Source of the DNA: a virus
IMG/VR virus record: IMGVR_UViG_3300009285_000033
Location: 1 to 37,637 of that record
Direction: 5' to 3' (one strand)
DNA length: 37,637 bases
Positions 1 through 37,637 of the stretch are shown here, piece by piece. The first letter of the stretch is position 1. Each line of letters opens with the position of its first letter. The notes beneath the pieces are model-generated. The model saw only the letters and a program-made list of their open reading frames with translations, did no database searches and was not told the origin of the DNA. The translations under genes and the position numbers were made by a program.

Positions 1-77
1 CCTATGACAGACTATAAAGAAAAGAAGATAAACATCGCCACAGGATTAGGAATACTCATCCTCGGTCTAGGAATTGG
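1..77. repeat. Terminal 77-bp sequence identical to 37561..37637 (circular-closure overlap)
   Basis: Direct comparison: CCTATGACAGACTATAAAGAAAAGAAG...GGAATTGG occurs at both ends of the window. Confidence 0.95.
4..22 (+). repeat. 19-nt direct repeat ATGACAGACTATAAAGAAA, copy 1
   Basis: Identical 19-mer at 258..276; both copies are the first codons (MTDYKE) of adjacent genes. Confidence 0.9.
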
Positions 78-261
78 CTTTGGATTGTGCTTGATATTTA
101 TAGAGGCTAAGTCAAACCAATTAAACCTAGAGATGGTCGTAAATATCTTTGAGAAGAAGATAGCCGACAAACAATACGAGATTGACATGAGAAGTGCTTT
201 GTATGACCACCAGATATTTGAGTGTGAGTCAGAAGTATATAAATTAAAAAACAACCCATGA
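4..261 (+). CDS. hypothetical small membrane protein
   Basis: 85-aa ORF with one hydrophobic helix (IATGLGILILGLGIGFGLCLIFI); ATGA overlap with the next gene. Confidence 0.6.
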   Translation: MTDYKEKKINIATGLGILILGLGIGFGLCLIFIEAKSNQLNLEMVVNIFEKKIADKQYEIDMRSALYDHQIFECESEVYKLKNNP

Positions 262-276
262 CAGACTATAAAGAAA
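258..276 (+). repeat. 19-nt direct repeat ATGACAGACTATAAAGAAA, copy 2
   Basis: Identical to 4..22. Confidence 0.9.
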
Positions 277-596
277 TTGACAAACAAATGACTAACACAG
301 ACTGGAGGGGTTCACTAAAAAGTAAATGGTATCTTTGGAACAAGGACAAGGAGGGGAATTACACGACCTGTGGAGAAGAAGTAATTGATTTTATTGACCT
401 CTGCCTCAAAGACCAGAAATCGGAGTTGTTGGAGGCGGTAGAGAATAAACTTTCATACTTAACAAGATACTATCGTTCAAAGTTTAGGGCAAACCTATCC
501 GAAGCGGAGGAAGAAGGAACTGAAGAGATGATACTTGATTCGGAAGTTCAAGAAATTATTAAGGGGTTAATTAAAGACAATGATAAAGGCAGGTAA
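258..596 (+). CDS. hypothetical acidic protein
   Basis: 112-aa ORF in the + gene array, ATGA overlap with the upstream gene. Confidence 0.6.
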   Translation: MTDYKEIDKQMTNTDWRGSLKSKWYLWNKDKEGNYTTCGEEVIDFIDLCLKDQKSELLEAVENKLSYLTRYYRSKFRANLSEAEEEGTEEMILDSEVQEIIKGLIKDNDKGR

Positions 597-858
597 ACGC
601 ACCAAAATGAACGCCAAAGCCAATAAAATCATGAAGCAGTGGTGTATTGATCACGAGATCACCTCCTGCGAGCTTTGTGGGTCATCCTACGGCCTTTCGT
701 TTGCCCATCGTGCGAAGAGACGGTACTACCAAACAGCCGAGGAACTGTCAGACCCTAAAAACTTCTTACTGGCATGTCTTGCTTGCCATGATAAGTACCT
801 AGAGTGGAATCCCGAGGTAAAGGAGAGTTATTTTGTAAAATTGAGAGATGAAAAATAA
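580..858 (+). CDS. YbcO/DUF1364-like or HNH-like putative nuclease (Cys/His zinc motif)
   Basis: CELCG...LSFAHRAKRR...LLACLACHDK pattern resembles the C..C / AH.R / AC..CHD layout of prophage YbcO-type His-Me finger nucleases; start could instead be ATG 607. Confidence 0.5.
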   Translation: MIKAGKRTKMNAKANKIMKQWCIDHEITSCELCGSSYGLSFAHRAKRRYYQTAEELSDPKNFLLACLACHDKYLEWNPEVKESYFVKLRDEK

Positions 859-1108
859 ATTTAAATACGGGGATGGTACGTTTACCCCCCTAATGTACAA
901 AGGGAAGCCTCTTATACTTGACGAACTTAATGGCTGTATATCAGGTGTCACTTACTTTAACCATATCTATCAAATGAGGTGGAGATCTGACACAAAATGC
1001 CACGCTTGCCTAAAAAATGGATACTGGTGCTGGTCAAACCTACTTACCAACCCAACCGATCTTGTTGCTTATTTACAAAACTTATGGTCACTACGCCACT
1101 CGAAATAG
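848..1108 (+). CDS. small Cys/Trp-rich protein, paralog A of the 29705..29974 gene
   Basis: Shares YKGK.L...G..YF.HIY...H.CL+.GYWCWSNL..NPTD...Y with the ORF at 29705. Confidence 0.6.
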   Translation: MKNKFKYGDGTFTPLMYKGKPLILDELNGCISGVTYFNHIYQMRWRSDTKCHACLKNGYWCWSNLLTNPTDLVAYLQNLWSLRHSK

Positions 1109-1440
1109 ACGAGCAATCTTCTGTAGTCTACTACCTACAATATCTCAAGAATGTAGGCCGTGTGGTGGTCTACAGTGCCGTTCCTAACAACACTTGGACT
1201 AAGTCATGGTCCCAGAAAGCCAAACAAAAGAAATTAGGTGTTATGAGTGGTGTGCCGGATCTGATTGTAGTCACCCCAACAAAAGTATTCTTTATCGAGA
1301 TGAAACGCCAGAAGAGGGGAAAAGTAATGGTTACCCAGGACGAATGGATCGATGCTATCAACACTACTGGAGTTCCGGCGAGGGTATGCCACGGATTTGA
1401 GGAAGCGAAAGACTTCATAAACGAACAAATAAAGTCTTGA
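1084..1440 (+). CDS. VRR-NUC domain nuclease
   Basis: GVPDLIVV...FFIEMKRQKRGKV..QDEWI = PD-(D/E)xK layout typical of VRR-NUC; start moved to ATG 1084 to avoid a long overlap with 848..1108. Confidence 0.8.
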   Translation: MVTTPLEIDEQSSVVYYLQYLKNVGRVVVYSAVPNNTWTKSWSQKAKQKKLGVMSGVPDLIVVTPTKVFFIEMKRQKRGKVMVTQDEWIDAINTTGVPARVCHGFEEAKDFINEQIKS

Positions 1441-1465
1441 CACTACTACCTATCTATGCCATAGT
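1437..1465 (+). promoter_or_regulatory. sigma70-type promoter TTGACA-N17-CATAGT with conserved TACCTATCTATG spacer
   Basis: TTGACA 1437-1442, 17-nt spacer CTACTACCTATCTATGC, CATAGT 1460-1465; TACCTAT repeated directly at 1470-1476. Confidence 0.6.
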
Positions 1466-1537
1466 TAATTACCTATTTTTGGTTTGTATAATATCTCGGT
1501 AAAGGCCAGATTAAAAAGTACGACGAGGATTAGGCTT

Positions 1538-1627
1538 GGGTGGGTAACTCAGTTGGAAGAGCGGTTACGCGCGTCTGATGAAGACCTCCGTAGTATCAGG
1601 TCACAGGTTCGATTCCTGTCCCATCCA
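1538..1627 (+). tRNA. tRNA-like gene, 90 nt, with non-canonical extended anticodon arm (possibly Arg-CCG derived with a 17-nt insertion)
   Basis: 7-bp acceptor GGGTGGG/CCCATCC (one G-U), D-arm ACTC-AGTTGGAA-GAGC, T-arm ACAGG-TTCGATT-CCTGT and variable AGGTC. There are 34 nt instead of 17 between position 26 and the variable loop. Confidence 0.6.
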
Positions 1628-1639
1628 CTAAATACGAAA

Positions 1640-1718
1640 AATACAGGGCGTGCACTAAGCATATAGCTTGTAACTGGCCGGATGACTTCTCTATGACCGC
1701 CGGCTCATTCCCTGTATT
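1640..1718 (+). other. long inverted repeat / hairpin downstream of the tRNA-like gene
   Basis: AATACAGGG (1640-1648) pairs with CCCTGTATT (1710-1718); inner GCCGG/CCGGC stem 1677-1681/1700-1704; loop has the ATGAC direct repeat. Confidence 0.4.
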
Positions 1719-1779
1719 AGATGTTATAGATAATACCAGATAGTTCTAAAGTTGTCAATCATGACGCTACACTGCTAAA

Positions 1780-2058
1780 ATGAACCTAGAAACACTAAGA
1801 TCAATGTGGACCGAGGCTACTCCTGAGAAGAGGGTTGTTATTGAGTCGGTAGCAAAAGCATTCAAAGAAAACGATAGATTTGGAAGTATAGAGATGGGAG
1901 GGAATGGGTATTGCTACGAATGTTTTCTTGAACCGGCTCGTCCTGATCACTACAACTGTGACATATGTGCCGGCAAACTTCCTACAGCTGGTGTTACCAG
2001 ATCCCTAGAACAAATCAAATTATCTCTCAGAGAGAAAATATCCAAGAACACAAAATAG
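1780..2058 (+). CDS. hypothetical protein with Cys/His cluster
   Basis: 92-aa ORF; CYEC...DHYNCDIC suggests zinc binding. Confidence 0.6.
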   Translation: MNLETLRSMWTEATPEKRVVIESVAKAFKENDRFGSIEMGGNGYCYECFLEPARPDHYNCDICAGKLPTAGVTRSLEQIKLSLREKISKNTK

Positions 2059-2141
2059 ATAGAAGATGCGACTTTAGAGAAAAATGTGAGGGATGTTTTT
2101 GAGGTATAATAAATTTACTGGCCTAGTATTCTAGACAACCT

Positions 2142-3452
2142 ATGAAAGAAACACGCCCCATATCTGAATTAAAATCTTGGGAAAACAACCCCCGATCAAT
2201 CGACAAGGAGAACTTCGGTCGCCTCCGCAAACAAATCCAACGCTTGGGTCAGTTTAAACCACTTATTATTACCTCTGATGGCACCGTTATCGGTGGAAAC
2301 ATGCGCCTTGAAGCTATGAAATCTCTAGGCATGTCCAACGCTTGGGTCAGTTTAATTGAGTTCAAAGAGCGAGAGGATAAAAAGTGGTTTGCTTGTATTG
2401 ACGGAGTGGCTCAAGTGGGAGAGTTTGAATCTTTGGAACAGGCGGTGACTGAGTACGCTTTAAGTGACAATGATCGTGCCGGATCCTACGATGAGGATAA
2501 ATTAGCCGAGCAACTTTCCAAGTTACCTCAACTAGAAGATATTTATCGATTTGATTTGGGAAAACTCACAAACATAAAAGAACTGATGAGTCGATACGGG
2601 CCGGATCTCAAAGAGGACGAGTTTGATGGATCCTTACCCGACGAACCCAAGACAAAAATGGGGGACGTTTATCAACTTGGTTACCATCGACTTATCTGTG
2701 GTGACGCTACCGATTTTGGTGCAGTACAGAAACTCATGGATGGTAAGACCGCACGGATGACGTTTACCGATCCCCCCTACAATGTTGACTACGCCGGAGG
2801 TATGCACTCGGATGGTACTCAGACAAAGAGAAAGAAAATCTTAAACGACAAAATGAGTCCTGAAGAGTTCTACCAATTCCTCTACAACTCACTAGGAAAT
2901 ATGATCGCGGTCACTAAAGGGGCGTTCTACGTCTGCATGTCCTCGTCCGAGCTCCACAATCTTTGGAAAGCATTTACGGACAACGGAGGACACTGGCAGA
3001 GTTATATCATCTGGGCCAAGGATGCCTTTACTCTCTCTCGTGCTGACTATCAACATCAAATGGAACCCATCCTCTACGGTCTATCAGAAGAAGAATTGAA
3101 GAAAATCACGGAAGAGAATGGAAATATTGAATCTATGCCTATCTTGTACGGCTGGACAGAGCATGAGTGGTACGGTGGAAGAAAACAAGGCAACGTGTGG
3201 AATATAGCTAGACCTAGAATCTCAAAGGAACACCCTACAATGAAACCTATTGAGTTAGTCGGAAGAGCCATCAGAAACTCGTCGCTTGTCGGGGACATCG
3301 TCCTAGATCTGTTCGGCGGGTCCGGCTCCACTCTAATCGCGGCAGAACAAACGGGAAGAATTTGTTATATGTCCGAACTTGATCCTGCCTATTGTGATGT
3401 AATTGTCAGAAGGTGGGAAACCTTAACCGGCGGAAAGGCTAAACTAGTATGA
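2142..3452 (+). CDS. ParB-like nuclease domain / DNA N6-adenine or N4-cytosine methyltransferase fusion
   Basis: N-terminal ENNPR...GGNMRLEA (ParB-N like); C-terminal HRLICGDATD, FTDPPYN (motif IV) then LDLFGGSGSTLIAAE (motif I), the beta-class order. Confidence 0.9.
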   Translation: MKETRPISELKSWENNPRSIDKENFGRLRKQIQRLGQFKPLIITSDGTVIGGNMRLEAMKSLGMSNAWVSLIEFKEREDKKWFACIDGVAQVGEFESLEQAVTEYALSDNDRAGSYDEDKLAEQLSKLPQLEDIYRFDLGKLTNIKELMSRYGPDLKEDEFDGSLPDEPKTKMGDVYQLGYHRLICGDATDFGAVQKLMDGKTARMTFTDPPYNVDYAGGMHSDGTQTKRKKILNDKMSPEEFYQFLYNSLGNMIAVTKGAFYVCMSSSELHNLWKAFTDNGGHWQSYIIWAKDAFTLSRADYQHQMEPILYGLSEEELKKITEENGNIESMPILYGWTEHEWYGGRKQGNVWNIARPRISKEHPTMKPIELVGRAIRNSSLVGDIVLDLFGGSGSTLIAAEQTGRICYMSELDPAYCDVIVRRWETLTGGKAKLV

Positions 3453-3655
3453 AAGAACCATCCCGAGAACAACTATGGCACGACGAGTATATAAAACGCT
3501 CCAAGGCCGCCTACGTGGTCTGTGACACGTGTGGATTCAAATACGGTCGCCATGATCAAATAGACGCAAAATTCAGAATGGGGGCTTGTGATATTTGTAA
3601 AAAGCATAAGGGAATTACTGACTTCAAAAATTACGGATTTAGCATACACCCATGA
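3449..3655 (+). CDS. hypothetical zinc-ribbon protein
   Basis: 68-aa ORF, CDTC...CDIC pairs, ATGA overlaps on both sides. Confidence 0.6.
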   Translation: MKEPSREQLWHDEYIKRSKAAYVVCDTCGFKYGRHDQIDAKFRMGACDICKKHKGITDFKNYGFSIHP

Positions 3656-4074
3656 AATACTCAAAGATGAAGTGCAAAAAGTTTAGAGAGTATGTCGCAT
3701 TGGGGATGACAATAGAAAATTCGGCGGTTTTGGCATTTCAGATTGATAGAGCCACTTATTATCGTTGGAACACCGAAGAATCACCTTTAAATGAGAAGCA
3801 GAAATACGACCTAAAACAGGCAATAGAGGTTGGTAGATCGGAATTAAACAACCGTTTGAGCCTGTATATTCTCAAGGGATCTGCTGACGATGGGTCCCTG
3901 GCTCTCAACTATCTGAAGCGCCTTGAGTCTGGTACTTATGGCGATACCCAAAAAGTAGTCGGAGACAAGGACAATCCTCTCACTGTTAACCATACTTTCA
4001 CCGATGACCAACTCAAAAGAATTATCACCAATGGAGGCGAGGGAACTGATCGAGGAGACAATCAAAAGGGCTAG
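3652..4074 (+). CDS. putative terminase small subunit
   Basis: 140-aa ORF directly upstream of and overlapping terL; HTH-like N-terminus; call is positional. Confidence 0.45.
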   Translation: MKYSKMKCKKFREYVALGMTIENSAVLAFQIDRATYYRWNTEESPLNEKQKYDLKQAIEVGRSELNNRLSLYILKGSADDGSLALNYLKRLESGTYGDTQKVVGDKDNPLTVNHTFTDDQLKRIITNGGEGTDRGDNQKG

Positions 4075-5617
4075 GGTAGACCCGATTGTTTTTGTCAACA
4101 ACTTCCTCTTTACCTTTGACCCTAAACGGCCTCCTTATCACTGGGAGTTCAATTTATTTCCCTTTCAGGAGGAGCTCGTGTTGGAACTGGTACGCGCGAT
4201 TGAGGAGGGAGATGATATTTTCATCGAGAAATGCCGAGAGATGGGCGCTACCTACGTGGTGCTGGCTGTCTTGCTCTGGTTTTGGCTGTACGTTCCTGGA
4301 TCAAACTTTCTTGTCGGCTCCCGCAAAGAGTCTTACGTGGATAACACTAAGGGTGATTCTAATGAGATTTCCAACAAGGAAGAGTCTTTATTCGGGAAAC
4401 TGGAGTACATGATCAATCATTTGGCTCCGGCGATGCTACCTATTGGATTCCACACAAAGAAACATCTCACTTACATGTCGCTCTCAAACCCTGAGAATGG
4501 TAACGCAATATCGGGTGAGTCATCTAACTCCAACTTCTCGCGTGGTGGGCGTTTTAAGGCCATCCTGCTGGACGAGTTTGCGTTCTGGGACAACGGGGCC
4601 GCCGCTTGGGGATCTACGGCTGACACCACGAACTGTAGAATCGTCCTGACAACCCCTGGTATCAAACCTGGTAAGGCGAAAAGATTAAGATTTGGCAAGG
4701 ACGGGGAGGTTATCAAAGTTATTACTCTCCCCTACTCCCTCGATCCGCGCAAGACAGACAAATGGCTCAATCACGAAAGAAGTCGCCGGAGCGCTGAGGA
4801 CTTTGCCCGAGAAATCATGATCAACTGGGAGTCGTCCATCACAGGTATCGTCTACCCTGAAATTAAAATGGCAAAGATGGGAGACTTCCCCTACAACCCC
4901 AAATGGTCGTTATTCCGATCGTGGGATTTTGGTCTTGACGGTGTGGCTATCCAGTATTGGCAGTATAATCCATTGAGTGCTAAAATGAGGCTAATTGATT
5001 GCTATTTCAACAGCAACAAACCTATTCAATTCTACTTTCCAGCGTGTGGAGTAGATGAGTTTACCAACGAGGATGGGATTGTCAAAAAGTGTCGGGACCT
5101 ATTCGCTTCGTCCTACGGTAAAGAAGATCTAGAAGCTTTCGATATTATGTCCCAATTCCGTAACCCTGTTGATTTTGGTGATCCTGATGTAGCCAAACAC
5201 TCTCTCTTGACTGGCACCTCGACCTATCAAGCTCTATCAAACGTGGGTATCTTTGTAGAAACCAAGCCAGAATCAAACGATTTCAACTCTCGTAAGGAAA
5301 GGACAAAGGTTATGTTACAGGGGGGCGTGGAGGTCAACAAGACTCCCAGGACTGACGTGTGGCTTGAAGCTATCGAACAAGCTAGGTTCCCACAACGGCA
5401 GGAAAACTCTCAGGCTACATCTGCCGTCAATCTTCCTATTCACGACTGGACTTCGCATCACCGTACCTGTACCGAGTATCTTGCCGTCAACCATGATATT
5501 GATGCCGAGCCAGAGCTACCCAAAAAGAGAAAAGCTGAGGACACCCGGGGGACTTTTGCCGAGCATTTAAAGCGAATGAGAAACAAGCGTATAATGAAAC
5601 AGATAGATATTTTATGA
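4004..5617 (+). CDS. terL: terminase large subunit
   Basis: 537 aa; LFPFQEELV, CREMGATYV (P-loop region), ILLDEFAFW (Walker B) and a C-terminal nuclease-like region; start uncertain (4004 or 4031). Confidence 0.85.
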   Translation: MTNSKELSPMEARELIEETIKRARVDPIVFVNNFLFTFDPKRPPYHWEFNLFPFQEELVLELVRAIEEGDDIFIEKCREMGATYVVLAVLLWFWLYVPGSNFLVGSRKESYVDNTKGDSNEISNKEESLFGKLEYMINHLAPAMLPIGFHTKKHLTYMSLSNPENGNAISGESSNSNFSRGGRFKAILLDEFAFWDNGAAAWGSTADTTNCRIVLTTPGIKPGKAKRLRFGKDGEVIKVITLPYSLDPRKTDKWLNHERSRRSAEDFAREIMINWESSITGIVYPEIKMAKMGDFPYNPKWSLFRSWDFGLDGVAIQYWQYNPLSAKMRLIDCYFNSNKPIQFYFPACGVDEFTNEDGIVKKCRDLFASSYGKEDLEAFDIMSQFRNPVDFGDPDVAKHSLLTGTSTYQALSNVGIFVETKPESNDFNSRKERTKVMLQGGVEVNKTPRTDVWLEAIEQARFPQRQENSQATSAVNLPIHDWTSHHRTCTEYLAVNHDIDAEPELPKKRKAEDTRGTFAEHLKRMRNKRIMKQIDIL

Positions 5618-5865
5618 CAGAAACTGCCACAAAATTAGAGTTTAAGGTCACGACATTCTCCAACGAAGAAGCCTTGCTCCAGAGGATAAATCCTGACTTG
5701 TACCGTATCTATCGGGCGATAAAAATAATCAATAGTTTCGGGGGACACGGATCTTTTGAAGTACACCTCAAAGATGGCCGGATCAAAGACCTGAACGGGC
5801 TGTATATAAAACCCTCGTTTGACTTGAATAATTTTGACTCAAAGATTAAAGAATTAGCGGAATAA
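5614..5865 (+). CDS. hypothetical protein
   Basis: 83-aa ORF, ATGA overlap with terL, ends in tandem stops TAA TGA. Confidence 0.6.
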   Translation: MTETATKLEFKVTTFSNEEALLQRINPDLYRIYRAIKIINSFGGHGSFEVHLKDGRIKDLNGLYIKPSFDLNNFDSKIKELAE

Positions 5866-5874
5866 TGATATACT
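5866..5874 (+). promoter_or_regulatory. extended -10 element TGATATACT
   Basis: TGnTATAcT immediately after the stop codon; no clear -35. Confidence 0.35.
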
Positions 5875-5896
5875 CAAATCAGCTAAGTAATCAATC

Positions 5897-5918
5897 GCCG
5901 GCGTAAGTCGGTATTTTT
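5897..5918 (+). terminator. rho-independent terminator-like hairpin
   Basis: CCGGC-GTAA-GTCGG stem (one G-U) with a GNRA loop, followed by ATTTTT. Confidence 0.5.
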
Positions 5919-5920
5919 GT

Positions 5921-7816
5921 ATGAAAACCTATAAACCCAAAACAGAACCCAAAAAAGATGAGGAAAAGGGCAAGACCACTAGTTTGGAGGTACTAAAGAG
6001 TAGGCTGTCGTGTTCACAGGCTTTTGAGAAGAACGAGAGAAATCAATGGAAGAGAGTGGTCAAGTGTATTGAGCTTGAGCGTGACGTTATTGTCGGATCC
6101 GACACTGTAGTCCAGAAGATTAAATATCCACTCTTGTTTGGTGCGTACGATAACTTCCAGTCGGTTCTTACCTCTACCCCTCCGCAGGTGGTCATTACTT
6201 CCGATGACAATAATGATTTCATCAAGACGGTTTTTTGGAGGGGTATCATTGACCAGCAGAAGCGCAAATTATTCCTCGATGATCTGAAGTACGAGTTTGT
6301 CCAGTCGTTTATCATTACCGGCAAGGCTGTCTACAAAGTTGGCCGGCAGACTGAAACAGGTGAGATTGAGAAAGAAGTCAAAGGCGAGGACGGAAAAGTC
6401 ATTGTCAGTGCTAAATCCGAGGTTGTCACTAAAAATAAATCATTTGTCACCGTTGTTGATCCTAGAAGAGTTTGGGTATCTCCTGAAACTCGCTACACTG
6501 GTCCTGTGTTGGGTGAGGAGTGCCCCTACATCATCGAAGAGATGATCAAGACCCCTGAATACCTGGAAGAAAAATATGACATAAAAATTGAAGACGACGA
6601 AAAAGAGTACGTTTCCTCTGACGATTACGAGGGTGAGGAAAAAATAGAGTCAAACGACGAAACAGAGGACGATCTTAAACGTGTCCGGCTCTATGCCTAC
6701 TACGGTGTTTATCAGAAAGATGGTAAATACTTCACAAACTACGAGTGTCTATTCACCAAAAAGAAAATCATCAAAGACCGTGAACTTCCCTACGATCACG
6801 CAAAGAAACCTTATATCTATCTTCTGAACTTCCGCAAATTCTTCAAGGCTAAAGCCATGGGTGCTCTTGACTCTGTTCTCGATCTTGATCAGGAGTACAA
6901 CGAGCACATGAACCGTATTCGTACCTACATTCGTAGAATGGTCAATCCTAAGTGGGCTAAAACTAAAGGTACAAAGATTGACGAGGCGGCTCTACTTGAT
7001 CCCGATGTTGGTTTAATAGTAAACGAGAGTACACCCAACGCTTTCCGGCCACTCACCCCTCCACAGCTAGATTCCTCTATTTTTGAGAAAGCCTCAGCTG
7101 TTGAGAACCTGTTCCAGTTCCTTTCGTCTGTTACTTATGGTCAATCGGCTCTCAAGCAGGTTGGCACCGCCACAGGGCAGGAGATTGCCTCACAGGGGGC
7201 TGATACCAAGACCTCTCGTATGGTCCGGCTACTCGAAAGAGGACAGGAAGAACTTCTCACAATGCTACTTCAGCTTGAACAGCAATACGCCTCCACTGAT
7301 GGTACGCCTGTGAAGATCGTCGGATCAGACATAGTGGAAATGATCCGCAATAAAAAGAAACTCTTTCAGGTTCAAATGGATCTCTACAATCGCTCACAAC
7401 AGCCCCAGGTTGACGCCAATGGTCAAACTATCCCCGTTCAACCTATGGATATGCCGGTTGATGATTATGAGAACTTCTCTATCTCTCCTGACGGTCGGAC
7501 CGTCTACACCACCTACACCCGAGACGAGATCAAGAATGGCTTTGAGCTCTACATCGTATCTCAATCTTCAAATAGAAATCAAAAAGCGGTCCAACAAGCA
7601 CAGACTCTCAAGGCTCTTGAATTGTCCGGCGCTGACGCTACCGTCAACCGTGCAGAGCTGTGGCGAACCTACTTCCAAAACGGTGGAGAAAACAATCCCG
7701 ATCGTTTGATCAATGGCAATCCCCAACCACAGCAACCAGTGAATCCCACTACTCCCGACATGGGCAACATTCCTACCAATCAAACTGGTGTCAATACTGC
7801 CGCTAGAGGGATGTGA
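5921..7816 (+). CDS. putative portal protein
   Basis: 631-aa ORF just after terminase and before scaffold/capsid; call by size and position. Confidence 0.6.
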   Translation: MKTYKPKTEPKKDEEKGKTTSLEVLKSRLSCSQAFEKNERNQWKRVVKCIELERDVIVGSDTVVQKIKYPLLFGAYDNFQSVLTSTPPQVVITSDDNNDFIKTVFWRGIIDQQKRKLFLDDLKYEFVQSFIITGKAVYKVGRQTETGEIEKEVKGEDGKVIVSAKSEVVTKNKSFVTVVDPRRVWVSPETRYTGPVLGEECPYIIEEMIKTPEYLEEKYDIKIEDDEKEYVSSDDYEGEEKIESNDETEDDLKRVRLYAYYGVYQKDGKYFTNYECLFTKKKIIKDRELPYDHAKKPYIYLLNFRKFFKAKAMGALDSVLDLDQEYNEHMNRIRTYIRRMVNPKWAKTKGTKIDEAALLDPDVGLIVNESTPNAFRPLTPPQLDSSIFEKASAVENLFQFLSSVTYGQSALKQVGTATGQEIASQGADTKTSRMVRLLERGQEELLTMLLQLEQQYASTDGTPVKIVGSDIVEMIRNKKKLFQVQMDLYNRSQQPQVDANGQTIPVQPMDMPVDDYENFSISPDGRTVYTTYTRDEIKNGFELYIVSQSSNRNQKAVQQAQTLKALELSGADATVNRAELWRTYFQNGGENNPDRLINGNPQPQQPVNPTTPDMGNIPTNQTGVNTAARGM

Positions 7817-7822
7817 TAGAAT
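7812..7822 (+). promoter_or_regulatory. extended -10 element TGTGATAGAAT (TRTG-n-TAGAAT)
   Basis: Overlaps the portal stop codons TGA TAG. Confidence 0.35.
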
Positions 7823-7844
7823 TAAACTGAGGAATAACCAATTT

Positions 7845-7869
7845 GCTCGTCGTTAAGGCGGGCTTTTTT
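7845..7869 (+). terminator. rho-independent terminator
   Basis: GCTCGTC/GGCGGGC stem (two G-U) followed by TTTTTT. Confidence 0.65.
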
Positions 7870-7877
7870 GTACCTAT

Positions 7878-8147
7878 ATGGAAAACGAAAAAGTCAAATC
7901 AAATGACGGTAAGCAAGAAGTACCTTTAAATGAGTGGGTCGAAGATGAGAGAGGTGCTCGGACAATGTACACCCGAGAGAGACCTATCAACTTTTGTGTT
8001 GATGGTCATCACCAATTTAACTCTCTCCACGAGTGCAACAAGTGCCCATTTATATTCGTAGGTTTCCGTGCGAATATGCACATCCAAACAAGGGACGGCA
8101 TATTTGAACGAAAGCCCGCGCATGCTTTAGGCAAGCGTTTGGCCTAG
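7878..8147 (+). CDS. hypothetical Cys/His-rich protein
   Basis: 89-aa ORF between portal and scaffold; CVDGHH...HECNKC. Confidence 0.55.
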   Translation: MENEKVKSNDGKQEVPLNEWVEDERGARTMYTRERPINFCVDGHHQFNSLHECNKCPFIFVGFRANMHIQTRDGIFERKPAHALGKRLA

Positions 8148-8192
8148 TACATTATCAATAATTAGGACAACCACGCAAGTGGCCCAAAAACT

Positions 8193-8984
8193 ATGTTAGA
8201 AGAAAACACAACCCCCTCAACGGAAGAGGTAACCCCTGTTAGTACCGAGACAGTCGCTCCAGTAACAGAGACAACTACCCCTCCTGATAACGGACAAGGT
8301 CAACCCAGTGACACTACCACTGACGATCCGATTGTAGCCATCGCGACTAAAAAAGGATGGGATCCAAAGCAGGCAACAACCTTGCTCGCTAAGTCCTACA
8401 CCGAACTTGAGTCAAAGCTTGGAAACTATAAAGAGATCGAGAAGAGAGCTAGCCTCTATGAGGAAGCTAAAAAGAAAGCCGAACTTTGGGACAGTGCCCA
8501 GAGGTACATTGAATCACAAGGTGCGGACGGTCAACCAGACCTATCCAAAATGGCAGTATCAGATCTCGCCGCTTTATGGGAGAACGGCCAAATTGGGTTA
8601 GCGGACATGCCGGCCGACAAACAGTTTGAGGTTCAACGCTACGTAAGCGCATCTCAGTCTGCCGCCGAGGGCGCTGTCACTAATCAAGCTTCACAGCTTA
8701 TTAAGGACAACCCAGAACTCAACGACCCAGAGGTCTTAGAGTTAGTAGCCACCAAGATTGAAAGTGGGGTAGAACCCAACGAAGCAATCGCAATGGTTAA
8801 AAGAGTAATGCAGAAAGCTGAGAAGAGTGCTGAATTAAGGCTCAAAAAGGATACCGAGATGATCAGAAACGGTAACCTTGAAGCAGGAGGTTCGCCCGCA
8901 AGGACTACTCCAAAAAATGAGATCAAATCTGTCGCAGATGCGTTCAGAGCCGCGAAAGCGGAGATGGCCGCAAAAGGACAGTAA
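8193..8984 (+). CDS. putative scaffolding protein
   Basis: 263 aa, acidic, T/P-rich N-terminus then long helical K/E/A-rich region; sits immediately upstream of the capsid gene. Confidence 0.5.
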   Translation: MLEENTTPSTEEVTPVSTETVAPVTETTTPPDNGQGQPSDTTTDDPIVAIATKKGWDPKQATTLLAKSYTELESKLGNYKEIEKRASLYEEAKKKAELWDSAQRYIESQGADGQPDLSKMAVSDLAALWENGQIGLADMPADKQFEVQRYVSASQSAAEGAVTNQASQLIKDNPELNDPEVLELVATKIESGVEPNEAIAMVKRVMQKAEKSAELRLKKDTEMIRNGNLEAGGSPARTTPKNEIKSVADAFRAAKAEMAAKGQ

Positions 8985-9005
8985 TTATTAGTTTATTTAA
9001 AGAAT

Positions 9006-9977
9006 ATGGCAGTAGGAAATGCAAATTTCGACACACTAGCCACGACAACTTTGGTAAAGTACGCCGACAAGCAATTGGTCGACAACATTTTCCAAAGCAA
9101 TGCCCTTTTTTACCTGCTTGCAGGTACTGAGGACGTTCGTAAAGCTAACGGTAAGGGTTATAAAGAACTTGATGGTGGACGACAAATTGTCGAACCTCTC
9201 TTGTATGCTAGTAACTCTACAGCCGGTTCCTATGACGGATACGATGTCCTAGACACCGATCCTCAAGATGGAATGACCAACGCTGAATTTGACTGGAAAC
9301 AGTACAGCGTGTCTGTATCAGTTAGTGGTAAGGAAAAGAGACAAAATACGGGTGAAACCGCAGTTTTGAACCTTATCGAGGGTAAAATCATGCAGGCAGA
9401 AATGTCCTTGATTGAGTCCATGAACGGCGACCTGTTCACGGATGGTACTGGTAACTCCAGTAAAGACCTCACTGGTCTAGTATTAGCAATTGATTCTGCG
9501 GGAACCTACGGAAATATCGTACGTTCAGCCAACTCGTGGTGGAGTGCAGGAGAGACCGCCGTCACTGGCCCTCTTTCTATTGACGTCATGAGAACTGGAT
9601 ACAACGACGCTTCCAAAGGTTACGGGAAAGATCATCCAAAACTGATCATCACTGATCAGGATGAGTATGAGGCCTACGAAGCCAAGCTCCAACCCGATAT
9701 GCGTTTCGCCGACAACAAATTGGCAGATGCTGGATTTGAGAACTTGAAGTTCAAGGGTGCTCAAATGGTCTACGACGAAGTCTGTAATGCTGGAGTCATG
9801 TACTTCATCAACACCGATTACGTCGGCCTCCGTGTCCACAAGGATGCCAAGTTCACTGTAACTCAAGAGATGAGACCTGTTGATCAGGACGCTTTTGTGA
9901 AACAGATCCTTTGGATGGGTAACCTCGTTTCGAGCAACTGTCGCAGACAGAACAAGCTCACTGGTCTTACTGACTAA
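9006..9977 (+). CDS. major capsid protein
   Basis: 323 aa; DGGRQIVEPLLYASNST..SYDGYD.LDT.PQD...AEFDWKQYSVSVS.SG.E and LFTDGTGNS are typical of podovirus-type HK97-fold capsid proteins; position after scaffold. Confidence 0.75.
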   Translation: MAVGNANFDTLATTTLVKYADKQLVDNIFQSNALFYLLAGTEDVRKANGKGYKELDGGRQIVEPLLYASNSTAGSYDGYDVLDTDPQDGMTNAEFDWKQYSVSVSVSGKEKRQNTGETAVLNLIEGKIMQAEMSLIESMNGDLFTDGTGNSSKDLTGLVLAIDSAGTYGNIVRSANSWWSAGETAVTGPLSIDVMRTGYNDASKGYGKDHPKLIITDQDEYEAYEAKLQPDMRFADNKLADAGFENLKFKGAQMVYDEVCNAGVMYFINTDYVGLRVHKDAKFTVTQEMRPVDQDAFVKQILWMGNLVSSNCRRQNKLTGLTD

Positions 9978-9991
9978 TGAGTCGTCATTTT

Positions 9992-10020
9992 GGGGGTTGG
10001 ACTTAAACTAACCCCCTTGA
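9992..10020 (+). terminator. hairpin after the capsid gene (weak T tract)
   Basis: GGGGGTT ... AACCCCC 7-bp stem followed by TTGAGGTATT. Confidence 0.4.
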
Positions 10021-10087
10021 GGTATTAACAATTTGATTCCAAAGTATCCCGAGAGGGGGCCAACTAAGGAAAAGAAAGAATCAAAAA

Positions 10088-10459
10088 ATGATCAAATCAA
10101 GAAACATCGATCCCGAAGCAGGGAGATGGAGCGAACCGATTAAACTAGCTTCGTCCACAACTGCTTCTTTTGCGTTCCATAATCCGACGGGTCACAAGAT
10201 CCTAGTCGATGAGATTGTTATCAACGTCACCACGGCCGCCGCTTCTAAATTCCTCTCCGCAGGAGTTATTGCCGCCGCTACTGCTACCACAGCCACCAAC
10301 GACATTGTTAGTGCCGGTGCTCTGGTAACTGGTCAGGTGCTACACATTGACAATCCTACGACTGTTGCCAAGGATTCCTACATCGTGGGTACTCTTAGTG
10401 CCACCGATGCCACTCTAGACGCTTATGCGTACATCCACTACAAAGAATTAACTCTGTAG
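10088..10459 (+). CDS. hypothetical Ala/Thr-rich virion-module protein
   Basis: 123-aa ORF after the capsid gene, ends in tandem stops TAG TGA. Confidence 0.6.
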   Translation: MIKSRNIDPEAGRWSEPIKLASSTTASFAFHNPTGHKILVDEIVINVTTAAASKFLSAGVIAAATATTATNDIVSAGALVTGQVLHIDNPTTVAKDSYIVGTLSATDATLDAYAYIHYKELTL

Positions 10460-10505
10460 TGAACGTCTTATAAATTTGTAATACAGAAAGAAGGTGAAAT
10501 AACAA

Positions 10506-10982
10506 ATGAAACAATTACCAGCAACAAAATTAACCGCGAACGACTCAGCCGCTAAGGAGGAACTCGGTCGCGTCCGTTGGGAGGGTGGCAAAGCCTATCG
10601 CTATATTCTAGTGGAGGACCAAGCCCTAGCCGTCGGAGACGTTGTTGAATTTTCAGACACAACTGGATACGAAGTATCTAGTGATCGTTCAGGTGGAGCT
10701 TCCATCGGGAGGGTAGTTGCGGGTGTCGCCATTGGTACATTAACTGACGCTTACTACGGTTGGATTCAGGTATCAGGACGAAACGCGTCGATTAAGACGG
10801 ATGGTGGAGTAAGTGCCGGAGATGCACTTATCCCCCACGCTACAGTCGATGGACGCGCTGACACAGGCACGACCGCTTCTACAGTGGTCATTACTGTGGG
10901 TCAGAAATTCGCAATGGCTCTTGAGGCCGATGATGGCACAACCACAGCAGGAACATGCGCAGGCATGATCATGTGTTTGTAA
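10506..10982 (+). CDS. hypothetical protein, possible capsid decoration/cement protein
   Basis: 158-aa ORF with upstream GAAGGTGA Shine-Dalgarno; Gly/Ala/Val-rich beta-type sequence; function only positional. Confidence 0.55.
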   Translation: MKQLPATKLTANDSAAKEELGRVRWEGGKAYRYILVEDQALAVGDVVEFSDTTGYEVSSDRSGGASIGRVVAGVAIGTLTDAYYGWIQVSGRNASIKTDGGVSAGDALIPHATVDGRADTGTTASTVVITVGQKFAMALEADDGTTTAGTCAGMIMCL

Positions 10983-10998
10983 AGTCATAAACAAATTG

Positions 10999-11026
10999 GG
11001 ACTCGGTTAATTACGGGTCCTTTTTT
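10999..11026 (+). terminator. rho-independent terminator
   Basis: GGACTCG/CGGGTCC 7-bp stem (one G-U), 8-nt loop, TTTTTT. Confidence 0.7.
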
Positions 11027-11042
11027 GGTATATGATATGGTC

Positions 11043-11051
11043 TGATATACT
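11043..11051 (+). promoter_or_regulatory. extended -10 element TGATATACT (second TGATATGGT at 11033-11041)
   Basis: Lies after the terminator and upstream of the 11096 operon. Confidence 0.4.
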
Positions 11052-11095
11052 ATGACACTCTTGTACAAACTACATCAATCTGATAAGTTTAATCA

Positions 11096-11431
11096 ATGGA
11101 TGACTTTACTCTATCAGCGCCGGTAAGTATTTTGTTTGATAGTGATCCTGTTACTCCTGTTGACGAGAAAGAGAATGGTTTCGATCTTAAGTTCCACAAG
11201 AAAAACAATATAGGAAATGGATACCGTGGCTACTACTGGAAATGGTTTGATTCCTTTAAAGACTACTACTTCACTCCACCCCGAGAAAATCTAGAGCTTC
11301 CCACTTCAAACGAGTTTGAACACTCCTTTAGAATCGCTCGAGCTCTCTATCGCGATGGGTATTTGAAGAATATCGACATTGTTGAGGAGTTTTACGCTGT
11401 CATGGAGTTAATAATTAACTCAAATAAATGA
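11096..11431 (+). CDS. hypothetical protein, first gene of the glycan operon
   Basis: 111-aa ORF; ATGA-coupled to the downstream genes. Confidence 0.6.
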   Translation: MDDFTLSAPVSILFDSDPVTPVDEKENGFDLKFHKKNNIGNGYRGYYWKWFDSFKDYYFTPPRENLELPTSNEFEHSFRIARALYRDGYLKNIDIVEEFYAVMELIINSNK

Positions 11432-11526
11432 AAGCCTACGAAGAATACGCTGACGCGGGTGAGGGTAACAACTGGTTTATTTGGGTTGTTTTGGCATTGA
11501 TTATTCTTTACTTTATTCTGAGATGA
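11428..11526 (+). CDS. 32-aa single-pass membrane micro-protein
   Basis: MKAYEEYADAGEGNNWFIWVVLALIILYFILR, read by hand and below the ORF-track cutoff; ATGA overlaps at both ends (11428-11431 and 11523-11526). Confidence 0.5.
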   Translation: MKAYEEYADAGEGNNWFIWVVLALIILYFILR

Positions 11527-13466
11527 AAAAGATAAATATAGGCATCGGAATCCCCACTCCTCCCATTGTTGACGCCAATTTCGCTCTGGGAAATCTACAA
11601 ACTCTACTATCATACACTCGTGAGAATTTGAAAGACTTGGGGGTCATAACCGTGTGCTATCAGGCTGGAGTACGCACCGATCGCAATCGTAATATCATCT
11701 TGGACAAATTTATTGAGTCTGGGGAGAAAGGCACTCGCTTTGATTATGTACTTTGGCTTGATGCCGACATGTTGTACCCCAAGGATATGATCTGCAAATA
11801 TCTAGAGGGTGATTTCGACGTCATGGGATGCCTCTACTTCAAGCGCGCGGATCCTTACGCTCCTATTGCTTTCATCAAAGGTAAAAACCCCCTCAAACCG
11901 TTTAAACCTCTCAATCCCCTCACTATTGACGAGGACAAGGTCTATGAGGTTGACGGTTTGGGTTACGGGGGAATGATGGTCAACATGAAAGTCTACGATA
12001 CCCTTGGAGACGAGAAGTGGACTCTATACGGTTCTAAATTTCACCTACCTTACGAATCCATCGACCACCTCACTCACGATCTTGTTTTCTGCCGGACGGT
12101 CCAACAGTACGGCTTCAAAGTCATGATGCACGGAGGAGTTCGTCCTGGTCACATTGCCGACAAAGTTGTCACCATGAAAGACTGGATGGCCTACAATCCC
12201 GAAGCAATCAACGAGTTTTACGAGAAAAAAGTCAAAGAAAGCGGCAGTACCACCCTAGTCGTTATCCCCTCGAAGAACAAAAACCCCGACATGAAACTTG
12301 TCAACCTGCTTCTCAACCGTTCAGGTATGCCGGATCCAATGACTAGAGTCAACGTTTTACACCAATGGGACAAAAAAGGAGATGGGTATCATGCTACTTT
12401 CAATCGTGCATACCTAGACAATCCTGGTTATGATTACTACGTTTACGTGGCAGACGATGTCTTTCCTGGTCGTAACTGGCTACTTCAGGGATTAAAAGCC
12501 ATGCACATCAAAAACGCCGGACTCTGTATTCCAAATGATGGCAAATGGAATGGGGAGATTGCTACCTTTGGTATTATTAGCCGACCGTTCATTGAGACTT
12601 TCGGAAGTGTCCACAAAATTGATGGAAAGTATGTCACCGTTCCCTTTAATCAAGACTACAAAGCAAATTATGGGGATATGGAGTTGACCGTCATCGCCAA
12701 AGCAACTGGAAAGGCTGTCTATGAGCCATCTTGTGTCCTTACCGAGGTAGATTTTGACAAAGACACCAAGAAAGGTCACGCTGATGATAAATTGCTCTTT
12801 GAGAGGCGACGTCGTACTGGTTTTGAGGGTAGAGTCGGAGATCAAGGTCTACTATCTAAGTACCAGCAGATACAAGGCGACCTAGAGCCCTTACAGTCGG
12901 TCGGTGTGCCTGAGTTCACGACTGATTGGTTTACTAAAAATCTCCCATCGTGGGTAAAGTACATCTTGCCCCACCTTTTGGAACAAAAATCACCTCATAC
13001 TCTAGAAATTGGAACTTATGAAGGAAGATCTGCTTATTTTATTCTCGATGCCGTTCCCGAGACTTGGGTTACTACCATTGATCCCTTTACTGGTTCCGGC
13101 TATCTCCCTATGATTGATGTCAAAGAGAGATGCTACCGAAATCTCAAGCATTTTGGAGAACGTGTCGTCATTCTCGATCAACCGTCTGCTGAGGTGCTTC
13201 CAGCCATGACTCCCGATCAGTTTGATTTTGTCTACGTTGATGGACTCCACACTTACGAATCTTGCAGGTTCGATATAGAGAATGCCTGGCCTTTACTAAA
13301 AGACGGAGGAATTATGTGTGTCGACGACTACCTTTGGAATCGTGCAGATGTACCCTCTCGTCCTAAAGAAGCCATTGACGAGTTTCTAGGGGCTCACAAA
13401 CCAGAACTTGAGATTTTATTCAAGGATTACCAAGTAATTGTCAAAAAACTATGTCCGAAAAAATAG
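11523..13466 (+). CDS. trifunctional fusion: two GT-A (family 2-like) glycosyltransferase domains plus C-terminal class I SAM-dependent methyltransferase
   Basis: GIGIPT...DYVLWLDADMLYP (DxD); second VVIPSKNK...YVYVADDVFPG; C-terminal LEIGTYEGRSA...TIDPF...YVDGLHTYE...LLKDGGIMCVDDY (Methyltransf_24/O-MT like). Start taken at ATG 11523. Confidence 0.75.
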   Translation: MKKINIGIGIPTPPIVDANFALGNLQTLLSYTRENLKDLGVITVCYQAGVRTDRNRNIILDKFIESGEKGTRFDYVLWLDADMLYPKDMICKYLEGDFDVMGCLYFKRADPYAPIAFIKGKNPLKPFKPLNPLTIDEDKVYEVDGLGYGGMMVNMKVYDTLGDEKWTLYGSKFHLPYESIDHLTHDLVFCRTVQQYGFKVMMHGGVRPGHIADKVVTMKDWMAYNPEAINEFYEKKVKESGSTTLVVIPSKNKNPDMKLVNLLLNRSGMPDPMTRVNVLHQWDKKGDGYHATFNRAYLDNPGYDYYVYVADDVFPGRNWLLQGLKAMHIKNAGLCIPNDGKWNGEIATFGIISRPFIETFGSVHKIDGKYVTVPFNQDYKANYGDMELTVIAKATGKAVYEPSCVLTEVDFDKDTKKGHADDKLLFERRRRTGFEGRVGDQGLLSKYQQIQGDLEPLQSVGVPEFTTDWFTKNLPSWVKYILPHLLEQKSPHTLEIGTYEGRSAYFILDAVPETWVTTIDPFTGSGYLPMIDVKERCYRNLKHFGERVVILDQPSAEVLPAMTPDQFDFVYVDGLHTYESCRFDIENAWPLLKDGGIMCVDDYLWNRADVPSRPKEAIDEFLGAHKPELEILFKDYQVIVKKLCPKK

Positions 13467-13711
13467 GGAGAGAATTAAACACAAACGAAACTGTCAAATT
13501 TAGACAGGAAGCGGATAACAAAAGCGTGGTATTCTCGATTGAGAAACTAATTGAGGGCAAGAACAGTGCTGAGGAGGTTGAGGTGGCATTTACGATGATT
13601 TTGGAAGCCTTGGAGAGAGAAAGCACCAAAGTTATGAACAAAAGACTACCTCAGACAGTTAACTACACTAAAGATACTTCGACAAATTATCCATTTGAAT
13701 TTGAAGCATGA
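13451..13711 (+). CDS. hypothetical protein
   Basis: 86-aa ORF overlapping both neighbours within the operon. Confidence 0.55.
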   Translation: MSEKIGRELNTNETVKFRQEADNKSVVFSIEKLIEGKNSAEEVEVAFTMILEALERESTKVMNKRLPQTVNYTKDTSTNYPFEFEA

Positions 13712-13851
13712 AAATAAAAACAGCCGTAGGAATTACCGCTCTTTTGTTTGCCTCTTTTGGGTGGTCGCTATTGGGATTTACTAACTGGAGGATTGCCATC
13801 GCCGTCTTTTTCATCATTTGGAGTAATAACTTAAATAACAAACTAAAATGA
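13708..13851 (+). CDS. 47-aa two-helix membrane micro-protein
   Basis: MKIKTAVGITALLFASFGWSLLGFTNWRIAIAVFFIIWSNNLNNKLK, read by hand; ATGA overlaps at both ends. Confidence 0.5.
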   Translation: MKIKTAVGITALLFASFGWSLLGFTNWRIAIAVFFIIWSNNLNNKLK

Positions 13852-14771
13852 AAACAATCGGAGTCACAGGAAGTTCGGGATTTATAGCCACACACGTCAT
13901 TGACGAGTTGGTCAAGAGAGGCTATCGTGTCGCTGGATTTGATAGAAAATCTGGCCTTATAAACGAAAAAATAGGCGAGTTTTTTATGGGAGATATTCGT
14001 GACGCCGGATCAGTTGACGAGTTTGTCCGAAATTGTGACGGGGTGATCAATCTGGCCGGACTTCTGGGTACTACCGAGGCTGTCGACGATCCACTCCCTG
14101 CCGCCCAGACAAACATATTCGGAGGTCTGAACTTCCTCAACGCTATCCGCAAGTACCAGAAACCAGGGGTACAGATCGCCGTAGGTAATCACTTTGAGAA
14201 CAACACTTATTCTATTTCCAAGACCACTATTGAGAGATTCGTCCTCATGTACCAAAAAGAGCACAACGTGCGTGTACTTGTTGTCAGGGGATTGAATGCT
14301 TATGGCCCTGGCCAACATCACAAACCTATCCGCAAAATTACTCCAAATTTCGTCACTCGTGCTCTCAGAGGTGAACCCATCAAGATTTATGGTGATGGAG
14401 AGCAAGTTATGGACATGATCTTCGTCAAGGATTTGGCCTCTATTCTAGTTTCGGCTCTTGAGATGGCTGAGTCACACAAAGACCTTGGTGGTGTCATTGA
14501 AGCCGGTACAGGACGCCACACAACCGTCAATCAGATCGCAGAAATCATCAGCCAAGAGGCCGGCAGACTAACTGGTAATGTTCAATCTTCCCCTGACCAC
14601 GTTCCTATGCGCGCCGGCGAATCTGAACACGCTGTCGTCGTTGCTGACCCCAAAACCATACCCGTATCGTTCTATAAAAATCTACCTAACTATCACCTGA
14701 CCGATCTTGAGGTTGGGATGAAAGAGACTGTAGAATGGTATTTTACTAATTACGACTACAAAAATGATTAA
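13848..14771 (+). CDS. NAD-dependent sugar epimerase/dehydratase (extended SDR)
   Basis: N-terminal GVTGSSGFIATHV Rossmann motif, YSISK (YxxxK) catalytic motif, 307 aa. Confidence 0.85.
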   Translation: MKTIGVTGSSGFIATHVIDELVKRGYRVAGFDRKSGLINEKIGEFFMGDIRDAGSVDEFVRNCDGVINLAGLLGTTEAVDDPLPAAQTNIFGGLNFLNAIRKYQKPGVQIAVGNHFENNTYSISKTTIERFVLMYQKEHNVRVLVVRGLNAYGPGQHHKPIRKITPNFVTRALRGEPIKIYGDGEQVMDMIFVKDLASILVSALEMAESHKDLGGVIEAGTGRHTTVNQIAEIISQEAGRLTGNVQSSPDHVPMRAGESEHAVVVADPKTIPVSFYKNLPNYHLTDLEVGMKETVEWYFTNYDYKND

Positions 14772-14991
14772 AATAGAGAAAGGACTACTGTTAAAAGTTA
14801 CTACTATCACCGAAGAGGAAACGGTTGCCAAAAAAGGAAATTTATGGATAATACTTGAGATTATTGGCGATGTTGTCTGTATTCAATCCCAAGAGGATCT
14901 GGCCGACAAATATGGCAATATCAACGAGCTATTTTGGATGCGTAAGTCCGAGTTAGAAACCAACCCTAACCTAGAGATAGTTATCGAATAA
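14764..14991 (+). CDS. hypothetical protein
   Basis: 75-aa ORF overlapping the epimerase stop. Confidence 0.55.
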   Translation: MIKIEKGLLLKVTTITEEETVAKKGNLWIILEIIGDVVCIQSQEDLADKYGNINELFWMRKSELETNPNLEIVIE

Positions 14992-14992
14992 A

Positions 14993-15484
14993 ATGGGAAT
15001 TTTCATCCCCAGACAAGTATTTGCTAGTGCTCTTTTTTCCAAGCACTTCCCTCCGGCAATCTCCATGAGGTTCCAGGTTTTAAAGGATTCGGAGATCTTC
15101 AAACCATCAGAGGACGAGGGGACGTGGAATCGTGTCAAAGATGGTACTGAAAACTGGCACATTCTTTTTGACATGGTAGAGATCATGGAAATTGTCCAAA
15201 CCCAAAGGCTGTCAAATGAAATTATTGAGATTATCTTTTTGAGGAATTTCGCTGATGCTATCCGGCGCGGAGTAGTCAGCATAGACAAACTTCCTGACCT
15301 CGTCACAACCGAGGAAGCAAGGCGTTCTGCCAACAAAGTCAAAGACTCCAAGGCTAAAAAACGACATGAAGATGTGGTAGAATCATATAAGTACGCTCTT
15401 AATAATCCCTTGTCTGTAGAGCAATCAATGAGCATGATCAAGGGTAAAAAGAGAAAAGAGTTTAAATTAAAACCAAATGTCTAA
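14993..15484 (+). CDS. hypothetical protein
   Basis: 163-aa ORF starting 1 nt after the previous stop. Confidence 0.55.
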   Translation: MGIFIPRQVFASALFSKHFPPAISMRFQVLKDSEIFKPSEDEGTWNRVKDGTENWHILFDMVEIMEIVQTQRLSNEIIEIIFLRNFADAIRRGVVSIDKLPDLVTTEEARRSANKVKDSKAKKRHEDVVESYKYALNNPLSVEQSMSMIKGKKRKEFKLKPNV

Positions 15485-15719
15485 AATAAAAACAAGAGAG
15501 GAGTTGTTGATTGAGTATAGGAATCAAATTGCACTAAGACAACTTTCCTACGAAGCAAGCGCCATCTACTTCAAAAATAGATCCAAAAAATGTAAAACCA
15601 ACTCCCAAGAAGCGGTCGATGCCGTCAACAATTTTTCGACAAACGATCACAACGCCAAATTAGATCGAGACTTCTTGAAAAACATTGACTTAATGATTGA
15701 GGAATCTATTAAAATTTAA
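15477..15719 (+). CDS. hypothetical protein
   Basis: 80-aa ORF overlapping the upstream stop. Confidence 0.55.
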   Translation: MSKIKTREELLIEYRNQIALRQLSYEASAIYFKNRSKKCKTNSQEAVDAVNNFSTNDHNAKLDRDFLKNIDLMIEESIKI

Positions 15720-15727
15720 TAAAAACT

Positions 15728-15943
15728 ATGAACGAATCAAACGTTCCAGGTACCAAAGAGGAAAAGTTAGAAGCCCTTAGAGCACAAGCTCTCAGAAAAG
15801 GTCGCGAGTTCAACGAAGCGGATACCAAGGAAATGCTCGGAATAGTCGACGCTCCAGTTGTCGTGTCCGAACCCGAGGTTGTCAAGTCAGTTGTAAAGTC
15901 GGCCAAACCCAAAGTTTCCAAGGGTAAAATCGGAAAAAAGTAA
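15728..15943 (+). CDS. hypothetical Lys/Glu-rich protein
   Basis: 71-aa ORF in the + array. Confidence 0.5.
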   Translation: MNESNVPGTKEEKLEALRAQALRKGREFNEADTKEMLGIVDAPVVVSEPEVVKSVVKSAKPKVSKGKIGKK

Positions 15944-15963
15944 TTATTATTTAATCAAAACAC

Positions 15964-16383
15964 ATGCCAGGAGTCACACAGCCCACAGAATACCCAGGTA
16001 AATACGAGGAAAAACTTGAGGCAATGGTAGCCATTGCAAAAGAGAGACGCAGAGGCAAACTCAGCTCAAAAACCGAAGAAGAGTACAGAGTGATCTGCAA
16101 ACAGGCTTTAATTATCGAAGCTGAGGACAAAATTGAGTTCTCGTTACGAGGAGAGATCCGCAGAGGACGCCATAAGAAGCTCGGTGTAGATGAGCAAGAG
16201 TTCTCCGGCCTTTGGAGAAAAAAAATGAAAGCTCGTCTTGAAAAAGATGGTTTTCCATTCTCTCTCAGTAAAGAAGAAACTGCTACCCTTGAGAGACTGA
16301 AAGAAGAGGCAACTGCCAAAAAAGTGGCTGAAATGACCAACATGGCCGCTGAAACTCTTAAGAAGATGATAACGACCGCGTAA
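15964..16383 (+). CDS. hypothetical highly charged protein
   Basis: 139-aa K/E/R-rich ORF ending in triple stops TAA TAG TGA. Confidence 0.55.
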   Translation: MPGVTQPTEYPGKYEEKLEAMVAIAKERRRGKLSSKTEEEYRVICKQALIIEAEDKIEFSLRGEIRRGRHKKLGVDEQEFSGLWRKKMKARLEKDGFPFSLSKEETATLERLKEEATAKKVAEMTNMAAETLKKMITTA

Positions 16384-16386
16384 TAG

Positions 16387-16395
16387 TGATATACT
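16387..16395 (+). promoter_or_regulatory. extended -10 element TGATATACT
   Basis: Begins at the third tandem stop codon; lies upstream of terminator 16418-16440. Confidence 0.35.
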
Positions 16396-16417
16396 AGTCT
16401 AGAAGTCACAATCAACT

Positions 16418-16440
16418 GACCTGCGAAAGCAGGTCTTTTG
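16418..16440 (+). terminator. rho-independent terminator
   Basis: GACCTGC-GAAA-GCAGGTC perfect 7-bp stem, GNRA loop, TTTT. Confidence 0.8.
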
Positions 16441-16459
16441 TTAATAATTACTTACTAAA

Positions 16460-16720
16460 ATGACAGGAAGACCAACTTACATCGCGACGAATACCACAAC
16501 CCTAGTAATGACTGGCCCAGGTAAACTGTGGAGAATTATTCTTGGTGAAACAGCCGCAGGCGCTATCACCATCTACGACGCCCTGACTGCTACTGGTACT
16601 GCTAAATGTGTATTAAAAGCGTCTATTGCTGAGGGAACTTACGAGTTTGGTATGGAGTTCAAGACAGGTCTGACCATCGTTACTGCCGGTGCTTCTAAAT
16701 TGACTGTAATCACAGGATAG
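16460..16720 (+). CDS. hypothetical small virion-module protein
   Basis: 86-aa Thr/Gly/Ala-rich ORF. Confidence 0.55.
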   Translation: MTGRPTYIATNTTTLVMTGPGKLWRIILGETAAGAITIYDALTATGTAKCVLKASIAEGTYEFGMEFKTGLTIVTAGASKLTVITG

Positions 16721-16766
16721 ACGAGCTTCTACTAATTCGATTCGGACGATGGCTACGAATAGGTTT

Positions 16767-16777
16767 TGTGATAAGAT
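16767..16777 (+). promoter_or_regulatory. extended -10 element TGTGATAAGAT
   Basis: TRTG-n-TAAGAT, upstream of terminator 16800-16824. Confidence 0.3.
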
Positions 16778-16799
16778 TAGTCTGATTAGTAAACAATCT

Positions 16800-16824
16800 G
16801 GTCACCTAGCGGTGGCCTTTTTTT
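16800..16824 (+). terminator. rho-independent terminator
   Basis: GGTCACC-TAGC-GGTGGCC stem (one G-U) followed by TTTTTTT. Confidence 0.75.
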
Positions 16825-16833
16825 AAATCAAAA

Positions 16834-26300: not shown

Positions 26301-27739
26301 CCCGATCGGACTTCGTCAACAGACTTTCAAGTGTTGATGAACTTGCCAAAAACGCCGGTAAGAAATCCTTTGGACTATCTACTATTCCAGACAAAATTCA
26401 ATCATTTTACGGAGGAACCGATGATATTTACAAAGTCGCGGCGTTCAAGTCATTACTTGACCAAGGCAAGACTCTAGATGAGGCTACAAGGTTGGTTGCG
26501 GATGGATTTCAAAACTACGCCAATGTGGGTAAATTCTACGATGTATGGGCAAAGACTCCTGTGGTCGGATCTGCTTTTATAAAATTCCAGGGAGATTTAA
26601 TCCGCATCATCAAGAATGCCGTTGTTAACCGTCCTCTCCAACTAATCACTTTCCTGGCTACTCTCAAAGGTGTGGCCGAACTCTCTAGTAGAGTATCAGG
26701 AGAGAGTCCACAGGACAAAAAGACTCGTGAGGAAAGATTCGCCGCTCCCATGATTCCTGGTCTTAACATTCCTCTCACTTGGCAGACACCTTTCGGGGAG
26801 ATAAACGTCGCTCGCTACATCTCACCGTTCTACGCAAACAACGATGTAACTGATACTGGAAAGATGATACCTGGTTTGGGTACCGCAATGGCCGTCGCTA
26901 AAGACGCATTTTCACCCAATCCTGATTTTGCCTCTACGATTGCCAAAAATGTTAACGATCCCCTGCTCTCTCCGGCCGTTCAATTACTCGTTAATAGAGA
27001 TTTCAGGGGTAAACGTATCTCCGATCCCAACGAAAATAAGTATCAGCCCTCTACTCTTACCTCCGGCGAAAAACTTGCCAATCAAGCAAAATTCCTTACT
27101 CGAAGTTACTCTCCTCCACTCGTTAATACTGGTGTGGATATTAAAAACGCCGCCGCAGGTGAACCCGACTACTACGGACGAACAAGAAGTGTTCCACAAG
27201 CGGCCGCCAGAGCCGCCGGTATAAAGATTGAACAGTTTGGTCCGGCCGAAGCCCAGAAACAAAGAGAAAAAGACGCCACCTACGAAATGCTCGACACCAA
27301 AGGAAATCAATCAAATATCAGGCAGGTATTCAACGATGTCTACGATAATAATTTACCCTTTGAGACAGCCCTAAAAAGAATCAAAGAAATATCCTCATCC
27401 GCCGGAGGAAATAGAGAGGTTGCCGAGGGGCTCCATTCAAAAATAATGTCACTTCCTAAAGAAGACCGAGCCTCTGCCTACCAAAAAGCCTCCAAATATC
27501 TCTCGGAAGACGTCAAAAATGAAATGCTTGCTATCTCAAAAATGGAAGCTCTTGGTCTATCCTCGGAAGACAGACTCTTGCTCACCATTCCAGTTGAACT
27601 TCGTGCCCAACAGGTTCACGCCAGAATCATGGCTCTCAGTCCTAAATCAAGAGCTAAAAAATATCAACAGTTGGTTGATGGAGGGGTAATCACTCCCGAG
27701 ATGAAAAATCTCATGCTAAAATTACTACAGGGTAAATAA
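23378..27739 (+). CDS. giant (1453 aa) internal virion / DNA-ejection type protein with an ADP-ribosyltransferase-like module
   Basis: Largest ORF. The N-terminal third has Gly-rich hydrophobic segments. Residues from about aa 445 read YLYHTTSPKNIQSIAEQGLKPGKGQYGKAVYMAP. Function by size, position and motif. Confidence 0.5.
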   Translation: MANRLVDALLKAKKKAEDLAKSAYQNVFQTNKPSKGMISPVESTVYHDTPITKNIKTAASVVGGGLKQIGNYAGDIYQGGKATTKLVARAILPDKITEQNLSRQRALTEAMAIARKKGNTEAVKNIYKSAQGAYKDTTSYLDSQNSQNLDLLRKQQKGVITGGSMVLGGPKLLTKTGAVSSLLGGGINAAVAKFQGGNAPEEFGRGVIKTVPVLAMSRFTDPVITKAAGSISPQLSPAVIQAVRRVITGAGNVGEGKILSKMNQTGYSPKDAAIDFATGAVVSPKANEELGGIIKKGLKGTQEDLIKKVANFLKKNPEISAKEPVKLTERIRAVKVTENGQPMPDIMVKDNQATRRGTNQYSTKYKDFVPAGGAGTKQELNAIGGVAGIEYEKDENGKITGVKYDPAKGAAGFALMAGVTSPQGKKLTKDILEKVVSASKGADGDYLYHTTSPKNIQSIAEQGLKPGKGQYGKAVYMAPKPEMTGGYGSPEGAMLRIKKSGLSGLQEFPDQSWSPNKVDSKNIEVSIDNGKSWKPLSPQGVEGTSINTPRSKVELEAGKTPPKLQTEVPVTSKVLPESLPPIVQPKKVTPESVASELPTKINNFVQNTLGYSTANPVGGTKEASAYTKVLRKGQSVVTRGVEKALGSENAKVRTAASTIQGFFKGIGTSPERAQASTELRGGIAVGNERAYNVMDSLYGALDNNKKSLERINAVLDPKISKFKLSYDDLTPKEQKVHDLIRNGFDLVHDTSFANGHIDESLYTKNKGKYVPRLYQPFELPEEVNKFVNSSTKKVQTDLYKSRTDINDWKTDASLNDPVYALGKRLAQVETNTAIKNYTDFLAKNPNLVSEVEKPGFVKLSDSKAYGSLSGKYVLNSAAEELKGHFFANAGLQNVYDAFRSFDRLPIRQLQKKLLTVFNPTTNVGNIVSDNVFGFMTGVDPLTLNKNIVSLTKNKSSYKQLSDYLMKVGVTGTDITRSDFVNRLSSVDELAKNAGKKSFGLSTIPDKIQSFYGGTDDIYKVAAFKSLLDQGKTLDEATRLVADGFQNYANVGKFYDVWAKTPVVGSAFIKFQGDLIRIIKNAVVNRPLQLITFLATLKGVAELSSRVSGESPQDKKTREERFAAPMIPGLNIPLTWQTPFGEINVARYISPFYANNDVTDTGKMIPGLGTAMAVAKDAFSPNPDFASTIAKNVNDPLLSPAVQLLVNRDFRGKRISDPNENKYQPSTLTSGEKLANQAKFLTRSYSPPLVNTGVDIKNAAAGEPDYYGRTRSVPQAAARAAGIKIEQFGPAEAQKQREKDATYEMLDTKGNQSNIRQVFNDVYDNNLPFETALKRIKEISSSAGGNREVAEGLHSKIMSLPKEDRASAYQKASKYLSEDVKNEMLAISKMEALGLSSEDRLLLTIPVELRAQQVHARIMALSPKSRAKKYQQLVDGGVITPEMKNLMLKLLQGK

Positions 27740-27744
27740 CGATT

Positions 27745-28113
27745 ATGAAGCTAAAACACTTGTCACATGAGACCAAAGAAATCAGCGAGGGTGGTAGATT
27801 TACTACAATATTCTCTGCGGAACGTGTATTTAGAGTTGGTTTTGTCCAGGCCGCGGGTATCATTTTTACGACTTTTGTGGCTGGGTTTGCTGGTTCTCTT
27901 ATCGTTCGGTTTAATACTGCTGTATCCCTGCCTGGCAGGGTTAGTGCTGTCGAGGTAATCGCTACGGGACTGTCGAAGGACTTTGCTGATGCCAAGAAGA
28001 ATTTTTTATCAAAAGACTTAGCTGATGAAAGGCTAAAAAACACTGACAGGCAGTTTACCGAGATTCTCAGTAGGCTTGATTTGATCCAGGGAGTCTTAAT
28101 GTCACTAAAGTGA
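27745..28113 (+). CDS. membrane protein of the lysis cassette (holin/antiholin candidate)
   Basis: 122 aa with hydrophobic segment VGFVQAAGIIFTTFVAGFAGSLIV and a charged C-terminus; immediately upstream of the amidase. Confidence 0.45.
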   Translation: MKLKHLSHETKEISEGGRFTTIFSAERVFRVGFVQAAGIIFTTFVAGFAGSLIVRFNTAVSLPGRVSAVEVIATGLSKDFADAKKNFLSKDLADERLKNTDRQFTEILSRLDLIQGVLMSLK

Positions 28114-28135
28114 GTTGTATAATTAGTCAAGAACA

Positions 28136-28924
28136 ATGAAAAAAATACTTTTAATCGCCGGACATGTAAACATAAAATTCAACTCGATAGCATCCTTGCA
28201 TGGAAGTACTGGAACTGCCGGAGAGCAGGAATTGACGATCCGAATTACCAACAGACTGGCGACAGTATTGAGAGATAGAGGCTTTGAAGTAACCCAATCC
28301 GACGCCAACGCCAATGACGACTCACAGATCACCTCAAAAGACTTCGACCTAGCATTGGCACTACATGGAGACATGGACGTACAGAACGACCAGGGAGGGG
28401 GAATGGTGGGGTCAGGAGACAAATCCGTTGACGCGATGTGGCAAGAAAGTCTTAGGATTAAAAATATTTTCGACGAAGTATATTTTACTGAAACAAAAAT
28501 AGTAAATAAAAATATCGTCACAGCAGGAATGTCGAGATATTATATCTGGCAGTATTTGACCTCCAAGACACCCTGCGTACTCATCGAAATGGGTCAGGTA
28601 CAGGATCCCCACGACAAGATTCTCTTGGGAAATACCGACCTCATTGCCAACGCGATCGGAAGATCCATCTGCAAGGCATTCAATGTGCCCTTTGACGTCA
28701 CTCCGGCTCCTGTTACAGATCCCAGACTCAAACAACTCGACGATGCCGGTCTTACCGATGCCGACAAGGTCAGAGTGGCTATAAACCGAAATAGCGAATG
28801 GGATCGCTTAGTAGAGGAAAAAACAACCATTGAAAATCAACTTAAAGACTTGGGGAACAAATACGTTACCCTCAAGGACAAAATTCGGGTGTCGGTCAAC
28901 AAAGCGATCGACGACACAAATTAG
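28136..28924 (+). CDS. N-acetylmuramoyl-L-alanine amidase (Amidase_3-like) endolysin
   Basis: LLIAGHVN...GEQELT..ITNRLATVLRDRGFEV...DLALALHGD...PCVLIEMGQVQDPHD matches the Amidase_3 motif order. Confidence 0.7.
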   Translation: MKKILLIAGHVNIKFNSIASLHGSTGTAGEQELTIRITNRLATVLRDRGFEVTQSDANANDDSQITSKDFDLALALHGDMDVQNDQGGGMVGSGDKSVDAMWQESLRIKNIFDEVYFTETKIVNKNIVTAGMSRYYIWQYLTSKTPCVLIEMGQVQDPHDKILLGNTDLIANAIGRSICKAFNVPFDVTPAPVTDPRLKQLDDAGLTDADKVRVAINRNSEWDRLVEEKTTIENQLKDLGNKYVTLKDKIRVSVNKAIDDTN

Positions 28925-28952
28925 CAAAAGTCTGATCCACTGACGGATTTTT

Positions 28953-29282
28953 ATGACAGATCAAATACCAGCCTCAATACACGAATCGGTCAAGGAAGAT
29001 TTTAAGATAGAGTTGAGGGAGGCTGAAATACAAAACAAATGTTATCGAGAGTTTATTACATGGATCGCCAAAGAGGTTGGATCCACCCAAGAGACAGAGG
29101 TTATCAAGGCCAAAATTCACACCCTGGTCGAAAAAGAACAGAAACTACAGAACATTTCAGACAATCGTCCATTGACTCGTGCTCCATTTGAGGGTCTTGG
29201 AAAACAAGTGGTAAAATTAACTGATAACATCAACAAAGTCCTCAAATTACAAATTAAAAGACTAAAACATGGAACTCACTGA
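28953..29282 (+). CDS. hypothetical coiled-coil protein in the lysis cassette
   Basis: 109-aa K/E-rich ORF. Confidence 0.5.
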   Translation: MTDQIPASIHESVKEDFKIELREAEIQNKCYREFITWIAKEVGSTQETEVIKAKIHTLVEKEQKLQNISDNRPLTRAPFEGLGKQVVKLTDNINKVLKLQIKRLKHGTH

Positions 29283-29499
29283 ACTCACCGCCATACCAGT
29301 AATTGTTGCGCTGGTGCAATTATTCAAACCTCTCAACATCTCCGAGAAATTTTACCCTTTCATCAGTTTAGCCCTGGGAATCATCATCGCGTTCCTATTA
29401 CCCGAGCCTTGGGATGTCAAAGCCTCGATTGTCAAGGGTGTTTTGTTCGGACTTTCAGCCTCAGGACTTTACGCGGGTGTTCGTAAAGTAGTAGAATAA
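29269..29499 (+). CDS. holin candidate
   Basis: 76 aa with hydrophobic helices (AIPVIVALVQLF, FISLALGIIIAFLL, GVLFGLSASGLYAG); last gene before the late terminator. Confidence 0.55.
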   Translation: MELTELTAIPVIVALVQLFKPLNISEKFYPFISLALGIIIAFLLPEPWDVKASIVKGVLFGLSASGLYAGVRKVVE

Positions 29500-29521
29500 T
29501 TCTGGATCACCTCCGCAAATC

Positions 29522-29546
29522 GGACATCAGTAATGGTGTCCTTTTT
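29522..29546 (+). terminator. rho-independent terminator ending the late region
   Basis: GGACATC-AGTAAT-GGTGTCC stem (one G-U) followed by TTTTT. Confidence 0.75.
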
Positions 29547-29563
29547 GTATCGGTTTGTTGTAG

Positions 29564-29592
29564 TTGACATTTGCCGGTCCATGTTTCATAGT
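29564..29592 (+). promoter_or_regulatory. early promoter TTGACA-N17-CATAGT
   Basis: TTGACA 29564-69, CATAGT 29587-92. Confidence 0.55.
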
Positions 29593-29597
29593 GGGTA

Positions 29598-29626
29598 TTG
29601 ACACTAGTTAGGTGTCCGAGTAGAAT
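29598..29626 (+). promoter_or_regulatory. early promoter TTGACA-N17-TAGAAT
   Basis: TTGACA 29598-603, 17-nt spacer, TAGAAT 29621-26. Confidence 0.7.
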
Positions 29627-29632
29627 ACTATT

Positions 29633-29703
29633 TATAGACAGTCCGTTTTCGGGTGCTGTGGTGTAAATAGCGCAACACCACTCGAAAGTAGATTGTCTTT
29701 TTT
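29633..29703 (+). ncRNA. promoter-proximal structured leader ending in a T tract (attenuator or ~70-nt small RNA)
   Basis: AGACAGTC (29636-43) pairs with GATTGTCT (29691-98, one G-U). Inner GTGGTG/CACCAC stem at 29658-63/29676-81. TTTTTT runs to 29703 and ATG 29705 follows directly. Confidence 0.4.
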
Positions 29704-29704
29704 A

Positions 29705-29974
29705 ATGAAGAAGAAAAACATATCAGGATTTGGGTCAATATATTACAAAGGAAAAAAATTAAACTTTACTGGTCCAGTTACAACAGGTATTGGTTATTTT
29801 GAGCATATCTATACATTTGGGTTAATGGATATGAGACGGCAAAAGCATATGTGCTTGAGAAGTGGTTACTGGTGCTGGAGTAATCTTTTTGAAAACCCCA
29901 CCGACATTTTTTCGTATATAAAATCAAAGATCAGTAAAAGTCTGCTGTCGAAAATATCAAAGAAAACCGGTTAA
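29705..29974 (+). CDS. small Cys/Trp-rich protein, paralog B of 848..1108 (first early gene)
   Basis: YKGKKL...GYFEHIY...HMCLRSGYWCWSNLFENPTDIFSY; start taken at ATG 29705 rather than the TTG at 29693. Confidence 0.6.
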   Translation: MKKKNISGFGSIYYKGKKLNFTGPVTTGIGYFEHIYTFGLMDMRRQKHMCLRSGYWCWSNLFENPTDIFSYIKSKISKSLLSKISKKTG

Positions 29975-29988
29975 TTCCGGTTCTTTTT
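29965..29988 (+). terminator. rho-independent terminator
   Basis: AACCGG-TTAATT-CCGGTT stem overlapping the stop codon, followed by CTTTTT. Confidence 0.7.
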
Positions 29989-30061
29989 GATGTCCTTGAC
30001 ATCACCACGCCGGAGAGTGGTTAAGATTTCCGGCCCGAAGCAAAACTCGACGATAACCATA

Positions 30062-30120
30062 CAGGGAAGAAGTTAAGGACTCGGTAAGTAGTAACAACTA
30101 CACCAACCATAACTTCCCTG
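30062..30120 (+). other. long hairpin abutting the polypurine tract
   Basis: CAGGGAAG (30062-69) pairs with CTTCCCTG (30113-20); TTA/TAA extension; inner GTAG/CTAC stem. Confidence 0.5.
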
Positions 30121-30155
30121 GAGGGAGGAGGAGAGGAGAGAGGGGGGAGGAGAAA
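30120..30155 (+). repeat. 36-nt uninterrupted polypurine tract with four GGAGG and three GGAGA motifs
   Basis: GGAGGGAGGAGGAGAGGAGAGAGGGGGGAGGAGAAA read directly in a non-coding interval. Confidence 0.9.
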
Positions 30156-30211
30156 CTTACTAATCCCCGAGGGGAATAAGGGGAAAGCTTTAGCATGACT
30201 AAAATTGAATA

Positions 30212-30240
30212 TCGACACCTCTACCTACTTATGTTATAAT
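30212..30240 (+). promoter_or_regulatory. promoter TCGACA-N17-TATAAT with conserved TACCTA..TATG spacer
   Basis: Spacer CCTCTACCTACTTATGT; the -10 ends 6 nt before ATG 30247 (leaderless geometry). Confidence 0.7.
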
Positions 30241-30246
30241 GCTCTC

Positions 30247-30414
30247 ATGCCATCCAAAAGAGTTCCCAAGTACTACCCCAACGTGATCACCGTCATGAAG
30301 TCCGAAAAAAAGGAGGCTTTCTTAAAAAAGATCTTTCCTCAAAAACAATCTACGGTAGTTAACAAGATGATCGACCTATTGTTGGATGGTAAATTAGACA
30401 AATACTTCAAATGA
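30247..30414 (+). CDS. 55-aa protein, possible ribbon-helix-helix type regulator
   Basis: MPSKRVPKYYPNVITVMKSEKKEAFLKKIF...VVNKMIDLLL has a strand-helix-helix-like pattern; the functional call is weak. Confidence 0.45.
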   Translation: MPSKRVPKYYPNVITVMKSEKKEAFLKKIFPQKQSTVVNKMIDLLLDGKLDKYFK

Positions 30415-30749
30415 TAGACAAATCCGCCGACCCAAAAGCAAAACTCATCAAAGCCGGTAACTGGCTACACACAGCCGCCATCAAACTGAAAGACAAAAAC
30501 GGTCGTGGTGGAGTATTCCTAAACTGCGAGAAAGCTTTTGGATTCCGGCCGGCGTGGGTGTCTGTTACCAAGGTTCGCGGTCAACACGACTCTTTTGTTA
30601 TCTCGGTCGAAAAAACGCCGGAAATCCTGGCAACAGAGGAAAAGTTCGCCGAAGACATGAGACAGAAAGCCGCCCTGGAACAAAAAGCCAAAGAATCACT
30701 CATTAAAAAGACAGAAGAGTCTATTGATGGTGACGGTACAGCAAATTAA
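30411..30749 (+). CDS. hypothetical protein
   Basis: 112-aa ORF, ATGA overlap with the upstream gene. Confidence 0.6.
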   Translation: MIDKSADPKAKLIKAGNWLHTAAIKLKDKNGRGGVFLNCEKAFGFRPAWVSVTKVRGQHDSFVISVEKTPEILATEEKFAEDMRQKAALEQKAKESLIKKTEESIDGDGTAN

Positions 30750-30751
30750 AA

Positions 30752-30914
30752 TCTTGAACTGAGTCGACTAGAGTACCACAATTCAGTAGGGTACAACCTT
30801 GGAGTAGCTCTCCATAAATGTTCCGGCTACCTTGGTCTATCAACAAACATACCTGATTAGTCGTTAGAGACTTATTCGGGTGGTAGAAGCTGTGTCGGCT
30901 CAGTTGAGGATTTT
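30752..30914 (+). other. ~160-nt multi-branched structured non-coding element closed by a 17-position helix and a T tract
   Basis: TCTTGAACTGAGTCGAC (30752-68) pairs with GTCGGCTCAGTTGAGGA (30894-910) with 1 mismatch and 2 G-U. Internal stems GTACC/GGTAC, GGAG/CTCC and CTACC/GGTAG. TTTT follows. Confidence 0.35.
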
Positions 30915-30919
30915 ACTAC

Positions 30920-30948
30920 TTGACATTGATACCTATCCATGTGATACT
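30920..30948 (+). promoter_or_regulatory. promoter TTGACA-N17-GATACT with conserved spacer and flanking 7-bp inverted repeat
   Basis: Spacer TTGATACCTATCCATGT; ATACCTA (30929-35) and TAGGTAT (30949-55) bracket the -10. Confidence 0.65.
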
Positions 30949-30972
30949 TAGGTATTACCAAATAAGGAAAAT

Positions 30973-31557
30973 ATGACAAACTCCGAACAAAAGAATGTTT
31001 ACGAGCGACTCCAGTCAGCTCGTGTGGAATTACAAACAAAAAACCTCAAGAAATCAGGTAAAAATACTTACTCTAATTTTACCTATTACGAGTTAAGAGA
31101 TTTTCTCCCTACCCTAAACACCATAATGCTCTCCAGTGGCCTTATGACTGTATTCAGCATAGTTAAGACTAACGAGGTAGAAGAAGCCATCCTAGAGGTA
31201 TTCAACTCATCCAAACCAGAGGAAAAAATAACATTTAGACTTCCAACCGCGGAAGTAGAGATAGGGAAGAAAAAAGATGGAACCGGCGGGGCTGATCCAA
31301 TCCAAAATCTTGGAGGTAAAACTACCTACATGAGGAGATACTTGATGATGAACGCTTTTGAGATTGTAGAAAGTGATTATATTGACAAGAATCCTATTAC
31401 CGAAGAACTAGACGAGAAAAGTATAGAGATGGTAAACGGGGCCAAATCTCTCGACGAATTGGGGCAAGTTTATAAAGACTTGGTAGCCAAACTAGACAAG
31501 AAATACTCCAAATCTTTAGTTGCTCACTGTCACGCAAGAAAATCAGAGCTAAAATGA
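30973..31557 (+). CDS. erf: ERF-family single-strand annealing protein
   Basis: VYERLQSARVEL...KNTYSNFTYYELRDFLPTLNTIM...GGKTTYMRRYLMMNAFEI parallels the P22 Erf N-terminal domain. Confidence 0.8.
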   Translation: MTNSEQKNVYERLQSARVELQTKNLKKSGKNTYSNFTYYELRDFLPTLNTIMLSSGLMTVFSIVKTNEVEEAILEVFNSSKPEEKITFRLPTAEVEIGKKKDGTGGADPIQNLGGKTTYMRRYLMMNAFEIVESDYIDKNPITEELDEKSIEMVNGAKSLDELGQVYKDLVAKLDKKYSKSLVAHCHARKSELK

Positions 31558-32144
31558 TTTACTCTGTAGAACAAAAATCTGAAGAGTGGTTGAGCCTAAG
31601 ATTGGGAAAGTTTACTGCTAGTGATGCCCAATCGATCCAATCTAACGGAAAAGGACTAGAGACGCTTTGTTTTGAGAAAGTAGCCGAGATTTTAACAGGG
31701 AAAGGTAAACCATCATTTACAAACGAAGACATAGAGCGCGGCAACGAGATGGAGGAAACTGCACGAGAGATATACGAGTTTCAAAGTGGCAATTCTGTAG
31801 TTGTGATAGGCTTCGTAGAATCGAATGAGTATGTCGGGTGCTCACCTGATGGGTTTGTCGGTGACGATGGTCTGGTAGAGATTAAGTGTAAGAATGATGT
31901 CAATTTTGTTAGATACATGTTTGACGAAAAGATAGACCCTGCTCATTATTGGCAGATGCAGATGCAGATGTTGGTAACCGGCAGGAAATGGTGTGACTAT
32001 GTGGTTTTCAATGAGAATTTTGCCACAAATATAATTATTGTTAGAGTAAATAGAGAAGAGGCAGACATAAAAAGTATACAAAATGGTCTAGATTGTGGGA
32101 TTGAAACTGTTAAAAAAATAATAAATAAAGTAAGTGGAAAATAA
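31554..32144 (+). CDS. YqaJ-like (lambda Exo type) recombination exonuclease
   Basis: SEEWLSLRLGKFTASDAQSI and SPDGFVGDDGLVEIKC (PD-(D/E)xK). Confidence 0.85.
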   Translation: MIYSVEQKSEEWLSLRLGKFTASDAQSIQSNGKGLETLCFEKVAEILTGKGKPSFTNEDIERGNEMEETAREIYEFQSGNSVVVIGFVESNEYVGCSPDGFVGDDGLVEIKCKNDVNFVRYMFDEKIDPAHYWQMQMQMLVTGRKWCDYVVFNENFATNIIIVRVNREEADIKSIQNGLDCGIETVKKIINKVSGK

Positions 32145-32472
32145 ACCCCGCACACTCTCCCAAAACTCTGCTCTCCATCTGATGTTTACTCAACTAGCAG
32201 ACGAACTTACAAACCACGGCCTAGATATGCGTAAGACTCTTAAACCAACGATAGATATTAGATGGTCTGGCGATATGGTCAAGGAATACTTATGGAAGCC
32301 GGTAATGAAAGCTCAACTAGGCCTAGACAGTACCACAGAGATGACAACAAAAGATATTGATAAGGTTTTTGAAACCATCAACAAACATCTTGGTGAGAAG
32401 TTTGGAATAACGATTGTGTTTCCGTCAATTGAGACACTTATCAACAAAAGCCTTTACAAGGATATTTTATAA
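32134..32472 (+). CDS. NinB/Orf-like recombination mediator
   Basis: PRTLSQNSALHLMF resembles the RSLDQN..LW core of lambda NinB; GTG start; position after annealase/exonuclease. Confidence 0.5.
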   Translation: MENKPRTLSQNSALHLMFTQLADELTNHGLDMRKTLKPTIDIRWSGDMVKEYLWKPVMKAQLGLDSTTEMTTKDIDKVFETINKHLGEKFGITIVFPSIETLINKSLYKDIL

Positions 32473-32473
32473 A

Positions 32474-32728
32474 ATGAAAGACAAAATCAAAGAAAGAATA
32501 CTAAAAGACGTCCAATACGAACTCGACGAAATAGACGTTGATGGTCTGATTGAAAAACTACTGAAAGAAGAAAGGGTGACTGAGATTGCTCGGATAATGG
32601 TCAGAAAATTGGTCGCGGAAAAGGTCACCACAAGTATTCAGGCCAAACTAAGCAAGAGTACGTTCCTGATTGATGCTTGGACGGCCGACAAAGTTACGGC
32701 GTTTTTACTAGAACTAGGAATAAAATGA
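32474..32728 (+). CDS. hypothetical protein
   Basis: 84-aa ORF from ATG 32474, 1 nt after the previous stop. Confidence 0.55.
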   Translation: MKDKIKERILKDVQYELDEIDVDGLIEKLLKEERVTEIARIMVRKLVAEKVTTSIQAKLSKSTFLIDAWTADKVTAFLLELGIK

Positions 32729-32904
32729 CCGAATTAAAATTATCAATCAGACTAAAGACGAGTGAGTATGGTGTGATAGAAACAGAGACTGTGGAGGTAA
32801 TACTCACAAAAGGGGTGGCTCTAGTTGATTGCATCGTAGTATACGAAAAAGTTGGAGGAGAATACCTATTTAAGGAGACATTACCAGTAAAACACGAAAA
32901 ATGA
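32725..32904 (+). CDS. hypothetical protein
   Basis: 59-aa ORF from ATG 32725, ATGA overlaps on both sides. Confidence 0.5.
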   Translation: MTELKLSIRLKTSEYGVIETETVEVILTKGVALVDCIVVYEKVGGEYLFKETLPVKHEK

Positions 32905-33041
32905 CAAAATCCATCAAATTGTTGACACTTTATTTGAAAAATGTCACGAAACTCAACGAAAATGAGAGAAAAATGGTATTTTCTTGGGTAAATGACCTAT
33001 TTCATCCAAAAATAGTATTGGCGCCTAATAAAATTAGGTAA
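32901..33041 (+). CDS. hypothetical 46-aa protein
   Basis: Read by hand (MTKSIKLLTLYLKNVTKLNENERKMVFSWVNDLFHPKIVLAPNKIR); ATGA overlap with the upstream gene. Confidence 0.4.
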   Translation: MTKSIKLLTLYLKNVTKLNENERKMVFSWVNDLFHPKIVLAPNKIR

Positions 33042-33048
33042 CTATCCC

Positions 33049-33076
33049 TTGACAACAGGTAAAATAGGTGTATAAT
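33049..33076 (+). promoter_or_regulatory. consensus promoter TTGACA-N16-TATAAT at the head of the AT-rich island
   Basis: TTGACA 33049-54, TATAAT 33071-76; ATG 33083 lies 6 nt after the -10. Confidence 0.7.
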
Positions 33077-33082
33077 GAAGCT

Positions 33083-37637: not shown

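Follow-up and report, generated by a model that had tools for sequence, protein, structure and literature searches.

A candidate virion-glycosylation cassette, built around a dual glycosyltransferase–methyltransferase fusion, among the head genes of an uncultivated groundwater podophage

The main finding of this study is that an uncultivated groundwater phage (IMGVR_UViG_3300009285_000033)—a podophage whose portal and adaptor are of the SU10 type—carries, embedded in its head-gene block, an accessory cassette that on balance we favor as machinery for the cytoplasmic glycosylation of virion proteins. The window, i.e., the whole stretch of DNA analyzed, is 37,637 nt long, and the features on which the argument turns are the following.

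10506..10982, + strand: g158, 158 aa, of a large unnamed virion-protein family; candidate glycan acceptor (synteny, PHROG 29386)
10998..11027, + strand: terminator-like hairpin and T-run separating the enzyme cluster from the abundant head genes
11096..11431, + strand: g111, conserved 111-aa protein, only in close relatives
11428..11526, + strand: p32, 32-aa micro-ORF with ATGA overlaps at both ends
11523..13466, + strand: fusion protein, 647 aa
11523..12242, + strand: fusion domain 1 (aa 1-240), GT-A glycosyltransferase (PHROG families, alignment, model and Foldseek)
12246..12905, + strand: fusion domain 2 (aa 242-461), second GT-A (domain model, PDB matches, alignment)
12945..13466, + strand: fusion domain 3 (aa 475-647), class-I SAM-dependent O-methyltransferase (Methyltransf_24, structural match)
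13451..13711, + strand: g86, 86-aa ORFan inside a ~380-nt strain-specific insertion
13708..13851, + strand: p47, small membrane protein of 47 aa, hydrophobic in two segments; shares the insertion of g86
13848..14771, + strand: extended SDR, 307 aa, nucleotide-sugar epimerase/dehydratase-like (Epimerase, PHROG 540)
14764..14991, + strand: g75, conserved 75-aa backbone gene, not a sugar enzyme, after the cassette in all close relatives
14993..16383, + strand: four small conserved ORFs (163, 80, 71 and 139 aa)
16418..16441, + strand: terminator-like hairpin closing the unit

The first-pass annotation had described the seven ORFs from g111 to g75 as one translationally coupled sugar operon lying next to the tail genes. 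The ORFs, their overlaps (5' to 3': ATGA, ATGA, 16 nt, ATGA, ATGA, 8 nt) and the motifs it quoted are all where it had placed them. The overlaps are thus real, but coupling is not special to this cluster because overlapping genes are common genome-wide (24 of 55 junctions, with ATGA at 11 of 55). One seven-gene sugar operon is too broad a description, since only two of the seven genes—those for the fusion and the SDR—encode sugar enzymes. g75 belongs to the conserved backbone because it follows the glycosyltransferase (GT) gene even in a relative that has neither methyltransferase (MT) nor SDR (L025), where it lies directly 3' of the GT. Nor do tail genes follow directly, as the adaptor gene at 16834 comes only after six more small ORFs (14993-16720). 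g111 is found by tblastn at 30-57% identity in L001, L003, L004, L014 and L015 and in no distant relative, and has no Pfam or PHROG match; the 163-aa ORF downstream of g75 likewise has no Pfam match. Both hairpins keep their positions in L001 (783-806 and 5493-5510) and L003 (9443-9464 and 14553-14572), the first with compensatory stem changes, and they would bound a unit of about 11096-16383; the upstream hairpin presumably acts as a terminator.

The domain reading of the two enzymes in the first-pass annotation proved correct by Pfam, PHROG, modeling and Foldseek. The fusion has the order GT-A/GT-A/class-I O-methyltransferase, and its ATG start matches the N termini of homologues, the mechanically called ORF opening at a TTG at 11481. 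Of the domain searches that had been proposed, those for Methyltransf_24 (E 1e-20; 75 bits against a cut-off of 26.3) and Epimerase succeeded, whereas in Pfam no GT match was found and the methyltransferase alone was detected; the GT-A assignment comes from the AlphaFold (AF2) model (pLDDT 90.8, high confidence), in which both N-terminal domains have the GT-A fold by Foldseek. In the PDB, the whole model is matched best by K4CP, a chondroitin polymerase with two GT-A domains, and next by MeT1, a sugar O-methyltransferase. Domain 1 is matched by PHROG glycosyltransferase families (aa 16-240) and, structurally, by K4CP, STIV A197 and Mnn9; it shares 27.6% identity with the Baka gp11 glycosyltransferase, and its LDADM motif (aa 79-83) contains a D80-x-D82 that is invariant in an alignment of 50 homologues. 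In the VADDV motif of domain 2 (aa 309-313), D312 is nearly invariant and D311 variable in the same alignment. Modeled alone, this domain reaches pLDDT 95.3, and all 50 PDB matches listed are glycosyltransferases (E about 1e-6 to 4e-5), WrtF, ppGalNAc-T2, RmlT and TarP/TarS among them. Such GT-A matches are generic—TarP, TarS, RmlT and K4CP included—and the acceptor class therefore cannot be read from structure. The best structural match of domain 3 is MeT1, and a PDB sequence search returns CCoAOMT-type matches. No hydrophobicity window of either the fusion or the SDR reaches transmembrane level, so both are read as soluble.

The SDR carries the motifs GSSGFIA (aa 8-14) and YSISK (aa 121-125) and is matched by Pfam Epimerase (E 4.6e-39; 134.7 bits) and PHROG 540 (E 3e-54); its closest solved relative is 6wjb. 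All matches to NCBIfam equivalogs fall far under their cut-offs and assign no specificity. The region from strand β5 to YxxxK is shortened, with local alignments beginning only at ENNTYSISK, and no catalytic Ser/Thr can be identified at the usual place.

Comparison with relatives and known systems bears on function. In ~25 divergent relatives, down to ~30% identity in the major capsid protein (MCP), the order MCP, g158 family, dual GT is kept, and a variable tailoring set follows 3': methyltransferases (separate or fused), SDRs, a GT4, a cytidylyltransferase or an RGP-family protein. This resembles the virion-glycosylation cassettes of the actinobacteriophages Che8 (cluster F), Corndog (cluster O) and Baka (cluster J), which encode GT-A glycosyltransferases and, in clusters O and J, an O-methyltransferase. 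The Che8 glycosyltransferase matches the fusion model structurally (Foldseek E 2.2e-11), and mycobacteriophage Baka shows the same layout: its major capsid gene is followed directly by a GT gene related to domain 1, then by a kinase, an MT and several GTs, and the head-tail connector comes immediately after this cassette. However, these cassettes belong to siphoviruses of Actinobacteria and consist of separate, single-domain genes; here, a three-domain fusion and an SDR occur in a podophage clade without a cultured member, the cassette is anchored to the conserved g158, and glycosylation is a prediction.

The same domain order is found in A064R of chlorovirus PBCV-1, a 638-aa GT/GT/MT protein that builds and methyl-caps the terminus of the N-glycan on capsid protein Vp54 (PMC9614988). 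Like the 647-aa fusion, A064R is soluble and virus encoded and combines a GT-A with DxD, a GT and a class-I SAM O-methyltransferase. It differs in its eukaryotic host and N-linked glycan, and its second domain has been described as a new cation-independent GT family, whereas fusion domain 2 is a GT-A with a conserved Asp. A 638-aa viral protein unnamed in the tables, M1IF74, aligns to the fusion model over its whole length (Foldseek E 1.9e-14); from its accession series, we take it to be chloroviral. The PDB holds a structure of A064R domain 1. However, neither phmmer nor a PDB profile search with the fusion returned a chlorovirus glycosyltransferase chain among the matches listed, and no sequence-level similarity to A064R was detected. 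The likeness most likely denotes convergent domain assembly. Of the two functions first proposed for the cassette—virion glycosylation or remodeling of the host surface—the former is thus favored because of the conserved position behind the capsid genes, the soluble enzymes, the Baka layout and the A064R-like domain order.

Which virion protein might be modified is best addressed through g158, which is invariably flanked by the major capsid and dual-GT genes (~25 loci). Its family comprises at least 371 clusters, Pfam recognizes a domain in none of them, and 7 of 22 members match PHROG 29386 (virion structural protein); no counterpart was found among GenBank phages. The g158 C terminus has Thr/Ser-rich loops (TGTTASTVV and DDGTTTAGT), and it is the leading acceptor candidate because this region is about twice as Ser/Thr rich in GT-carrying phages (25% versus 14% in GT-lacking ones; 10.5 Ser/Thr in the last ~42 residues versus 5.5 in the nearest GT-lacking group), a correlation confounded by phylogeny. 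The pairing is not obligatory, since the GT is missing from some phages (L119-L127) whose g158 proteins are about equally close. The neighboring virion ORFs singled out in the first-pass annotation contain 21-22% Ser/Thr.

The small ORFs p32, g86 and p47 have a separate history. They lie in insertions—95 nt for p32, strain specific like that of g86 and p47—that are absent from L001 (90% identity), L015 (72%) and L003 (69%). p32 is missing from L001 and L004, where g111 directly overlaps the GT start, and g86 from L001, L003 and L015; at the same junctions, other relatives have nonhomologous inserts encoding a 61-aa ORF, a 75-aa and a Cys-rich 36-aa ORF, or an HNH endonuclease. It is possible, if doubtful, that these ORFs are not genes but chance frames in inserted spacer DNA, or ribosome "relay" frames with idle peptides. 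None is kept in the closest relatives, all three are singletons at 90% clustering, g86 is an ORFan that matches only itself among 5.8 billion protein clusters, and the unrelated inserts of different relatives all retain the ATGA register, as would be expected if coupling, and not the peptide, were under selection. However, the ORFs look coding by codon usage: in length-matched, stop-free antisense windows, their in-frame level is reached by only 0.2% (p32), 1% (p47) and 14% (g86), so that p32 (p about 0.002) and p47 (p about 0.01) use codons as phage genes do. Moreover, p47 has four remote homologues of similar length (47-53 aa; E 2.7e-5 to 5e-4) sharing the motif NW[KR]IAI.VF.IIWSNN; encoded in unrelated phage contigs and never adjoining GT genes, they mark it by sequence as an apparent member of a small mobile family. 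All three are therefore probably genuine small genes, acquired as insertions at two gene junctions, and most likely lie outside the glycosylation machinery. The description of the micro-ORFs as almost purely transmembrane fails for p32, in which 14 polar/acidic residues precede a single hydrophobic helix, although the ATGA overlaps at both ends hold. The idea that they favor an envelope-associated step fails as well, because they are absent from the closest relatives and unrelated inserts occupy the same junctions elsewhere.

This bears on the strongest alternative for the enzymes, which we nevertheless consider unlikely: that during infection their substrate is a host surface polymer (teichoic acid, LPS or capsule), to which they add sugars and methyl groups, blocking superinfection or keeping progeny from adsorbing to debris, with the membrane peptides tethering or assisting them. 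The two predicted membrane peptides, the capsule polymerase K4CP as top whole-protein match, and the wall-teichoic-acid glycosyltransferases TarP, TarS and RmlT as structural neighbors of domain 2 would all be consistent with it. TarP, which is prophage encoded, and serotype-converting Gtr systems are phage-encoded GT-A enzymes that alter glycans. However, they are encoded by temperate phages and modify host envelope polymers, and Gtr needs membrane proteins, whereas the enzymes here lack transmembrane segments or a lipid-carrier module, and no flippase, Gtr-type membrane protein or integrase was found among the ORFs scanned. The membrane peptides are missing in the closest relatives, p47 homologues are not beside GT genes, and the cassette is fixed, throughout a broad clade, in a late head module, where and when conversion of the host surface would hardly be expected.

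Less probable still is that the two GT-A domains alternate, as in K4CP from E. coli K4 and LARGE1, in making a polysaccharide of repeating units, either free or joined to a protein by a single linkage, with a terminal O-methyl cap setting its length. These polymerases of repeating disaccharide chains have two tandem GT-A domains in one polypeptide and are the best full-length structural matches, and in Baka a kinase and a methyltransferase adjoin the GTs, a pair reminiscent of WbdD-type chain terminators. MeT1, the closest methyltransferase structure, is a mannoside 1-O-methyltransferase that caps methylmannose polysaccharide (PMC9883506). However, K4CP and LARGE1 have no methyltransferase domain and superpose poorly (TM about 0.2); the likeness to K4CP is one of domain content only because TM-scores are 0.21-0.25 and the rmsd is about 17 Å. 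A064R, with the same three domains, adds just two sugars and methyl-caps the terminal one (PMC9614988), and no export system is present. Finally, decoration of modified phage-DNA bases for restriction evasion is very improbable: phage GTs are classically DNA-modifying enzymes (PMC12619734) and the genome encodes a ParB-fused N6/N4 DNA methyltransferase, but none of the ~45 window ORFs scanned (those of the cluster and most of the larger ones elsewhere) is a hydroxymethylase, thymidylate-synthase-like or other base-modifying enzyme, the cassette is in the head rather than the replication module, and its methyltransferase is of the sugar/catechol O-methyltransferase type.

Virion glycosylation, the reading we prefer, could proceed as follows. 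The cassette would be transcribed late, behind a leaky terminator 3' of the abundant head genes, and since the inserted ORFs keep the ATGA register, translation would still pass on to the downstream enzyme gene; p32, g86 and p47 themselves would have no part in the glycosylation chemistry. The soluble SDR, whose family is clear, may convert a host nucleotide-sugar into the donor of the phage (e.g., a 4-epimer or a 4-keto/6-deoxy derivative). The two GT-A domains, as their fold and motifs suggest, would then add one sugar each in succession, the target being either Ser/Thr in a virion protein or the first sugar, and the C-terminal O-methyltransferase would cap the glycan by methylating its terminal sugar. 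The likeliest acceptor would be g158, the product of the gene just upstream, through the Thr/Ser-rich loops of its C terminus, with the capsid protein or other Ser/Thr-rich virion proteins as alternatives. These enzymes thus most likely put a methyl-capped glycan on the virus particle.

The window is a phage genome, with a large terminase, portal, MCP (PHROG 9953), SU10-type adaptor, amidase endolysin and ERF/YqaJ recombination proteins, and re-reading of its coordinates places seven ORFs, chained by ATGA or short overlaps, exactly where the first-pass annotation had them.

ORFs of the cluster and the junction each makes with the next
11096-11431, + strand: g111, a conserved small ORF of 111 aa; ATGA junction to p32
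11428-11526, + strand: p32, a micro-ORF of 32 aa; ATGA junction to the fusion
11523-13466, + strand: the fusion, 647 aa; 16-nt overlap with g86
13451-13711, + strand: g86, a small ORF of 86 aa; ATGA junction to p47
13708-13851, + strand: p47, a micro-ORF of 47 aa; ATGA junction to the SDR
13848-14771, + strand: the SDR, 307 aa; 8-nt overlap with g75
14764-14991, + strand: g75, a conserved small ORF of 75 aa; 1-nt gap before the next ORF

The 647-aa protein had been read as two GT-A glycosyltransferase domains followed by a methyltransferase. That reading is correct, and the route to it holds a lesson for annotation: neither GT domain is seen by Pfam or NCBIfam, and it took structure prediction to recognize them. 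The sole Pfam domain found was a C-terminal Methyltransf_24 (E 1e-20; 75 bits against a cut-off of 26.3), no GT family appeared in Pfam at E values up to 0.1 or in NCBIfam, and PDB sequence and profile searches matched the methyltransferase alone, with SpsA and KfiA sub-threshold. PHROG glycosyltransferase families span aa 16-240, and some homologues have precomputed PF00535 or PF03452 matches. Of the domains proposed for searching, Methyltransf_24 and Epimerase were thus recovered above their cut-offs and GT2 was not; since the fusion does not reach the gathering threshold of PF00535 (Glycos_transf_2, CAZy GT2), we file it under the GT-A fold and not under GT2. The AlphaFold model, built from 50 homologues, has a mean pLDDT of 90.8, with the linker at aa 457-473 as its only disordered stretch. 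Domain 1 (aa 1-240, pLDDT >95) adopts the Rossmann-like alpha/beta/alpha nucleotide-sugar-binding fold of GT-A enzymes and has K4CP, STIV A197 and Mnn9 among its Foldseek matches; D80 and D82 of its DxD motif (LDADM, aa 79-83) are invariant across the 50 homologues. Domain 2 (aa 242-461), modelled separately at pLDDT 95.3, has the GT-A fold as well, and the reading of two GT-A domains is secured by the finding that all 50 PDB structural matches listed for it are glycosyltransferases (probability 1.0, TM 0.43-0.60 normalized to the query), including WrtF, polypeptide GalNAc-T2, RmlT and TarP/TarS. At its candidate DxD site (VADDV, aa 309-313), only D312 is nearly invariant and preceded by D, Q or E, and a sub-threshold alignment places this site on the TDD of SpsA. 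Domain 3 (aa 475-647) is a class I SAM methyltransferase of the cation-dependent O-methyltransferase type, with a Rossmann SAM-binding fold, motif I (EIGTYEG) at aa 495-501 and structural matches to MeT1, Rv0187 and CCoAOMT-like enzymes.

The second enzyme is an extended SDR of the nucleotide-sugar epimerase/dehydratase type, combining an Epimerase match (E 4.6e-39; 134.7 bits against a cut-off of 20.9) with the N-terminal GxxGxxG/A motif (GSSGFIA, aa 8-14) and YxxxK (YSISK, aa 121-125), both found as first read. Its closest solved structure is 6wjb, which we take to be PelX, a UDP-GlcNAc 4-epimerase. The NCBIfam equivalogs all scored far under their cut-offs, the best being RmlB (110.6 vs 365), LegB (96.5 vs 475) and GalE (68 vs 262). 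The active site is predicted to be atypical. The segment from strand beta-5 to the catalytic Tyr, which reads VGNHFENNT, has about 9 residues vs the usual 25 or so (about 16 shorter), alignments with RmlB, UXS and GalE start only at ENNTY, and no residue in the short segment aligns with the catalytic Ser/Thr expected about 25 residues before the Tyr. The stretch at aa 105-125 (QIAVGNHFENNTYSISK) is the same in all phage homologues (relative contigs L001, L003 and L004).

Two sets of known systems offer parallels. A 638-aa viral protein, M1IF74, presumably chloroviral given its accession series, aligns over the whole fusion model (Foldseek E 1.9e-14, 14% identity), and the GT of mycobacteriophage Che8 also matches the model. 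The chlorovirus PBCV-1 enzyme A064R, a GT/GT/methyltransferase protein of 638 aa, adds two rhamnoses to the capsid glycan and methylates the terminal one (PMC9614988), and the fusion, one chain of about 640 aa, has the same domain order. No chlorovirus glycosyltransferase chain was among the matches listed by sequence and profile searches of the PDB, and we treat the shared architecture as convergent. In virion-glycosylation cassettes of the Che8, cluster O and Baka type, phage GTs with or without an O-methyltransferase adjoin the capsid genes, as they do here; in mycobacteriophage Baka, the genes between the MCP and the head-tail connector are, in order, those for a GT (27.6% identity to domain 1), a kinase and a methyltransferase, and then for several more GTs. 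Che8 capsids are described as glycosylated in two papers (PMC11600133, PMC11256854), both of which cite Freeman 2023. In the literature compared, virion glycosylation is documented among phages only for mycobacteriophages, in which it alters antibody recognition.

Comparison with relatives shows a fixed position and a variable content. The dual GT family comprises at least 120 clusters, mostly of 410-430 aa without a methyltransferase and on contigs of about 36-41 kb; the methyltransferase fusion occurs in only 5 of these clusters, and in other members of the GT family domain 1 is joined directly to a methyltransferase. The order MCP, homologue of g158 (a 158-aa virion-family protein encoded at 10506-10982), GT holds in every locus with enough flank, down to about 30% capsid identity. 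What lies downstream of the GT differs: Methyltransf_24 or Methyltransf_11/25 proteins as separate genes, a GT4 with a cytidylyltransferase, an RGP-family protein, one or two SDRs, an extra domain-1 GT, or HNH endonucleases. A search seeded with g158 revealed a broader clade in which g158 accompanies the capsid gene as a core partner. The GT cassette occurs in one part of this clade and is missing from others, among them relatives L119-L127 with an equally similar g158, and is therefore accessory. In L031 (7962-12075), a stand-alone domain-1 GT precedes a full dual GT and two different SDR genes, so cassettes differ both in what they contain and in how many copies of a domain they have; this layout also rules out a GT split by an intein or homing element in that contig. 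Homing-endonuclease genes (HNH_3, HNH) lie at or beside the cassette in L014 (2711-3121, - strand), L025 (9614-10114) and L017 (14777-15307), a LAGLIDADG_3 domain occurs in two GT homologues of about 740 aa (P0108, P0109), and the cassette thus appears to attract selfish elements. Near-identical contigs (37.6-38.5 kb) come from groundwater metagenomes; the region has no DNA match in GenBank phages, nor did protein searches of these with g158, p47 and p32 return any. The MAG bins of relatives, which include two Patescibacteria/CPR bins, are too scattered to assign a host (Anaerolineales, Patescibacteria, Bacteroidaceae, Epsilonproteobacteria, Nanoarchaeota).

Clustered at 90%, the three small ORFs p32, g86 and p47 each stand alone, and none has a counterpart in L001 (90% identity), L003 or L015, where g111 abuts the GT and the GT-SDR overlap is ATGA. 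L004 has an unrelated ORF of 61 aa. In L014 the first junction holds an HNH gene, and the second holds two ORFs, one of 75 aa that is unrelated and a Cys-rich micro-ORF of 36 aa (5279-5389, MKTKPGCTICGRRPKRYCLDKGQQVCKKHYKKGDAK) that occupies the place of p47, with unrelated sequence and ATGA overlaps at both ends. Peptides weakly similar to this micro-ORF occur in L039 and L040. We found no homology among the inserts of different relatives, and only short, chance-level matches to repeats or MITE-like ends around them. As a test of micro-ORF polymorphism, near-identical contigs carry no evolutionary information (99.97-100% identical), and their one apparent difference, in L008, is a run of Ns at a scaffold gap. 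In-frame codon usage supports coding for p32 (p ~0.002) and p47 (~0.01), and weakly for g86, which has no homologue among 5.8 billion protein clusters. Four homologues of p47 (47-53 aa, E 2.7e-5 to 5e-4), sharing the motif NW[KR]IAI.VF.IIWSNN, are encoded in unrelated phage contigs and not next to GT genes, and p47 probably belongs to a genuine family of small membrane proteins that is mobile; inspection of these contexts for a lysis cassette was uninformative. Both junctions are insertion hotspots whose inserts are kept in translationally coupled register, and the micro-peptides do not belong to the conserved sugar machinery. The earlier suggestion that they favour an envelope-associated step is unsupported, all three being absent from L001, L003 and L015, with unrelated inserts at the junctions in L004 and L014. 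This bears on the main alternative, that the enzymes remodel the host envelope, which we consider unlikely. TarP and TarS are among the structural matches of domain 2, but Gtr/TarP-like host-glycan systems have membrane or lipid-carrier-linked components and usually belong to temperate phages, whereas here the micro membrane peptides are not conserved, neither the fusion nor the SDR has a transmembrane segment, and the ORFs scanned include neither an integrase nor a flippase.

The genomic context of the enzymes is that of the late region. Overlapping genes are common genome-wide (24 of the 55 gene junctions in the window, with 11 ATGA junctions, 4 of which flank the two micro-ORFs). The fusion correctly starts at the ATG at 11523, in agreement with its homologues, whose N termini read MKKINIGIGIPT or MINIGIGIPT. 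Terminator-like hairpins at 10998-11021, 16418-16435 and 16800-16817 (after g158, after a 139-aa ORF and before the adaptor gene, respectively) split the late region into head genes, a unit of enzymes and small ORFs, and tail genes. The positions of all three are conserved in L001 and L003, and the stem substitutions there are compensatory. This arrangement suggests read-through from the abundant head genes as the source of enzyme expression. Most + strand starts follow A/T-rich sequence (e.g., 11076-11095, …AAATAAATG, and 13828-13847, …CTAAAATG) with no Shine-Dalgarno motif seen upstream, suggesting a host that initiates translation without one. Elsewhere in the genome, just ahead of the terminase genes, a fusion protein combines a ParB-like nuclease domain with an N6/N4 DNA methyltransferase (2142-3452, + strand; PHROG 498, E 3e-120), and a 275-aa tail-region protein (20776-21603, + strand) has a Gly_rich_2 domain (E 1.4e-25). 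A 1453-aa protein (23378-27739, + strand) with weak matches only (LPD38, E 4.5e-4; PARP catalytic domain, E 0.053) is probably a large internal or ejection protein. A 313-aa ORF (33918-34859, + strand) with an IS1595/ISXO2-type DDE transposase domain (E 5e-43) and a zinc ribbon adjoins the lowest-GC stretch of the genome (GC 0.31-0.37, ~32-34 kb) and could represent either an insertion sequence or a transposase that has been domesticated within a phage genome.

Our leading candidate for the acceptor is g158. Its family, of at least 371 clusters, is unnamed and without a Pfam domain; a PDB profile search returned nothing and Pfam only sub-threshold matches, and 7 of 22 members match a PHROG annotated as virion structural protein. 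Among the C-terminal ~42 residues, the mean number of Ser/Thr is 10.5 (25%) for GT-carrying phages, compared with 5.5 (14%) for the nearest group that lacks the GT and 4.9 for distant groups. Many GT-carrying members also contain an additional S/T-rich insertion (STVVN type). This enrichment, a comparison confounded by phylogeny, is only suggestive of an acceptor role.

The best-supported explanation, and a reasonably probable one, is an accessory virion-glycosylation cassette, in which the SDR would supply the donor sugar, two sequential GT-A transfers would build the glycan, a terminal O-methyl group would cap it and g158 would be the foremost candidate to receive it. That the fusion is instead a polysaccharide polymerase we judge improbable. 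Of the leading PDB matches of the whole model, K4CP, a two-GT-A chondroitin polymerase, ranks first and would fit that reading; the others include the viral GT-A A197, Mnn9, LARGE1 and MeT1, a mannoside 1-O-methyltransferase (PMC9883506). Glycosylation of DNA is a very remote prospect. Returning to virion glycosylation, a bolder and distinctly tentative version is that podophages of a widespread, entirely uncultivated groundwater/freshwater clade share one fixed head-module site for a glycan island that is hypervariable, resembles O-antigen loci and is anchored by g158 and the dual GT-A enzyme. This island would write strain-specific, methyl-capped glycans on the capsid surface, and the present phage would have reached the GT/GT/methyltransferase fusion independently of A064R.

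The interest of the system lies in a fusion that resembles A064R, its conserved association with g158, a tailoring island of variable content and an enzyme–acceptor pair open to direct testing. It also carries a caution, that tiny ORFs tightly coupled to the genes on either side can have arrived recently as mobile insertions and need not be parts of the surrounding pathway. If the capsid is glycosylated, the trait would extend to environmental podophages of a large clade from which nothing has been cultured, with a defined candidate acceptor in the 158-aa protein family, a compact three-activity enzyme testable in vitro and a natural series of cassette variants for studying the diversification of phage surface glycans. 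If the broader version holds, glycan coats on virions would be widespread among phages as a general trait, beyond Actinobacteria and beyond the context of immune systems, and might serve, for example, adhesion, stability or decoy functions in aquifers.
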